Of a stretch of 44,111 bases of DNA, positions 1 to 44,111 are shown one piece after another. Positions within the stretch are counted from its first letter, which is position 1, and the number at the start of each line of letters is the position of its first letter. Location: contig JBDLQG010000001.1 of NCBI GenBank assembly GCA_039800705.1, positions 1 through 44,111 on the forward strand, written 5' to 3'. The position numbers and the translations under genes were made by a program. The stretch comes from Pseudomonadota bacterium (lineage in GTDB: Bacteria; Pseudomonadota; Gammaproteobacteria; Methylococcales; Methylomonadaceae). The notes under the pieces are model-generated. The model saw only the letters and a program-made list of their open reading frames with translations, was not told the origin of the DNA and did not search any database.

Positions 1-99
1 AAACCAAAGCCGCTAAGCAAGGCGTAAGCCATAGATTTAAGCATATCGAATCAGGTATTAAACGAGTGCCTTTTATCGATACAGGGCTATATCAAGCAT
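1..99. repeat. 99-bp terminal overlap, copy 1 (identical to 44013..44111)
   Basis: Read directly: bases 1-99 equal bases 44013-44111. A reading frame crosses the junction, so this is a closed or permuted genome plus assembly overlap. Confidence 0.95.
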
Positions 100-122
100 C
101 TTTTAAAGCATGGATTGATTAA
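1..122 (+). CDS. 3' end of the wrap-around gene that starts at 43739 (HK97 gp10-like head-tail joining/tail completion protein)
   Basis: The frame of the 43739 ORF continues across the junction (codon t99-c100-t101) to TAA at 120-122. TAATG overlap with the next start at 122. Confidence 0.6.
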   Translation, partial: TKAAKQGVSHRFKHIESGIKRVPFIDTGLYQASFKAWID

Positions 123-1138
123 TGAACGTAAACGAAGCAACCAGCGCAACGCCATTAAATAGCGATTTAAAAGCAGGGTTACGCGCGTTAGACCGTTTAC
201 AAGAGCTTACATTTACAAAATATGTGCGTTTAGTTTTACCCGCTGATGGTTTTGTATTTTGGGTTAAAGCCGATATGTGGAGCGGTGATGCTGGATTTAA
301 TTCGCTGATTTTTGGCACGACCGCTATAAATGGCACGGATAGAACAATTACGCAAGGGGCTCCGACTGTCACAGTTAGAGGCAGCCTGCACTATTCGACT
401 AATAACCAGCAAGAATTAGATCAAACAATTGGTTTAAATTCTGTTGTGTTTACGTCTGAATCGGATATTGATGATTTTAACGATATTGGAGAAAGCGTTT
501 TATATATCGCAGAATGGGATGGTATTCAGTTTGCATTTAGTCAGCGCGGTAGTTTTTACAGCCAAGTAGGGCTATATCATTACACAGGCGAAGCTATACA
601 TCCTGCTATGCGGTCACAAATTATTGATGATATTCGATTTTTTGACAGGACTCAGATAGTCAGCAATAGCTTACCTATTTTTATGATGCTTAATAAATAC
701 TTCCCTTGTTACCCGTCATTTTTGGTAAAGCAGAACTGTTACCCGCCATACGCGGCTATCGACATAGTTGAAACAACGGCAATTGCAGAGCAGCCAACAG
801 AATCAGCGAATAGTTCACGGTGGCAGCAATGTCAGGACAAGGTACGGCTTACAACATACGGCATCAATAACAATACAGTACTGGACTATATCTGGTATGT
901 TGTCGCAAGTGCTACGGGGGATACTAAACCACCTGTAAACTTTGATTTGTGGGACGCATACGGAATCATGAACATGCCCGTACCTAAAGATGAAAAACGA
1001 CCACAATCTGAGCTTAACGTAATAGCGCAAAAGAAAACAATCGAATTTGATGTGAACTACCTGCAAAACAGAACTTTAAACATTGCTAGACAGTTGATTT
1101 TATCAGCGATCCCTAGCGTTATTATCAATCAATCATAG
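122..1138 (+). CDS. virion structural protein, function unknown (between connector genes and sheath)
   Basis: 338-aa ORF with ATG start, coupled to the upstream stop, lying in the late structural operon. Confidence 0.5.
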   Translation: MNVNEATSATPLNSDLKAGLRALDRLQELTFTKYVRLVLPADGFVFWVKADMWSGDAGFNSLIFGTTAINGTDRTITQGAPTVTVRGSLHYSTNNQQELDQTIGLNSVVFTSESDIDDFNDIGESVLYIAEWDGIQFAFSQRGSFYSQVGLYHYTGEAIHPAMRSQIIDDIRFFDRTQIVSNSLPIFMMLNKYFPCYPSFLVKQNCYPPYAAIDIVETTAIAEQPTESANSSRWQQCQDKVRLTTYGINNNTVLDYIWYVVASATGDTKPPVNFDLWDAYGIMNMPVPKDEKRPQSELNVIAQKKTIEFDVNYLQNRTLNIARQLILSAIPSVIINQS

Positions 1139-1147
1139 GACAACGCA

Positions 1148-2539
1148 ATGGCATCCGCAAATGACATCGTAACAATTAATGTAAGCGTCACAAATCCACC
1201 TATTCCTAGCCAGCTACAAAAAACGGGCGCGTTTATCAGTCAAGGTGGGACTACGACCGCAGCAGGCACGCTTACGCTTTTAACCAGCTCAGCAGACCTT
1301 GCTGCTATCTTGGCATCGGCAAAACATATTAGCGCGTTAAGTTACAACAATGGCACGCATTTAGTAACCGCAACCGCAACCGCTCACGGGCTTACGCCAT
1401 TGGGGGAACAGATTACTGTTGTGGTGTCGGGTTGCACTCCAGCGGCTTATAATGGCACATTCTTGGCAACCATTGTAGACGCTAATACTCTTACTTATAC
1501 GCTGGCATCGAATCCAGGGACCGCAACAGTGTTTGGTACTGTGACCGATGAAGACGTTGAAGAGCTGGTAGCAATGAATACAACGTACTGGGCACAGGCT
1601 AACAGCCAAACATCGGTGTATGTTTTAGAGCTTGGGAATGGTACAACAGCGGAAGGTGTTACAGCGTTAAATACGTTTATCACTCAAAACCCTAATACAA
1701 TCTACAGTTATTTAATACCGCGTACTTGGGATAATGAAGCAACATTTAAAACGATGGTTGCTAACTACAATGCACCATCAACGCCTGTTAATTTTTTTGT
1801 AACAACTACAATACTGACTTATGACGCATGGTCGCAGCTTGATAATTGCGTGTTTGCAATGGTTGAAGCTCCAAGTATTCCTGTCACTGAGTTTTCATGC
1901 GCTGCACCGTTCCAAGTTACATTGGCATGGTCTCCAAACTCAGCACAAAAAGTACCGCCATTAGCATTCAGTTTTGTGTACGGTGTGACAAATTACCCAA
2001 CTCGCAATAATTTAACGCTGTTAGCCGATTTAAAAGATGCTAACGTTGGTTATATCGATTTAGGCAGCGAGGGCGGTCTGGTTAATACCATTATCAAATG
2101 GGGGCATGTATTAGGCGGTAATCCGATCAACTATTGGTACACTGTTGATTGGACAAAAATTAACTTAGAATTAGATCTTGCCAACGAAGTCATCAACGGC
2201 TCAAATAATGCGCTTGCTCCACTGTACTACAATCAAAACGGCATTGACAGATTGCAAAACCGCGCGGCTCAAACATTGCGTAACGGTATTAGTTACGGTT
2301 TAGTATTGGGTGATGTGATTATGACTGAACTCGATCCAACTGTATTTGCAACTAATGTTGGTAATGGTTTGTATGCTGGTAATGCGGTGATTAACGCCGT
2401 ACCGTTTCCAATTTACACAAAAAACAATCCTAGCGACTACATGCTAGGCAAATATGCAGGTTTCCAGGCGGCGATTACACCATCAAGAAATTTTGAAATG
2501 GTGGTTTTCAATTTGAACGTCACTAATTTTGTATCTTAA
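1148..2539 (+). CDS. tail sheath protein (DUF3383-like), with inserted HGL..NG..TFT beta-barrel module at aa 61-131
   Basis: 463 aa, immediately upstream of a 146-aa tube-sized gene, a frameshifted chaperone and the tape measure. Sheath call rests on size and order. Confidence 0.6.
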   Translation: MASANDIVTINVSVTNPPIPSQLQKTGAFISQGGTTTAAGTLTLLTSSADLAAILASAKHISALSYNNGTHLVTATATAHGLTPLGEQITVVVSGCTPAAYNGTFLATIVDANTLTYTLASNPGTATVFGTVTDEDVEELVAMNTTYWAQANSQTSVYVLELGNGTTAEGVTALNTFITQNPNTIYSYLIPRTWDNEATFKTMVANYNAPSTPVNFFVTTTILTYDAWSQLDNCVFAMVEAPSIPVTEFSCAAPFQVTLAWSPNSAQKVPPLAFSFVYGVTNYPTRNNLTLLADLKDANVGYIDLGSEGGLVNTIIKWGHVLGGNPINYWYTVDWTKINLELDLANEVINGSNNALAPLYYNQNGIDRLQNRAAQTLRNGISYGLVLGDVIMTELDPTVFATNVGNGLYAGNAVINAVPFPIYTKNNPSDYMLGKYAGFQAAITPSRNFEMVVFNLNVTNFVS

Positions 2540-2554
2540 TAGGAGCTTATAATC

Positions 2555-2995
2555 ATGGCAGGCAATCCACAAGTAAAGCAAGGCTCTTTAAACAGAGTTA
2601 GAGGCAGCGTGTCTTTTGTAAACGCACCAGACATGAACATTACAGCACCATTCATGACAAAAGAAGGGTTATCATTGTCGTGGGAGGGCGAATCAGTAAC
2701 ATTTATTGATACGATGACGGGTGTTGTTACCTCCCCTGAACCGTATCAAAAAGTAACGCTGACTATTGGCGTTTTAAAAACCACAACGCTAGGCACAGCA
2801 TATAAAAATAGAATGGAAAACGACTGCGATTTAGGCGATTGCGTTATCAATCCAGACAGTTCAAACTTTCCAAAGTTTACTATTGCCAATTCAGCAATCG
2901 AGGGGATTGAGGCATGTACTTTTAACGGTACAGACCCAGGATTTAGAATCAGAATCAAGGGCGTATGGGCAATTAATAACGTACTTTGGAATTAA
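2555..2995 (+). CDS. tail tube protein
   Basis: 146 aa with GGAG RBS, positioned between sheath and chaperone/TMP. Confidence 0.55.
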   Translation: MAGNPQVKQGSLNRVRGSVSFVNAPDMNITAPFMTKEGLSLSWEGESVTFIDTMTGVVTSPEPYQKVTLTIGVLKTTTLGTAYKNRMENDCDLGDCVINPDSSNFPKFTIANSAIEGIEACTFNGTDPGFRIRIKGVWAINNVLWN

Positions 2996-3000
2996 CCAGT

Positions 3001-3056
3001 TTACCCAGTATAGGATAGCCTCCGAATAGCGTACCGTCTAGCGTGTGACTGGGTAA
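3001..3056 (+). promoter_or_regulatory. intergenic RNA stem-loop after tube gene (9-bp stem TTACCCAGT/ACTGGGTAA, 38-nt loop)
   Basis: Complementary arms at 3001-3009 and 3048-3056. The loop carries TAGGATAGCCTCCGAA, which matches 13/16 nt of the Rha leader at 37215-37230. No U-tract follows. Confidence 0.5.
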
Positions 3057-3085
3057 TCCATAGACGAATTTAACGAGACGATTAA

Positions 3086-3628
3086 ATGAAAATCAATGAC
3101 AAATTAAACCTAGTAACGACTGTTGATAGTGATTTAGGCACGATTTATATACACCACACAGCTATTGGTTATGACGTTTTTAAAGAAAATTTCTTAGCAT
3201 TAACTAAAGTGCATGATGCAATCAATAGTGAGGGCGTGGCGTTATCAGGGGCGCGTGTAGCGTATTTGATGCTTGACCAAACCGCAAAAGAATCAGACAT
3301 CAATATCAAACCGTTGGTTAATGAGCTTAAGCGATTAACTAACGTTATTGTTCCCAGTGCGACGGGTAACTATGAGCCTATCGCGTTTGAAGTGGCAATA
3401 ACAGACGGGCTAATTGATGAGCTTCAACACGACGAGGTGATGAATGCTATTGTTTTTTTTACTTGCGTATTGCAGTTGCAGCGAGGCAAACAAATACTGA
3501 AATACACACTATCGAACATGACGGCAAGGTGGGGATTATTAACTACCTCATTGGATTGCGTGGCGTATCTGAAACAATTGCCGATATTGACAGAGACCGA
3601 CAATGCTGGAAATGCGGCAGCAGCTTAA
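3086..3628 (+). CDS. tail assembly chaperone (G-like, zero-frame product)
   Basis: 180-aa ORF directly upstream of the tape measure, overlapped by a -1 frame ORF open from 3421 to 3747. Confidence 0.7.
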   Translation: MKINDKLNLVTTVDSDLGTIYIHHTAIGYDVFKENFLALTKVHDAINSEGVALSGARVAYLMLDQTAKESDINIKPLVNELKRLTNVIVPSATGNYEPIAFEVAITDGLIDELQHDEVMNAIVFFTCVLQLQRGKQILKYTLSNMTARWGLLTTSLDCVAYLKQLPILTETDNAGNAAAA

Positions 3629-3747
3629 TACATGAGCTGTTCGACTGGATAAACAACGCTGGTTTTCATTTATTCTTTGAAGATCACGGCGTAGAATACA
3701 AGACATCACACGAGTTTAGACAGCGTTATTTAATAGACAGAGAATAA
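3086..3747 (+). CDS. tail assembly chaperone, -1 frameshift fusion product (GT-like)
   Basis: Slippery T TTT TTT at 3454-3460 is in phase with the zero frame (GTT TTT TTT ACT). After a -1 slip, reading continues TAC... in the frame that stays open to 3747. Confidence 0.65.
3454..3460 (+). promoter_or_regulatory. programmed -1 ribosomal frameshift heptamer U UUU UUU
   Basis: X XXY YYZ heptamer in the correct phase. The -1 frame is closed upstream by TGA at 3418-3420 and open downstream. Confidence 0.7.
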
Positions 3748-3751
3748 GCAC

Positions 3752-5866
3752 ATGGCAGCAAAAAGCATTATAGACATTGAAGTAAATGACGAAAAGTTTA
3801 AAAGCTTTTTATCTGCTTTTGATGACTATAAAGCTAATGTCGAGGACATGCCAGAAGCATGGAAAAACACTAACAAAGCTATTAATGAGGCCGATAAAGC
3901 CGCTAAAAGATTAAGTAGTGGCGGCCTGTCTAACGAAGAGAAAAAAGCCGCGTCCGAGGCTAAAAAGTTTGCTGATGAGCAAAAGAAAGCATCTACCCAT
4001 ATGGGGACAATGCTTAAGGCAACAAAGCAAACCACACAAGGATTAAAAGAGGGAGCAAGACATACTGCAAGCATAGCCACTGGCATTATGTCAGCGACCG
4101 CTAACCTTATGAAATGGGGCGGCATTCTTGCAGGTGTGACCACGGGCGCGGGTATGTTTGGGTTCAATCGTTTAATCGATTCAGCATCAAACGCGCGTTT
4201 TACATCACAAGGTTTAGGCGTAGGAGCTGGCGCGGTCACAGCGGCTAATGTCAACTATTCTAGTATTGTCGCTAATCCAGCTCAAATGCTGGCGTCCATT
4301 CGCGATGTACAATCCGACATCACAAAACAGCGCGTACTGTCAGCCGCTGGCATATCCAATTATCAAAACAAAAACGCGGCTGAAATAGCCCCCGATTTAA
4401 TCCGTTATGCTCAGCAACAAGCTAAAGGATCGAAAGGGCATGTTAGCCAGATGGCACAGGCAACAGGGTTAGATCAAATATTTAGCCTTGACGAGCTTAA
4501 CCGACTAGCAAACACAACAGAAAAAGAAACCGAAGCAATGATTGCCAAGGCGCGTGCTGATGAAAAAGCACTGGCTTTAGGCGATAGCACGCTTAAAAGT
4601 TACCAAGACCTGAATAAGCAAATTGACCGCTTTGGTGAAACTATCAAAAAATCGGCAATTGAAAGCCTAGAGAAATTAGCCCCAAACCTTGAGAAGCTAT
4701 CTAAATCAGCTTTAAATGCGTTTGATAAGCTAATGAAGTCAGACAAACTACCGCCGTTAATTGACAAGTTAGCCGATGGGATAGGTGATTTTGCTGATTA
4801 TCTTACAAGCGATAAATTTAAAACAGATTTTGACAATTTTACAAAAGGTGTAGGCGATGCAACTACGGCAATTGCAGCGTTTGGTGTTTTTCTTGGCAAA
4901 ATTACACCAGAAGATGCAAAACTTGCAGCGTTAGGAGTTGGTGGCGCAATGGTTGCGGGTAGCATGGTAACAGGTGGCGGTGCGTTACCAGTGTTAGCAG
5001 CGGGCGCGGCGGGCTATTATGGCGGCTCTACATTGTACGGCAATGCAAGCGCGGACACTCAACAAGGGATACAGGATTTTGTAGGCAAAACAGCGGCGTT
5101 TTTTGGTAATAAAGACGCACAAGACGCAATGGCGGTTAATTCTGGTAATACCGATACTAGCATGAACCATAGCCAGCGTGAAATGATGTCAAATGTCTAT
5201 GAAGCATACAGAAAGGCAGGATTAAGCGATAAACAAGCGCGGGTAATGACCGCAGAAGTCGGACGCGAAAACGATTTTAATGAAAGCGTGATGTTTGGAA
5301 CCCACATTGACCCGCATAATCAAAAGGTCAATTTAGGCATGATAAGTATGCAAGGCGATAGAGGCACTAACCTTGCTAAATACATGACTGAACGCGGTCT
5401 GATGAAAAACGGTCAAATGGAACACAGCCAAGAAGCTATTGACGCAATGGCGGCTTTTCAAATGCAAGAAATGAAAAGCGGTGATTTTAAAATGGATGAG
5501 TTTTTAGCAAATAAAGACATAAGTTATCAAGAGGGCAGCGCGTTAGCAGGGCGTAACTATGTTAAGTGGCGTTATGACGATCCGCGTTATGCAGCACACC
5601 ATTTAAAAGAAGCTGGCTATTATGAAAAAATGGGCGGTGTTGTTGGCTCACAAAGACAGTCTAGCAATAACCCACCTCCGATTGTAATACCGCGCGGTGA
5701 AAAAGACGTGAAAGGACAGTTAAGAGATGTGTTATATAGACCTCAACCAGAACAAGCTAAAAGCATTATGTTTCAACAAAACCAAGGCGGTAATGTAGGC
5801 GGTATGAGACTGTTAATTGAAAATAACACAGGTGGCAATACAATCACATCGGCGGCATCGTTATGA
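3752..5866 (+). CDS. tail tape measure protein with C-terminal lysozyme-like (phage tail lysozyme-type) domain
   Basis: 704 aa following the chaperone pair. Coiled-coil N-terminal part and a Gly/Ala-rich hydrophobic segment (GVGGAMVAGSMVTGGGALPVLAAGAAGYYGG). The C-terminal AEVGRENDFNESVMFG...GMISMQGDRGTNL resembles the GN..ES.f.p...G..QW..R lysozyme-like pattern. Confidence 0.8.
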   Translation: MAAKSIIDIEVNDEKFKSFLSAFDDYKANVEDMPEAWKNTNKAINEADKAAKRLSSGGLSNEEKKAASEAKKFADEQKKASTHMGTMLKATKQTTQGLKEGARHTASIATGIMSATANLMKWGGILAGVTTGAGMFGFNRLIDSASNARFTSQGLGVGAGAVTAANVNYSSIVANPAQMLASIRDVQSDITKQRVLSAAGISNYQNKNAAEIAPDLIRYAQQQAKGSKGHVSQMAQATGLDQIFSLDELNRLANTTEKETEAMIAKARADEKALALGDSTLKSYQDLNKQIDRFGETIKKSAIESLEKLAPNLEKLSKSALNAFDKLMKSDKLPPLIDKLADGIGDFADYLTSDKFKTDFDNFTKGVGDATTAIAAFGVFLGKITPEDAKLAALGVGGAMVAGSMVTGGGALPVLAAGAAGYYGGSTLYGNASADTQQGIQDFVGKTAAFFGNKDAQDAMAVNSGNTDTSMNHSQREMMSNVYEAYRKAGLSDKQARVMTAEVGRENDFNESVMFGTHIDPHNQKVNLGMISMQGDRGTNLAKYMTERGLMKNGQMEHSQEAIDAMAAFQMQEMKSGDFKMDEFLANKDISYQEGSALAGRNYVKWRYDDPRYAAHHLKEAGYYEKMGGVVGSQRQSSNNPPPIVIPRGEKDVKGQLRDVLYRPQPEQAKSIMFQQNQGGNVGGMRLLIENNTGGNTITSAASL

Positions 5867-6507
5867 ACATAATTAGTTTAGGGAATAGTTTAAGCGGATT
5901 AATTGGAGCAGCGGCTAGAAATTCGTTTGCTATGCAATACGAGATTAGCCCTATATTGCTAAAGAACGGCATAGCTGAACAAATGCCCGATAAAATAATG
6001 CCAATTATGCAATTGACGCAGGGCGGTAGTTTTCCGATTAACTCAAGTGCATATTTTGCCCATTGGAAACCAATGCCAGGTAGTACGATTTTACAGAATA
6101 CAATTGGACAATTTCCGTTTGCAAATCAATCAGTAGCATTTAACGCTATAATCTCGCAACCGTTAAACGTGTCTATGATGATGAGTTGCCCCGCTAACTC
6201 AACTACAGGCATGAATACAAAAGCCAGTATTTTTAACTCGCTACAACAAGCAATTAGCAACCATATTTCTTTAGGCGGCATGTTTGTAGTGATTACACCG
6301 TCATACGTTTATGACAACTGCGTATTGCTTGGCATTCGAGATATTAGCGGCGGCGAATCTAAGCAACCTCAATATCAATGGGCGTGGGATTTTGCAAAAG
6401 CTCAAATAATGACAACGGAAGACGCAACAGGGGCACAGAATAGCTTAATGGCTAAACTGTCAAGCGGTACAAAGGTCACTAACACGGCATGGTCAGGAGC
6501 GCATTGA
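5863..6507 (+). CDS. tail/baseplate-proximal protein, function unknown
   Basis: 214 aa, ATGA overlap with the TMP stop. Confidence 0.5.
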   Translation: MNIISLGNSLSGLIGAAARNSFAMQYEISPILLKNGIAEQMPDKIMPIMQLTQGGSFPINSSAYFAHWKPMPGSTILQNTIGQFPFANQSVAFNAIISQPLNVSMMMSCPANSTTGMNTKASIFNSLQQAISNHISLGGMFVVITPSYVYDNCVLLGIRDISGGESKQPQYQWAWDFAKAQIMTTEDATGAQNSLMAKLSSGTKVTNTAWSGAH

Positions 6508-6773
6508 TGGCTAAAGTTATTCCTTTTTTACCCGCTAATGATGTGCCTTTTCAAGCTACGGTTACACTAGACGGACACGCTTATATCTTTTATGTACGGT
6601 GGAATATTTTTGGTCAGCGGTGGTATGTGGTTCTGTATGACACAACAGGCGATTTAATATTTAATTTGCCATTAGTTGAATCACCATTGACTTATAACAT
6701 ATCACTAACGCGCGGGTATTTTGATACTCAGTTAGTTTTTCGTGAATCTAGCCAATGTTTTGAGGTGATTTGA
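6507..6773 (+). CDS. small tail/baseplate protein
   Basis: ATG at 6507 with AGGAG 8 nt upstream and TGATG overlap. The track start at 6489 is an alternative upstream start. Confidence 0.5.
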   Translation: MAKVIPFLPANDVPFQATVTLDGHAYIFYVRWNIFGQRWYVVLYDTTGDLIFNLPLVESPLTYNISLTRGYFDTQLVFRESSQCFEVI

Positions 6774-7780
6774 TGCGTTATTACGCTATCACCATCACAC
6801 CTAAAGCACAGCCTAGCCAAGCCGACCGCGCTCAGGAGCTTAAAACGGGCGTGCCATTACCTGCCAGTGGTAAAGACGGTAAGCCTATCACCATTACCAG
6901 TTTAAAACCTGATGGTAAAGTAAACCTGAACGCTTTAAACGTTGAGATTGATATACCGCTTGCAACATTTAACGATCCTGAAGGCATGGCTAATGTTAAA
7001 ATTTATGGCATATCCATAGAAGACATTATGCAAGCCGCTGATTTAAACGGCGGTTTGATTGAGATTAGCGGGGGCATGAGTAAAGGCTTGCCGCTTGCTA
7101 ATCCAGACCAAGCAGGTGTTTTATTAGTTGGCACTGTCTATCAAGCGTTTGGCAACTGGATAGGCGATCAAATGACGCTGGATTTAATTGTGCAAATTAC
7201 CGATAACACAGTGAATAATTTTGTGGTCAACTGGAAAGCTGGCAGCGAATTAAAAACGATGGTGCAAAACGTACTTACACAGAATTACCCAGGGTATCAG
7301 CTTAAGTTTAATGTGCGTCAAGCAATGACATTAACAGCCGATGAAACTGGCGCGTATCAATCGATTTATCAATTTGCGTATTTTGTAAAGCGCATATCAC
7401 AGCACATCATCAAAGATTACGCTTATCCAGGTGTGGATATATCAGTACTTGGCAAGACGTTCTTAATCAATGATGGCACAACCAAAGACAAACCTAAGCA
7501 AATACAGTTTATTGATTTAATCGGACAGCCAACGTGGTTAAACTACGGTACAATCCAGTTTAAATGTCCTATGCGTGCTGATTTGCATTTTGGGGATTTT
7601 GTCAGCTTGCCAGAGGGCGCGGTTAAATTATCGGGCAAGTCATTTTCACAGCTTAAAAAGGGTGTGACGTTTCAAGGTACATTTCAAATACAACGGGTGC
7701 GTCATGTTGGAAACTTTCGACAAGCGGACGCGGGTAGCTGGTGTACAGTCATTGATGCTTTACAAGTGGATACGCAATAA
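6773..7780 (+). CDS. baseplate hub-like protein
   Basis: 335 aa with ATG 6773 after GAGGTG. Placed before the spike/W/J genes, as in Mu/P2-type baseplate modules. Confidence 0.5.
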   Translation: MRYYAITITPKAQPSQADRAQELKTGVPLPASGKDGKPITITSLKPDGKVNLNALNVEIDIPLATFNDPEGMANVKIYGISIEDIMQAADLNGGLIEISGGMSKGLPLANPDQAGVLLVGTVYQAFGNWIGDQMTLDLIVQITDNTVNNFVVNWKAGSELKTMVQNVLTQNYPGYQLKFNVRQAMTLTADETGAYQSIYQFAYFVKRISQHIIKDYAYPGVDISVLGKTFLINDGTTKDKPKQIQFIDLIGQPTWLNYGTIQFKCPMRADLHFGDFVSLPEGAVKLSGKSFSQLKKGVTFQGTFQIQRVRHVGNFRQADAGSWCTVIDALQVDTQ

Positions 7781-8373
7781 TGAACGGTCAAAAAACGCCT
7801 TTTAACTTATCGATTAATCGCAATGCACAACGCAAAGCAGAGGACGCAATACAGCAAACAGGGCGTGCTTTACCTTGCAGTGTTGTAGCCGTTAGCCAGA
7901 CGGTAGGCGGTGCAATTGTTACAGTAAAATTCGAGGTTGATACAGGGTTTACGCTACCTAACGTCACTATTCCGCATTTTGGTGGCGAATGGATACGCTA
8001 CCCCGTACAAATAGGTGATAAAGGCATTGCAATACCAAGCGATACCCGATTGAACGATATAAGCGGTATTGGTTCAGGCGTTGCGGATTTAACAACTAAA
8101 GGCAATTTAACTGGATTAGTGTTTATGCCAATTGGCAATGCTAATTGGTCAAGCCCTACCAGTCAATTAAAACTTGAATTGTACGGTAAAGATGGCGTTA
8201 TTGTACGGTCACAAAATGGCGGGGCTAATTATATCCAGATTACAGAGGCGGGTATTACTGTGCATGGTACTGTAACAGTGACGGGCGATGTTATTGCTGA
8301 TGGTATTAGCTTAAAAACACACCAACACGGTAATGTACAAACAGGCGGCAGCCAGACGGGAGTACCAGTATAA
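7780..8373 (+). CDS. baseplate spike / assembly protein V (Mu gp45-like)
   Basis: 197 aa with C-terminal ...LKTHQHGNVQTGGSQTGVPV, typical of gpV/gp45 spikes. Supported by gene order. Confidence 0.6.
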   Translation: MNGQKTPFNLSINRNAQRKAEDAIQQTGRALPCSVVAVSQTVGGAIVTVKFEVDTGFTLPNVTIPHFGGEWIRYPVQIGDKGIAIPSDTRLNDISGIGSGVADLTTKGNLTGLVFMPIGNANWSSPTSQLKLELYGKDGVIVRSQNGGANYIQITEAGITVHGTVTVTGDVIADGISLKTHQHGNVQTGGSQTGVPV

Positions 8374-8702
8374 TGCGAGTATGGGGTAGAGTAAACGGCG
8401 TATGGCAGAAAGTTACAACCGATGACAAAGGGTTTAATGATGCGGTGTATATCACTAATGTTGCACAAGTTCTTAATTTGAATTTAGGCGAATCGCCTTT
8501 TTTTGCTAACTATGGAATACCAGCGCATGAATCAGTAGTGAGTTCGATTTTTCCAACTTATTATGTGCAACGGGTGCAAGATCAATTCGCACAGTTTTTT
8601 AGCGCAATGACCATTCAACAATTAGAACAACCTTACCCGTGTTATAACGTAAATGTGACAACTCAACAAGGTAGCAGTTTAATCGTGCAAGTGCCTATTT
8701 AA
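8373..8702 (+). CDS. baseplate wedge protein (gp25/W-like)
   Basis: 109 aa with TAATG coupling. Call rests on position and size. Confidence 0.5.
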   Translation: MRVWGRVNGVWQKVTTDDKGFNDAVYITNVAQVLNLNLGESPFFANYGIPAHESVVSSIFPTYYVQRVQDQFAQFFSAMTIQQLEQPYPCYNVNVTTQQGSSLIVQVPI

Positions 8703-8711
8703 TGTTATAAT
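8703..8711 (+). promoter_or_regulatory. extended -10 promoter element TGTTATAAT
   Basis: Perfect TGnTATAAT directly after the stop of the W-like gene. The predicted start site falls at the foot of the 8717 hairpin. Confidence 0.5.
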
Positions 8712-8716
8712 GTAAC

Positions 8717-8768
8717 AACCATAGGGCGGATTAATTACCCGAAGCACCTACCAGCGTTCCCTATGGTT
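8717..8768 (+). promoter_or_regulatory. 5' leader stem-loop (10-bp stem AACCATAGGG/CCCTATGGTT, 32-nt loop)
   Basis: Perfect complementarity read directly. The 3' arm CCCTAT can alternatively pair with ATAGG of the downstream translation initiation region at 8790-8794. Confidence 0.55.
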
Positions 8769-8990
8769 ATTTTAATGGTAGCTAATCAGATAGGTAGTAA
8801 GATGACAGATTTAACAAACACGTTATTTAATGATAATAACGATAAAAGTATAGAAGAGTATATAGCGTTAATTGATGCTGAATTGCTTTTTGAATTGTCT
8901 GGGGTTTTTTGTTCATTAAGAACTATTAATAATCCTATATTTGATATAGTTGTAGACGAATCGAGCATAAGCCACTCCCATGGTGACTAA
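8763..8990 (+). CDS. small strongly acidic protein (moron gene); more likely start ATG 8802 (62 aa)
   Basis: AT-rich ORF. The 8802 start has TAGGTAG-N4-ATG, as at 30666 and 37279. D+E = 12 versus K+R = 2. Confidence 0.4.
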   Translation: MVILMVANQIGSKMTDLTNTLFNDNNDKSIEEYIALIDAELLFELSGVFCSLRTINNPIFDIVVDESSISHSHGD

Positions 8991-9014
8991 ACGCAAGTGA
9001 ACCGCCGACGGCTA

Positions 9015-9035
9015 GGGGCTGGTTAATCTAGCCCC
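9015..9035 (+). terminator. GC-rich hairpin GGGGCTGG-TTAAT-CTAGCCCC (putative moron terminator)
   Basis: 8-bp stem (one G-U) and 5-nt loop, followed by the only partly U-rich CCTTATTACTT. Confidence 0.4.
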
Positions 9036-9062
9036 GACCTTATTACTTAATAGGTGTCTATA

Positions 9063-9191
9063 ATGAAGAGTTTAGAAACTATGTTTATCTGGATTTTAGC
9101 GGGTTTTGCAATAGGTTTTGCGTTAATATTGTCTTTATTTTGGTATTTAGAGCGAATTTATAAACATAAAGCCAAAGTGAGAATGTTATGA
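9063..9191 (+). CDS. 42-aa single-pass membrane peptide (not in ORF track)
   Basis: MKSLETMFIWILAGFAIGFALILSLFWYLERIYKHKAKVRML. TAGGTGTC-N4-ATG initiation region, and its stop forms ATGA with the J-like gene start at 9188. Confidence 0.55.
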   Translation: MKSLETMFIWILAGFAIGFALILSLFWYLERIYKHKAKVRML

Positions 9192-10612
9192 CTGCTCAAA
9201 CTATCACAATGACGGCTACAGGTGCATTACCTACGCCTCCACAAACATTACGCGATGAGTTAGTGGCTTATGTGGCGGCCGATGTGCCAGATTACACAGC
9301 TAATTTGCCAGGAACGTTGATTGAAGACATAGCAAGCACGGACGTGGGTGCGTTAGTGGTTTGTGATAATGCTTATGTGGAGTTGATTAATTCGATTAGT
9401 CCAGTCAACAGCAATCTATTTATTCTCAACCAACAAGCAGCGGCGGCAGGCATTCCCCCGATGGGTTTTCCAAGTCGTACAGCGGTTTATTGTACGTTTA
9501 GCGGTTTAGCTGGTTACATTGTTTCACAAGGTTTTATCGTGTCCGATGGGACATATCAATACACAACCCAAGAAAGCGCGGTTATCGGTGTAAGCGGATC
9601 ATCATCACCTGTTTACTGTGTTGCGACTCAAGACGGTAGTTGGGCAGTTCCATCGGGTAGCGTAACCGCGCTTGCCACATCCATACCAACAGGCACAACG
9701 CTAACTGTTGTTAATTTGACGGACGGCATACCAGGCGAAAGCTCAGAATCGATAGGTGATTTTAGGGCCCGTGTTTTAAAGTCTTGGAGCGTTGGCGGCC
9801 AAGGGATGACGGCGTATTTAAAAACCTTGCTCACTGGTATTACAGGCGTACAACAGCGGCTAATATCGGTAAGACAACAGTCTACACAGTGGGAAGTTAT
9901 CTGCGGTGGTGGCGATCCTTACGAAGTCGGTATGGCTATCTATCAAGCGTTGTTTTATTTACCAGGGCTAACAGGTAGCGTTATCTCAGTGACGGGCATA
10001 TCGGTAGCAGCCAATGCCGTTGTAACGACTAACTTAAATCACGGACTGACAACAGGACAAACGGGCGTTTTAATTAATGGCGTTGTTGGCACAATGGCGG
10101 CATCAATTAACGGTGTTGCTTTAACAATTGTTGTACTTACTCCTACCACATTTACATGCGGGATTAATACAACTGGATTGGCTTATACAAGCGGTGGCGT
10201 ATTAACACCTAATACACGCAATGTAACCGTAAATTTATACGATTATCCAGATACCTACGCGGTTACGTTTGTTAATCCACCTATGCAAACTGTGCATATC
10301 GGCATTACTTGGAATACATCAAGCCCGTATGTTGTCAGCGCGGCAGCGGTTAATTCCTTGGCTAACATTGCCGTTGTTAATTACATTAACAGTATTCCAG
10401 TAGGGCAGCCGATTAATGAATTGACACTTGAAGATGTATTTAAAGAATCAATTGCAAGCGTTGTACCGTCTGAATTATTAGTTAGATTAGTGTTTACTTA
10501 CTCGATTAATGGCGTGAATGCGTCTGTTGTGGCAGGTGAAAAAATTGTATTAAGTGATCCTGAATCGTATTTTTATACAACACAAAGTAACGTGACCATC
10601 ACGCAAGGTTAA
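9188..10612 (+). CDS. baseplate wedge protein J-like, with inserted HGL..NG..TFT module (aa ~266-341)
   Basis: 474 aa in the position of gpJ/Mu gp47. The insert resembles the one in the sheath. Confidence 0.65.
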   Translation: MTAQTITMTATGALPTPPQTLRDELVAYVAADVPDYTANLPGTLIEDIASTDVGALVVCDNAYVELINSISPVNSNLFILNQQAAAAGIPPMGFPSRTAVYCTFSGLAGYIVSQGFIVSDGTYQYTTQESAVIGVSGSSSPVYCVATQDGSWAVPSGSVTALATSIPTGTTLTVVNLTDGIPGESSESIGDFRARVLKSWSVGGQGMTAYLKTLLTGITGVQQRLISVRQQSTQWEVICGGGDPYEVGMAIYQALFYLPGLTGSVISVTGISVAANAVVTTNLNHGLTTGQTGVLINGVVGTMAASINGVALTIVVLTPTTFTCGINTTGLAYTSGGVLTPNTRNVTVNLYDYPDTYAVTFVNPPMQTVHIGITWNTSSPYVVSAAAVNSLANIAVVNYINSIPVGQPINELTLEDVFKESIASVVPSELLVRLVFTYSINGVNASVVAGEKIVLSDPESYFYTTQSNVTITQG

Positions 10613-10616
10613 GCCG

Positions 10617-11303
10617 ATGCTAAAAACGACTATACCCGCGTATTTATACCTGCAATATCGGGATGATGAGGCTTTACAGTCGTTTGTCGATTCATTTAAT
10701 TTGTTGGCACAAAATTATGTTGATGGATTTAACGCGCTAAACCTGCCCATTTACAACCTACAGACTAATTTAATGCTGGACTGGGTAGGCAATAACCTTT
10801 ACAGCATACCGCGTCCTGTTTTCCCTTTTGGTCATTCCGATATTAGAGACGCGATTAATACATGGGCATTTAATGAAATTGCGTTTAACGAGCGCAAAAT
10901 TATTAATCCGACATACTACGCACCGACTAATGATGATGTGTATAGACGGGTAATAACGTGGTCACATTATCGCGGTGATGGTTATCACTTTAATATTAAA
11001 TGGCTTAAACGGCGTATTATGCGGTTCTTAACAAATACTGATGTAACACAAACTTATCAAATATCGGTAACGTTTGGAGTCGGTAATCAGGTTAATATCA
11101 CGATTTACAACAATAATCGTCACATTATCAAGCCGTCCGCAATTATCAATATGTTTGCTTTTAATGAAGTGGCATTTAATCAATTAAATACTGTTTATGA
11201 ATCACTTACAAAATATGAGCTTGCAGAAACAGTAAAAAAAGCAATTGAGGCGGGTGTGTTACCTTTGCCTTTTCAGTTTACATACGTTATCAACGTGATA
11301 TAA
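10617..11303 (+). CDS. baseplate/tail protein (gpI / Mu gp48-like position)
   Basis: 228 aa, between the J-like and fibre genes. Confidence 0.5.
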   Translation: MLKTTIPAYLYLQYRDDEALQSFVDSFNLLAQNYVDGFNALNLPIYNLQTNLMLDWVGNNLYSIPRPVFPFGHSDIRDAINTWAFNEIAFNERKIINPTYYAPTNDDVYRRVITWSHYRGDGYHFNIKWLKRRIMRFLTNTDVTQTYQISVTFGVGNQVNITIYNNNRHIIKPSAIINMFAFNEVAFNQLNTVYESLTKYELAETVKKAIEAGVLPLPFQFTYVINVI

Positions 11304-11313
11304 GGGCATCATC

Positions 11314-12651
11314 ATGGCACAAACAGTTTTATTATTTGCCAACAATGCGCGGTCTACGCTTAGCGGCTCAATAACAGCCGTTGCAACATCGGCAACATTG
11401 GCAACAGGCACGGGCGTTTTATTCCCCAACCCTAACAACGCGATAGGAGAATATTTCAAACTCACTTTTACAGACCAGGCAACAGGGCTATTAAATGAAA
11501 TAGTGCATGTAACGGCGGTGGTTGGTGATGTTGTAACTATTGTTAGAGCTCAAGAGGGCACAACTGCACTGGCATGGAATGCGGGTGATTTTGCTGTGAA
11601 TATGTGGACGAAGAACAGTGCAAACGCAATGTTACAAGCTCCACAAGTGCAAAACAACACTATTAATTCTGTAACTGCTGGCGGTACATCTGATGCAATC
11701 ACGGCAACCTACGCGCCTGTTTATGCCGCTTGGGTTGACGGTATGACGTTTTTTGCAAAAATCACGGCGGCTAATACGACTACAACACCGACAATTAGTC
11801 CTAACGGTTTGACAGCAAAAACGATTGTAAAAGGTGGCGGCGTTGCATTAATTGCAGGTGATTTGCAAGTAGGAGCAATTGCAGAATTTAAATACAGCTC
11901 AACGCTTGATAAGGTGTTACTGCAAAATCCAGCGACATCGGGTAATGGCGGACAGTTTACGCTGTTACAGTTGATAACGACTAACTTGTACATAAAACCA
12001 AACGCTTCAACGCCTAATACTAAGCTAGATATTACGGCGCAAGAAGCAATGTTGATTTCTGGCAATAACGTAATTAAACCAACATCCATAAGCTGTACGC
12101 TTGACATAACTGTCAATGGTTTAAATGGACTTGATACAGGCACCCGCGCGGCTAATACTTGGTACACAATATATTTTATTAGCAATGGCACAACAACGGG
12201 CGCAATAGCATCGTTATCAACATCATCTCCAACTTTACCAAGCGGTTATACTTTTAGTGGGTTTATTGGGGCATTTAGAACAAATGGCTCTAGTAACATT
12301 ATCCATTTTACACAACGGCAAAATGTTGTTGAGTTTACTGAGACAAACGTATTAACAGCAGGGCAAGCAAGCGTATCAGGTACGTTTCAAGGGCTAAGTA
12401 TTGCAACTGCTGTGCCTGCTCAAGCTAAACGCGCTAAATGTCGTTTATCAAGTTCAATTGCGGGTAACGGCGTGTTAAAAGTGGCAGCAAACGCAAGCGG
12501 TGACGGTGTGGCGGGTGGCAATATTTCAACAGCTAATCTTTACGAAACTGTGCAAGTTCTTATCACCGATCAACAACTACTGTACTGGACACAAAACAGT
12601 AACACGGCGGGGGCTGTGTGTATTATCAACATTTCTGGGTTTGAATTCTGA
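11314..12651 (+). CDS. tail fibre / receptor-binding protein
   Basis: 445 aa, Ser/Thr/Gly/Asn-rich, directly after the baseplate genes. Confidence 0.6.
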   Translation: MAQTVLLFANNARSTLSGSITAVATSATLATGTGVLFPNPNNAIGEYFKLTFTDQATGLLNEIVHVTAVVGDVVTIVRAQEGTTALAWNAGDFAVNMWTKNSANAMLQAPQVQNNTINSVTAGGTSDAITATYAPVYAAWVDGMTFFAKITAANTTTTPTISPNGLTAKTIVKGGGVALIAGDLQVGAIAEFKYSSTLDKVLLQNPATSGNGGQFTLLQLITTNLYIKPNASTPNTKLDITAQEAMLISGNNVIKPTSISCTLDITVNGLNGLDTGTRAANTWYTIYFISNGTTTGAIASLSTSSPTLPSGYTFSGFIGAFRTNGSSNIIHFTQRQNVVEFTETNVLTAGQASVSGTFQGLSIATAVPAQAKRAKCRLSSSIAGNGVLKVAANASGDGVAGGNISTANLYETVQVLITDQQLLYWTQNSNTAGAVCIINISGFEF

Positions 12652-13043
12652 TGAAACGAGTTTATAAAAACGAAAACGGCGTTATCTCTAACGTACGTTA
12701 TGAAGACGACGATTATAAATGCCAAAAAAATGAAAAGGAATTGGCATATTCTGATGATTTGATGGGCGGCATAGTTAATGTTAATAGCAATAATATTGCT
12801 GAACAATACGCGGCCATTAATTTTTTTGTTAGTGACACAATTAAAAACGGTCATGATTACGACAGTTTTGAAGAAACACGCGCGTGGTACGATGATGATG
12901 AATTCAGAATTGAAGCTAAGGCGGTCAATGCTTGGTGTCGTCAATGCTTTAAAATTCAGGCGGATATTAAATCAGGCGTGAAACAATATGACAGCGTTGA
13001 AGCCGTTATTGCTGATTTACCAAAATATGAAATTTTGGCATGA
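12651..13043 (+). CDS. fibre-adjacent protein (possible fibre chaperone)
   Basis: 130 aa with TGATG coupling to the fibre gene. No recognisable Tfa motif. Confidence 0.4.
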   Translation: MKRVYKNENGVISNVRYEDDDYKCQKNEKELAYSDDLMGGIVNVNSNNIAEQYAAINFFVSDTIKNGHDYDSFEETRAWYDDDEFRIEAKAVNAWCRQCFKIQADIKSGVKQYDSVEAVIADLPKYEILA

Positions 13044-13258
13044 AGGTATCCTTGCCCTTGCTGTTTGTTGCGGCGTGTTGCGTGGTATCTTGCCAAAGTC
13101 CTGATGAGATACGCTTAGAACACGAACAGCGGCTAGAAAAACAAACCGTGGAATTTGTTAATAGATTGACTTATGCCCGTGATAGACGCGGTAATTGTTT
13201 AATAATTGATCGTCAAACGTGGCATTTTGCAAGTATAGATTGCAACTCAGCTAAATAA
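13040..13258 (+). CDS. small lipoprotein (lipobox LFVAAC)
   Basis: MKVSLPLLFVAAC... signal peptide plus lipobox Cys. Last gene of the late operon, ATGA-coupled. Confidence 0.6.
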   Translation: MKVSLPLLFVAACCVVSCQSPDEIRLEHEQRLEKQTVEFVNRLTYARDRRGNCLIIDRQTWHFASIDCNSAK

Positions 13259-13283
13259 AAAAAGCCCCATAACGGGGCTTTTA
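13256..13283. terminator. bidirectional rho-independent terminator
   Basis: AAAAAAGCCCC-ATAAC-GGGGCTTTT, with A and T tracts on both sides, between convergent genes. Confidence 0.8.
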
Positions 13284-13285
13284 CA

Positions 13286-13630
13286 TTATGGTAGCCAATA
13301 ATGCTCGTTTTTTTGCTTTGATAACAAATTTTTAACACGCCTCAAATTTTCCAATGATAAATCGGTTATTTCAAGGTATTCTATCGCTTCTGATGGCGTA
13401 AATACTGCGTTTTCTAAATCATTAAAAACTTGGTCATGAGTTAATTCTAAATCACTTAATTTCATAAAATCCCCTGAAATATCATTTATTAATTTAAGTA
13501 TTTTCTTTCCCCTTTTGATGGATAACTTAAGCTTTTCGTTTGGCTTGTCTTCGTTCATGTGCTGTATAAATCTAACAGCATCTTGACCGCTTAATTCAGT
13601 GCGACCGAAATTTGTACTTTTTATTGCCAT
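13286..13630 (-). CDS. hypothetical protein, 114 aa (last gene of the small leftward operon)
   Basis: ATG at 13630 preceded by GGAGC RBS. The track start at 13735 would overlap the upstream small ORF. Confidence 0.55.
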   Translation of the reverse strand: MAIKSTNFGRTELSGQDAVRFIQHMNEDKPNEKLKLSIKRGKKILKLINDISGDFMKLSDLELTHDQVFNDLENAVFTPSEAIEYLEITDLSLENLRRVKNLLSKQKNEHYWLP

Positions 13631-13646
13631 AATTGCTCCATTTAAT

Positions 13647-13823
13647 CTACATTGATTTAACTTGCTCAAACAATTGTTTGCTTTTTGCAAGTTGCACATG
13701 ATACTTATCGGCATCTTTAAGCTTAACGCTATCATGAGCTTTAATAAACCGCCTGCGATAGTTTAAAAATTCCCTGCCTACCCGCGCTACTATGGCGCGG
13801 TCTTTTTTGTTTCCATGTTTCAT
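13647..13823 (-). CDS. 58-aa basic protein (not in ORF track)
   Basis: MKHGNKKDRAIVARVGREFLNYRRRFIKAHDSVKLKDADKYHVQLAKSKQLFEQVKSM. ATGA overlap with the HTH gene stop. Confidence 0.5.
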   Translation of the reverse strand: MKHGNKKDRAIVARVGREFLNYRRRFIKAHDSVKLKDADKYHVQLAKSKQLFEQVKSM

Positions 13824-14035
13824 AAATCCGCCTTTTTAACAATCTTGTAAATCGGGTGGGTACTTGTAAACAATTGAAAAATCTCCCAATAAACCAAAGG
13901 TATAGTCTGATTTACATTGCGTTGTCCATCCCATCTTTGCACTGTTGATTCGCTAACGTCTAACAGTGCGGCAACCTGCTTAGTAGTTAAATTAAGCCGC
14001 GTCCGTGCGGCTTTAAATTCTTGTTGTGTAATCAT
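13820..14035 (-). CDS. XRE/Cro-type helix-turn-helix regulator (Aca-like position)
   Basis: LTTKQVAALLDVSESTVQRWDG is a classic HTH. ATGA-coupled to the upstream acidic ORF. Confidence 0.7.
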   Translation of the reverse strand: MITQQEFKAARTRLNLTTKQVAALLDVSESTVQRWDGQRNVNQTIPLVYWEIFQLFTSTHPIYKIVKKADL

Positions 14036-14253
14036 TGTTTTACACCATACTCACTGTCTATTTTTTCCAAAAGTTCAAAATTTGAACAATCAAAAAAAGT
14101 GACCATTGTTTCATTTTCTTCCATGTCTTCTAAAAACTCAGCAAATAAACCAGCTCGCAAAATATGTATATCCGCGTCTTCTAAACAATCGCCTATGTAT
14201 GTAACGCCGTTTTGTTTATCAGCTTGATAATAACCAGTTAAATATGCACTCAT
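14032..14253 (-). CDS. 73-aa strongly acidic protein (candidate anti-defence, Acr-like position)
   Basis: ATG at 14253 with GGAG RBS. D+E = 16 versus K+R = 4. First gene after a promoter region that carries repeats. Confidence 0.55.
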   Translation of the reverse strand: MSAYLTGYYQADKQNGVTYIGDCLEDADIHILRAGLFAEFLEDMEENETMVTFFDCSNFELLEKIDSEYGVKQ

Positions 14254-14304
14254 GACACTCTCCAATAATTCAGCTAGACCGCCTAGCTGTTAGGTAGATA
14301 TGAT

Positions 14305-14346
14305 ATAGCAATTTACTATAAAGTCAAATTTATTTATAGCAATTTA
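14305..14346. repeat. two direct 11-mers ATAGCAATTTA spaced 31 bp (operator-like) in divergent promoter region
   Basis: Copies at 14305-14315 and 14336-14346, between the leftward operon and the rightward 14427 gene. Confidence 0.5.
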
Positions 14347-14426
14347 ATGTGACAAATTGTCGCACCATGCTTATTTTTGCGTAAGTTATTGATTGCTGTA
14401 TAATTATGTTTTTTGGAGTCTTAGCA

Positions 14427-14660
14427 ATGTGTCGCACACCTGTCGCAATAATCGAAAACGGTACACTTTGGAAGCGCAAACACGGCGATTTTACGCATTT
14501 GGTTTATGAAGTCACTAGCATATCTGAGTATCAAGTAAGTTATCGTGTTAAAGATGATGTGGCGCGTGATATAAGCGTCACACTGTACAAAGAACAGTTT
14601 TTAAAGATATTCCGCGAGCTAACACCCGATGAAATTCTGGAAAACTGCCCGATTGTTTGA
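14427..14660 (+). CDS. hypothetical protein, 77 aa
   Basis: ATG at 14427 with GGAG at 14414-14417, downstream of a TATAAT at about 14394. Confidence 0.55.
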   Translation: MCRTPVAIIENGTLWKRKHGDFTHLVYEVTSISEYQVSYRVKDDVARDISVTLYKEQFLKIFRELTPDEILENCPIV

Positions 14661-14719
14661 TACACTATAAAGTCAGTTTTGGATTGTGTATCCGCAATCG
14701 CTGAAAAGTCTGACATTTA

Positions 14720-14757
14720 AAACCCGCCTGTCGTGAGATACGCGGGTTTTATTTTGT
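14720..14757. terminator. rho-independent terminator (usable in both directions)
   Basis: AAAACCCGC-(13 nt)-GCGGGTTTTATTTTGTTT. Confidence 0.7.
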
Positions 14758-14789
14758 TTACCATTTTCCTGATGTCAGGAGAATGGTAA
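14758..14789. repeat. 15-bp-arm near-perfect palindrome TTACCATTTTCCTGA-TG-TCAGGAGAATGGTAA
   Basis: Read directly, with one G-T position. Sits where leftward and rightward transcription converge. Confidence 0.6.
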
Positions 14790-14848
14790 CAGATAATTAA
14801 AACGCTGATTAAAGATAATCTAAAATCAATCACAGCGTAAGCGATTGT

Positions 14849-15175
14849 TTATAAATCAATTTTATAACCTAATTTTGACTTAACATAACAACGCATTGCT
14901 GCAATTAGTGGCGTTTCCCCTGTTGAAACATGAAAACAAAAAATATCGGCATTCCATTCATCTTGACTAATAAACTTATTTAAACTTATTTTCTCGCGTT
15001 CAATAATCTCATAAGCCTGCGCTTGATCCGTGCAAGGCGTATAATCTTTTAATTGTAAAATTACTTGATTATCATTATCTAGCCAAAACATTTCAGAATT
15101 AATCAAACCATTCGCAAACGCAACAGCTTGATTAAGTTCGTCAATCGTTAAATCATCAACTTTTTTGATTGTCAT
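14849..15175 (-). CDS. hypothetical protein, DUF2591-like by eye
   Basis: 108 aa. The pattern LTIDELNQAVAFA...TPLIAAMRCYVKSKLG resembles that family. Confidence 0.55.
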   Translation of the reverse strand: MTIKKVDDLTIDELNQAVAFANGLINSEMFWLDNDNQVILQLKDYTPCTDQAQAYEIIEREKISLNKFISQDEWNADIFCFHVSTGETPLIAAMRCYVKSKLGYKIDL

Positions 15176-15359
15176 CTTTTACCTCAACAAACCATATAAA
15201 CCTACCGTTAAACCCGATTAATGTCGATTTAGGGCTAGTGCACGCAGGCATTAAACAATCGTCAGTGTTATAAAAATAACACCCTGCGCATGAAGTTTGA
15301 TTTACATTGTCTGGTATTGGCTCAACACGCAACACAACATTATCGGGTAATTTGCTCAT
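15156..15359 (-). CDS. small Cys-rich protein
   Basis: 67 aa, operon context. Confidence 0.5.
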   Translation of the reverse strand: MSKLPDNVVLRVEPIPDNVNQTSCAGCYFYNTDDCLMPACTSPKSTLIGFNGRFIWFVEVKDDNQKS

Positions 15360-16051
15360 TTTGCACTCGCTAAAATTTCTGCAAAGGCATCGGCTACGGC
15401 TTTGCAGTCTTCACGATTTGTAAAACAATGATTTGTTTTTAAATAAAAAAATTGAACGGGGTCGTTTCCCCATTCTTCACTAATCACCGCGTCTACCTCA
15501 AAAAAGTAAAATGTTGTACCAACCGCAGGCGCAACATTCAACGGCGCGTTATATTCTTTGCCGTTTATTGTGATTGTGCGGGGTTTTAATCTAAACTCGT
15601 CTGTTTCATGCCACAACGGCTTTTCATCTTTTAAATCTTTCCAGCGTGCTTCGGCAATTTGTCCGTCATTGTATCTGCATTGCCAACGCAACTTATCATC
15701 ATCACTGCACTGATAATATTCAATCATGCTGTCAGCGTGTGGGTGGCGGCGGTAATATACATCAACATAAAATTTTGGAGGCAAAGTAAGATTTACAAAA
15801 TTTCCGTTAAACCTTTCTCCTTGCCACAACTGGTAAGCATCAAGCCCGTCAATTGTTGCGCATGTTTCAAGGTCGCGCACATACTGTGATTTCAGCTCAG
15901 CGTGTCGGTTTAGTTGTTGTGGATCTGGTTTATCAATCGGTTTAATGTCATAACGGACTAACAGCGTTTCGTTATCGCACATAGTGGAGCGAGGAATATC
16001 ACCGACTAATTTATAGCCATGCGGTACATAAAATTCGATTTCTTTTTTCAT
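15356..16051 (-). CDS. hypothetical protein, 231 aa
   Basis: Long ORF with ATG start, coupled to the downstream gene. Confidence 0.7.
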   Translation of the reverse strand: MKKEIEFYVPHGYKLVGDIPRSTMCDNETLLVRYDIKPIDKPDPQQLNRHAELKSQYVRDLETCATIDGLDAYQLWQGERFNGNFVNLTLPPKFYVDVYYRRHPHADSMIEYYQCSDDDKLRWQCRYNDGQIAEARWKDLKDEKPLWHETDEFRLKPRTITINGKEYNAPLNVAPAVGTTFYFFEVDAVISEEWGNDPVQFFYLKTNHCFTNREDCKAVADAFAEILASAK

Positions 16052-16079
16052 TGTTTTATCCTATTGGGTATTTTGCGCA

Positions 16080-16265
16080 TTACTTTAAAAGTTCAAGCAA
16101 CTCATCAAGCGGTTTTAATTTTGCGTCACATACATTCATGACTAACTGTTGATTTGATGTTGCTGGTTGCCAATTATCGGCATCGTAAGATACTAAAAAA
16201 CATTTATAAGCATCATCTCCAAACTCTTCAACGGCTTGTTGCCATTGCTTTTTTATATCACTCAT
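16080..16265 (-). CDS. small acidic protein
   Basis: 61 aa, overlaps the upstream stop. Confidence 0.55.
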   Translation of the reverse strand: MSDIKKQWQQAVEEFGDDAYKCFLVSYDADNWQPATSNQQLVMNVCDAKLKPLDELLELLK

Positions 16266-16453
16266 AACCCGTAATCCTTTGGGTTTGGTTGTTCAACGTA
16301 TTCATCGCCATAATCAACCCATTCTGTTGTTTCTAAGTTTAGTTTTTTGCCTAAACCCCACATTGCGACATCAAAACAATAAGCGTCAAAATCATTATTA
16401 AGCGGGTTATTATCTGCCAATACTTGTAAGGCTTTTTTTGCTTTATCAGTCAT
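16262..16453 (-). CDS. small acidic protein (ATG start 16453)
   Basis: The track start at 16456 is GTG; an ATG follows at 16453. Confidence 0.55.
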   Translation of the reverse strand: MTDKAKKALQVLADNNPLNNDFDAYCFDVAMWGLGKKLNLETTEWVDYGDEYVEQPNPKDYGL

Positions 16454-16599
16454 CACTTACCCCACAACGGCAATTTAGCCGTCTTTGCTTTTTCGATAAC
16501 AATGCCCTGATCCCTGCGTGGCGTTGCTGTGTTTGTTGGTAATAACCGCCGTTTGTGACGGCGGTCGTTTGCTAGTTGTTCAGGTGTTTTATACGTCAT
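16453..16599 (-). CDS. possible 48-aa basic ORF (not in track)
   Basis: MTYKTPEQLANDRRHKRRLLPT...; its stop overlaps the next ATG. No clear RBS, and it contains the GC hairpin CCGCCGT-N5-ACGGCGG (16546-16564), so the stretch may be non-coding. Confidence 0.3.
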   Translation of the reverse strand: MTYKTPEQLANDRRHKRRLLPTNTATPRRDQGIVIEKAKTAKLPLWGK

Positions 16600-16804
16600 G
16601 GTCAATTTTTGGCACTGGCAGCCAATGTGTAGCGTGTTCTGGGTAAGCGTCTGTAGTATTGTAAGCAGCCCAAAATCCGCCTAATTTTGTTTTCACATAA
16701 AAACACTCTATCCAACGCCTATCTTTTTCGACATAATTACCCGCATTCATTAAACAATCTTTGTCTTTTGGCGGTGGGTTTTCGCTGATTAATATCGGTT
16801 TCAT
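16589..16804 (-). CDS. DUF551-like small protein
   Basis: C-terminal ...ATHWLPVPKI motif. ATGA coupling at 16804. Confidence 0.5.
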   Translation of the reverse strand: MKPILISENPPPKDKDCLMNAGNYVEKDRRWIECFYVKTKLGGFWAAYNTTDAYPEHATHWLPVPKIDHDV

Positions 16805-16998
16805 TGCGTTACCCATTCAATAAACAGCATTAACACGCCTAAAATAATCATGCCCAAACCAATGCCAATAAAAAAACCATCATTGTTTTCTTGCTCAAGT
16901 GCGTTTTTTTTGCGGTAAAACTCGGCTACAGTGTCCAGTTCAGGAGACAAACACACTTCTTTTTTGTGTCTACGTTTAACATCAATTATTTTGCTCAT
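16801..16998 (-). CDS. small membrane protein
   Basis: Hydrophobic GFFIGIGLGMIILGVLMLFIEWV segment. Confidence 0.6.
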   Translation of the reverse strand: MSKIIDVKRRHKKEVCLSPELDTVAEFYRKKNALEQENNDGFFIGIGLGMIILGVLMLFIEWVTQ

Positions 16999-17096
16999 GG
17001 TCTATCTCTCAGTTGTAGTTTTGACAGTTGCAACGCGCGGACGTTGTGACGGCTTACTTTTTTCTTGTGATACATCGGTTTAAGTTTGCTTTTCAT
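16995..17096 (-). CDS. possible 33-aa highly basic ORF (not in track)
   Basis: MKSKLKPMYHKKKVSRHNVRALQLSKLQLRDRP. Fills the gap exactly: starts 4 nt after the upstream stop and forms ATGA with the downstream start. Confidence 0.35.
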   Translation of the reverse strand: MKSKLKPMYHKKKVSRHNVRALQLSKLQLRDRP

Positions 17097-17099
17097 ACA

Positions 17100-17408
17100 T
17101 CACCCGTAAATTCGATTTATTGCGTTTATCCAACGTTGTTTGCTAAATGGTGTTATGTCATCAAAAAAGCCGCCAGCGGTCATTGATGCAATGATTACAG
17201 GTGCTTTTTTAAACATTGCCAGTTTGATTATGTGCTTTTTATAGCAGCCAATATTGTCAAGATACCAGCATTTAGAAGAGCAATAATTGTCTATCGACTC
17301 ATTGCTGGCAGGGTTAAAATGCTCCAGGCAATGACTACATTGTGGCCGTTTATCAGCTAGTATTTGCGGTATTGAGTCACCAAAACCGTACGGTGTGTAA
17401 TAACTCAT
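17100..17408 (-). CDS. Cys-rich hypothetical protein
   Basis: 102 aa containing CSHC...CSSKC. Confidence 0.6.
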   Translation of the reverse strand: MSYYTPYGFGDSIPQILADKRPQCSHCLEHFNPASNESIDNYCSSKCWYLDNIGCYKKHIIKLAMFKKAPVIIASMTAGGFFDDITPFSKQRWINAINRIYG

Positions 17409-17599
17409 ACAATCCCCACTATTATCGATTTTTCCTCAACCGTCACAGAGATACTAACAATCTCTGTAATCGCCGGATATTGCTCACTAAACGCTTTTAT
17501 AGCGTCAATTGCTAATGACGCCACAACTAGCACATCAAAAGGTACTAACGCGCCGTTATTGCGGTATAAAACGCTAACTTTCCAAAGTGTTGATTTCAT
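17405..17599 (-). CDS. hypothetical protein
   Basis: 64 aa, ATGA coupling on both sides. Confidence 0.55.
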   Translation of the reverse strand: MKSTLWKVSVLYRNNGALVPFDVLVVASLAIDAIKAFSEQYPAITEIVSISVTVEEKSIIVGIV

Positions 17600-17712
17600 G
17601 ATTGCTTGCCTTTATATCTAGTGTTAAGTCTTACCCAGTTTTGGTTAGCGCATGTTCTTTTTTTTGTGTTTTTCACATACCCAAAAGGATATAAATTAAA
17701 TTTAGGATTCAT
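17596..17712 (-). CDS. 38-aa basic ORF (not in track)
   Basis: GGAG 7 nt before ATG at 17712, and its stop forms ATGA with the 17599 start. Confidence 0.5.
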   Translation of the reverse strand: MNPKFNLYPFGYVKNTKKRTCANQNWVRLNTRYKGKQS

Positions 17713-17723
17713 GATTATCTCCA

Positions 17724-17751
17724 GTAAAAAAATGCTCACATCCATGTGAGC
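17724..17751 (-). terminator. rho-independent terminator
   Basis: On the - strand: GCTCACA-TGGA-TGTGAGC followed by ATTTTTTT. Confidence 0.7.
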
Positions 17752-17802
17752 GAGTGGCTGAACCTTTAGGAGTTCAAAGTGTTTTAAATTTTTGTGTGTT
17801 AT

Positions 17803-18057
17803 TTACCATGACGCTATTTCGCTTTTAAATACAAATTTGCTTTTAAATTTTCTAGGCGTGTTTATAGCTTGTGCCGCTTCACTATAATTTACATTGCGAT
17901 ATGGATAAACGTCTTTATTTTCTTCAAAATGAACTGTTCTATCTGTACCGCTCCCACTTGGGTAAAATGATGTTATGTATAATACAAAAGGGTCACATTT
18001 AGCTATCATTGAGGCAGAAACTTCAATTTTTTGCTCTATTAAATCTTCTATTTTCAT
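17803..18057 (-). CDS. hypothetical protein, 84 aa (AT-rich)
   Basis: First gene after the divergent promoter, followed by a terminator. Confidence 0.6.
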   Translation of the reverse strand: MKIEDLIEQKIEVSASMIAKCDPFVLYITSFYPSGSGTDRTVHFEENKDVYPYRNVNYSEAAQAINTPRKFKSKFVFKSEIASW

Positions 18058-18098
18058 GACGTTCTCCAGTAGTTTGTGTTTTGCTTAAGTTGAAATTA

Positions 18099-18177
18099 GT
18101 ATACACGATTTTAAGAATAAAAAAAGAAGTTTATTAAAAATAATTAAAATATTTTTCTTTTTTTAATCGTGTATAAT
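18099..18177. promoter_or_regulatory. mirror-image divergent promoters: 13-bp inverted repeat AGTATACACGATT / AATCGTGTATAAT flanking a 53-bp A/T spacer
   Basis: Each arm carries a -10 (TATACT leftward, TATAAT rightward) fused to the same AATCGTG box. 12/13 positions are symmetric. Confidence 0.55.
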
Positions 18178-18203
18178 GTGATTTTTGATAATCAGGAATT
18201 ACA

Positions 18204-18344
18204 ATGAAATTTGAAAGAACAGAAACCGATGAAAACGTCCATATCCATGCCAGCGCAACAATTTTCAAATTTTTTGAATATGCGTTACGGGCTGCTGTGA
18301 TTGTTTGGGTTGTGGCTGGTTTATTTTTTGATAAGCACGCATGA
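18204..18344 (+). CDS. 46-aa peptide with hydrophobic C-terminal half (not in track)
   Basis: AGGAA RBS. MKFERTETDENVHIHASATIFKFFEYALRAAVIVWVVAGLFFDKHA. ATGA overlap with the next gene. Confidence 0.55.
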   Translation: MKFERTETDENVHIHASATIFKFFEYALRAAVIVWVVAGLFFDKHA

Positions 18345-18550
18345 GCGCAGAAAAAGTAAAACGCGGCAAAGGTAGACCGCCAGTTGATAATCCGCTTTGT
18401 AAGTCGTTAGCGGGTAAGGTATCAGTAGAAGACAAAAACTGGATTGATGCGCGGGTTAAAGCGTTAGGTATGACGGCTAATGAGTATGTAAACTGGCTGG
18501 TAAAGCAGGATAAAGCCAAAGTTGCTAAGCAAAATAAAAGCCCCGTGTAG
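18341..18550 (+). CDS. ribbon-helix-helix-like DNA-binding protein
   Basis: LAGKVSVEDKNWIDARVKALGMTANEYVNWLV has a strand-helix-helix pattern. The stop codon lies inside the terminator stem. Confidence 0.6.
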   Translation: MSAEKVKRGKGRPPVDNPLCKSLAGKVSVEDKNWIDARVKALGMTANEYVNWLVKQDKAKVAKQNKSPV

Positions 18551-18558
18551 GGGCTTTT
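18536..18558. terminator. bidirectional rho-independent terminator
   Basis: AAAAGCCCC-GTGTA-GGGGCTTTT between convergent genes. Confidence 0.8.
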
Positions 18559-18568
18559 TTGTGAGTGG

Positions 18569-18991
18569 TCAGAAGGGTATCGAGTCATCGTAATCATGAA
18601 CAGGCGGCGGTGCATACCCGTTAGATTTAGCCGCGTTATGATTGTTTTGTGGCGCGGTTTGACTTGGTTGCGTGTCGGGTTTTTTTCCAACTAAATCAAG
18701 GATGTTAGCGTTAAGCTCCATACTGGTTTTTGTTGATCCATCGTTGGTTTTGTATTCGCTTAGCGTCAATTCACCTGAACAAAACACAGTTGTTCCCTTT
18801 ACCAAGTAGTTTTTTATATTGCCCTCGGCGCGTTTACCCCATAGCGCAACTCTTACCCAGTTAGTCTTTTGATTATCACCAAATCCAACATTATTGGCTA
18901 CCGATACATTTAAAACCGCTTGGCCACTTGACAAATAACGAACTTCTGCATCTTTGCCTATTACGCCTGTAAAACTAAATACATTTGACAT
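18569..18991 (-). CDS. ssb: single-stranded DNA-binding protein
   Basis: OB-fold N-terminus (...VANNVGFGDNQKTNWVRVALWGKRAE...), Gln/Pro-rich linker and acidic tip DYDDSIPF. Confidence 0.95.
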   Translation of the reverse strand: MSNVFSFTGVIGKDAEVRYLSSGQAVLNVSVANNVGFGDNQKTNWVRVALWGKRAEGNIKNYLVKGTTVFCSGELTLSEYKTNDGSTKTSMELNANILDLVGKKPDTQPSQTAPQNNHNAAKSNGYAPPPVHDYDDSIPF

Positions 18992-18994
18992 TTT

Positions 18995-19180
18995 TTAACC
19001 TTTTGTTGGATAAATCGCCAATAACAATTGTCTCAGTTTTTCAAGTGTTTCGACAATTTCAGCATCATCTGACAATGCCGTTAATCTTGCATATTCTTTT
19101 AACTCATCACGTTGCGTTTCAATTTCAACAAAACAAGCATCTAATGCTTGCTGAATTGCTTGCTGTTTTGGTGTTTTCAT
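18995..19180 (-). CDS. hypothetical protein
   Basis: 61 aa, operon context. Confidence 0.55.
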   Translation of the reverse strand: MKTPKQQAIQQALDACFVEIETQRDELKEYARLTALSDDAEIVETLEKLRQLLLAIYPTKG

Positions 19181-19605
19181 TTTAAAACCTCTTGTTTTTC
19201 GTTAAGTTCACGCTGTTTTATAGCGCGGTGTAGTTGCATCTGTAGTCGTTTAATTTCTACAAGTTCGGGCGGTATGTCATAATTTGTCAAATTACATAAA
19301 ACAAAAGGTTTATGTACTCTTATTAATGACTTTACCATCGTGTCTGAAAATGGGTTTTCTTTTCGCCATTCTGCTATTCTTTTATAAACTCTATTGATAT
19401 TATTTTTTTGCCATTCAGCATTTCTTTTAGCTAGGGTTTCGGCATTTTCTTTTTGCCATTTTTCCCATTTTTCAGGGTTTTGCTTTTTCCACTTAGCACC
19501 TTGTTCTTTTGCGCATATTTTACATTTTTCGTTTTTATTGCGCTCAACAACGCCATGTTTTTTGCACGGCTTAGGTTGTTTACTTTGGCATGTCGATGTA
19601 GTCAT
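19177..19605 (-). CDS. Lys/Trp-rich protein with N-terminal CxxH..CxxC
   Basis: 142 aa with repeated W(K/Q)K.NPEKW-type motifs. Confidence 0.6.
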   Translation of the reverse strand: MTTSTCQSKQPKPCKKHGVVERNKNEKCKICAKEQGAKWKKQNPEKWEKWQKENAETLAKRNAEWQKNNINRVYKRIAEWRKENPFSDTMVKSLIRVHKPFVLCNLTNYDIPPELVEIKRLQMQLHRAIKQRELNEKQEVLK

Positions 19606-19795
19606 GTTCTAACGCCTTTTGTTGGTTTTCTGGCAATGCTTTAGTAGCGGCAATCTCAACAAGCCATGAATTAACAATGCTATTGGCTAAATTGCCAACT
19701 ACTTTAGCCTGATTAATGCTAGATTTACCGCTTTGCACGTTTTCTATTTCAGCTTCTAACTTAACGCGTAATGCTGTCATGTCGGGTATTTTCAT
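19580..19795 (-). CDS. hypothetical protein
   Basis: 71 aa. Confidence 0.5.
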   Translation of the reverse strand: MKIPDMTALRVKLEAEIENVQSGKSSINQAKVVGNLANSIVNSWLVEIAATKALPENQQKALEHDYIDMPK

Positions 19796-20544
19796 TTTAA
19801 CGTCTCCAAGTATTGATATTTACGCTCAACTGCCAGCCTTAGCCGATGTTTAAGCGTGTTAATTTTTGCATCGTCACGGTCAATAGTGACAGTGTGCAGT
19901 GGTTTATCGTGTGATGGTCGGTAGCTGTGCCAATATCCAACAGTCGCACCTGTAGATTCGAGTTGGCTTATTACTTGCCAATAGTAACCAGTGTAATGTT
20001 TTTCTAAATCGGCAGCGGTAAAGACCTTTAAACAGTTAAAAGTGTGCGTGTCGGAATTAGGGCATTTAACTTCATGCGTAGCTTTAACGGTGTACAGGTC
20101 ATCATCGTATTCAACGCCGTCTGGAGTTGCACCCCATTCGCCATTGTTAAAAAAAAACTGCTCATTGTTAGTGTAAGCAAGGGTAATACCATAAGCGGCT
20201 TGTATAGCCTCTATTGCCATAGGTTCCGTATCGATACCGTATTGCATGGCCGCGCTGGTGTAGCTTTCATCTTGTACACTGTCTTTTAATTCAGCGACTT
20301 TTTCTATGATGTATTTATCCGCGCCATCGGGTAAAAAGGTGTTGTCTTTTTTCCATGATTTTTTAGTTTTATGCGCTTCCTGCATTGGCACATAAATATA
20401 ACTGTCTTCTGTTTTTATCCGTTCGTAGCAAGTGTGCTGGTCTGTAAATTCACAGGTTACATAACCAGCACTACCGCCCATCAATCGATAGTTTTGTGAC
20501 GCGGTAAATAGCCCGCGTCTTGCTTTGGCTGTTTCGGGTGTCAT
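19792..20544 (-). CDS. YqaJ/lambda-Exo-like recombination exonuclease
   Basis: PD-(D/E)xK signature ...PDGVEYDD...HEVKCP, adjacent to the annealase gene. Confidence 0.8.
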   Translation of the reverse strand: MTPETAKARRGLFTASQNYRLMGGSAGYVTCEFTDQHTCYERIKTEDSYIYVPMQEAHKTKKSWKKDNTFLPDGADKYIIEKVAELKDSVQDESYTSAAMQYGIDTEPMAIEAIQAAYGITLAYTNNEQFFFNNGEWGATPDGVEYDDDLYTVKATHEVKCPNSDTHTFNCLKVFTAADLEKHYTGYYWQVISQLESTGATVGYWHSYRPSHDKPLHTVTIDRDDAKINTLKHRLRLAVERKYQYLETLK

Positions 20545-20545
20545 G

Positions 20546-21247
20546 TTAGCCGCCTAATAACGCCGCGACTAATGGCAACAGTCTATCTTTTGCGGATTGA
20601 TGGGTAACATCATCATAAATTGCATTGGCGGCATTAGAGTCAATCACCGTGTTTTCTGACAATGCTTTTTTAGACAACGTGTCAATTTTTACCCGCGCGG
20701 CAATGTATTGTTTTACATCACCATACAATTGATATTTTGATGATATGCCAGTAAACAACTTGTTTAAATCAGCGTTAGCATTTACCCAGTTAGCGATATT
20801 TTCATCGGCGCGTTCAAACGTGTAGATTTCTTTTTCAACTGGCGCGACTGGTTGTTGTGTTTTACTTACGGCGTTACCGTCATCGTCTTCCTGTGCTAAT
20901 CCACACATTGCAGACCATCCATAACGCCGCGCGTATGTCATAACACTTCCTATGCCCTGCGCGTCTTTTTTTGCACAAGGTATGGATAACGTAGAGCTAA
21001 TAAATTGACCGCTTTCGTGTAAAAGTATTGTTTCGACTGTTGCGCAATCATTTGCAAAACTTTCTAACTGTACAATGCTTAAACCAACTGATGCTAATAA
21101 GCCGCGTGATGCGTTTATCACTTCGCTTAAGTCTGCATATTTGCTTTTTAAATGCGGGTTTGTTGCATTTTTTGCAGGGTTTACAGCGGTAGCGTGGTAC
21201 TTGGCAAGGGCAGTTGCCAGTTCTTTGATCTCATCGGATTTATTCAT
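20546..21247 (-). CDS. erf: ERF-family single-strand annealing protein
   Basis: NPHLKSKYADLSEVINASRGLLASVGLSIVQ matches the ERF core motif. Confidence 0.85.
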   Translation of the reverse strand: MNKSDEIKELATALAKYHATAVNPAKNATNPHLKSKYADLSEVINASRGLLASVGLSIVQLESFANDCATVETILLHESGQFISSTLSIPCAKKDAQGIGSVMTYARRYGWSAMCGLAQEDDDGNAVSKTQQPVAPVEKEIYTFERADENIANWVNANADLNKLFTGISSKYQLYGDVKQYIAARVKIDTLSKKALSENTVIDSNAANAIYDDVTHQSAKDRLLPLVAALLGG

Positions 21248-21401
21248 GGCACATTACCCCAGTTGTTTGTTGTTCGCGTTGATATTGTCTAGCGTAACCA
21301 GACAGATAGAATGGATTTTTAAAGCGGCTTGGTAAACCGCGTAAGCAGTGGATAACGCCGCGTTTAAACAGCATTTGTTTCGTGTTCGTCTTGATTTTCA
21401 T
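21240..21401 (-). CDS. possible small ORF (53 aa from ATG 21401)
   Basis: Overlaps the 3' end of the better-supported 21364..21564 ORF in another frame. Start is uncertain. Confidence 0.3.
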   Translation of the reverse strand: MKIKTNTKQMLFKRGVIHCLRGLPSRFKNPFYLSGYARQYQREQQTTGVMCHE

Positions 21402-21564
21402 TGTCAGTACCTTTCCCCAATGGGGCAGCAGTTTCGTTTTTGTACATAGCAATGGCGGCATTCGCTAACCATTCGCTAAAGCCTACGTTTTTAAGCACGG
21501 TGTGTGCTTTGATTTTGTCAAACATTGACGCTTCGATTTTTACGCCTGTTCGTTTCATTTTCAT
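21364..21564 (-). CDS. small RHH-like protein
   Basis: Strong AAGGAGG RBS. GVKIEASMFDKIKAHTVLKNVGFSEWLANAAIAMY. Confidence 0.6.
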   Translation of the reverse strand: MKMKRTGVKIEASMFDKIKAHTVLKNVGFSEWLANAAIAMYKNETAAPLGKGTDNENQDEHETNAV

Positions 21565-21626
21565 GTGACCTCCTTTAAAGTCATGGTCATATTAACACAT
21601 TTACACAAAAACACAAAAGTTTAATA

Positions 21627-22052
21627 TCAATGTTTTATAAACCGACTCGCACCAGCGCGTAGCCTTGCCAGTACGTCTTTTTTTGCGTCCTTGTCAAATT
21701 CGTCCAGTAAATCCAGCAATCTAGCGAACTCCATAGAGGTTAGCTGTCCTTTTTGCTGATTTGTTTTTTTGCTGGTTATTGCCAGATTCCAGATTTTAAA
21801 GCTACCGTTACGGCTTACAGGCTGTTTATGGTCCAGTTCAATGTCGGTAATCGGTACACGAGCTCCTGTGTATTCACAAGTTAAGTATTGCCGTTTACGG
21901 TACGTTTCTATGCGTGGCTCATAGGTAAGCAAAAACAAGTAAAAGTCGTTAGGCATAGGCACATCATCGGGTGATATGCTTAGTTTTTTAGCACGCGCTA
22001 AACAATTGATCCTAAAGTTTTGTGCTTTTTTTTTGGCTATTTGTCGAAACAT
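21627..22052 (-). CDS. HNH endonuclease (possibly the C-terminal part of a longer gene)
   Basis: ELDHKQPVSRNGSFKIWNLAITSKKTNQQKG HNH motif. The start lies inside the upstream ORF next to an A9 run. Confidence 0.8.
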   Translation of the reverse strand: MFRQIAKKKAQNFRINCLARAKKLSISPDDVPMPNDFYLFLLTYEPRIETYRKRQYLTCEYTGARVPITDIELDHKQPVSRNGSFKIWNLAITSKKTNQQKGQLTSMEFARLLDLLDEFDKDAKKDVLARLRAGASRFIKH

Positions 22053-22203
22053 TATCTTTATCCTGTAGTGGCGCGTTTAGGTCCTCATAGCGCGGCGGTT
22101 TACCTGCCATCATGTCTAAAAAGTTTATGTGACGGCGGTTAGTTTCCAAGGTTTCTTTTAACGGCGGTTTTTTGGGTATTGTTCTGCGGGTCATTTTATA
22201 CAC
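22012..22203 (-). CDS. 63-aa ORF overlapping the HNH gene by 41 nt (possible N-terminal part of it)
   Basis: Ends ...NSQKKSTKL*. Removing one A from the A9 run fuses it in frame to ...AQNFRINCL... of the HNH ORF. Confidence 0.45.
   Translation of the reverse strand: MYKMTRRTIPKKPPLKETLETNRRHINFLDMMAGKPPRYEDLNAPLQDKDNVSTNSQKKSTKL
22026..22034 (-). other. A9 homopolymer (T9 on + strand) at the ORF junction
   Basis: Read directly: GCC AAA AAA AAA GCA in the HNH frame and CAA AAA AAA AGC in the upstream frame. Confidence 0.9.
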
Positions 22204-22478
22204 TCGCTTCTATATGCGCATAAATTGCAGACATTTTCAGCTTGCATTTGCAAATTAGGATTGCAATTAAAGCATTCTGGCGGCTCAATAAGAGTGCTCC
22301 AGAAACTATAATATTCAGCAGGATTTAAACCCATACAATCAACAATTAATACTTGTTTAATCTCGCATTTTTTACAACGTCTTATTGTTGATTTTGACGA
22401 TATTCCTAGTAAATCATAATCACCTTGTTGTATCGTTTCCCATTGATGGAAATGAAATAGTTTTTTTAAATTAATCAT
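22191..22478 (-). CDS. Cys-rich small protein
   Basis: 95 aa containing CKKC...CFNC...CNLC. Confidence 0.6.
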   Translation of the reverse strand: MINLKKLFHFHQWETIQQGDYDLLGISSKSTIRRCKKCEIKQVLIVDCMGLNPAEYYSFWSTLIEPPECFNCNPNLQMQAENVCNLCAYRSECIK

Positions 22479-23161
22479 TGGGTGTCGTGTCCGTGTATTA
22501 AGTTATGGCAATCTTTGCAGACTGTTAAAAGATGGTTCATTGGTTCATTGCCCAATTCTGCATAGGTTATGTGATGCACTCTGAGATTGTTTTTACTAAA
22601 ACAAAGTTTACATTCATTGTTATCAAGAGCCATTCTGTTTTGTCGTTGTCTTTTCCACTTTTCAGAATGAATATAATCGTTGTATTCGTCTAGCAGGATT
22701 TGTGGGATTTTGTGGGCATATTTAGGAATATCAAACGGTGTTAAATTTATAGCAGAACCAAGCAATAATAAATATGTTTCGTTCCAACTATTTGAAATCC
22801 ATTCAATAACTAAATCTGAAATATAACCAAGATGTTCCTTGCATTCTGGGCAATACAAAATATATGATTTTCTATCATCGTCATGTTGTATAAACCCAAA
22901 ACTTAACCCGTTACGGTTATGGTTATAATGCTCATCCGATAATTTCCAAAAATTATCTTTAAATACATCGGCTTTAAAATTTAAAGCTTTTCCTGATTGT
23001 TCAACAAGTTCATAACCACAATTTAAAGCAATCTCTTTTTTTACAGCCGTACCAAAGAACGAACCGCATTTAATACAATACTGTCTATATTGCGTTCTAC
23101 CTATTGAATCAGTTGTAAAACAATACTTAAATTCTGTTGATTCACATACTTTACATTTCAT
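22475..23161 (-). CDS. zinc-ribbon protein with C-terminal HNH nuclease motif
   Basis: CKVC..CIKC and CPEC at the N-terminus and middle. CKLC...RVHHITY...NHLLTVCKDCHNLIHGH at the C-terminus. Confidence 0.7.
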   Translation of the reverse strand: MKCKVCESTEFKYCFTTDSIGRTQYRQYCIKCGSFFGTAVKKEIALNCGYELVEQSGKALNFKADVFKDNFWKLSDEHYNHNRNGLSFGFIQHDDDRKSYILYCPECKEHLGYISDLVIEWISNSWNETYLLLLGSAINLTPFDIPKYAHKIPQILLDEYNDYIHSEKWKRQRQNRMALDNNECKLCFSKNNLRVHHITYAELGNEPMNHLLTVCKDCHNLIHGHDTQ

Positions 23162-23189
23162 TGTTAATATAATCCGTTTGTGCTATAGT
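23161..23189 (+). promoter_or_regulatory. rightward early promoter TTGTTA-17-TGcTATAGT
   Basis: -35, 17-nt spacer and extended -10 read directly, 34 nt upstream of ATG 23223. Confidence 0.55.
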
Positions 23190-23194
23190 GTGAT

Positions 23195-23211
23195 TTATTG
23201 TAACACAATAA
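23195..23211. promoter_or_regulatory. operator-like inverted repeat TTATTGT-AAC-ACAATAA
   Basis: Perfect 7-bp arms between the divergent early genes. Confidence 0.5.
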
Positions 23212-23222
23212 CAGGAAAAGCA

Positions 23223-23405
23223 ATGAAAAAAGTAAACAAAGACGCTGTTTTGCGGGCTAGAGTTCCAGCCAAAATTTTTGACAAGGTAAATGAGGAGGCT
23301 AAAAAACAAGGTGTTTTAAATTTGTCTGATTATGTCCGTGTTGCGGTTTTTGAAAAATTGGCACGCGATTCTGGTAAATCGATTACGGATTTATTGGAGC
23401 ATTAA
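23223..23405 (+). CDS. ribbon-helix-helix regulator (first rightward early gene)
   Basis: LRARVPAKIFDKVNEEAKKQGVLNLSDYVRVAVFEKL has a CopG/Arc-like pattern. ATG 23223 follows AGGAAAAG. Confidence 0.65.
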   Translation: MKKVNKDAVLRARVPAKIFDKVNEEAKKQGVLNLSDYVRVAVFEKLARDSGKSITDLLEH

Positions 23406-23407
23406 TC

Positions 23408-25843
23408 ATGACTTTGCATTACTCAGTTTTAACGACTAGCACTAATCAGGCTAAAACCTTGTCGCTAGTTGACGGACAGATAGTTAAAGCGTCATTTGCT
23501 AACGCTACTAACGGGCGGTTTACTACGCATTCTGTCGAGTCACTACAAGAGTTTGCAGACGCACTTAATAAAATAACTGTCAAACAATCTATTATTTTAG
23601 GCTCTATTGTACGCTTAGATGGTACGGTGCTGGCAGTCGGGGAAAGGGTAGGTTTATGTATTAAAGGCAAAGAAACCGATAAATCGGTATCACGATCAAA
23701 AAAACACATTCAAAATTTAAACACCCCAGGTTTTATGCTGTTTGATGTGGACAGCAACACAGGCACATTAAGCGATTTAGTAGCGTTTATTCCTGAGTTT
23801 TCAGGGATTGGTGCTGTTATTAAGCCGTCAAGTTCTAGCCTAATTTATGACAAAAATGGTAATGAGTTAATTGGTGAAAAAGGCAAGCATATTTACATAC
23901 CCGTTAAGAGTATGGCGGATGTGCCAAGAATAGCGTCTATTTTATGGGCGCGGATGTGGATAGCTGGACACGGGTATCATTTGATTAGTGCAGGTGTTCA
24001 TCCTGCGTTATTAGAACGCGGATTGTTTGATTTGTCGGTGTTGGGTAAGTCTGAACGCTTGGCATTTGAAGCAAAACCGATTTTAAACGATGGGTTAATG
24101 CAAAAGTACAACCATGCAACTGTTGTTGATGGTGATGTGCTAGACACGTCAATTATCAAGGATTTAACGCCAGAAGAGATAAACGCGGCAAAACAGGCTA
24201 TTCGCGAATCGGCTTTAAAATTACGTCCTGAATTTGAGCAAGTTACCGAGGTTAAAAAGCGCGAATTTATAGCGACTGGCAAGACTGAAAAAGACTGGCA
24301 AGCGTTAGGACGTGGCGAATTAATGCCAGATTATCAGGTGATAACAATTAATGGCGTTATTACCGTTGGTGATTTGAATAAATCTCATGATGGTTTAACT
24401 ATGGCTGATCCTAACGAGCCAACTTATGACGGCGGTAGTTTAACCAAGGCTAAATTTTACTGGAATGATGGGAATCCTAAGATTAACAGCCAGGCTCACG
24501 GCGGGTGCGTTTACACGATTCTAAAAAAAACTGTGCAGGTTTACGATGAATTTATAGACCGTGATTGTTACCAGCTCAATACTGCTTTACCGCCGTCTGT
24601 TTTCCCCGATGTTTTGTATGATGAAAAAGGAAAGATAAAAACCATCATGCCTACTAAAAGCAATTTGCAAGTATTGCTTAATGCTTATGGTGTGTCTGTT
24701 ATCTATGACGAGGCTATCAAAAGTCAGCAAATTATATTTGATAGCCGACACACAATTACCCACGATTTACACAATGAAATGTGTTTACAACAGCTTTATG
24801 ATTTAGCCGCGTTAAATCGAATAGACGCGCGGATTATTGAGCGATTGCCGATAATTTTAACTGAGAACACTATAAACCCTGTTAAGGATTGGATTAATTC
24901 TAAAAAATGGGATGGTCAAGACAGGATAAAAGCATTGTGCAACAGTTTAGTCGTATCACCTGATGACCGCTCTTTATCTTGCAACATTATCAGGACTTGG
25001 TTAATCCAGTGCGTAGCCGCGTTAGATAAGGGGATTATTGGATGCCGATTAAATCCTAATGCCCGTGCTAAGTATGAATTGATTTTAGTGTTGCAAGGCG
25101 ATCAAGGGCATAAAAAAACAACTTGGTTTACCAAACTGCTACCCGATAAAGTAAACGGGCAAAACTTTAGTAATCGTTACATTAAAGACGGCTCTAATTT
25201 GTCACTGGATAACAAGGATTCGATTAAGCAGAATATTTCATGCTGGATTAATGAGTTAGGCGAACTGGACGCAACATTTAAGAAGTCCGACATAGCGGCA
25301 TTAAAAGCGTTTTGCTCTAATCAAAAAGACGTTTTAAGGTTGCCATACGCCCGCGCTGAATGTAGTTTTTTACGATCAACGTCATTTTGTGCCAGTGTGA
25401 ATGAAGAGGCTTTTTTAAACGATGCGACAGGCTCACGGCGGTTTGGTGTTATCAGGGTGTTGTCGATATTGGAGCATGATATTGATATGCAGCAATTATG
25501 GGCACAGGTTAGAGATTTATATGTGTCTGGTGTGCAATGGTGGCTTGATAAAGATACTGAATCAGCTATGCAGGAACGCAACAAAAGTCATACTGCTTTA
25601 GTGCCAATTGAAGAGGCTATTTTATCCAAGTTTGATTGGGATAAGCCGTTATCACTTTGGCAAAACAGAATGACATTTACCGATGTGTATCAGCATTGTT
25701 TTGATAAAAAGCCTAACAAGATGGATTTAAACGCTATCAAGCCATTTTTATTAAAACTTGGAGTGCAAATAATCAAGCCTAAAAACGTACAGACCGCGCT
25801 AATGCCATCATTTAAAAGCAGTTTTTACGATGATGATGATTGA
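23408..25843 (+). CDS. replication protein: primase/helicase with VirE-type NTPase domain
   Basis: 811 aa. VLQGDQGHKKTTWF (Walker A-like), WINELGELD (Walker B-like), LRLPYARAE...ATGSRRFGVI. The iteron origin lies immediately downstream. Confidence 0.8.
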   Translation: MTLHYSVLTTSTNQAKTLSLVDGQIVKASFANATNGRFTTHSVESLQEFADALNKITVKQSIILGSIVRLDGTVLAVGERVGLCIKGKETDKSVSRSKKHIQNLNTPGFMLFDVDSNTGTLSDLVAFIPEFSGIGAVIKPSSSSLIYDKNGNELIGEKGKHIYIPVKSMADVPRIASILWARMWIAGHGYHLISAGVHPALLERGLFDLSVLGKSERLAFEAKPILNDGLMQKYNHATVVDGDVLDTSIIKDLTPEEINAAKQAIRESALKLRPEFEQVTEVKKREFIATGKTEKDWQALGRGELMPDYQVITINGVITVGDLNKSHDGLTMADPNEPTYDGGSLTKAKFYWNDGNPKINSQAHGGCVYTILKKTVQVYDEFIDRDCYQLNTALPPSVFPDVLYDEKGKIKTIMPTKSNLQVLLNAYGVSVIYDEAIKSQQIIFDSRHTITHDLHNEMCLQQLYDLAALNRIDARIIERLPIILTENTINPVKDWINSKKWDGQDRIKALCNSLVVSPDDRSLSCNIIRTWLIQCVAALDKGIIGCRLNPNARAKYELILVLQGDQGHKKTTWFTKLLPDKVNGQNFSNRYIKDGSNLSLDNKDSIKQNISCWINELGELDATFKKSDIAALKAFCSNQKDVLRLPYARAECSFLRSTSFCASVNEEAFLNDATGSRRFGVIRVLSILEHDIDMQQLWAQVRDLYVSGVQWWLDKDTESAMQERNKSHTALVPIEEAILSKFDWDKPLSLWQNRMTFTDVYQHCFDKKPNKMDLNAIKPFLLKLGVQIIKPKNVQTALMPSFKSSFYDDDD

Positions 25844-25855
25844 TTTTGCTATTTT

Positions 25856-26177
25856 GGGTTATCTTCTATGGTAGATGATAACCCATGATAACCCAGAAGA
25901 TAACCTAACGTAAGTTATTGATTTTTAAATGATTTATTTCTCTATTTATAACTAAAGTTATCTTGTTATCAACTATTTTATAAAAATAGATAGAGAATAA
26001 GATAACAAAAATAGAAAATAAAAAATAAATTTTTTTCTGTAAATGTTTGAAATAGATGATAACCCGCATAGATGATAACCCAAACCTACTTGAATCCGCG
26101 CGGCTGTAAGGCTGAGCATGGGTTATCATGTAGATAACCTAGATAACCTAAGTAAAATAAAATTGAGTAGATAACCC
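25856..26177. repeat. origin of replication: iterons (A)GATAACC(C/T) flanking an A/T-rich core
   Basis: 10 copies of GATAACC in both orientations: 25856-64 rev, 25877-84, 25887-94, 25899-905, 26058-65, 26074-81, 26120-27 rev, 26133-39, 26142-48, 26170-77. Three share the 12-mer AGATGATAACCC. Three more GATAAC cores occur in the A/T-rich centre. Confidence 0.75.
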
Positions 26178-26178
26178 A

Positions 26179-26397
26179 ATGAACACTTGCAAACACTTCA
26201 AACCAGACCATTTAACCGACAAAGACAATCACGGGCGTTGTCAGTTAGTCGAGGATTACATCAAACGCGGTGCAACAACTGAGCAAGTGGTAACGGTAAT
26301 ACATGAAAAGCTAAATGGAGCTACGAGAATGCCAACAGGTGCGTTTTTATTCACTGGGTGCGATAGTGATAAGGGTTGTGAGCGTTTCGAGGCTTAA
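26179..26397 (+). CDS. hypothetical Cys-containing protein
   Basis: 72 aa with ATG 2 nt after the last iteron. Confidence 0.6.
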   Translation: MNTCKHFKPDHLTDKDNHGRCQLVEDYIKRGATTEQVVTVIHEKLNGATRMPTGAFLFTGCDSDKGCERFEA

Positions 26398-26436
26398 AAC
26401 TGATTTATGGCGGTAATGGTTATTTAAAATATTTTG

Positions 26437-26488
26437 TTGCAATTAAATATTGCAAGGTGTAAGATTATCACCAGTGCAATGTTGCACT
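26437..26488 (+). promoter_or_regulatory. promoter TTGCAA-17-TAAGAT overlapped by two TTGCA-type palindromes
   Basis: TTGCAAT-TAAAT-ATTGCAA (26437-26455) and AGTGCAA-TG-TTGCACT (26473-26488). Confidence 0.5.
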
Positions 26489-26507
26489 GAATAAATTGGA
26501 AATAGCT

Positions 26508-26852
26508 ATGGATAATTTAGATGATGTTATTGGAGAATTTGATGCTGGTATTTTTTCAGCAAAAGTTCTCGCGGCAATGTCGCAAGTCGCATTAGGTGCA
26601 GTTGAGTGTGGCAAAAAAGGCAAGGTAACAATCGAATTTGTGTTTGATGCAAAACTTGCTAGTACAGGCGTTAATATTCAGCATACGCTGAAATACGCTA
26701 AGCCCACCAACAACGGCGATAGTAGCGAAAAAAGTACCACATCAACCTATATGTATGTGGGCAAAAGAGGCGTTCTTACAATCAGCCCCGAGCAACAGGA
26801 TGATGTGTTTTCAAAGGACGGTAACGTAACAAAACTTAAAGGCTTAAATTAA
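26508..26852 (+). CDS. hypothetical protein, 114 aa
   Basis: ATG at 26508 (the track start at 26496 is TTG), coupled to the next gene. Confidence 0.65.
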   Translation: MDNLDDVIGEFDAGIFSAKVLAAMSQVALGAVECGKKGKVTIEFVFDAKLASTGVNIQHTLKYAKPTNNGDSSEKSTTSTYMYVGKRGVLTISPEQQDDVFSKDGNVTKLKGLN

Positions 26853-27664
26853 TGAGCGAACAACAATCACAAATTGCCGAAACTGTAAAACAAGCATTAG
26901 CGGCTACTCAACGATTGCCAAATGATGCTGCCATTATTCCTGATGGTTACAAGCTGGAAAATTTAGAGCGGTTTTACGATCATCCAAACCTGTTTAAAGG
27001 TACATTTTCAACGACAATCCTGTCTGAATTTGCGGATTATGTCTCAAAACATGGTAACGAAGGCAGTGCCGTTTTTATCGATAATGAAAGAATAAAAGCA
27101 TTAGCAATTATCGATATGGGTAGTCATGACGCGCCACAATGGGGCAAGCATCGTGCTGAAATTGAATTGTTAAAAACACCTGCTTATGCCGCGTTGTTGA
27201 AATTCAATAATCAACAACTTGACCAACAGGGATTTATTGATTTTGTCGAAGATTGGCGCGAAAACATCACGTTTATTTTTGATGATAATAGCGAGCAATC
27301 AGTCGAAAAAGTCGTAAAGTCGCTGCGCAAGGTCAAAGTTGGATTTAACGCTACTAAAGAGCAGGAGGTACAAGCAAGCAGTTCGAGCCGTTCCTTGTTG
27401 GAAAGTGTTGAAATTAAAGCGGGTAACGAACCGTTGCCGATTGGGTTTGTGTTTTCCACATTAGCTTATGATGGTATCGAAACCGCGTATTTCAATTGTC
27501 CGTTGCGTGTTACCAGCGATGAAAAAGCGGTGCGTTTTAAGTTTCGCATAGGTCAACTGGACGCTATTAACGAGCGTATCAGTATCGAGTTTAAAAACGC
27601 GATTGCCGAAAGTTTTGATGAGACAAATATACCGATACACATCGGCAAAATGTCGTATCAGTAA
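26852..27664 (+). CDS. DUF2303/YfdQ-like protein (by eye)
   Basis: 270 aa. IIPDGYKLENLERF...FKGTFST...FADYV...WGKHRAEIEL resembles that prophage family. Confidence 0.5.
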   Translation: MSEQQSQIAETVKQALAATQRLPNDAAIIPDGYKLENLERFYDHPNLFKGTFSTTILSEFADYVSKHGNEGSAVFIDNERIKALAIIDMGSHDAPQWGKHRAEIELLKTPAYAALLKFNNQQLDQQGFIDFVEDWRENITFIFDDNSEQSVEKVVKSLRKVKVGFNATKEQEVQASSSSRSLLESVEIKAGNEPLPIGFVFSTLAYDGIETAYFNCPLRVTSDEKAVRFKFRIGQLDAINERISIEFKNAIAESFDETNIPIHIGKMSYQ

Positions 27665-27679
27665 GCAGTCACAAATTGA

Positions 27680-27705
27680 TTAAGCCAGCGTAAAAAGCTG
27701 GCTTA
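27680..27705 (+). terminator. 10-bp hairpin TTAAGCCAGC-GTAAAA-GCTGGCTTAA
   Basis: Read directly. No immediate U-tract, so terminator function is uncertain. Confidence 0.4.
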
Positions 27706-27764
27706 ACGAAACGTATTGCTTAAAAAAGTTTGGTTTTTTTTTGATAATAAAAACAGGTAAAAAA

Positions 27765-27848
27765 ATGAAAACAGAACACGAAACAACTGAATACGAAAAA
27801 CAACTCGCTGATGAATGGGTAGCCACACTAGAAGAGCGTCCTAAATGA
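27765..27848 (+). CDS. possible 27-aa acidic ORF (not in track)
   Basis: MKTEHETTEYEKQLADEWVATLEERPK, ATGA overlap with the 27845 start. Confidence 0.35.
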   Translation: MKTEHETTEYEKQLADEWVATLEERPK

Positions 27849-28288
27849 CCGACATAAAAACAACAACAGTACGCGCTTACGTTAAGCGGGTATCAGAGCG
27901 GTATAAACTGCCGCGTACCGTAAAGCCTAAAGATGACAATCGGACAACGCAAGCAATAAACGTTGTTATCCCTGTTGAGCTGCACGCAGCAATGACTGAA
28001 CATCGGCAGCGAGTAGGTATGACACAATCGCAATTTGTTGAACTGGCATTAAATCAATTGATTAACATGCCTTTAACAGCTCAGCAGTGGTGGGATTATG
28101 CACCGTGGGAACCGATGGAAACCGCGCCGCGCGATGGAAGTTATTTTTGTGCACCCACTGAAAATGGGCTATTAGATAGTGCTAAATATACTACTCATGT
28201 GCGGTTTAGTAATAATGGCGGATTTGTTAAAGAAAATGGTGATGTAATTAGATTTACAAAATGGCTGGAATTGCCAGGTGATATATGA
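27845..28288 (+). CDS. RHH-like N-terminus fused to DUF551-like C-terminus
   Basis: INVVIPVELHAAMTEHRQRVGMTQSQFVELAL, then WEPMETAPRDG...FTKWLELP. Confidence 0.6.
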   Translation: MTDIKTTTVRAYVKRVSERYKLPRTVKPKDDNRTTQAINVVIPVELHAAMTEHRQRVGMTQSQFVELALNQLINMPLTAQQWWDYAPWEPMETAPRDGSYFCAPTENGLLDSAKYTTHVRFSNNGGFVKENGDVIRFTKWLELPGDI

Positions 28289-28731
28289 ACGCAGAATTAA
28301 AAGAAGCACAAGAGCAGTTAATCGCATTAATTGCAGAAAGGGAACATATAGAAAAAACAATACCTGAACTTGAAAAACAATTAACTAAGCTAAAACAACG
28401 TATTAGCGATTTAAACCCATCAATATCGCGAAAACACGAAAAAGGCTTGATAAAAAAAACCGAATTACAAGTTTTAGAGCTTAGTAGCCCTGTTTTTTAT
28501 GATTTATGCAGTTTGCAAAATCAATTAAACCCATTGATTTATCGGATTATTGATGTTACCGACAAATGGATAATTATCAAACGTGATGGTGAATGGCAAG
28601 ATAACACAACAGAATACAACGTAAAAAACGGGCGTATAAAAGGGGCCCGTAGTTCAGAGGGTGCAATTGATGTTGTTAAAGCCTTAGCAGTGTGGGAGCA
28701 GCATAAAGCAAGTAATGGCGGTGATGTATGA
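28285..28731 (+). CDS. hypothetical protein with N-terminal coiled coil
   Basis: 148 aa, ATGA coupling. Confidence 0.65.
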   Translation: MNAELKEAQEQLIALIAEREHIEKTIPELEKQLTKLKQRISDLNPSISRKHEKGLIKKTELQVLELSSPVFYDLCSLQNQLNPLIYRIIDVTDKWIIIKRDGEWQDNTTEYNVKNGRIKGARSSEGAIDVVKALAVWEQHKASNGGDV

Positions 28732-29288
28732 TTCAAACGCATACCACACACAGCGGTAAATTAATTCATGTTGGCACAGTCGGTCATTATGCAACTGTGT
28801 TTGAGCGTGTAAAAGTTAAAGCGCCTAAAACCTCATACTTTTTTGACGATTACGATAAAGAAGTAAAAATGTGTGAATTTTGCGGTGTTGTTGCGTTAAA
28901 ACGTGGCCAGCAAAAATATTGCTGCCAGAAGTGCAAAAGTGCAGGCTATGTGCGTGAACATTCAGTAAATGAAAAAGTGTGCAAGCAATGCGGCAAGCAT
29001 TTTGTGTCACGATCACCGATTGCTAAGTTTTGTAGCAATCAATGCTCAGCGGATTCAAGAAAAGTGGCTACTCAACAGTGCAAACAATGCGGCAAGATGT
29101 TTGCTCCGAGGAAGCAAAGCAGTAGATTGTGTAGCGTGGCGTGTTTAGCGGCGTACAGAACTAAACCTAAACAACCTAAACCGTGCCCTGTTTGCCACAA
29201 TAACTTTATACCAGTGAATAAATGGCAGCAGACCTGCGGGTTTAGTTGTGGTGGTAAATTGAGATTTGTTAGAGATAAGGAACGATGA
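28728..29288 (+). CDS. protein made of four tandem zinc-ribbon repeats
   Basis: Four units of CxxCGxxF...(F/L)CSxxC, for example CKQCGKHFVSRSPIAKFCSNQC and CKQCGKMFAPRKQSSRLCSVAC. Confidence 0.7.
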   Translation: MIQTHTTHSGKLIHVGTVGHYATVFERVKVKAPKTSYFFDDYDKEVKMCEFCGVVALKRGQQKYCCQKCKSAGYVREHSVNEKVCKQCGKHFVSRSPIAKFCSNQCSADSRKVATQQCKQCGKMFAPRKQSSRLCSVACLAAYRTKPKQPKPCPVCHNNFIPVNKWQQTCGFSCGGKLRFVRDKER

Positions 29289-29398
29289 TGAGCGCATTAT
29301 TAAAATGCAATGTCTGTAAGCGTGTTTTTAAACCTTATAACAATGTTATAAATCCAAAAATATGCGTTTGTTTTGTTTGTCGTAAAATTAAAAAGTGA
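29285..29398 (+). CDS. 37-aa zinc-ribbon peptide (not in track)
   Basis: MMSALLKCNVCKRVFKPYNNVINPKICVCFVCRKIKK, ATGA overlap with the upstream stop. Confidence 0.45.
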   Translation: MMSALLKCNVCKRVFKPYNNVINPKICVCFVCRKIKK

Positions 29399-29406
29399 GT
29401 ATCAAA

Positions 29407-29670
29407 ATGGCAACATTAGTTAAAAAACCTTTTCAATATCCTTGCGAAGGAGCGCGGTATTTTACTAAAAAACATGGTTATCAAATTGGTGTTTTAAATC
29501 CTTTTTTTGATTTATTGGTTGGCAATAATGATGAAGTAAGAACAGACGCAGAAACAATTAATTTCAGTGGTAGATGGGATTATAACGGTGTTTTTTTTGG
29601 TAATAACGGCATCAAAAACCATGATTTTGATTTAGTTATGTTTGTTTGGAGCGATGATGATAATAACTAA
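29407..29670 (+). CDS. hypothetical protein
   Basis: ATG at 29407 (the track start at 29395 is GTG). Confidence 0.6.
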   Translation: MATLVKKPFQYPCEGARYFTKKHGYQIGVLNPFFDLLVGNNDEVRTDAETINFSGRWDYNGVFFGNNGIKNHDFDLVMFVWSDDDNN

Positions 29671-29697
29671 AGAATGGGCAATGACAGAGGAGAAATT

Positions 29698-29982
29698 ATG
29701 TCTTTTGTAAGATTTGTTATATTACCCGATGATAGAGCTTTAATAATCGGGGTAGCTAAACAGTGCGATTTTTTAAAGCAAGGTGTGATTTATGAAATTG
29801 ATTGCGTGTTAGGCGAAATATTAGTGCGAGAATTAGAAGAGACTAATTTGCCTAAAACTGGTACACCGAGTTTAAACTCTTCTCCTAATGACATCATAGC
29901 TTGTGGCGCGTTGCCAAGTCTTTTGGCTACAAAAGAAGAACTTAAGAACTTTTTAAATCTTTTAATTAAGTTGGTAATGTGA
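29698..29982 (+). CDS. hypothetical protein
   Basis: ATG at 29698 preceded by AGAGGAGAA. Confidence 0.6.
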   Translation: MSFVRFVILPDDRALIIGVAKQCDFLKQGVIYEIDCVLGEILVRELEETNLPKTGTPSLNSSPNDIIACGALPSLLATKEELKNFLNLLIKLVM

Positions 29983-30185
29983 TGATTAAAATACTAATAC
30001 CTGAGATGCGCCCTACGCTGTCAAAGCAAAAGATGTTAGCTTACGCCCACCACAACAAAATCGACTATGAAAACGTTGATACAGCGAGCGAGCAAATGAT
30101 TTTTGATTGGATTGCCGCGCGTAGTCGTATGACACAGCTAGAACTGTATAATGCAATAGCGGATTTTGAGGTGAAAAATGTTTAA
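29982..30185 (+). CDS. hypothetical protein
   Basis: TGATG coupling. Confidence 0.6.
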   Translation: MIKILIPEMRPTLSKQKMLAYAHHNKIDYENVDTASEQMIFDWIAARSRMTQLELYNAIADFEVKNV

Positions 30186-30396
30186 ATGGCTAAAATCACG
30201 GCTTAGCGTTTTTGCGTATAAAGTTTATATCAGAAACGGCAAAGTATTAAACAGGCCACACAGTGTAAGTTATGAGCGATTAGCGCATTTTCATTGTGGG
30301 GCGTGTCAGCGATGGTGGTCTATTGGAGACTGGCAAGAAACAGAACAATTGTGTTGTCCGCATTGTGGGCATAAATCAGAGGTGATAGAGCTATGA
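30178..30396 (+). CDS. small zinc-ribbon protein
   Basis: CGACQRWW...CCPHCGH. Confidence 0.6.
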   Translation: MFKWLKSRLSVFAYKVYIRNGKVLNRPHSVSYERLAHFHCGACQRWWSIGDWQETEQLCCPHCGHKSEVIEL

Positions 30397-30608
30397 GCAA
30401 ACAAAACACAACACTGGAATTAATTGAAAGTTTTAGTTATTACGCAACGGCAGCCGATGTTAATAAAGTCCGTCAATTGCAAGATGTGGCACGGGTGTTG
30501 TACTATGAAAACAAAAATTTGCTTGCTGAATTAAAGACGTTACGCGAATTAAATAAAACGTTGTTAGATGAGCAGGACATCGGGCGCTGTAATTTACTTG
30601 ATAAGTAA
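30393..30608 (+). CDS. hypothetical coiled-coil protein
   Basis: 71 aa, ATGA coupling. Confidence 0.6.
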   Translation: MSKQNTTLELIESFSYYATAADVNKVRQLQDVARVLYYENKNLLAELKTLRELNKTLLDEQDIGRCNLLDK

Positions 30609-30639
30609 AACATTTTTATGCTTTTTTTTGCGATAGTCG

Positions 30640-30645
30640 TATAAT
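30640..30645 (+). promoter_or_regulatory. -10 TATAAT upstream of the membrane-protein cassette
   Basis: Consensus -10 lies 32 nt before ATG 30678. The -35 is weak. Confidence 0.4.
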
Positions 30646-30677
30646 CAGTAAAATTCTTTTGATTTTAGGGTAGTTAA

Positions 30678-30878
30678 ATGCAAATCGAGGTTGATACAGC
30701 ATCAATTTTACAGTGGACAGGCACGGCCGTTGTAGGTATTTGCATTTTTGCGTTAAAAAGTATAGCGGCAAAGGTTGAGGCGGCTTTTAGGTTGCTTGAT
30801 AAGATCAATTTATGGCTGGTAAAAAATACCGCTTATCCGTCCGATGAAAAGGACAGTGACAGTGATGGTGATAGTTGA
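30678..30878 (+). CDS. holin-like small membrane protein (one TM, acidic C-tail)
   Basis: WTGTAVVGICIFALKSIAA TM and a ...DEKDSDSDGDS tail. Initiation region ATTTTAGGGTAGTTAAATG. Confidence 0.5.
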   Translation: MQIEVDTASILQWTGTAVVGICIFALKSIAAKVEAAFRLLDKINLWLVKNTAYPSDEKDSDSDGDS

Positions 30879-30991
30879 TGTTTTGGCAAGCGTTGAACGA
30901 TTATGCACTGCCAATACTGGCATTTTTTGGCATAATGGCAATTGGCTATGCTATTGGGCATATTTTAGGGCGTGATGATGATAACGATTAG
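30878..30991 (+). CDS. 37-aa membrane peptide (not in track)
   Basis: MFWQALNDYALPILAFFGIMAIGYAIGHILGRDDDND, TGATG coupling. Confidence 0.45.
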   Translation: MFWQALNDYALPILAFFGIMAIGYAIGHILGRDDDND

Positions 30992-31250
30992 CAACCAAGA
31001 TTGCCGTGAAGTTATAAATTTTGGAGAATTAATAAAAAAATCTGAAAGTTTTAAAAAAACTAATAGTTATTGGTATAAAGATGCCAAGTTTTTTCTTAGT
31101 ATTCACAACGTGATTTTTTTTGGTTATTTTGATGGGTTTAATTGTTTTCATGGGTGCAGCGCAGGCGAACTGTTAAGACACGGTGATAATGCTGTTACTT
31201 TAAACTTTAGATTATCAGCTAAAGAATTTAACATAAATAAATTTGTTTAA
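30972..31250 (+). CDS. hypothetical protein in very AT-rich segment
   Basis: 92-aa ORF with start GTG/ATG at 30972-30978. Confidence 0.45.
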   Translation: MMMITISNQDCREVINFGELIKKSESFKKTNSYWYKDAKFFLSIHNVIFFGYFDGFNCFHGCSAGELLRHGDNAVTLNFRLSAKEFNINKFV

Positions 31251-31254
31251 AATT

Positions 31255-31383
31255 ATGAAACCAAATTTTTTTTTAAGTTTATTTGATTTACTTAGTAATT
31301 TATTTATTAATTCGGTCATAATGTTAGCAATATGTTTTATTGGTCTTTTTTTTATATTAATTATTCCTATATTAAAAAAATAA
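31255..31383 (+). CDS. possible 42-aa hydrophobic peptide (not in track)
   Basis: MKPNFFLSLFDLLSNLFINSVIMLAICFIGLFFILIIPILKK, TAATG junction with the next gene. The extreme A/T content makes coding uncertain. Confidence 0.35.
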   Translation: MKPNFFLSLFDLLSNLFINSVIMLAICFIGLFFILIIPILKK

Positions 31384-31538
31384 TGCCCCCGATTAACTTA
31401 CTAAACTACAGCATACACCGTGACTGGTTTGATAATGGGCGATGGTTGAAAGTGCACAGCAAAGAAACCGCCACGAAAGCACGGACGTTTAGGGCCGTAA
31501 ATGTGGCAAAGATTAACGAGATTATGAGGGGTAGATAG
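31383..31538 (+). CDS. hypothetical basic protein, 51 aa
   Basis: ATG at 31383. The part upstream of the track start lies in the AT-rich stretch and competes with the 31255 ORF. Confidence 0.5.
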   Translation: MPPINLLNYSIHRDWFDNGRWLKVHSKETATKARTFRAVNVAKINEIMRGR

Positions 31539-31972
31539 TGGCAACGCTTACAGCAAAACAAGAAAGTTTTGCATTGGCAACAGTAAAAGGATACCCACCT
31601 TTAGAAGCCTATAAATTTGCTTATAACACTGAAAACATGAGTGATGCAGCATGTTCTGTTGAAGCGTCACGGCTGTTTCAAAACCCTATGGTAGCCCTAA
31701 GAATTGATGAGCTAAGAGAATTAATAGCTTTAAAGACTCTTTTTCCTTTGACTGAACGGCTAACTATCCTTAGAGACATAGCTCACGGTACTATTGAATC
31801 CAGGGCAAGCGAAAAAACAGGAGCGATAAAAGTTGCAACTGAAATTATTGGTGATAGTGCAGCAATACGGAAAACCATTGAGCTTGAACATAGCGGACAC
31901 ATCGAAACCACAAAACCCATCGAACAACTAACCGATGACGAACTCGCAAATATCGCCAGCGGCGGCAGCTAG
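31538..31972 (+). CDS. terS: terminase small subunit
   Basis: GTG start after GAGGGG. LTAKQESFALATVKGYPPLEAYKFAYN...ASRLFQNPMVALRIDELRE fits the Terminase_2 pattern. Confidence 0.75.
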   Translation: MATLTAKQESFALATVKGYPPLEAYKFAYNTENMSDAACSVEASRLFQNPMVALRIDELRELIALKTLFPLTERLTILRDIAHGTIESRASEKTGAIKVATEIIGDSAAIRKTIELEHSGHIETTKPIEQLTDDELANIASGGS

Positions 31973-33395
31973 AGAGTTATTAGCAAGACGTAAAGCGCGT
32001 GTTGATTTACACGCGTTTATTCAATATATCAATCCTGATTATATTGTCTCTGAATTTTCGCGGACTGTTTGCAATGAATTGATGCAATTTATTGATGATG
32101 TTAATAACGGTAAGCGTCCTATTATTGTTTTTGGAGCTCCACCTCAAAATGGGAAATCGACAATTGTTAGCCGATACTTCCCTGCATTTCTCCACGGCAT
32201 AAACAGCAATCTATCAATAGCGGGTGTGTCTTATAATTCAGATTTAGCAGAGGATATGGGGCGCGATGTACAACGCATTATCAACAGTGATGAGTATAAA
32301 CGGCTGTTTCCTAGCTCAATGTTAGGACAAAAGAAAAAAGGCGTAGCAAGCAAACAAAACTCCACGGCTTATGAAATAGGCGAAAAAGGGACTTATCGCG
32401 GTATTGGTGTTGGCGGTGGTTTGGTTGGTAGAAAAGTTGATATAGGCATTATTGACGATCCCATCAAAAACAGCCAAGAAGCATTGAGCGAAACGGTAAA
32501 AGCTGGAATATGGAGTTGGTATCTGACAGCGTTTTTAAGTCGGTTATCAAAAAATAGCGGTCATATCATCATGGAGACCCGATGGGCAATAGATGACTTG
32601 TCTGGCAAAGTTTTAGAAAATGACCCGCAAACAAGGCATTTAGTTTTTAAAGCAATCTCTGATGATGGCAAGGCATTAGTCCCTGAATTACACCCCATTG
32701 AAAAACTTGAAAAAACACGGGCAACTGTAGGCGTGTACTTTTGGGAGGCATTATATCAACAGAACCCTATGCCTCCAGGCGGTCTATTTTTTAATGAATC
32801 GGATTTACTTGAAAACGGGCTACCTGTTTCTTATCCTGCCAACTGCCAACAAATCATCACGGTGTTAGATACAGCGGTCAAAACTGGTAAGAAAAATGAC
32901 AGCACAGCCGTTATTCATTGCGCATTTATTCAGTACCCAGAACCGCGTTTAATCATTCTCGATTGGGATGCTGTACAAATTGAAGGCGGCAGTTTAATCA
33001 CTTGGCTACCGTCCGTTATTGACCGCTCTATCGAATTAGGCGTACAGTGCAAAGCGCGTCATGGTTCAAGCATCTGGATAGAAGACCGCGCGTCGGGTTC
33101 GATTTTGTTACAGCAATGCGCTAATGACGGCATACCAGCCAACGCAATACCTGAGATATTTACCGCTAAAATGGGCAAATCAGAGCGAGCGATTGCCGCT
33201 AGTCCTTATGTGTTTAGTGGTAAAGTACGATTTAGCGAGCACGCTTATGATAAAATAGTCGTACTTAAAGACCAGCCTAAAAACCACTTATTAAACCAGA
33301 TTGTAAACTTTAGAATCGGTATTGATAACGGAGCCGATGATTTACTTGATACCGCAATGTACGCTATCCTTTTAACATTAAAAGAAGACCATTAA
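31935..33395 (+). CDS. terL: terminase large subunit
   Basis: Walker A VFGAPPQNGKST and Walker B-like IGIIDDP, plus a C-terminal nuclease-type region. Followed by the portal. Confidence 0.9.
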   Translation: MTNSQISPAAAARELLARRKARVDLHAFIQYINPDYIVSEFSRTVCNELMQFIDDVNNGKRPIIVFGAPPQNGKSTIVSRYFPAFLHGINSNLSIAGVSYNSDLAEDMGRDVQRIINSDEYKRLFPSSMLGQKKKGVASKQNSTAYEIGEKGTYRGIGVGGGLVGRKVDIGIIDDPIKNSQEALSETVKAGIWSWYLTAFLSRLSKNSGHIIMETRWAIDDLSGKVLENDPQTRHLVFKAISDDGKALVPELHPIEKLEKTRATVGVYFWEALYQQNPMPPGGLFFNESDLLENGLPVSYPANCQQIITVLDTAVKTGKKNDSTAVIHCAFIQYPEPRLIILDWDAVQIEGGSLITWLPSVIDRSIELGVQCKARHGSSIWIEDRASGSILLQQCANDGIPANAIPEIFTAKMGKSERAIAASPYVFSGKVRFSEHAYDKIVVLKDQPKNHLLNQIVNFRIGIDNGADDLLDTAMYAILLTLKEDH

Positions 33396-33397
33396 TT

Positions 33398-36300
33398 ATG
33401 AATGCAGAACTTGACATAACTGGCAGCGGCTTAACGACTCCATTACTAGACATATTAATGGCGGATAACATACAAGTTGGTTCTGATTTAGGTTATCAGT
33501 TATGTAAACAACTGTATTTACATCACCCGTTAGGGGCAAAAATAGTCGATTTACCGATTGTTAAAGCCCTATCTAAACCGCGTAAACTATCCGTTCCTAA
33601 TAGTCCTGAGGACTTGGTTGTAAAGGCGTTTGTTGACGAGTGGAACGCGTTAAAAGTCGATAGCATTATAGCCAACATTGCACGTCAAGCCAGAATCTAC
33701 GGCTTTGGTAGCGCAATTATGGGCGTTGATGATGAGGGCGTAGAATCCGAACAAAAGACTAAAACTAATGAGCCGCTACCGTTAGAACAACTGTATAAAC
33801 TCAATATCTTTTTTAACGTACTCGACCCATTGAATACAGCGGGTAGCGTTATTCTATCTCAAGATGCAAACAGCGTAGACTTTCAACGTATTGACTCGGT
33901 AACGTGCCAAGGCAAGCCTTATCATCATTCGCGCGTTTGTACGTTCATGAATGAGCGACCTATCTACCTATCTTACACACAGTCAAGCTATGGCTATGTG
34001 GGCAGGTCTGTATTTACCCGTTCATTGTTCCCTATGAAGTCATACATTAGAAGTATGATTACTGATGACAGCGTGGCTACTAAGGCTGGCTTGTTAGTCA
34101 TGAAAACTAAAAAGGCGGGTACTATTGTCAATAAAACTATGCTGGCAATCAGTGAGTTCAAACGGACAGTTTTGAAAGGCGCGGCTACTGGCAACGTGCT
34201 GGATATGGGTACTGATGACAGCGTAGAGACGCTTAACATGACTAACGTCAATCAAGCAATGGACGCAAGCCGTAAGAACATACTTGAGAACATAGCCGCA
34301 GCCGCAGGATTGCCTGCCAAGTTGTTATCTAACGAAACCTTTGCCACTGGTTTTGGAGAAGGTGCAGAAGACGCAAAAGAAATTGCTGAATATATCGACT
34401 GGTTTAGAAATGAATTGCAACCACTCTATGATTTTTTTGATCAAATTGTCATGTATCGCGCATGGAATCCTGAATTTTATGAAACTATTAAACCGCGCTG
34501 TCCTAGTTATAAAGACGTATCCTGGCAAGCGGCTTTTAATAGCTGGAAAAAGTCATTTTGTGCAGAATGGGAAAACTTGTTAAAAGAACCCGATAGCGAG
34601 TTGATTAAAGTTGAAGAAACTAAATTTAAAGCTATTAATGATTTAATAGGCGCGGTGTATGACAAATTAGACCCTGTTAATCAAGGGGCTGTATTGGAAT
34701 GGGCACAAACTAACCTAAACGATAACAAGTTGTTATTTCCTAATCCGTTAGAGATTGATCCCGACTTATTGATTCAATATAGTGCTGAACAACAAGCGCA
34801 AGCACAGCAACAACAAGCGCAACAGTTGGCATTGATGCAACAACAACCACAAAGCAATGAGCAGCCAGCCTATGCTGATTCTGTTGCGTATGCTGATGGT
34901 TGGATAACACTTAATGGCGAAAGTGGAGAAGAGGGTAACGGCGGTAGTCATGTATTTGTCGGGGCAGGTGGCACAATCGAAAAAGGTGCGAGCGGTTTAA
35001 AAGGTAAAAAGCTCAGTGATTTGAAAGGTACTAAGAAGTTTACTAAGTATGAGACCAATGCCGAGCGTGAACAGCCAGAACCATTAAAAGGCGCGGCAAG
35101 GCTAAGAGCAATGAATGAGCAAAGAGCTAAAGAAAAAGAAGCCGATAAATTAGCCAATCCAGAAAAATACGAACCAGCAAAAAGCAGCCCAAAAAAGAAC
35201 ACGCTAGAATCAGATCATCATGTAAATGAACATTATGCAAAGGCGACTATTCCAGAGCTTGAAAAAATGCACAAAGACATGAAAGCTAAAGGCGAGAAAT
35301 TATCACTTAAGGCTTTGGAAAACACACCAACTGGAAAAGGTGGTGGCGGCAATCAAAGAAAAAACAACCAGCGAGACACTACTGGCGGGAATATGCTTGC
35401 TAACGCTATGGATTTGGAATCATACATAAATGCGCGAAAAAATGCAGAGCGTGAACAGTCGCAGGCTAAGGAAACCAAGCAAAGCGAGCAATCCGCCACT
35501 GATAAGCCAATCGAGTCAAATAATTTGACAAAACAATCAAATCATGAAACAATGTCTCCAACGTCTCAATCCGAGGCGCACACTGGAGAAGCTAAAATGA
35601 ACGCAAATAATATCTTAAATGCTGTAAAAACAGACAAAAAACAAAGCACGTTGTTTTTAAAACCAAGTCATACAGCAATAGCAATTGCAAGCATGACGTC
35701 AACACAAATGGACGGCAAGCATGAAAAAAGCGTTATGTCTTTAAATGACTCGCTGGCTGCAATTGGCATAAACAAAGACGGAACATTAATGAATGGTGGC
35801 AAATTAGACAAAGATGAATTTGAAAAAATAAAAGATTTTGTTAGTAAAAACAAAGGGTTTTATAACAAAAATACCGATGAGTTTGGCGGAGTAGGTGGCG
35901 AATGGTTAGAATCGCAAGCCAAAAAATTTGAGATCAATCACAAAGCATACGGAAGAGACGCGGATAAAAAAAATGCAGCTTATCTTGCTGAAAAAGAAAA
36001 AGAAAAAGAGTTTTACAAAAATCAAGCCGCTCCAGCAAAACAACAATCAGCGTCTAATAGCGGCGGTAATAAATCGTCTGTATTAACGTCAGGTGCTGAT
36101 GCGGGCAAAATAAAAGTTGAATATGGACATAATTCAAAAATGTACGATGATTTGAAAAAATTAAAAGGAGCAAAATACATTAAAAGCGGATTGTTTTATA
36201 TCCCGTCAGAACATGCAAAAGCAGTAGCTGATTTATCAAAAAAACATGGGTTAGAGTTAAGTGATGGTTTTAAGCGAAATTTTCCAGAAGAGTCAAACCT

Positions 36301-36922
36301 GACTCCACAATCAAATCATGAAACAATGTCTCCAACGTCTCAATCCGAGGCGAACACTGGAGACAAGACAATGAACGTAACAGATTTTTTAGAAAAACAT
36401 TATCCACACAATGCAAAAAATGCTCAGTACACAAAAGGTACTGAACACCACGACAGTAATGTTAATTTCCATCTTGATAATGCAATCAAGGAAGAAATGG
36501 GTAGCGATATTAAGCCAATATCGCAAAATGGCGGCGGCGAGTTTTCTGACAAACAGCGTAAAAATTTTATGCAAGCGGTTGAAGAATCTCAAAACGAAAA
36601 CAAACCTGCATTGGTAGGTACTGAAAAACAAGTAGAGTGGGCAAACAGCATCAGAGACAAAGCATTTAAAAAGCTTAATTATGTTAAGTCGTTTTTAAAT
36701 AACATTAATTATGATGCCATTCCAGAGGCTAACCATGCAGTTATAAAGCCATTAATCGGCGAAATACTGACAAACATTGAGGACATAAAAAGCATTGATA
36801 GTGCTAAAAAATGGATTGACAACAAAGGTTTTGATTTAAATAGCCAACTTTTAAATCCAAGCAAAAAAGGTGTTATAAATTCTTTGTTGACATCAGCGGC
36901 AACGGATAAATTTCAAAAATGA
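33398..36922 (+). CDS. portal protein (aa 1 to ~480) fused to a ~700-aa C-terminal extension
   Basis: Follows terL directly. A Gln-rich linker QQAQAQQQQAQQLALMQQQPQ separates the portal-sized N-terminal part from a Lys/Glu-rich multi-segment tail. Confidence 0.75.
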   Translation: MNAELDITGSGLTTPLLDILMADNIQVGSDLGYQLCKQLYLHHPLGAKIVDLPIVKALSKPRKLSVPNSPEDLVVKAFVDEWNALKVDSIIANIARQARIYGFGSAIMGVDDEGVESEQKTKTNEPLPLEQLYKLNIFFNVLDPLNTAGSVILSQDANSVDFQRIDSVTCQGKPYHHSRVCTFMNERPIYLSYTQSSYGYVGRSVFTRSLFPMKSYIRSMITDDSVATKAGLLVMKTKKAGTIVNKTMLAISEFKRTVLKGAATGNVLDMGTDDSVETLNMTNVNQAMDASRKNILENIAAAAGLPAKLLSNETFATGFGEGAEDAKEIAEYIDWFRNELQPLYDFFDQIVMYRAWNPEFYETIKPRCPSYKDVSWQAAFNSWKKSFCAEWENLLKEPDSELIKVEETKFKAINDLIGAVYDKLDPVNQGAVLEWAQTNLNDNKLLFPNPLEIDPDLLIQYSAEQQAQAQQQQAQQLALMQQQPQSNEQPAYADSVAYADGWITLNGESGEEGNGGSHVFVGAGGTIEKGASGLKGKKLSDLKGTKKFTKYETNAEREQPEPLKGAARLRAMNEQRAKEKEADKLANPEKYEPAKSSPKKNTLESDHHVNEHYAKATIPELEKMHKDMKAKGEKLSLKALENTPTGKGGGGNQRKNNQRDTTGGNMLANAMDLESYINARKNAEREQSQAKETKQSEQSATDKPIESNNLTKQSNHETMSPTSQSEAHTGEAKMNANNILNAVKTDKKQSTLFLKPSHTAIAIASMTSTQMDGKHEKSVMSLNDSLAAIGINKDGTLMNGGKLDKDEFEKIKDFVSKNKGFYNKNTDEFGGVGGEWLESQAKKFEINHKAYGRDADKKNAAYLAEKEKEKEFYKNQAAPAKQQSASNSGGNKSSVLTSGADAGKIKVEYGHNSKMYDDLKKLKGAKYIKSGLFYIPSEHAKAVADLSKKHGLELSDGFKRNFPEESNLTPQSNHETMSPTSQSEANTGDKTMNVTDFLEKHYPHNAKNAQYTKGTEHHDSNVNFHLDNAIKEEMGSDIKPISQNGGGEFSDKQRKNFMQAVEESQNENKPALVGTEKQVEWANSIRDKAFKKLNYVKSFLNNINYDAIPEANHAVIKPLIGEILTNIEDIKSIDSAKKWIDNKGFDLNSQLLNPSKKGVINSLLTSAATDKFQK
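35513..35598 (+). repeat. in-frame repeat, copy 1 (core 35534-35589)
   Basis: CAATCAAATCATGAAACAATGTCTCCAACGTCTCAATCCGAGGCG(C)ACACTGGAGA, encoding QSNHETMSPTSQSEAHTGE. Confidence 0.9.
36293..36378 (+). repeat. in-frame repeat, copy 2 (core 36308-36363)
   Basis: 55/56 nt identical to copy 1, 774 nt (258 codons) downstream, encoding QSNHETMSPTSQSEANTGD. Confidence 0.9.
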
Positions 36923-37104
36923 AACCCGCCGACCTAATCCGCTTAAGTGGAGTGTCAAAACAAACGCTCCACAACTGGAAAAAGAATAAGCCAGTGCTGT
37001 ATGAAGTTGTACGCCTTGGCTGTGAAGTAAAACTACAACAAGAACCACAACTGCAAGACAATTGGTACGAATGCAAGACATTAGACAACACCCAGATTAC
37101 ATAG
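36919..37104 (+). CDS. small HTH DNA-binding protein
   Basis: LIRLSGVSKQTLHNWKKNK HTH. ATGA overlap with the portal stop. Confidence 0.6.
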   Translation: MKPADLIRLSGVSKQTLHNWKKNKPVLYEVVRLGCEVKLQQEPQLQDNWYECKTLDNTQIT

Positions 37105-37166
37105 CCGCCGTAATCAATGCTTATAATCAGGGCGCGATAACTAAACAACAGCGCGATGATTTACTA

Positions 37167-37193
37167 AAGCCACTCTAAGCAGTGGCTTTTTTT
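37167..37193 (+). terminator. rho-independent terminator
   Basis: AAGCCACT-CTAAGC-AGTGGCTT followed by TTTTT. Confidence 0.8.
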
Positions 37194-37194
37194 A

Positions 37195-37203
37195 TGGTAT
37201 AAT
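37195..37203 (+). promoter_or_regulatory. extended -10 promoter TGGTATAAT
   Basis: Perfect TGnTATAAT abutting the terminator. Confidence 0.6.
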
Positions 37204-37208
37204 GTTTA

Positions 37209-37286
37209 TGTGGCTAGGGTAGCTCCCGAAAACGTGATTACTCGCACGAATGCCACACTATCCTATCGAGTACCATTTTAGGGTAA
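37209..37286 (+). promoter_or_regulatory. structured 5' leader of the Rha gene with competing helices
   Basis: TGTGGC/GCCACA (37209-14 / 37252-57). CTATCCTA (37258-65) can pair either with TAGGGTAG (37215-22) or with the initiation-region octamer TAGGGTAA (37279-86). Confidence 0.4.
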
Positions 37287-37290
37287 TAAA

Positions 37291-37956
37291 ATGCAAACAG
37301 AATTAGTACACAGAGAAAATAATAAGGCTTTTACAGATTCTTTGATTGTGGCAAAAGAATTTAATAAACGTCCTGCTTATGTTCACGAAAAAATAAAGGC
37401 TTTTCTTAATAGCGAAAATGACGAATTAAGAAAATTCGGACTGCAAACTTTTGTGCAATCCTCTTATGTAGATGAAACAAATAAAGTCCGTGAAAAGTTT
37501 GATATTACAGAAGACGGCTTTTTAGAATTGGCAATGTCATTTACTGGCGATAAATCAAGACTGATTCGCACACGATTTATAAAAGCCTTTCGTGATGCTC
37601 TTAATGAAATTAACCGACTTTATGCTAACCCGCCACGAACCGATTTAATAACTGACAAGCGTAACGCACATAACCCGATGATGACGGCATTAATTGAATT
37701 GCGGCATGATTTAGGCAAAGAAACAAAGCCAGTGCATTTTATGTGTGAAAATAAATTATGCAATGGTGTAGTAACTGGCAATTACAAAACAGCCGATGAA
37801 TCCGCGTTATCAAATGCCGATATTGAACTGTTGGCACAAGTACGAAAACGTAATGAAGCGTTTTTATTGTCTGGTATCGAGTATGAAGAGCGCAAAAAAA
37901 GATTAATTGCGTTTGCAATGAAACATCGAACTAATTTACTAAAAACAGGACAATAA
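37291..37956 (+). CDS. Rha-family phage regulatory protein
   Basis: The N-terminus ...NNKAFTDSLIVAKEFNKRPAYVHEKIKAF resembles the Rha domain. Confidence 0.6.
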   Translation: MQTELVHRENNKAFTDSLIVAKEFNKRPAYVHEKIKAFLNSENDELRKFGLQTFVQSSYVDETNKVREKFDITEDGFLELAMSFTGDKSRLIRTRFIKAFRDALNEINRLYANPPRTDLITDKRNAHNPMMTALIELRHDLGKETKPVHFMCENKLCNGVVTGNYKTADESALSNADIELLAQVRKRNEAFLLSGIEYEERKKRLIAFAMKHRTNLLKTGQ

Positions 37957-37958
37957 AA

Positions 37959-38276
37959 ATGTTTTTTACCTTTGTACAAAATAATGTTCATGGCGACATT
38001 GTTAAAAACGAAAACGTTGCTGAATATGTGATTATAGAAGCTGATAATTCAGAAAAAGCCAATGAAAAAGCAACTCTAATTGGAATAGATGAAAGTGATT
38101 ATTGCGAATGTTGCGGTTGGCGATGGGTAGATGCGGAAGATAAAAACGGAACTATAAATCCTACAGTAAAAGATATTACCGACTTAGAAAATTATAAGGA
38201 TGATTTTTATCCATCGGTAAAAATTATTATTTATTATGATAATGGTAAAAAAACAATATTAACGTGCAATTGGTAA
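37959..38276 (+). CDS. hypothetical protein (CECCGWRW motif)
   Basis: 105 aa. Confidence 0.6.
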   Translation: MFFTFVQNNVHGDIVKNENVAEYVIIEADNSEKANEKATLIGIDESDYCECCGWRWVDAEDKNGTINPTVKDITDLENYKDDFYPSVKIIIYYDNGKKTILTCNW

Positions 38277-38288
38277 CGCGATGAATTA

Positions 38289-38318
38289 TTGACAACCAAT
38301 AAAAACACGCGCTAAACT
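38289..38318 (+). promoter_or_regulatory. promoter TTGACA-18-TAAACT
   Basis: Consensus -35 at 38289-94 and -10 at 38313-18. Confidence 0.5.
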
Positions 38319-38324
38319 AACCAT

Positions 38325-38425
38325 AGATTTTTGAATATGTGCGGTAACACGAATTCAAAAGTCATTCAGTGTACTTTATAAAAACCCGCGTCATAATGTT
38401 ACCGCATTGTGATAGCGGGTTTTTT
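38325..38425 (+). ncRNA. candidate ~100-nt sRNA or attenuator leader (two hairpins plus U-tract)
   Basis: Hairpin 1: 38326-36 / 38353-63, 11 bp with a 16-nt loop. Hairpin 2: AAACCCGC..TCATAATG-TTACCG-CATTGTGA..GCGGGTTT followed by TTTT. Loop 1 TGCGGTAACA (38340-49) is the exact complement of TGTTACCGCA (38397-406). Confidence 0.4.
38382..38425 (+). terminator. long rho-independent terminator hairpin
   Basis: 8 + 8 bp stem, hexaloop and T-run, 16 nt upstream of ATG 38441. Confidence 0.65.
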
Positions 38426-38440
38426 ATTGGGATTTATAAA

Positions 38441-38773
38441 ATGAAAACATTACTTATAGCAGCAATCGCTTTAATGATTGCAACAACTGCACAGGCTAAA
38501 CCTGTCCACAAAAACACTCAAGCGGATGCTGATTTTTGCGGGTATACTTACAATGAACTTGCAGAAGTGGCGGTGATAGAGGGATTTTGTGGTATTAGAG
38601 GCTCTAAGGCTTTGGAGCTGGATAGATTACTGTCTTCAAAACATTGCCCACAACCCACTAATCAAGAGATGCTTAACATTGTGAACGCACAAAAAGCAGA
38701 AGTGCAGGACGTGGCGCGGACTAATCCAAGCTTGTGTCAATCGGAAGCGGTAAAAAACATCATTGGTTATTAA
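38441..38773 (+). CDS. secreted/periplasmic small protein (signal peptide, 4 Cys)
   Basis: MKTLLIAAIALMIATTAQA/KP signal sequence. The track start at 38369 lies inside the terminator hairpin. Confidence 0.6.
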   Translation: MKTLLIAAIALMIATTAQAKPVHKNTQADADFCGYTYNELAEVAVIEGFCGIRGSKALELDRLLSSKHCPQPTNQEMLNIVNAQKAEVQDVARTNPSLCQSEAVKNIIGY

Positions 38774-38774
38774 C

Positions 38775-39551
38775 ATGCGAACAGTTAACGAGTTACTTAC
38801 AGCGGCAATTAAAGACATTGAAGAGCATGGTTTTGATAGTGCTGAACGTGTCGAGAGTTGGATTAAGCAAATCAAGGCGGCTATTGAGTTGGGACAGGAA
38901 CCCGATGAAAAGTTGATTGAACGCTTAAAAGCATCCTACACGCCTAAAGTGGGTAAAGCGTTACAAAAGTTAAATGACCAGATACCGCTATTTAGAAAGC
39001 AACAGATTAAACAAAGTCTTTACGGTGAACTTGACAGGCGAATACTGTCAGCGTCCAGCCTTATCAAACTACGCAAAGAACAGGCAGTAAACGAAACCCT
39101 AAGGCGGTTTGTCGGGTGGTCAACGTCTATACCAATAGGCGGCGGTGATGTGACCGACAAGGTTGAGCTAAAACAAGGCATTAAAAAATCGCTTAGTCAA
39201 ATGTCATTTATAGAGCGTAGATGTTCAATCGATCAAGCCGCTAAGCTAGTGGCTAATATTAAAGATATTGTGGCGGTGGATTCAGGGGCTATAGCGGGGC
39301 AATGGCACAGTCATTTTAGACGACCAGGTTATGATTTTAGAAAAGACCATGCCGAAAGAGACGGACAATTTTTTATAATCCGTGATAGCTGGGCGGATAA
39401 ATTGGGATTAGTAAAAGGTACATACACCGATGAGATAACTATGCCATCTCAAGAACCATTTTGTCAGTGTGATTACAGTTATTACTACAAACTAAATCGA
39501 TTACCCGATGAGAACCTGACTAAAAAAGGTATGGAGTATTTGAAACGATGA
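38775..39551 (+). CDS. head morphogenesis protein (MuF / SPP1 gp7-like)
   Basis: ATG at 38775 (track TTG at 38763). C-terminal ...EPFCQCDYSY resembles the MuF H..CRC region. Position is downstream of the portal. Confidence 0.6.
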   Translation: MRTVNELLTAAIKDIEEHGFDSAERVESWIKQIKAAIELGQEPDEKLIERLKASYTPKVGKALQKLNDQIPLFRKQQIKQSLYGELDRRILSASSLIKLRKEQAVNETLRRFVGWSTSIPIGGGDVTDKVELKQGIKKSLSQMSFIERRCSIDQAAKLVANIKDIVAVDSGAIAGQWHSHFRRPGYDFRKDHAERDGQFFIIRDSWADKLGLVKGTYTDEITMPSQEPFCQCDYSYYYKLNRLPDENLTKKGMEYLKR

Positions 39552-39808
39552 GAATTAGAAAGCTAAACGTAAAATGCGAGCCGTATACATTAAATCTATC
39601 GACTTATTCAGAAATTATAAATTTGCCTTTTATAAAAACCAGTTTAAGCGGTGGTGTATGTTTAGATGCTGAATGCGTAAGTGGCCCAGAATTACATAAA
39701 AAATGGCAGGAAACGGCATTGATAGAAGCCGAACAAGACCTAAAAGAATACATGGAGAAATATCTTAATTATGTACAACGAGTTAGACACGCTAAATACT
39801 TAGGATAG
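39548..39808 (+). CDS. hypothetical protein
   Basis: 86 aa, ATGA coupling. Confidence 0.6.
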   Translation: MRIRKLNVKCEPYTLNLSTYSEIINLPFIKTSLSGGVCLDAECVSGPELHKKWQETALIEAEQDLKEYMEKYLNYVQRVRHAKYLG

Positions 39809-39885
39809 TGATAAAATAATTACGCTAGTTACAGTTCTATACAGCATTAATCAGTTAGTCTGGAATGCGCAAAAAACTGATTAAA

Positions 39886-39913
39886 AACGCCTATTAATTA
39901 GGCGTTTTTTTTT
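39886..39913 (+). terminator. rho-independent terminator
   Basis: AACGCCT-ATTAATT-AGGCGTT followed by T9, preceded by a second 9-bp hairpin (39848-56 / 39875-83). Confidence 0.85.
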
Positions 39914-39921
39914 GCCTGTAT

Positions 39922-39954
39922 ATGTTATGATATAACATAACATAGTGCTATAAT
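39922..39954 (+). promoter_or_regulatory. capsid-operon promoter: palindrome ATGTTAT-GAT-ATAACAT plus extended -10 TGCTATAAT
   Basis: TGCTATAAT at 39946-54. The ATG at 39961 is 7 nt after the -10, a leaderless geometry. Confidence 0.5.
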
Positions 39955-39960
39955 CAAATC

Positions 39961-41202
39961 ATGACTACAGAACTCGATATAGCTAGACAAATAGCTAACG
40001 GTGAACTACCAAGCCCACAAAAAGCGGGTGATTCTACCGTATTGCTTGACATTCGCATCACAGGCACGGGCGTAGCATATCGAGCTAAACTAAACGAGTT
40101 TGTATCACGCAATCCAGACTATTACTTAAACGATGATTTTTTAGCAAGCTGTAACGGTGCACCCGTGATATGGGAACATCCAGACGGCAACAAATTAAAC
40201 AGTGATGAGTTTGCAGACCGCGTAATCGGTACAGTTTTTTTTCCATATCTTAAAGATAGTGAAGTCTGGGGCATTGCTAAAATCTACGATCAATACGCTA
40301 TCGATAAAATCATGGATGGTGGGCTATCAACCAGTCCGACTGTGATATTTGACAAACAGCAACCTACGCAACAAATTGAAATAAATGGTAAGCCAGAAAC
40401 GATACTAATCGAGGGCGAACCGTCAATAATTGACCACGTTGCCATCACCGAAAACGGCGGTGTATGGGACAAAGGACAAGAACCAAACGGGATAAATCTA
40501 TCCATTAACACAACTGAGGGCGATACCATGCCAGATGAAGTAATTGAAAGCCAAGAACACGAGGCACAAGAAGAGAGCGTACAAGCTCAGATTCTGGCGG
40601 CTCTCGGTAAAATTAGCGAGCGTTTAGACGCGCTTGAGGGCGCGAAAGCCGATGCGGTCGCACCACCTGCTCCAGAAACACCACCAGCCGAACCCGCTCA
40701 ACCTGTAGCAGAAGTGAAAGCCGATGATGATATTCCTAATCGGATAGCAGAAGTTGAAAAGAAACTTGATTCTATGACAGCTAAACCTGCTGTGTTATCC
40801 GATTCTGACATGGAAGAGGTAGCAGACAGTGAAGGAAAAGGAGCGGAATTATCACACGTTTTCGGTGATAGTAATCCTATCCGCGCGATGCAAGGCGAAA
40901 CACCTACAGCATTCCGTAAGCGTCTTATTCGCAAATATCAAAAACACAGCCCCGCGTTTAAAGATTCTAACGTGGACATGATTAACGATGCGGCAACACT
41001 AAAATCCATTGAAGCTACTGTTTATGCCGATTCAATGAAAGCGGCGAAATCGCCAAACATTAACACGGGCTCAAACATGCCGCGTGAAATTAAACATGAA
41101 TCAATGGGAAGAACAACTATTGAATTTGTTGGTGGTGAACCAGGCGCAGTGTATAACCAGTTTAAAGCCGCTTCACGCACTGGCAGATTAGGAGCTAATT
41201 AA
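39961..41202 (+). CDS. prohead protease/scaffold-like protein (DUF2213-like N-terminus, scaffold-like C-terminus)
   Basis: 413 aa upstream of the capsid gene. Acidic, Pro/Ala-rich and coiled C-terminal half. In-frame internal ATG at 40528 with GAGGG RBS. Confidence 0.6.
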   Translation: MTTELDIARQIANGELPSPQKAGDSTVLLDIRITGTGVAYRAKLNEFVSRNPDYYLNDDFLASCNGAPVIWEHPDGNKLNSDEFADRVIGTVFFPYLKDSEVWGIAKIYDQYAIDKIMDGGLSTSPTVIFDKQQPTQQIEINGKPETILIEGEPSIIDHVAITENGGVWDKGQEPNGINLSINTTEGDTMPDEVIESQEHEAQEESVQAQILAALGKISERLDALEGAKADAVAPPAPETPPAEPAQPVAEVKADDDIPNRIAEVEKKLDSMTAKPAVLSDSDMEEVADSEGKGAELSHVFGDSNPIRAMQGETPTAFRKRLIRKYQKHSPAFKDSNVDMINDAATLKSIEATVYADSMKAAKSPNINTGSNMPREIKHESMGRTTIEFVGGEPGAVYNQFKAASRTGRLGAN

Positions 41203-41203
41203 T

Positions 41204-41797
41204 ATGAGCATTGCAATAGATCCATACAGCACGACCAACGCACTCGGTACGTTTAAAAAATCATCTGATGGCTATGTTCAAGGCATGGCAATGGATGATC
41301 CCGCAATCCGCAATAGTTTGACTATTGGTGTATTGGCATCTAGCGAAACTTTACCAATATGGGGCGGTTTGCCTATCCAAGAATTAATCTCGATTAATGA
41401 CGGTGCGCAAGGTGGGCAAATCAAACGCTCAACGTCTTACGCAACAGTGACAGGCTTTAGTGTGTTTAACCAAGCGAATGCGTGGGTAAACAGCCCATCA
41501 TCACCAGTGCCAACAGGCAGCGGCGGTGCTACCGTTCCATTTTACAGAATGGGCAGTAAAGCGCGTATTGTGTTACCCATCGATCCTGCTTTAGTCAGTT
41601 TAGATGGTTCATTGATTACTGCACAGGTAAGCTGGGATTTTTCAGCAAATCGCATTGTGGCATTCAGCACAACGGCATTGCCTGTAAAAGTTATCAACGT
41701 AAACGCGGGCAACAGTAAAGTGGTTGCGTGGAATAATACAACAAAACTTGCAACGTGGGTTGAATCTGGCGTTGCTGTTGCACTTGTGGAGATTTAA
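41204..41797 (+). CDS. head structural/decoration-type protein
   Basis: 197 aa, between the scaffold and major capsid genes. Confidence 0.5.
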   Translation: MSIAIDPYSTTNALGTFKKSSDGYVQGMAMDDPAIRNSLTIGVLASSETLPIWGGLPIQELISINDGAQGGQIKRSTSYATVTGFSVFNQANAWVNSPSSPVPTGSGGATVPFYRMGSKARIVLPIDPALVSLDGSLITAQVSWDFSANRIVAFSTTALPVKVINVNAGNSKVVAWNNTTKLATWVESGVAVALVEI

Positions 41798-41800
41798 AAA

Positions 41801-42823
41801 ATGGCTAGTATTAATCCAGCATTTGTAACGGTTAATCCATCTCTTATATTACCCGACATTTTAATGCAGTATAACCAACGTTCAGGAGCATTTAGCTTGC
41901 TGGGCGGTGGTGAAATGCAGGTAAGATTATCGGACGTGGATAAAGCTGTTTACATTAGAACAATGTCTATTGATACAAAATCAAGTATCGGACAATCACC
42001 AGGTAATAGCTTACCTAGCGTTGGCTTTACAATGGCACAAATCAGCACGCCAACGTATTTGCATCGTGCACGCGCTGAATATGACCATCACGATTTAGCA
42101 GCTGCGGGCGCGTGGGGGTTGTCATTACCCGAAGCATATCGTTTAGGCATGAGACAAGCTATATTTCAGCAAAACCGTAACGCGCTGTTATATGGCGTAA
42201 ACGCGGCTAATGGCGAGGGTTTGTTAAATACAGCGGGGGCAACTGCCACGAACTTACCAGCGGATAGCGGCGGTCATACGACTATTTTAACGTATGACAA
42301 CGGTGAAATGGCTACGTTCTTGTTAAAGACAATCTCTGACATTCTCAGCAATTTGTACATGCTGGGCAATGCTCACAAAGTGGTTATTCTTGCACCACAA
42401 CGTGTAATTGCTAAATGGACGTATTACGGTGTTGTACAGCTTACCAACTTCCAACGTGAAGGCGCAGGTTCTGGAACTATCGCAACTATGGCTCAAACCT
42501 TTTCAGGCGCGGCTGGTGGTGATATTGAATTTGCAGTTGATGACACATTAATCGGTAAAGGCAACGGCGGCAAAGACGCGATTATTATCTGTGTGCCAGA
42601 ATTGGAAGTTTCCAACGATGGTGTAAACGATACTAACGAGTTTGCTAAATTGCAGCCAGGTCTGTTAGCTACGACTATTCAGTTATGCGATAAAGTCGCA
42701 CCAACTGAGATTTATAGCCCGTTAGCAGGCGGTGCAACTGATGTACTTGCAGAACAACGTATTATCAGCGGATGGGGCATTAGACCAGAAGCTATCTTTA
42801 TTTTATCAGCCACATATTCTTAA
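41801..42823 (+). CDS. major capsid protein
   Basis: 340 aa. Call rests on position after scaffold and on size. Confidence 0.7.
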   Translation: MASINPAFVTVNPSLILPDILMQYNQRSGAFSLLGGGEMQVRLSDVDKAVYIRTMSIDTKSSIGQSPGNSLPSVGFTMAQISTPTYLHRARAEYDHHDLAAAGAWGLSLPEAYRLGMRQAIFQQNRNALLYGVNAANGEGLLNTAGATATNLPADSGGHTTILTYDNGEMATFLLKTISDILSNLYMLGNAHKVVILAPQRVIAKWTYYGVVQLTNFQREGAGSGTIATMAQTFSGAAGGDIEFAVDDTLIGKGNGGKDAIIICVPELEVSNDGVNDTNEFAKLQPGLLATTIQLCDKVAPTEIYSPLAGGATDVLAEQRIISGWGIRPEAIFILSATYS

Positions 42824-42840
42824 TTTAGACGGTTAGAATC

Positions 42841-43302
42841 ATGAAACTATTTGTAGCGAACTTAACAAAACAGCGGTTCAAATTTCATTACCGCTTGCCG
42901 GAAAACCCTAAATTGTTAGATCAGGATATACCCATCGGGAAACAAATCCAGATTGCTGGCGATTTAACGCGTGATGTGATTGATATTATTGTCAGTCAAC
43001 ACGAAGATTACGGGATTCTGGCAGCTAATGAAGTCTACGGTAAAAGCCACGATAACATCAAAGCCCCAATTGTCTATTCAGTGGGCGAACCCGTAGACCT
43101 CGACAAGCTGTTTTATGGCATTTCTCAAAATGACGAGGTAGCGCAAAAAATGGCTGATGATTCTAAAGTGGCAACTACAGCGGCAATACTTGAGGCATTG
43201 CCCCAGGCTAACGCGGTGGTACTAGATACCGTGTCAGAAACAACTGAACACGGCGTTACAACCAGTAAAACAGTGTCGAGTATGGGGCGCAAAAGCAAAT
43301 GA
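42841..43302 (+). CDS. head-associated/connector protein
   Basis: 153 aa. Confidence 0.5.
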   Translation: MKLFVANLTKQRFKFHYRLPENPKLLDQDIPIGKQIQIAGDLTRDVIDIIVSQHEDYGILAANEVYGKSHDNIKAPIVYSVGEPVDLDKLFYGISQNDEVAQKMADDSKVATTAAILEALPQANAVVLDTVSETTEHGVTTSKTVSSMGRKSK

Positions 43303-43739
43303 GCGTAACAGTTGACGGTTATCTGGCATTTATTCGCGGGTGCGTACAAATCGCACCTGAATTGCTACCCGATGACAGCGCATACATAAGCACGAGTTAT
43401 GCACTGTCACTGGAAACCGTCAATCCTATATTTGCCGCTGTGTCTCCCCTACATTATGAGCAAGCGGTTTATAATTTAGCGACTGATTATCTGATTAACA
43501 TAACACCAGACCAAAGCGGTCAAACATTCTTTGCTGATACTAGACAAAAGTTTGACTGTGTTGGCTTTGTATCTGGTGTTATCTCTTCCGCAAGTGATAG
43601 CGGCACAAGTTCAAGCTTAGTTACACCTGAGGCATTTACAGGCTTAACAATAGGCGATTTACAGAATTTAAAAACTCCGTGGGGCAGGGCTTACCTTGCA
43701 GTGGCTCAACAATATGGCAGTATCTTTGCGGTGTCGTAA
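43299..43739 (+). CDS. head-tail adaptor (DUF4054-like by eye)
   Basis: 146 aa, ATGA coupling. Confidence 0.5.
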   Translation: MSVTVDGYLAFIRGCVQIAPELLPDDSAYISTSYALSLETVNPIFAAVSPLHYEQAVYNLATDYLINITPDQSGQTFFADTRQKFDCVGFVSGVISSASDSGTSSSLVTPEAFTGLTIGDLQNLKTPWGRAYLAVAQQYGSIFAVS

Positions 43740-44111
43740 TGATTATCCATTTAGGCGTTAATGATGTGCCTTACGATGATGGCAAAATGACGGGTGAAGT
43801 GGCTCAGATTCTTGAGGACAAATACAGTGTTATTGGCAAGTTTGCTGAAATGTTCAGTAAAAAAATAGGTCAACATTTAGAAAAGGATTTAGCTGAATCA
43901 TTGGAAAATGCACTGAACGGCATACAGCAAGGCGGCTCAATTTTTAGCGATGCAATGTCGGACATTGAAACAGATTTTAGACACGCATTAGACAGCGGAT
44001 TTACTGGCATACAAACCAAAGCCGCTAAGCAAGGCGTAAGCCATAGATTTAAGCATATCGAATCAGGTATTAAACGAGTGCCTTTTATCGATACAGGGCT
44101 ATATCAAGCAT
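43739..44111 (+). CDS. HK97 gp10-like head-tail joining/tail completion protein (runs off the window end, finishes at 100-122)
   Basis: TAATG start at 43739. C-terminal ...RVPFIDTGLYQASFKAWID has the DTG..S motif of that family. Confidence 0.6.
   Translation, partial: MIIHLGVNDVPYDDGKMTGEVAQILEDKYSVIGKFAEMFSKKIGQHLEKDLAESLENALNGIQQGGSIFSDAMSDIETDFRHALDSGFTGIQTKAAKQGVSHRFKHIESGIKRVPFIDTGLYQA
44013..44111. repeat. 99-bp terminal overlap, copy 2
   Basis: Identical to 1-99. Confidence 0.95.

Follow-up and report, generated by a model that had tools for sequence, protein, structure and literature searches.

The 485-bp gap between the W-position baseplate gene and the baseplate J-like gene in the DNA analysed here (the window, a stretch of 44,111 nucleotides from an uncultured freshwater phage) probably, though well short of certainly, represents the filled state of an exchangeable accessory slot at the W-J junction, one that belongs to a small lineage of uncultured myoviruses and would be expressed with the late baseplate genes. 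The gap is filled by a real, dispensable accessory cassette that codes for one small, acidic protein and one tiny membrane peptide. As phage add-ons go this is a fairly ordinary one, and it is not a self-contained unit. Only a few metagenomic contigs, from freshwater and from microbial mats, contain the element. Its parts and the neighbouring genes are as follows:

6770-7780: baseplate hub
7780-8373: gpV-type spike with Apex motif
8373-8702, plus strand: W-position baseplate gene, 109 aa, left border of the slot (phrog_7986, E = 8e-39)
8703-8717, plus strand: invariant 15-mer TGTTATAATGTAACA, with an extended -10 inside a TGTTA-N5-TAACA palindrome
8717-8768, plus strand: stem-loop at the predicted transcript 5' end, with two small inner helices in the loop
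8769-8801, plus strand: remaining conserved leader, with the Shine-Dalgarno sequence (SD) AGGT at 8792-8795, 6 nt before the ATG at 8802
8802-8990, plus strand: acidic ORF, 62 aa, net charge -10, pI 4.05
9015-9035, plus strand: GC-rich hairpin between the two ORFs, 8 bp with a 5-nt loop
9063-9191, plus strand: 42-aa single-pass membrane peptide with a hydrophobic core and a basic C-tail, net charge +4
9188-10612, plus strand: baseplate J-like gene, 474 aa, right border of the slot (PF04865, phrog_6)

The W gene lies between the gpV-Apex spike gene and Baseplate_J, as it also does in Yersinia, Klebsiella and Shewanella relatives, and the two border genes have pN/pS values of 0.02 (W) and 0.05 (J-like) when compared with the related locus L070. 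The gap that follows the W stop codon (8700-8702) is AT-rich, its GC content being 0.32 to 0.37 across 8700-9100 versus 0.41 to 0.46 in the flanking genes. An earlier, sequence-only reading of the window had held that the two genes normally abut and are here split by a self-contained moron, and each feature that it listed for 8703-9191 was found where it had been placed. Its statement that the genes normally abut was borne out: among 66 related loci that have both W and J (gaps estimated), about 50 showed a gap of ≤55 nt, and in many, including most of the distant relatives, the two genes overlapped by 4 nt. Because W and J abut in so many related loci, the 485-bp gap is taken to be an insertion. 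Blastn of positions 8300-9600 against deposited phages returned no DNA similarity, a tRNA search returned none, a look for RNA runs that contain the region came up empty, contig-level placement of reads in the four metagenomes gave no form that skipped the insert, and the cargo proteins had no paralogue in the window or in 201 related loci. Neither an integrase nor a CI-type repressor was identified among the ORFs scanned; with no integrase among the tested ORFs, the insert may not follow the usual rationale of a moron, which is expressed from a prophage. A prophage search of GTDB genomes yielded relatives of ≤52% identity only, in a bog gammaproteobacterial MAG and in Burkholderia, Acinetobacter and Nitrospira bins.

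Alignment of related phages, which had been proposed as the check on the insert, found it present in some close relatives and absent in others (close lineage defined by a W gene at least 85% identical in nucleotides). The junction occurs in three states. Loci L197, L198 and L199 are empty, with an identical 37-nt spacer between W and J; L006 carries the leader followed by one 48-aa membrane ORF; the window and L070-72 carry the leader, the acidic ORF and the membrane ORF. L006 is nearest to the empty L197 and L198 (91% identity in both W and J), and its similarity to the window stops at the start codon: the ribosome-binding site is shared, and what follows it is another cargo. The cargo is bounded precisely by the first start codon on one side and the start of J on the other. 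The W-J spacer of the next relative, L200, is 7 nt long. Other loci hold unrelated inserts at this place: ant and hypothetical genes on the minus strand (L003/L004), a 164-aa ORF on the minus strand (L022-24), another acidic ORF of 77 aa with a net charge of -8 (L054/57) and an insert of 119 aa (L063). The ant genes of Actinobacillus phage pPE4 and Escherichia phage Rac-SA53 (ant/Rha inserts) sit at the same junction. By this comparison of sequences, the W-J junction is a recurrent insertion hotspot.

Directly 3' of the W stop codon stands the perfect extended -10 that had been pointed out earlier (TGTTATAAT, 8703-8711), a credible candidate for a sigma-70 extended -10 box. It is part of the 15-mer, which is identical in all six lineage members (the window, L070-72, L006, L197, L198 and L199) while the flanks differ by 8-19%, and conservation ends exactly at the 3' end of the 15-mer in all three junction states. 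In the close relatives L197, L198 and L199, which have zero cargo, the 15-mer lies within the invariant 37-nt spacer; it is absent from the outgroup L200. Going by this distribution, the extended -10 box is not tied to the cargo, and the 15-mer may be a promoter-like element resident at the junction and possibly an operator. The shorter box TGNTATAAT occurs four times in the window against 3.4 expected, so the count by itself is not significant; three of the four lie, on the coding strand, in the 12% of the DNA that is intergenic, all three plus-strand boxes being intergenic and two of them standing directly after intrinsic terminators. A similar palindrome with TGCTATAAT is found upstream of a head gene and is conserved in the window and L202, where box, palindrome and terminator are all kept. 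TGTTA-N5-TAACA is not significantly enriched genome-wide (5 matches versus 3.7 expected), and the placement of the palindrome in promoter regions is suggestive. A terminator-like hairpin with a T7 run inside W (8486-8505), which would have made 8703 a restart promoter, was considered and set aside: it is not maintained in relatives and is explained by conserved Phe-Phe codons.

These observations bear on the moron that had been proposed, namely a self-contained unit with its own promoter, a regulated leader and a terminator, expressing an acidic DNA mimic or anti-defence factor apart from the structural operon. We hold this to be unlikely. It would account for the perfect extended -10, the 5' stem-loop, the deviant GC content and the presence and absence of the insert among relatives, and since L200 is without the box, the box may originally have come with the moron; against it, the box is unchanged in the three cargo-less close relatives, and no terminator was found between the insert and the upstream W gene or on the downstream side. 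The GC-rich hairpin reported at 9015-9035 (arms GGGGCTGG/CTAGCCCC) does exist, with a fold energy of -17.6 kcal/mol (z = -2.8), and is kept in L070 with two wobble-compatible changes. What follows it is GACCTTATTACTT and not a U-run, however, and the terminator scan did not pick up this hairpin; the sequence on its 3' side, GACCUUAUUACUU, is not that of an intrinsic terminator, and to judge from its letters this hairpin is no canonical terminator. The last ORF is also translationally coupled to J. As the sequence-only reading had noted, the 42-aa single-TM ORF (9063-9191) is joined by an ATGA, its TGA overlapping the J-like ATG at 9188; the overlap is retained in L070. Because the last stop thus overlaps the J start, the insert appears wired into the late operon and not self-contained.

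The leader gives evidence of a different kind. The stem-loop described for 8717-8768 is present, with a 10-bp stem, a 32-nt loop and the arms AACCATAGGG (8717-8726) and CCCTATGGTT (8759-8768), and folds at -15.9 kcal/mol (z = -2.7). A 10-bp stem alone is ordinary, the window having 24 inverted repeats of at least 10 nt within 60 nt; this one goes beyond the ordinary because it is preserved in L006 through two compensatory double changes, with 2 bp added. All four stem substitutions between the window and L006 are paired, 2 of the 10 pairs having changed on both sides, in what is one comparison among three independent leader sequences, two of them close. The stem starts 6 nt past the -10 in the window and L006 alike. 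By its covariation, the stem-loop is under selection. The suggested switch, in which the 3' arm would alternatively pair with the downstream initiation region, did not survive the comparison: in L006 the arm has changed, the SD region has not and the pairing is lost, which also speaks against a regulated moron leader. The window, L070 and L006 agree letter for letter in AATGGTAGCTA and ATAGGTAGTAA, and over the whole leader the window and L070 are 97% identical, against a 33% difference at synonymous sites of the flanks. Rfam gave no match anywhere in the window at gathering thresholds; relaxing the limit to E = 10 for the leader brought up only snoRNA, miRNA and lncRNA matches no better than chance. 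Searched with a covariance model of the leader, neither the window nor 24 other loci yielded a second copy, and the leader that follows the 37195 promoter was no match either. Searches of public collections with a 14-base leader pattern returned chance matches only; a 19-base pattern matched the L006 contig only among viral contigs, and among metagenome contigs the L006 contig plus one chance match in bacterial genes. The hairpin at 8717-8768 was also compared with intrinsic terminators: it is not in the terminator scan, its loop is 32 nt, and it has 3-4 U of variable length.

Both ORFs of the insert look real, as far as their letters can tell. The membrane ORF has an SD, AGGTG (9052-9056), 6 nt upstream, and its divergence from L070 (pS 0.78, pN 0.14, pN/pS 0.18, p = 3e-9) points to purifying selection on the 42-aa peptide. 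Its 3' two thirds are only 67% identical, versus 90-92% in the flanks, and the gene is accordingly described as mosaic. The peptide has no homologue in the protein database and no Pfam or PHROG match at E ≤0.01, and is by sequence not of the YebO/gp15 family; its topology is probably N-out/C-in, following the positive-inside rule. For the acidic ORF, which ends at 8990 and has possible starts at 8763, 8775 and 8802, a length of 62 to 75 aa had been given. The 62-aa form stands and is the best reading of the sequence, whereas the 75-aa form from 8763 is out of frame in L070 through a 1-nt deletion. A run of 62 stop-free codons has P = 0.0035 at the local composition (31% GC), and its L070-72 counterpart, 84% identical in protein, shows a 15-nt duplication that keeps the frame and introduces no stop (net charge -11 in L070). 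Its pN/pS against L070 is 0.44 and not significantly below 1 (p = 0.10). An ORF of 60 aa on the minus strand (8786-8968) was rejected, as it is not conserved in L070.

The acidic protein itself has no homologue among 5.8 billion proteins. A full phmmer search over 1.84 billion cluster representatives recovered only the protein itself, two whole-database searches matched itself and P0002 only, tblastn against phages gave nothing, and Pfam, PHROG and PADLOC held no match. The sole weak structural match (PDB 4mtm_A, a tail-fibre chain; E = 0.074) was inspected and judged to be chance. An AlphaFold2 model from a two-sequence alignment places helices at 2-10 and 17-42 and a disordered C-terminal third; it is unreliable (pLDDT 56.7, pTM 0.26), and its long central helix is rather hydrophobic. 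The DNA-mimic or anti-defence role put forward for the protein is thus putative, its one positive argument being the net charge of -10 in 62 aa, beside which may be set the small acidic ORF (net -8), unrelated to this one, that L057 carries at its W-J junction. On the other side, no similarity to known anti-defence or defence families was found, and the model, partly a hydrophobic helix with a disordered tail, offers no confident array of acidic side chains.

Read as an exchangeable slot, the junction would work as follows. The 15-mer would be a lineage-specific resident promoter, in place with or without cargo, and in filled genomes a stem-loop beginning at about +1 and an SD would form an adaptor, after which cargo begins exactly at the next start codon. 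The present cargo would be bicistronic, consisting of a 62-aa helical, acidic, cytoplasmic protein, a hairpin and a 42-aa membrane peptide. Transcripts would arise both by read-through from the upstream baseplate genes and by starts at the resident promoter, the 5'-terminal hairpin would guard mRNA that begins at the promoter against 5'-end-dependent decay, the internal one, as a partial stop or a stabiliser of the 3' end, may tip the balance towards the upstream cistron, and ribosomes ending the membrane peptide would re-initiate on J. With such read-through and coupling, the cargo would be produced alongside late baseplate and fibre genes while being dispensable for the virion. Its role is probably host manipulation, for example exclusion at the level of the membrane. 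Size, charge, hydrophobicity and analogy suggest that the membrane peptide would most likely be an inner-membrane exclusion or entry-blocking factor like HK97 gp15, and that the acidic protein would most likely act in the cytoplasm, inhibiting some protein of the host or of a competitor.

A more ambitious account, to which we would give a small chance, makes the junction a dedicated expression slot: an operator-controlled extended -10 promoter (TGTTA-N5-TAACA) and a covarying hairpin/SD adaptor would serve as a phage gene-cassette platform in which small ORFs are swapped at the start codon, and the present cargo would be an as yet unseen two-protein exclusion or counter-defence module with no relative in about 15 billion predicted proteins.

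A late-function accessory is distinctly unlikely, the membrane peptides (42 aa here, 48 aa in L006) then being holin- or antiholin-like modulators of lysis timing or blockers of re-adsorption or ejection. Both cargo versions do have a small membrane peptide with a basic tail directly before J, late-operon read-through and translational coupling to J would suit such a function, and with no integrase among the tested ORFs the phage may be lytic; nevertheless, the peptide is missing in close relatives and so cannot be an essential holin, at 42 aa with one TM segment it is shorter than holins generally are, no recognisable lysis gene adjoins, and the 42-aa and 48-aa peptides are unrelated in sequence. 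We regard it as quite improbable that the insert is largely inert, with the acidic ORF untranslated and the stem-loop a DNA-level scar or recombination signal of cassette exchange. The pN/pS of the acidic ORF would allow this, as would the orphan status of both proteins, the coincidence of the swap boundaries with the leader and the fact that the compensatory changes preserve a DNA hairpin equally well. It is countered by the low chance of a 62-codon open frame at 31% GC, by an indel that keeps the frame, by an SD spacing common to the L006 cargo, by the strong purifying selection on the membrane ORF despite a pS of 0.78 and by a leader far more alike in the window and L070 than flank synonymous sites are. 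A toxin-antidote or addiction pair, in which a type I-like membrane toxin of 42 aa is restrained by the acidic protein or a structured RNA, is very improbable even though a small hydrophobic, basic-tailed peptide is paired with a small acidic protein beside structured RNA elements, since the L006 membrane peptide has no acidic partner, neither a promoter nor a conserved ORF was seen on the antisense strand (L070 does not keep the 60-aa one), coupling a toxin to an essential late gene is costly, and PADLOC and Pfam held no match.

On the favoured reading of an exchangeable slot, promoter-like signals beside phage accessory genes need not belong to those genes. Here the box and part of the leader would form a resident platform on which only the ORFs are swapped, so the combination of promoter, ORF and hairpin is insufficient to call a moron. 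The two very small orphan proteins, one of them clearly under purifying selection, are cheap targets for assays of superinfection exclusion, counter-defence and toxicity, and the natural genomes with an empty junction or an alternative cargo are ready-made controls for function screens.

Several known systems offer comparisons. Small acidic phage inhibitors and DNA mimics include T7 Ocr, Gp5.9, phi29 p56, Ugi and several anti-CRISPRs. The acidic ORF resembles these proteins in size class, strong net negative charge and accessory position, but differs from them in having no sequence or confident structural similarity and a rather hydrophobic central helix, and its predicted timing is late, with the baseplate genes, and not early. 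The variable loci of P2 and P4 are hotspots of temperate phages and satellites that carry defence systems. Like these, the W-J junction is a fixed site between conserved genes with different, unrelated cargo per genome; in contrast to them, its cargo is tiny, with one ORF of 62 aa and another of 42 aa, shares the strand of the late operon and follows an RNA leader that different cargoes have in common, and we know of no such common leader described for P2/P4-type hotspots. The stem-loop in the ompA 5' UTR reportedly stabilises its mRNA against RNase E (work attributed to Emory, Bouvet and Belasco in 1992). As in that UTR, a stable hairpin stands here within 1-2 nt of the predicted +1 and upstream of an unstructured SD, and its distance from the -10 stays the same in L006 although the stem there differs in length; the 32-nt loop with invariant stretches such as CTACCAGCGTTC, by contrast, is something that a mere stabiliser would not need.

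The closest comparison is with the morons, which were reportedly defined for HK97 and HK022 by Juhala et al. in 2000; gene 15 of HK97, a moron in the tail operon, is said to be the prototype, after Cumby et al. in 2012. Unlike a moron, the present insert has a promoter-like box that is resident at the junction even without cargo, no flanking terminator and a last ORF that is translationally coupled to an essential downstream gene, and its 42-aa peptide lacks sequence similarity to HK97 gp15 and YebO. The product of the HK97 gp15 moron, which sits in a tail operon, is a small protein of the inner membrane that brings about superinfection exclusion (PMC3594210). Like this moron, the insert is additional DNA separating two late structural genes which in relatives lie directly end to end, with a deviant base composition and a sigma-70-type promoter signal, and like gp15 its membrane peptide is a small, virion-dispensable protein predicted to insert in the inner membrane.

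The window looks like the complete genome (~44 kb) of a contractile-tailed phage from a freshwater metagenome, and its genes include sheath, portal, terminase, primase-helicase and an Erf/exonuclease pair. When positions 8400-9500 were read directly, every gap feature listed by the sequence-only reading was found in place, and the identities it had assigned to the neighbouring genes (W-like and J-like) were borne out by phrog_7986 in gpW position and Baseplate_J downstream. The 485-bp gap between the two genes has a GC content of 0.32-0.37, compared with 0.41-0.46 in the flanks.

Baseplate genes and features of the W-J gap
6770-7780: baseplate hub (family profile match)
7780-8373: gpV-type spike with Apex motif (family profile match)
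8373-8702: gpW-position protein, 109 aa (phrog_7986)
8703-8711, forward strand: extended -10 box TGTTATAAT, immediately 3' of the W-like stop codon
8717-8726 and 8759-8768: arms AACCATAGGG and CCCTATGGTT of a perfect 10-bp inverted repeat, spaced by 32 nt
ending at 8990, forward strand: acidic open frame
9015-9035: GC-rich hairpin between the acidic and membrane ORFs
9063-9191, forward strand: 42-codon membrane ORF, its TGA overlapping the J-like ATG at 9188
9188-10612: Baseplate_J protein (family profile match)

The expectation that W and J normally abut held among relatives: the genes overlap by 4 nt in deposited genomes retrieved with the W-like protein (the Yersinia vB_YenM_06.16-1 group; Klebsiella Chronis, RothC and RothD; Pantoea PdC23; Shewanella vB_Sb_QDWS), and a tblastn survey of 72 loci gave an estimated W-J gap of ≤55 nt in ~50 of the 66 loci carrying both genes. 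Sequence comparison identifies the 485-bp gap as an insertion between W and J, and the junction is a recurrent hotspot with unrelated fillings. Actinobacillus phage pPE4 and Escherichia phage Rac-SA53 have antirepressor and hypothetical genes there, on the opposite strand; loci L022-24 have a 164-aa ORF on the minus strand, L063 a 119-aa ORF, and distant relatives (L054 4416-4628; L057 3386-3616) an acidic 77-aa ORF (net charge -8) unrelated to that of the window. In L054 this acidic ORF has lost 18 nt and meets a stop after its first 29 codons, so that copy is decaying. A 45-aa ORF sits in the gap that separates the spike gene (V) from W in pPE4 (L003 2856-2993) and Rac-SA53 (L004 2856-2993), so the neighbouring junction takes small inserts too.

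Five members make up the 90% cluster of the W protein; their contigs, together with those encoding the only homologue of the acidic ORF, comprise six independent sequences, in which the junction occurs in three states.

States of the W-J junction in the close lineage
Window and L070-72 (the latter from microbial-mat metagenomes): 15-mer, stem-loop, acidic ORF, hairpin, membrane ORF
L006 (IMG/VR 3300021438): 15-mer, stem-loop and Shine-Dalgarno as above, followed by a single unrelated 48-aa membrane ORF, with J 11 nt further
L197, L198 and L199: cargo-free; the 37-nt spacer TGTTATAATGTAACACTATAATAATCAGGTTATTATC, identical in all three, leads directly to the J start

The insert is therefore present in some related phage genomes and absent from others, the comparison that the sequence-only reading had asked for. 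All six sequences share the 15-mer TGTTATAATGTAACA unchanged despite 8-19% nucleotide difference in W and J, and it thus appears to be under constraint; in each of the three states its 3' end is precisely where conservation stops. L006 is nearest to the empty L197 and L198 (91% identity in both flanks), so in the tree empty and filled genomes are intermixed. The promoter-like box does not depend on cargo being present and, being absent from the next relative, L200 (72% W identity; W-J spacing 7 nt), appears lineage-specific. The empty spacer may be ancestral or may be left over from cargo loss. Between the window and L070, identity from the leader through the membrane-ORF start (95-97%) exceeds that of the flanks (90-92%), which points to recent exchange. 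What seems unusual is that two different cargoes stand behind a common predicted promoter, hairpin and Shine-Dalgarno adaptor, and that the swap boundary falls on the start codon.

The TGNTATAAT box is not enriched in the window (4 observed, 3.4 expected); three of the four copies lie on the coding strand within intergenic DNA (12% of the genome), and those at 37195 and 39946 are immediately 3' of strong intrinsic terminators. Two near-perfect versions occur in the early divergent region. Upstream of the head gene, a terminator, a TGTTATGATATAACA palindrome and a TGCTATAAT box are kept in the L006 genome amid varying adjacent bases. Palindrome and then perfect extended -10 lie within 39921-39961 of the window and 3461-3503 of L202 (the L006 genome). 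This box ends just 6 nt before the head-gene ATG, so the predicted mRNA would be leaderless or nearly so. A palindrome of the same TGTTA-N5-TAACA type overlaps the -10 at 8703, and the early divergent promoter region has a one-mismatch form at 23199-23213; the palindrome may serve as an operator of the phage. A search of RNA runs recovered none covering the region. We infer that the phage uses extended -10 promoters throughout, in which case the box at 8703 would be one of its own promoters, possibly operator-controlled.

A 10-bp stem alone is unremarkable, as the window holds 24 inverted repeats of at least 10 nt within 60 nt. Between the window and L006, however, the 20 positions of the stem carry four substitutions, which make up two compensatory pairs (A-U to U-A, G-C to A-U), and no position changed singly; the L006 stem is longer by two pairs. 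In both, the stem starts 6 nt past the -10, at the expected +1, and the loop differs at 5 of 32 positions with invariant stretches such as CTACCAGCGTTC. The suggested switch, in which the 3' arm would pair alternatively with AUAGG of the initiation region, is lost in L006, where the arm becomes CUCAAU and the Shine-Dalgarno region is unchanged. Rfam gave no family match for the leader, which belongs to no known RNA family. A covariance model found no second copy in the window or 24 further loci searched, and when IMG/VR and JGI metagenomes were scanned by pattern, the leader turned up only in the L006 contig. The most economical function would be a 5'-terminal stabilising hairpin, a reading that leans on established knowledge of RNase E substrates.

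For the acidic ORF, given previously as 62-75 aa, the shorter form stands: its best start is the ATG at 8802, 6 nt after AGGT and in the same place as the L006 cargo start. The 75-aa start at 8763 was rejected, being out of frame in L070 through a 1-nt deletion, and an ATG at the 8775 position in L006 is in a different frame from the L006 cargo. At 31% GC, an open run of 62 codons without a stop has P = 0.0035. The L070 protein is 84% identical, with an in-frame 15-nt duplication. Searches returned only the protein itself and P0002, its homologue in L070-72, among 5.8 billion proteins, and only itself by full phmmer among 1.84 billion representatives. AlphaFold2 gave two helices and a disordered tail (pLDDT 56.7, too poor for fold comparison).

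Against L070, pN/pS of the acidic ORF is 0.44, which is not significant (p = 0.10). The membrane ORF is clearly subject to purifying selection (pS 0.78, pN 0.14; p = 3e-9). Identity in the membrane ORF is 89% in the 5' third and 67% in the 3' two thirds (window 9109-9187, L070 754-832), with flanks at 90-92%; frame and ATGA overlap with J are retained despite the 67% 3' identity. This mosaic suggests either that the alleles diverged long ago or that a recombination joint lies within the 42-codon gene. A perfect TATAAT hexamer (9059-9064; within 9055-9064, identical in L070) overlaps the start codon; a TG precedes it, a base further away than the spacing of an extended -10 allows. The hexamer could act as a weak promoter of J from within the cargo, or be mere Shine-Dalgarno/start-codon context. 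The database search with the membrane peptide recovered only itself, Pfam, PHROGs, PADLOC and PDB gave nothing except a chance-level match, and no paralogues were found; both predicted proteins are orphans, in no known protein family.

The structural arm holds a second accessory island, flanked by the portal gene and the head protease-like gene.

Second accessory island (window 36923-39960)
37166-37189: intrinsic terminator, first element
37195-37203: box TGGTATAAT, following this terminator
after the box: ~88-nt leader folding into a 5' stem and two inner hairpins
37291-37956: Rha-family regulator (PF09669), then four small ORFs
39883-39909: strong bidirectional terminator, last element

At this island L202 has a different, shorter ORF set with no ORF of Rha size (ORFs judged by size alone). 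Clustered inverted and repeated GGGTTATC(T/A)TC motifs (25850-25908 and 26069-26132), just past the gene for the primase-helicase and surrounding a small ORF on the minus strand, look like iterons or an origin/operator region. The early leftward operon includes two HNH endonuclease-like genes (21627-22052, 22475-23161). The ORFs scanned yielded neither an integrase nor a CI-type repressor, and the phage may not be temperate, although distant relatives that share its tail module are temperate (PMC9224151; bioRxiv 10.1101/2024.12.02.626457).

The description of the unit as self-contained was not upheld. Since the W-to-box interval has no terminator, the 9015-9035 hairpin lacks a U-run (L070 retains it via wobble-compatible changes) and, in the window as in L070, the end of the last cargo ORF overlaps the start of J, the cargo would be transcribed both by read-through from upstream and from the resident predicted promoter, would be made together with baseplate and fibre genes, and J translation would be coupled to the membrane ORF. 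The unit is accessory because close relatives lack the cargo, and it behaves as a hotspot cassette. Of the features that define a moron, presence/absence and deviant base composition are found and an own terminator is not; an own promoter may be present, the extended -10 being there, yet equally in the cargo-free relatives. The fifth such feature is expression from a prophage. A classic anti-defence moron, a lysis-timing accessory, a toxin-antidote pair and inert DNA are the rival explanations.

Interest in the locus would rise only if the adaptor were a general exchange platform, or the orphan pair a new exclusion or counter-defence module. We hold tentatively, and at less than even confidence, that the membrane peptide might act in gp15-like exclusion and that the acidic protein might inhibit a protein made by the host or by a competitor. 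HK97 gp15 is an exclusion protein (PMC3594210), and the likeness lies in the window's small predicted inner-membrane peptide inside a tail operon.

Follow-up and report, generated by a model that had tools for sequence, protein, structure and literature searches.

A probable acr-aca-type accessory operon with an Aca10/Aca3-like regulator in a phage of about 44 kb

Introduction

What is a small leftward operon for when it lies where the late and early genes of a phage converge, and how far can its regulator indicate the role of its other genes? The question is raised by the locus at 13286-14346 of the window, by which we mean the whole stretch of 44,111 nucleotides analyzed here. A preliminary description of this locus had taken a small acidic gene followed by a helix-turn-helix (HTH) gene as the hallmark of anti-CRISPR/anti-defence (acr-aca) loci, and had named a toxin-antitoxin (TA) or exclusion module as what the two extra genes might make of it instead. 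It is through a regulator flagging the locus that most Acr proteins, and most other anti-defence proteins, came to light. On balance, we consider it probable that the locus is an accessory operon of the acr-aca type that stands on its own and represses itself, placed after the tail-fibre genes of a phage of about 44 kb in which no integrase was detected.

Results

Operon layout and surroundings

Four genes follow one another on the minus strand: a 73-aa acidic protein (14032-14253), a 71-aa HTH protein (13820-14035), a 58-aa basic protein (13647-13823), and a 114-aa protein (13286-13630). The leftward four-gene operon proposed earlier was confirmed by independent gene calls on the Logan contig, which place all four ORFs on the minus strand, and a codon-usage gene caller gave positive coding scores to 4/4 of them, including the 58-aa gene that, as had been remarked, the ORF track misses. 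The 73-aa gene, which holds the Acr position and is referred to here as the cargo, is preceded by a Shine-Dalgarno sequence (SD), GGAG (14260-14263, minus strand), 6 nt before its ATG. ATGA overlaps occur at two junctions, between the 73-aa and HTH genes (14032-14035) and between the HTH stop and the 58-aa start (13820-13823), whereas the 58-aa and 114-aa genes are separated by a 16-nt gap carrying its own GGAG. Because this third junction is a gap and not an overlap, the earlier wording that the operon is translationally coupled throughout is slightly overstated and applies to the two ATGA junctions.

A bidirectional intrinsic terminator, AAAAGCCCC-GTTA-GGGGCTTTT (13260-13282, both strands), with a 10-pair stem and a T run, closes the late plus-strand operon and the four-gene minus-strand operon alike. 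A terminator scan also returned terminator-like sites closing a rightward 77-aa gene (14731-14745, plus strand) and the early leftward operon (14847-14827, minus strand), the latter after a NinX-like gene identified by a Pfam match. The scan, together with the position after the tail-fibre genes, agrees with the proposed accessory slot between two terminators. The GC content of the locus is 35.6%, against 39.9% for the window.

Neither an integrase nor a CI-type repressor was found in the gene and Pfam listings covering about 33 of the 44 kb, and a lysogeny repressor was dropped as a candidate for this reason; the rest of the window, sampled with PHROGs, yielded structural genes. No DNA similarity to positions 12600-15400 was found among 50,697 phage records, and the Logan contigs bearing the operon are of the same phage. 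The Rfam scan returned terminator-like noise only, and no tRNA genes were found. A concatenated tblastn search with all five proteins against phages and plasmids returned Ch457 ORF14e and weak HTH noise only; weak HTH noise was also all that a PADLOC search gave.

The 77-aa orphan gene (14427-14660, plus strand, with a GGAG ribosome-binding site) is flanked by the four-gene operon on one side and by the end of the early leftward operon on the other, and was absent from the preliminary description; as it is on the plus strand, the promoter region is divergent. The Logan gene call starts at the ATG at 14406 and gives 84 aa. No match to the 77-aa protein was found in Pfam, PHROG, PADLOC, NCBIfam, phage or plasmid searches. 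A rightward promoter, TTGCGT-16 nt-TATAAT (14377-14404, plus strand), is predicted by reading the sequence, its weak -35 placing it below the scan threshold, and its -10 region ATTGCTGTATAAT is an inverted 11/13 copy of the leftward ATTGCTATATCAT (inverted repeat I1). Just past the 77-aa stop, at 14664-14680, lies a second copy (15/17) of ACTATAAAGTCAAATTT, the first being at 14315-14331 (repeat families D2 and D3). The pair, which brackets the rightward module, may be the scar of a recombination.

Family of the regulator

The 71-aa HTH protein matches Pfam HTH_23 with 26.2 bits, above the cut-off of 24.6, while HTH_17, HTH_3 and HTH_31 fall just below theirs, and it matches PHROG 7950, labelled 'transcriptional repressor' (E 1.5e-9). 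The best NCBIfam match, the VC1465/XafT HTH, reached 32 bits against a cut-off of 70 and was judged to be generic HTH similarity. With phmmer, small full-length relatives, 58-32% identical, were recovered from 1.84 billion representatives, and the family consists of regulators of 60-99 aa. By comparison, a word-indexed search returned the protein itself only, and a search for the HTH locus in IMG/VR returned nothing. The wide family alignment, A2, is too diverse for pattern search, and for the close subfamily, A3, a pattern search of 185k genomes came back empty.

When the A2 profile was compared with the PDB, the best two structures were Aca10 (7XI5; PMC9410881), with 43.9 bits and E 1.4e-10, and Aca3 (E 3.7e-6). 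The alignment to Aca10 spans residues 5-60 of 65 and includes the dimerisation helix. The A3 profile, which represents the window's own subfamily, gave in hhalign a probability of 96.8% (E 2.1e-10) for Aca10 and 93.8% for Aca3, and pairwise BLASTP of the 71-aa protein against Aca10 gave 34% identity over 53 aa. A phmmer search of the PDB with the single sequence stayed below significance (Aca3 E 0.32, Aca10 E 1.4), so the link to Aca proteins rests on profiles. A profile comparison with Aca families had been proposed as a check, and its outcome is that the family and subfamily profiles match Aca10 and Aca3 but the single sequence does not reach significance. These comparisons support membership of the 71-aa protein in an Aca10/Aca3-like family, with homology at the profile level.

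In Aca10, Q22, Q37 and R44 serve DNA binding, and G49 and E52 serve the dimer (PMC9410881). The alignments give clear equivalents for Q37 (Q33) and E52 (E51) but not for Q22 (T18), G49 (V or Y) or R44, which falls in a loop of differing length; R44 and G49 appear not to be conserved in the window HTH. The two proteins have in common a W-x-x-W-E ... P-x-x-W-E-L-F-x-L-x-T signature, with 31-34% identity over 51-53 residues.

Promoter, operator and leader

The leftward promoter (14300-14327, minus strand) has the -35 element TTGACT (14327-14322), a 16-nt spacer and the -10 element TATCAT (14305-14300), and with 10/12 matches it was the top promoter-like site in a 2.4-kb scan. Two direct 11-mers 31 bp apart had been reported here as operator-like sites. 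The pair and its spacing are real, although the repeat is in fact the 12-mer TATAGCAATTTA, at 14304-14315 and 14335-14346 (31 bp start to start), with no further exact copies in the 44-kb window. Of 2000 dinucleotide shuffles made from the 173-nt intergenic region, just 0.4% contain an exact direct repeat of at least 12 nt, so the pair is rarer than chance. As to the operator role, copy 1 lies within a 17-bp palindrome, TATAGCAATTTACTATA (14304-14320; 8-bp arms, 7/8 paired, 1-nt centre), whereas the direct repeat as such is not a likely operator. The palindrome also fits the family better, and the 12-mers were dropped as the operator proper; on the sequence, the palindrome, here called O1, is the likely operator. 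It fills the -35/-10 spacer, touches the -10 element, and is the sole TATAG-N7-CTATA in the window; the distance from its centre to the cargo ATG, 59 nt, is the modal value of the family (57-60).

Repeat copy 2 (14335-14346), upstream of the -35 element, has the character of a half-site, with 4/8 arm pairs as a 17-mer, and is comparable to the IR2 that serves as an auxiliary site in several Aca promoters. Second inverted repeats upstream or downstream of the core promoter occur with Aca1, 2, 4, 5, 9 and 10 (PMC9410906). A third 17-bp palindrome, TGTGACAAATTGTCGCA (14348-14364), lies between the divergent promoters, and further copies of its half-site, TGTCGCA, lie at 14430 and 14441. Palindromes of 17 bp with at least 7/8 arm pairs occur at 8e-4 per nt across the window; 3 of the 36 lie within the 173-nt intergenic region, where 0.14 are expected.

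The predicted 5'UTR holds a perfect 7+5+7 palindrome, CAGCTAG-GCGGT-CTAGCTG (14271-14289, minus strand), which is predicted to act as a second operator or else to form an RNA hairpin (-10 kcal/mol). It begins 14 nt past the O1 palindrome (12 in the family), and its position matches that of the 19-nt family hairpin. Taken alone, its folding is not better than that of shuffled sequences (z = -0.36), and it leaves the SD free.

Related loci

In 12 related loci the sequence TTGACA..TATATCCAnTGGATATAAT, with a 17-bp palindrome over the -10, is followed by a 19-nt 5'UTR hairpin, ahead of different cargo. The geometry of the window agrees with that of the family in its 16-nt spacer, 17-bp palindrome, 59 nt from palindrome centre to ATG, and predicted 7+5+7 hairpin. 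An nhmmer profile of 13 related promoters missed the window promoter, and what they have in common with it is geometry and not sequence; RNAalifold found no consensus structure among the 5'UTRs. One related locus, L031, has ATACGGCCATTGGCCGTAT, which is close to the proven Aca10 operator, ATACGCTCATTGAGCGTAT (PMC9410881).

The HTH gene overlaps or abuts a small upstream gene on the same strand in 19 of 29 related loci. It is the last operon gene in about 12 of the related loci, while in the window it is the second of four. The preliminary description would have counted it against itself if homologous loci were never linked to variable small genes; among 24 loci, the upstream genes fall into 20 unrelated families, many of them acidic. 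It is important to note that variability is general among the small early genes of phages, which makes variable upstream genes weak evidence by themselves. Acr-labelled Pfam and PHROG families and solved Acr structures were used to check both neighbours and cargo, and 64 neighbours of HTH homologues gave no match to known families of Acr, anti-defence, defence or toxin proteins, nor to any Acr of solved structure.

The strongest rival explanation is that the operon is an ordinary autoregulated moron or early cassette, in which a Cro-like HTH represses its own promoter and the small proteins made with it would be for host takeover, superinfection exclusion or another task outside counter-defence. 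All the cargo proteins are orphans with no functional signal, the neighbours of the homologues include methylases, lysis genes and terminase genes, and HTH genes of the Aca-like kind are common in places where no acr gene is known (PMC9410906). Against this, among characterised proteins the HTH has its closest relatives in two validated Aca proteins and not in Cro or CI; the strong promoter, palindrome, predicted UTR hairpin, fixed ATG distance and swapped cargo reproduce the published aca architecture; and the cassettes occupy different genome positions in different phages. We therefore regard an ordinary cassette as rather unlikely, and hold to the acr-aca-type operon.

Acidic and basic orphan proteins

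The 73-aa protein has a computed net charge of -12 and a pI of 4.05, in keeping with the earlier statement of a very acidic protein (net about -12) with a GGAG ribosome-binding site. Among 5.8 billion proteins it found itself only, and it has no match in Pfam, PHROG, PADLOC, NCBIfam, the PDB, or phage or plasmid records; its AF2 model has a low pLDDT of 54.2. The 58-aa protein (net +10, pI 10.45) has no relative in Pfam, PHROG, PADLOC, the phage and plasmid tblastn, or the IMG/VR locus search. HicAB was dropped for the 58-aa/114-aa pair, with neither a HicA nor a HicB signal.

A profile comparison of the cargo with Acr and anti-defence families, also proposed earlier, gave no match. The hallmark claim accordingly stands for its regulatory half (HTH homology, coupling and promoter layout) and not for the cargo, which matches no known Acr. 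With no cargo or neighbour matching a known Acr or anti-defence family, the term anti-CRISPR describes what the architecture suggests; as the acidic cargo has no relatives anywhere, we infer anti-defence activity from that same layout, and HTH binding to O1 and repression likewise.

The 114-aa protein and the GNAT cassette

The 114-aa protein is a mosaic of two modules, as judged by sequence comparison. Residues 1-52 are a full-length copy, with 56-76% identity, of a 52-62-aa small partner of a GNAT acetyltransferase of about 185 aa, and residues from about 65 to 110 match P0005, a protein of 63 aa, and show a sequence pattern that resembles an HTH. An AF2 model is all-helical, with a low pLDDT of 54.5, and an exact-product look-up returned nothing. 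In four independent loci, one of them in the accessory region of Vibrio phage Ch457 (annotated Peduovirus, P2-like), the small partner is encoded 3-24 nt upstream of the GNAT gene. There is no GNAT gene in the window (best E 0.45 when all of it was searched by tblastn with three partner GNATs), and the terminator follows the 114-aa gene directly, with no adjacent GNAT gene. The small-partner domain has no Pfam match, a PDB profile search with it did not return TacA, AtaR or KacA, and the partner GNATs have no PADLOC match. As to its role, the 114-aa protein may imitate the small protein of the two-gene GNAT cassette; it is also conceivable that an RHH-like N-domain of the protein binds the direct repeats described above.

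A more elaborate account joins these elements into a two-pronged counter-defence unit under Aca10-like control. In it, the 73-aa protein would be a novel inhibitor of some defence, CRISPR-Cas or other, and the GNAT cassettes an unnamed anti-phage system; the 114-aa protein would act as a decoy antitoxin whose N-domain neutralises prophage-borne GNAT toxins such as that of the Vibrio phage Ch457 cassette. The repressor would also reach the 5'UTR RNA and, through a half-site in its -10 region, the divergent 77-aa gene. As a whole, we consider this account speculative and improbable.

Another candidate is a TA or addiction module, in which the upstream gene and the HTH gene form a reverse-order (HigBA-like) pair, or the 58-aa and 114-aa genes form one with the 114-aa protein as the antitoxin. 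The order in the four partner loci is that of GNAT-toxin type II systems (TacAT, AtaRT, KacAT), where the antitoxin gene precedes the GNAT-toxin gene. It was for the two extra genes that a TA module had first been considered, and the suggestion finds some ground in the GNAT small-partner domain of the 114-aa protein, but no toxin gene is present. Furthermore, the HTH weakly matches the Xre-type antitoxin PF20432 (23.4 bits, under the cut-off of 25.8), the MqsA and ParS models match it far below their cut-offs, and Aca proteins structurally resemble HigA2 (PMC9410906). Yet no toxin family was detected in the window or among the 64 neighbours, the strong acidity of the upstream gene product sets it apart from toxins of the RelE/HigB type, no match to HicA or anything else was found for the 58-aa protein, and HTH proteins of 61-75 aa leave little room for a toxin-binding domain. 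Unlike the GNAT systems, the window has the partner domain fused to a second module and no GNAT gene, and the N-domain shows no similarity to DUF1778-type or RHH antitoxins or to any solved structure. We consider a TA module improbable.

Least convincing of all, and very improbable in our view, is a secondary immunity or developmental switch with shared operators, an antirepressor-like function and the 77-aa protein as counter-regulator, similar to immI of P22 (mnt / arc-ant), which is likewise a small divergent regulatory unit ending a late region with overlapping operators: the divergent promoters, the three palindromes in 173 nt, the TGTCGCA sites clustered at the 77-aa gene start, the inverted copy of the leftward -10 region and the position after the tail genes recall it, but the listings covering about 33 of 44 kb hold no integrase, CI-type repressor or other sign of a temperate lifestyle, Pfam and PHROG detect no ribbon-helix-helix (Arc/Mnt-like) domain and no Ant-like antirepressor, the HTH is Aca10/Aca3-like, and homologous HTH cassettes exist without a divergent partner.

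Discussion

How the acr-aca-type operon would work can be outlined as follows. On entry, the near-consensus sigma-70 promoter (TTGACT-16-TATCAT) would fire, and the 73-aa, HTH, 58-aa and 114-aa proteins would be made. The HTH protein, a predicted autorepressor, would then bind as a dimer to the 17-bp palindrome in the spacer, aided by the upstream half-site, and turn the promoter off; for other Aca proteins, repression is of the order of 90% (PMC9410906). The 5'UTR hairpin may add control at the RNA level, which has been described for both Aca1 and Aca2 and is a prediction in the case of Aca10. The most likely targets of the cargo proteins would be the defences of the host or of rival prophages. 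With its promoter and palindromic operator, acidic orphan and Aca10-related repressor, the cassette is built like an anti-CRISPR locus, and it therefore probably carries new counter-defence genes.

The closest known counterpart is the acrIC7-acrIC6-aca10 operon of Pseudomonas citronellolis. In both, the gene for a small four-helix HTH protein (65-71 aa) follows one or more small cargo genes, the core promoter is overlapped by a palindrome whose centre is 1 nt long, and a 5'UTR hairpin is predicted just past the transcription start site, with the cargo start at a fixed distance (PMC13551039). The succession of promoter, inverted-repeat operator, 5'UTR hairpin and cargo ATG is the layout of the aca1, aca2, aca10 and aca12 operons (PMC13551039). 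The differences are also clear. The operators are unrelated (TATAGCAATTTACTATA in the window, ATACGCTCATTGAGCGTAT for Aca10), the window's being shorter (17 vs 19-21 bp); the window cargo is unrelated to AcrIC6 and AcrIC7 as far as testable; and, unlike the aca10 operon, the window has two genes after the HTH gene and a divergent partner gene.

Aca3 of Neisseria meningitidis, from acrIIC operons (PDB 9VT3), shares with the window protein the HTH and an RWE...P-L-V-x-W segment, although identity is lower, Aca3 has an insertion near the recognition helix, and hosts and cargo differ. With the dual DNA/RNA control of Aca2 and Aca1, the window has in common the order of a promoter inverted repeat, a putative structured element where the 5'UTR starts and the cargo start codon. 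RNA-binding EMSAs with Aca10 have been negative so far, and Aca-like genes are also found without acr genes (PMC13551039 and PMC9410906, respectively).

No concept is changed by this locus, whose architecture has already been described in papers of 2022-2026. If the reading is true, up to four uncharacterised candidate counter-defence proteins would be flagged by a regulator of a validated family; none of them has a full-length relative, and partial ones exist for the 114-aa protein only. The Aca10/Aca3-like family would then also include a member from a phage of low GC content whose operator differs. From the orphan GNAT-partner domain, it seems that a cassette of a small protein and a GNAT recurs in phage accessory regions, for which we know of no name in current defence catalogues. 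Finally, together with this member, 12 loci with one promoter and operator, and 20 kinds of cargo, would make a compact comparative set for operator specificity and its co-evolution with the HTH.

Gene layout and genomic setting

The window looks like a complete tailed-phage genome of about 44 kb. An operon on the + strand begins with replication genes (VapE-like primase-helicase), continues with those for terminase, portal, head and tail, and reaches a tail-fibre gene at 11314-12651, and a leftward early operon (ERF, YqaJ, SSB, HNH, NinX-like) stops at 14849. The locus considered here is located between the ends of the late (+) and early (−) operons and has a GC content of 35.6% versus 39.9% for the window. 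It consists of four genes on the − strand: a cargo gene in the Acr position (14032-14253; 73 aa, net charge −12, pI 4.05, GGAG RBS), an HTH gene (13820-14035; 71 aa), a gene for a basic protein (13647-13823; 58 aa, net +10) and a 114-aa gene with its own GGAG (13286-13630), closed by a strong bidirectional terminator (13260-13282). All four genes of the preliminary description, including the acidic cargo, were recovered; genes called independently on a public Logan contig from this phage include all four, and a purpose-written codon-usage caller scores 4/4 as coding. Translational coupling, previously claimed throughout, holds at the first two junctions, which are ATGA overlaps, but not at the third, which is a 16-nt gap. 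A divergent 77-aa gene (14427-14660, + strand), followed by terminator-like sites at 14731-14745 and 14827-14847, shares a control region of 173 nt with the four-gene operon.

Three other genes of the phage deserve mention. The final late-operon gene, directly before the bidirectional terminator, is a 72-aa ORF (13040-13258, +) with a lipoprotein-type signal (MKVSLPLLFVAACCVVSC...) and no match in Pfam or PHROGs; a moron is conceivable, for instance a lipoprotein for superinfection exclusion. The 1174-aa ORF at 33398-36922 (+) is a portal fusion of unusual length; its portal-protein match is limited to residues 23-491, and the other ~680 residues are unassigned. The leftward early operon opens with a 228-aa gene (22475-23161, −) that matches HNH-endonuclease PHROGs in its C-terminal half only and has no Pfam match on record.

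The HTH regulator resembles Aca10

In Pfam, the 71-aa HTH falls into generic HTH families, with HTH_23 above the cut-off, and PHROGs labels it a transcriptional repressor. A word-indexed search returned no match except itself, while an exhaustive phmmer search of 1.84 billion representatives yielded 114 proteins, among them full-length relatives of 60-99 aa such as P0010, P0014 and P0019 (58%, 55% and 47% identity). Their consensus is ..KAARxxAGLTxxEAAxLVGVSxxTWQRWEGQ..(T/E)IPxAxWxLFxLLTxxHP.

A family profile built from 16 full-length relatives was searched against all PDB sequences. It ranked Aca10 from Pseudomonas citronellolis (PMC9410881; 7xi5_A) first (43.9 bits, E 1.4e-10, with residues 5-60 of 65 covered) and Aca3 (9vt3_A) second (E 3.7e-6), followed by generic Xre, HipB and C2 repressors, with Aca2 at about E 5e-3. 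By hhalign, a profile restricted to the four closest sequences still gave 96.8% for Aca10 and 93.8% for Aca3. Pairwise identity to Aca10 is 34% across 53 residues, and the HTH as a single sequence has no significant match in PDB, so the assignment stands at the profile level. Of the Aca10 positions examined in PMC9410881, two (Q37 and E52) have clear counterparts in the window's HTH and three (Q22, R44 and G49) do not, a partial conservation that would fit a different operator. We describe the regulator as Aca10-like and, from these comparisons, treat strict Aca10 membership as a candidate assignment only.

Control-region architecture

The strongest evidence comes from the control region. The predicted leftward promoter (TTGACT, 14327-14322; 16 nt; TATCAT, 14305-14300; − strand) is the top promoter-like site in 2.4 kb, and its −35/−10 spacer is filled by the palindrome TATAGCAATTTACTATA (14304-14320). 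Another palindrome, TGTGACAAATTGTCGCA, occupies 14348-14364, and the 5'UTR contains CAGCTAG-ACCGC-CTAGCTG (14271-14289; 19 bp, perfect 7-bp arms). Palindromes of 17 bp in which 7 or 8 of the 8 arm positions pair number 36 in the window; 3 of them lie in this intergenic region, where 0.14 would be expected. The direct repeats reported earlier exist as an exact 12-mer, TATAGCAATTTA, at 14304 and 14335, with no further exact copy in the whole window; an exact direct repeat of such length occurs in 0.4% of 2000 dinucleotide shuffles of the region.

A near-identical promoter-operator-5'UTR module is common to 12 IMG/VR, metagenome and MAG loci (L010, L011, L012, L013, L014, L017, L018, L019, L020, L039, L043 and L045) in which the HTH is Aca10-like and the cargo unrelated. 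In full, the module reads TTGACA..TATATCCAnTGGATATAAT..GGGCAGC-N5-GCAGCCC..GGAG..ATG. Its promoter, cTTGACAAnn-TATATCCAnTGGATATA-AT, holds a 17-bp palindrome (8-bp arms, 1-nt centre) that overlaps the −10, and about 12 nt past it stands the 19-nt element GGGCAGC-N5-GCAGCCC, which is followed by GGAG and the start codon of the cargo gene. The related locus L016 has a palindrome of its own (ATTATAACAATTTGTTATAAT), and that of L031 (ATACGGCCATTGGCCGTAT) closely resembles the Aca10 site determined by experiment, ATACGCTCATTGAGCGTAT (PMC9410881). From palindrome centre to cargo ATG the distance is 57-60 nt in 11/13 loci (62 in L016, 46 in L018) and 59 in the window. In the window a predicted 7+5+7 hairpin begins 14 nt past the palindrome (12 in the family), and 50 nt in all separate palindrome and ATG in window and family alike.

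The window's control region and the 12-locus modules share the layout published for the aca1, aca2, aca10 and aca12 operons, in which a DNA motif lies over the promoter, the TSS follows 10-15 nt downstream, and an RNA motif at the 5'UTR start precedes a conserved cargo start (PMC13551039). In Aca promoters one IR is always located within the core promoter, and those of Aca1, 2, 4, 5, 9 and 10 have another, similar IR close by (PMC9410906), a pattern with which the window and its relatives agree. Given this geometry and the published layouts, copy 1 of the 12-mer (14304-14315) would supply the predicted operator O1 with its left arm, its centre base and some of its right arm, and copy 2 (14335-14346) would be an upstream auxiliary half-site; the likely operator is the palindrome and not the direct repeat in itself. 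Three loci with the HTH gene solitary or in another arrangement, L032 (1551-1625), L035 (3195-3259) and L036 (3161-3211), each have a 17-bp palindrome of their own in duplicate, at a distance of 33-58 bp (e.g., GTAGCGGAGACCGCTAC and GTAGCGGAAACCGCTAC), a doubling that echoes the 31-bp spacing of the window's 12-mers.

An nhmmer profile of 13 related promoters did not detect the window promoter, so the correspondence is one of architecture, as expected if operator and recognition helix co-diverged. Compared with shuffled sequences, the window's hairpin shows no extra stability (z = −0.36), whereas several UTRs of the family do (z = −2.4 to −3.0); in L010 and L039 (z = −2.6, −3.0) a predicted outer stem pairs the 5' end with the SD and covers it. 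RNAalifold found no consensus structure.

Two further repeats were observed around the divergent gene. On the + strand, TGTCGCA occurs 3 times within 90 nt (14358, inside TGTGACAAATTGTCGCA; 14430 and 14441, in codons 2-7 of the 77-aa gene) versus 7 times in the whole 44 kb, and may be a second operator set belonging to another regulator. A 17-nt direct repeat, ACTATAAAGTCA(A/G)(A/T)TTT (14315-14331 and 14664-14680, 15/17 identical), flanks copy 2, the rightward promoter and the 77-aa gene, and looks like a possible recombination or insertion scar; if it truly is one, the rightward module was inserted into the operon's promoter region.

Variable cargo of related loci

Pattern searches with two subfamily alignments yielded 28 loci from IMG/VR, 5 from metagenomes and 5 MAG contigs, a few being duplicate contigs. 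The expected linkage of HTH homologues to variable small genes was borne out: an upstream same-strand small gene overlaps or abuts the HTH gene in 19/29 evaluable loci, usually by 4 or 1 nt, and the 24 genes directly upstream represent 20 families without detectable similarity, several encoding strongly acidic products. The HTH gene is the last of the operon in about 12 loci. The anti-CRISPR/anti-defence identity suggested for the cargo found no counterpart among known families: the window cargo has no match, none of 64 proteins neighbouring HTH homologues carries such a label in Pfam or PHROGs, and no upstream neighbour searched matches a solved Acr structure. That the locus is an ordinary autoregulated moron cassette is an unlikely reading.

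A GNAT cassette and the 114-aa protein

The 73-aa, 58-aa and 77-aa proteins have no relatives in any resource queried. The 114-aa protein, in contrast, is a mosaic. Its residues 1-52 align with 52-62-aa proteins (motif MAIKSSxFGRxELSGxDAARFIxHMNEDKP) across their entire length, and residues ~65-110 share 74% identity with P0005, a protein of 63 aa.

In four independent loci, a 52-62-aa protein gene is followed 3-24 nt downstream by one for a ~185-aa protein: L048:3001-3748, L049:561-1310, L004:5001-5558 and L003:261-1012, the last being ORF14e/ORF14d in an accessory region of Vibrio phage Ch457, annotated Peduovirus (P2-like). Three of the four downstream proteins pass Pfam GNAT thresholds, and the GNAT proteins are 53-61% identical among loci. 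This recurrent cassette of phage and prophage accessory regions has a TA-like layout; it has no match in PADLOC, and for its small partner no relative exists in Pfam, PADLOC or PDB. A GNAT of this type was not found in the window, and a phage-borne copy of the antitoxin-like partner without its toxin suggests that the 114-aa protein might serve as a decoy that counters the GNAT cassettes carried by resident prophages. We consider it improbable that the four-gene operon is itself a TA-type module.

P0005 is the last product of a small-gene operon on a marine metagenome contig (L005:416-1360), which encodes a 71-aa Cro/YdaS-like HTH, then proteins of 107, 77 and 63 aa, and may be another regulated accessory cassette.

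Proposed mechanism and significance

The best-supported model, which we regard as probable on balance, is an Aca10-like autorepressed accessory operon. Gene layout, HTH homology and comparative architecture are established; HTH binding, repression and any activity against defences are inferences. The strong promoter would give a burst of cargo at entry; an HTH dimer would later occupy O1 within the spacer, aided by the upstream half-site, and the 5'UTR hairpin could add a further control layer. The predicted rightward promoter carries an inverted copy of the −10 region, which, together with the TGTCGCA cluster, suggests that the divergent 77-aa gene belongs to the same circuit, possibly via a second DNA-binding protein. 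Gene and Pfam annotation of ~33 of the 44 kb includes neither an integrase nor a CI-type repressor, and the rest, sampled with PHROGs, gave structural genes; an immI-like switch is very hard to credit.

Since operons of this architecture have been published before, the window adds a divergent new member with entirely novel cargo, and not another type of system.

Follow-up and report, generated by a model that had tools for sequence, protein, structure and literature searches.

What would a predicted terminated RNA of about 100 nucleotides do directly before a secreted-protein gene in a phage head module, and why do its two hairpins carry loops that are complementary to each other? The locus that raises this question is part of a 44,111-nucleotide stretch of DNA (hereafter the window), which comes from a freshwater metagenome and represents a nearly complete phage genome of ~44 kb. 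Judged by the capsid protein (52% identity), the closest cultured phages are those of Yersinia, Pantoea and Klebsiella. All features of the window described below lie on its plus strand. An initial annotation had proposed a promoter-hairpin-terminator unit at this position; the unit is real and is conserved in relatives. A comparison of four sequences points to an unlisted self-pairing regulatory RNA of ~100 bases, placed before swappable accessory genes.

Anatomy of the unit in the window

The unit starts with the two promoter boxes of the initial annotation, a -35 hexamer TTGACA (38289-38294), found in all four copies, and, after an 18-nt spacer, a -10 hexamer TAAACT (38313-38318), listed as a promoter with 10 of 12 matches. 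Judged by consensus match and conservation, this is a predicted sigma-70 promoter, the hexamers being 16-18 bp apart in each copy, and the predicted transcription start is 38325/38326. Hairpin 1 (38326-38363) follows immediately. Its outer stem of 11 bp, including one U-G pair (38326-38336 with 38353-38363), had been recognized correctly, whereas the 16 nt enclosed by it, previously taken for an open loop, close further in the ViennaRNA fold through an A.A mismatch (38337/38352) and four pairs (38338-38341 with 38348-38351), leaving the six-nucleotide loop CGGUAA (38342-38347). An A/U-rich single-stranded linker (38364-38379) leads to the intrinsic terminator (38380-38425). This interrupted hairpin with its U-tract was also foreseen, as 8 + 8 bp; it actually consists of 10 + 10 bp, with a lower stem (38380-38389 with 38415-38424), a bulged A at 38414, an upper stem (38390-38399 with 38404-38413) and a UACC loop (38400-38403) closed by a U-G pair. 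The T6 run occupies 38420-38425. The ribosome binding site (GGGA), beginning 4 nt past the U tract, and the ATG of the first cargo gene (38429-38443; ATG at 38441, 15 nt past the T run) are conserved as part of the unit. All four copies possess a G+C-rich 20-bp terminator stem with a CCCGC/GCGGG base followed by U6; since the upstream A tract is not conserved, the terminator appears to be one-directional.

Reading of the sequence confirmed that the apexes of the two hairpins match over ten nucleotides: TGCGGTAACA (38340-38349) is the exact reverse complement of TGTTACCGCA (38397-38406), and each decamer occurs once in the window. At the centre of this match, the hairpin 1 loop CGGUAA, as 5' partner, faces the terminator apex UUACCG (38399-38404), as 3' partner.

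The 104-nt RNA of the window folds with -39.8 kcal/mol (ViennaRNA; z = -7.1), which none of 200 shuffled sequences equalled. The same fold is predicted for all four copies (z = -7.1, -6.9, -5.9 and -3.5), and folding of the plus strand beats that of the minus strand by 7-19 kcal/mol in every one of them. This energy gap, together with the U-G and G-U pairs, indicates that the structure belongs to the plus-strand RNA. A nested alternative or anti-terminator fold competing with this structure was not predicted at any length tested, so that the alternative fold considered in the initial annotation found no support. Taken singly, some components are unremarkable: promoter matches are at chance level (13 sites in 5 kb against 14.6 expected), and the window contains 22 exact 10-nt inverted repeats within 100 nt, compared with 5.9 +/- 2.7 in simulated sequence. 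What raises the observation above chance is the placement of the decamers on both apexes combined with conservation and covariation in relatives.

Four copies on three phage backbones

Across all collections searched, protein anchors and sequencing-run indexes, four distinct copies of the element were found (window, L003, L017 and L018). Three phage backbones carry them, with head proteins that are either 25-44% identical or unrelated. The copy from microbial mats (L003/L004) resides in a backbone 91% identical to that of the window, and the element itself is 91% identical; the upstream Rha protein of L003, however, is only 31% identical to its counterpart and the downstream gene is unrelated. 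The third copy (L014, L017 and L020/L021 are the same) belongs to a 44-kb phage with 30% identity to the window in the portal, 29% in the head-morphogenesis protein, 25% in the capsid protein and 44% in TerL. When the head modules of the window and L017 were compared by blastn, only a small ORF (78%) and the element (78.6%) aligned. The fourth copy (L018, the same as L019 and L022) is carried by a P1-like myovirus with PmgG- and PmgB-like proteins, a tail sheath and a tail tube, in which no similarity to the TerL, portal, head-morphogenesis or capsid protein of the window is detectable. It was located via the small ORF and confirmed by a covariance model of the other three copies (34.7 bits, E ~3e-5, 155 kb).

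Other searches gave few or no hits. None of the four copies matched an Rfam family at the gathering threshold; sub-threshold matches to Leu, Trp and Phe leaders, rliE and others were rejected, as they reflect only the succession of a hairpin and a terminator. Blastn of the region, and of 13 kb around the element, against 50,697 phage records matched nothing, and the L018 element gave a single 30-nt match, in Acinetobacter phage phiAC-1, which falls into the small-ORF terminator outside the element. Exact-sequence look-up of the window's own proteins retrieved no record. With the head-morphogenesis protein as anchor, three collections yielded only L005/L013 and two distant MAG contigs, and with the Rha protein as anchor L006-L010 were retrieved, all of them without the element. 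A pattern search including the decamers returned L014 plus chance matches in two unrelated jumbo-phage contigs (L015, L016); a decamer-free pattern returned L014 only, and a degenerate pattern L014, L022 and a chance match within a gene (L023). Two studies, both of DNA, matched in the sequencing-run search, and the contigs of runs X3-X6 contained a single variant of the region, of the L003 type. Neither the window nor 20 kb of L017 holds a second copy of the element or of either decamer. We regard the element as a new, rare and horizontally mobile structured RNA leader, with high confidence as far as its structure is concerned.

Conserved plan and covariation of the stems

All four copies share one order of parts: TTGACA, 16-18 nt, TAnnnT, 7 nt, hairpin 1, linker, a terminator hairpin of ~20 bp, U6, ribosome binding site and ATG. 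The promoter spacers measure 18/16/16/16 nt and the -10 boxes read TAAACT/TAAACT/TACACT/TATTAT. Without exception, exactly 7 nt lie between the -10 box and the position where pairing in hairpin 1 begins. At the other end, TTGGG or TTGAGG, 8-11 A/T-rich nucleotides and an ATG precede four unrelated genes. The linker, 12-17 nt long, is the most variable segment, with 7-10 of its ~17 columns differing between copies. Hardly any change is seen in the lower terminator stem and the U tract; the upper stem is heavily changed, yet still pairs.

Covariation was counted in a model-guided alignment (A10) of the four sequences, comprising 40 pairs. Standard pairs fill 97.4% of the pair cells, and nine pairs have changed on both sides, a result that none of 500 shuffles reached; sliding the partners against each other gave values of 0-2. 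Two-sided changes affect 3 of 15 pairs in hairpin 1 and 4 of 7 pairs in the upper terminator stem. The covariance search in relatives that the initial annotation had named as a check, once run, revealed a conserved unit with covarying stems and loops.

The element occupies a cargo slot

Upstream of the element, the window encodes, in this order, TerL, a portal protein with a long C-terminal extension, an HTH-like ORF, a 35-aa ORF followed by a terminator, a Rha-type regulator and a DUF7296 protein. Downstream, the 110-aa secreted protein, the head-morphogenesis protein and an 86-aa ORF precede a closing terminator (39883-39909), behind which the protease/scaffold and major capsid protein are encoded. 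The HTH-like ORF (36919-37104) is small and scores below the Pfam cut-off. In two of the three backbones the element is encoded within the structural gene module.

The conserved left flank of the slot is the 35-aa ORF (37071-37178, MQDIRQHPDYIAAVINAYNQGAITKQQRDDLLKPL), for which homologues gave the consensus PDYIxAVxNAYxQGAITxQQRDELL; directly after ELL these homologues end in different tails. A terminator hairpin overlapping its last codons (37166-37189) is conserved in L003 and L018. In L017 the small ORF runs into the promoter, and L014/L017 carry an intact 40-aa ORF there. In the window and L003, a cassette of terminator, promoter and Rha gene has been inserted after the ELL codons, in the window together with the DUF7296 gene; relative to L017, the Rha-type regulator or anti-repressor-like gene (37291-37956) and the DUF7296 gene (37959-38276) are thus the inserted genes. 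Traces of the insertion are a duplicated CGCGATGA(A/T)TTA and a remnant of the small-ORF 3' end that no longer codes (38279-38317, reading RDELLTTNKNTR*). This remnant is where the promoter now lies, and it marks the right-hand junction; the joints of the blastn alignments between the window and L017 overlap within these same positions. The -35 box of the window type descends from Leu-Leu-Thr codons of the ancestral small ORF. In L018 the box is found in other surroundings, within the loop of the terminator upstream of it, so that the promoter there has been kept or rebuilt independently. Opening of hairpin 1 by translation of the small ORF was considered and rejected, as the arrangement fits only L014/L017, where the stop is 5 nt before the hairpin, and not the window or L003.

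The cargo behind the element varies. In the window it is the 110-aa protein (38441-38773) with an N-terminal signal peptide (MKTLLIAAIALMIATTAQA|K). The start at 38369 in the ORF track, already doubted in the initial annotation, is wrong: the homologues P0002 and P0003 start at an ATG matching 38441, and the region upstream is conserved as RNA before unrelated genes, in differing reading frames. An 84-aa protein takes this place in L003, proteins of 90, 73 and 98 aa in L017, and an Ant anti-repressor (phrog_130, E = 5e-40) in L018. Homologues of the secreted protein occur without the element in L001, L002 and L005, so that cargo gene and element are separable. Likewise, the element is dispensable for the slot, since three of seven small-ORF contexts lack it. 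In one (L026), two tRNA-Met genes are followed by a plain terminator of the same base, AAACCCGC...GCGGGTTTTTTATTG, that has no upper stem; the same TTGACA is present but without a usable -10 box. The second (L027) recalls the Rha leader of the window in having a terminator and an extended -10 promoter, and in the third (L028) a lipoprotein-like gene abuts the small ORF. As both contexts and cargo vary, the slot can be described as a cargo hot spot of which the element, always directly before the cargo, is one recurrent occupant. The element also marks a recombination hot spot for the exchange of cargo among unrelated phages.

In these respects the cassette is a moron: it lies between genes that are adjacent in relatives (the compact head modules of the cultured phages PdC23 and YenM and of L005 lack the slot), its cargo differs per lineage, and each cassette ends in a terminator, those of L017 and L018 being equivalent in position to that of the window. 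Lambdoid morons possess their own promoter and terminator and are inserted between conserved late genes, and in lambda the PR'-tR' region gives rise to the 6S RNA by means of a constitutive promoter and an early terminator. The terminator of a classical moron follows the gene, whereas here a second terminator separates promoter and gene, and a Q-like protein was not found. The unit could nevertheless be an ordinary moron boundary, its terminator insulating the head genes, its promoter providing, by leakage, a low constitutive expression of the cargo, and the loop match being inherited by chance. Three strong plus-strand terminators divide the head module of the window, a common situation where accessory genes have been inserted; 10-nt inverted repeats are not rare in themselves; the loops of three of the four copies are identical; and the terminator of L026 has the same base. 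Set against this, the 10-bp upper stem that L026 lacks looks like an addition that presents a loop. The loops themselves, described next, make this explanation unlikely.

Complementarity of the two loops

The window, L003 and L017 have identical loops, CGGUAA and UUACCG. A functionless terminator loop should vary most, yet in L017 the apex is the most conserved part of the upper hairpin, with 0 of 6 changes in the apex 6-mer, while 9 of 19 neighbouring upper-stem columns differ. In L018, where 16 of 22 upper-stem columns have changed, the loops are CGGACA and UGUCCG. Each has changed at two of six positions, and both changes in the apex are compensated in the hairpin 1 loop (U:A to A:U and A:U to C:G), so that the loops are still perfectly complementary. 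All six core pairs are hence kept in all four copies, with a compensatory change of the kind expected of kissing loops. In the shuffle control for this covariation, 33 of 500 (1/16) did as well, which is the best value attainable with one divergent copy. These changes bear out, through one divergent homologue, the kissing-loop idea of the initial annotation, and since the loops covary in L018 we hold with moderate confidence that their complementarity is selected. An origin of the loops by inverted duplication was rejected, because the similarity between the apexes stops at the decamer.

As computed, a 6-bp kiss is weak: in an RNAup-style estimate before any stacking bonus, its energy is -4.2 kcal/mol for the window and -6.4 kcal/mol for L018. 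Extension in the window from 6 to 8 and 10 bp (-4.2, -4.3 and -3.1 kcal/mol) brings no net gain, as stem pairs must be opened. The functional unit therefore appears to be the pair of 6-nt loops and not the 10-mer, which is there because the pairs closing the two loops, U-A and G-C, are identical in both hairpins; the extended match of L018 contains a G-U pair. The idea that pairing would open the upper terminator stem did not hold, because the decamers overlap only the top 2-3 pairs of each hairpin and lengthening gains no energy. A kiss leaves at least 17 of the 20 terminator pairs intact, and any effect on termination would consequently have to be kinetic. Between the two loop types, CGGUAA and UGUCCG can form only three contiguous pairs, and the types would thus be expected not to cross-pair.

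The loops also bear on the other explanations. A stand-alone sRNA acting in trans on host or phage mRNAs would use a loop or the A/U-rich linker as seed, the second loop serving to mask, buffer or dimerise. The unit does have the anatomy of a classical sRNA gene, with a promoter, a paired 5' end, an A/U-rich stretch beside the terminator and a U6 tail, and terminator loops can be functional pairing sites (PMC11979758). Mutual covariation of the loops, however, is not something that an external target would enforce, the linker is less conserved than any other part, and the best partial recurrence of the decamers in the window or in 20 kb of L017 is one chance-level 8-mer match each. In addition, conservation of the unit extends to a ribosome binding site and ATG just behind the terminator. 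We consider such an sRNA doubtful.

Hairpin 1 and the bases preceding it could instead be a nut-, put- or qut-like site for processive antitermination, at which late polymerases would be made to ignore the terminators and unmodified ones would produce the short RNA, as at lambda PR'-tR'. Late transcription must indeed cross three strong terminators to reach the head genes, and the short RNA made from PR' of Stx phages doubles as an sRNA. Three copies retain AAAACGCGCTA.ACTAACCA.AGATTTTT in the spacer and the first transcribed bases, but those of the spacer are not kept in L018, and no Q-, N- or other antiterminator-like gene was found in PHROG and Pfam scans of the ORFs tested. Antitermination is not required either, since promoter-like sites follow the closing terminators (39927-39954 in the window, TGTATAAT in L017), and it gives no reason for a terminator loop that matches the loop of hairpin 1; this explanation is improbable. 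Very improbable indeed is a signal at the DNA level, with the decamers as inverted sites of a phage protein that loops or occludes the region: a covarying inverted repeat would also be expected from a dimeric DNA-binding protein of changed specificity, and the HTH-like ORF is nearby, but 57 bp separate the centres of the half-sites, both of which coincide exactly with apexes of RNA hairpins supported independently by covariation, the G-U pairs make the structure strand-specific (that of L018 would be a mismatch in DNA), and the decamers do not recur in the window or 20 kb of L017.

A proposed default-off leader with self-recognising loops

The explanation we favour, tentatively and at rather less than an even chance, is that the element is a portable default-off leader with self-recognising loops. 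The conserved ribosome binding site and ATG behind the terminator argue for a leader role. Transcription would start from the sigma-70-type promoter at the first paired base of hairpin 1, and some 100 nt further on the very stable intrinsic terminator would halt most polymerases, 4 nt before the ribosome binding site of the cargo. The main product would be a two-hairpin RNA of ~100 nt, and we infer that the cargo is expressed only through read-through. Pairing of the six bases of the hairpin 1 loop with the six bases of the terminator apex would be the selected feature that confers specificity. In the nascent RNA, the loop of the folded hairpin 1 may capture the apex strand in cis before the upper stem nucleates, delaying the folding of the terminator and allowing some polymerases to pass, which would account for basal read-through. 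Finished short RNAs could dock in trans on the nascent loops, block this capture and restore full termination. Read-through would then fall as the short RNA accumulates, a negative feedback on the sense strand in which the loop sequence sets the specificity type.

Rough geometric estimates are compatible with this scheme. Stems of ~16 and 20 bp measure roughly 45 and 56 Å, and with a 6-bp kiss would form a rod of ~120 Å, which a linker of 12-17 nt barely spans, so that a finished molecule should find it easier to kiss another than itself. In the nascent RNA, hairpin 1 and the apex sequence are joined by ~33 nt of single strand, and capture in cis before the upper stem nucleates should hence be easy. 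Our confidence in the direction of control by the short RNA is low. The opposite sign, with the short RNA activating the read-through mRNA as is the case for IsrK (see below), is conceivable by analogy, and the sign is the least certain part of the proposal.

A bolder version of the default-off leader is speculative and, on balance, unlikely to be correct. In it, the element would be a self-recognising RNA lock that moves between unrelated phages with anti-repressor and other cassettes; the loops would act between molecules, the short RNA would titrate or close nascent leaders, and the 6-nt loops would define mutually blind immunity types (CGGUAA/UUACCG and CGGACA/UGUCCG). If so, the loop of an intrinsic terminator would house a sense-strand counterpart of the incompatibility RNAs of plasmids and of the c4 heteroimmunity of P1/P7. 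If loop-loop contact does control read-through, the element would represent a compact, portable module of ~140 bp that silences anti-repressors and other accessory genes. It would then be a new example of terminator loops that carry information, with a two-loop specificity code between competing phages.

Relation to known RNAs

To our knowledge, very few RNAs regulate their own read-through transcript (IsrK, P4 CI and P1 c4), and none of these does so via the apical loop of its own terminator. IsrK of the Salmonella prophage Gifsy-1 is a short terminated RNA with some read-through into genes that include an anti-repressor-type regulator, and the short form targets, in trans, the longer read-through version of the same transcript (PMC4825925). 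Like IsrK, the element has a predicted phage promoter and a terminator before anti-repressor-type or accessory genes; the resemblance is in logic only, there being no relation in sequence or Rfam family. IsrK pairs with orf45 over a helix of ~30 nt and controls translation by a structural switch, whereas the element has apical loops of 6 nt. A terminator placed 4 nt before a conserved ribosome binding site, together with self-complementary loops, would allow an IsrK-type dual-function RNA.

The passages on P4 in PMC4825925 describe the CI RNA, with seqA, seqB and seqC, as a sense leader RNA that is complementary to other parts of the same transcript and silences the replication genes. The c4 RNA of P1 and P7 is likewise a sense leader RNA, which keeps anti-repressor genes off, and the class of Ant anti-repressors, to which the L018 cargo belongs, is held off by small RNAs in P1 (PMC12197685). 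Both RNAs differ from the element in being processed from a longer precursor and in having their own C4 fold in Rfam. The C4 covariance model matched none of the four sequences (window, L003, L017, L018) at the gathering threshold, and was absent from the sub-threshold matches around the element. Moreover, the targets of CI and c4 are linear sites at the ribosome binding site or in the leader, whereas the target of the element would be the loop of its own terminator. Heteroimmunity between P1 and P7 is set by a few compensated base differences, a situation that parallels the two loop types of the element.

In the antisense attenuation systems of pT181 and pIP501, a loop-loop contact with the nascent leader decides whether a terminator forms, giving a negative feedback by RNA concentration. 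These systems use regulators encoded on the opposite strand and an explicit anti-terminator helix, whereas the element is encoded on the sense strand and no competing helix is predicted for it. The amino-acid operon leaders (Leu, Trp, Phe) are no better match: scores remained below threshold (18 bits against a cut-off of 50, and 14 against 41), the ORFs inside the element RNA of the window do not agree with those of L018 in frame and length, a leader ORF is not conserved, and an alternative helix is not predicted.

The two loops of the phi29 pRNA are complementary from one molecule to the next ('hand in hand') and covary among relatives. The element, too, is a phage RNA with two covarying complementary loops, situated in the structural module of two of the three backbones. 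It differs in that its phage has an ordinary TerS and TerL, both present in the window, in that the second loop belongs to a terminator, and in its absence from close relatives such as L005. An Rfam match to pRNA was not found, and the element is not of the phi29 type.

In the sections of PMC11979758 devoted to OxyS and fhlA, the loop of the OxyS terminator and that of a second hairpin both kiss the target. The loops of OxyS thus pair with a foreign mRNA, whereas those of the element are complementary to each other. With covariance models that do not match and its own terminator loop as the probable target, the element stands outside the IsrK, P4 CI/c4 and OxyS families.

Conserved small ORF at the left flank of the cargo slot

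The small ORF (35 aa, window 37071-37178) that forms the left flank of the cargo slot belongs to a phage protein family of 35-56 aa with the consensus PDYIxAVxNAYxQGAITxQQRDELL. Homologues include P0009, P0012-P0014, P0017, P0019 and P0022, and the loci concerned include L026-L028, which lack the two-hairpin element. Conservation ends exactly at ELL, beyond which the tails and the downstream cargo are unrelated. In several types of phage the family marks a hot spot for cargo.

A terminator overlaps the end of the small ORF in the window (37071-37189 for both together) and in two phage loci carrying other copies of the element, L003 (3231-3352) and the P1-like L018 (6001-6125). The left arm and loop of its hairpin, AAAGCCAC...GTGGCTTTTTT, are the final codons of the small ORF (Lys-Pro-Leu-stop). 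A ribosome completing the small ORF would occupy the hairpin, and the terminator may therefore be suppressed when the ORF is translated. In L018, the small-ORF stop codon falls within the -35 box of the promoter that follows.

The 1.1-kb block of terminator, promoter, Rha and DUF7296 genes is flanked on both sides by the repeat CGCGATGA(T/A)TTA (37153-37165 and 38279-38291), which in the small ORF encodes Arg-Asp-(Asp/Glu)-Leu. Judged from the sequence, the repeat looks like the footprint of a recombinational insertion or exchange at short homology.

A terminator in L026 and the leaders of the Rha genes

Downstream of the small ORF, L026 carries a pair of tRNA-Met (CAT) genes (2733-2808 and 2857-2928) closed by a plain terminator (2945-2975). 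This terminator has an identical base and tail, AAACCCGC...GCGGGTTTTTTATTG, to that of the element, whose upper stem-loop therefore seems to have been added to a terminator that both have in common.

In the window, an extended -10 promoter, TGgTATAAT (37195-37203), lies immediately 3' of the terminator at 37166-89, and the Rha leader of ~85 nt (37208-37290) follows downstream. The predicted fold of this leader is no better than shuffles (z = -1.6); the same terminator-TGGTATAAT arrangement also occurs in L027. In L003, the Rha gene has a hairpin of its own immediately upstream of its ribosome-binding site (3514-3588; fold z = -3.5), which is long, interrupted and terminator-like, with U7 after it. 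It represents a second, unrelated instance of a putative promoter-proximal terminator preceding an anti-repressor-like gene.

Portal region and other features of the window

Portal profiles match only residues 23-491 of the 1174-aa portal ORF (33398-36922). The C-terminal ~680 aa are rich in Lys, Glu and Gln and contain the segment LT[KP]QSNHETMSPTSQSEA.TG..[KT]MN twice. At the corresponding place L017, another locus with the element, has a separate 742-aa ORF without PHROG match.

Ahead of the protease/scaffold gene, positions 39883-39954 hold a terminator that is symmetric and looks bidirectional, AAAAACGCCTA...TAGGCGTTTTT, and after it a promoter-like site, ATGATA-16-TATAAT, with an extended -10 box (TG before TATAAT). 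L017 has a matching terminator, then a palindrome-rich stretch and TGTATAAT (10810-10905).

The window ORFs scanned include Rha but no recognisable integrase, CI-type repressor or Q-like antiterminator. Three separate ORFs resemble HNH endonucleases (21627-22052, 22475-23161 and 28728-29288). Exact inverted repeats of at least 10 nt within 100 nt number 22 in the window, versus ~6 expected, with examples at 26056-26130, 18100-18270 and elsewhere. Near 26056-26130, ATGATAACCC occurs twice in direct and once in inverted orientation, a cluster that may be an origin or operator.
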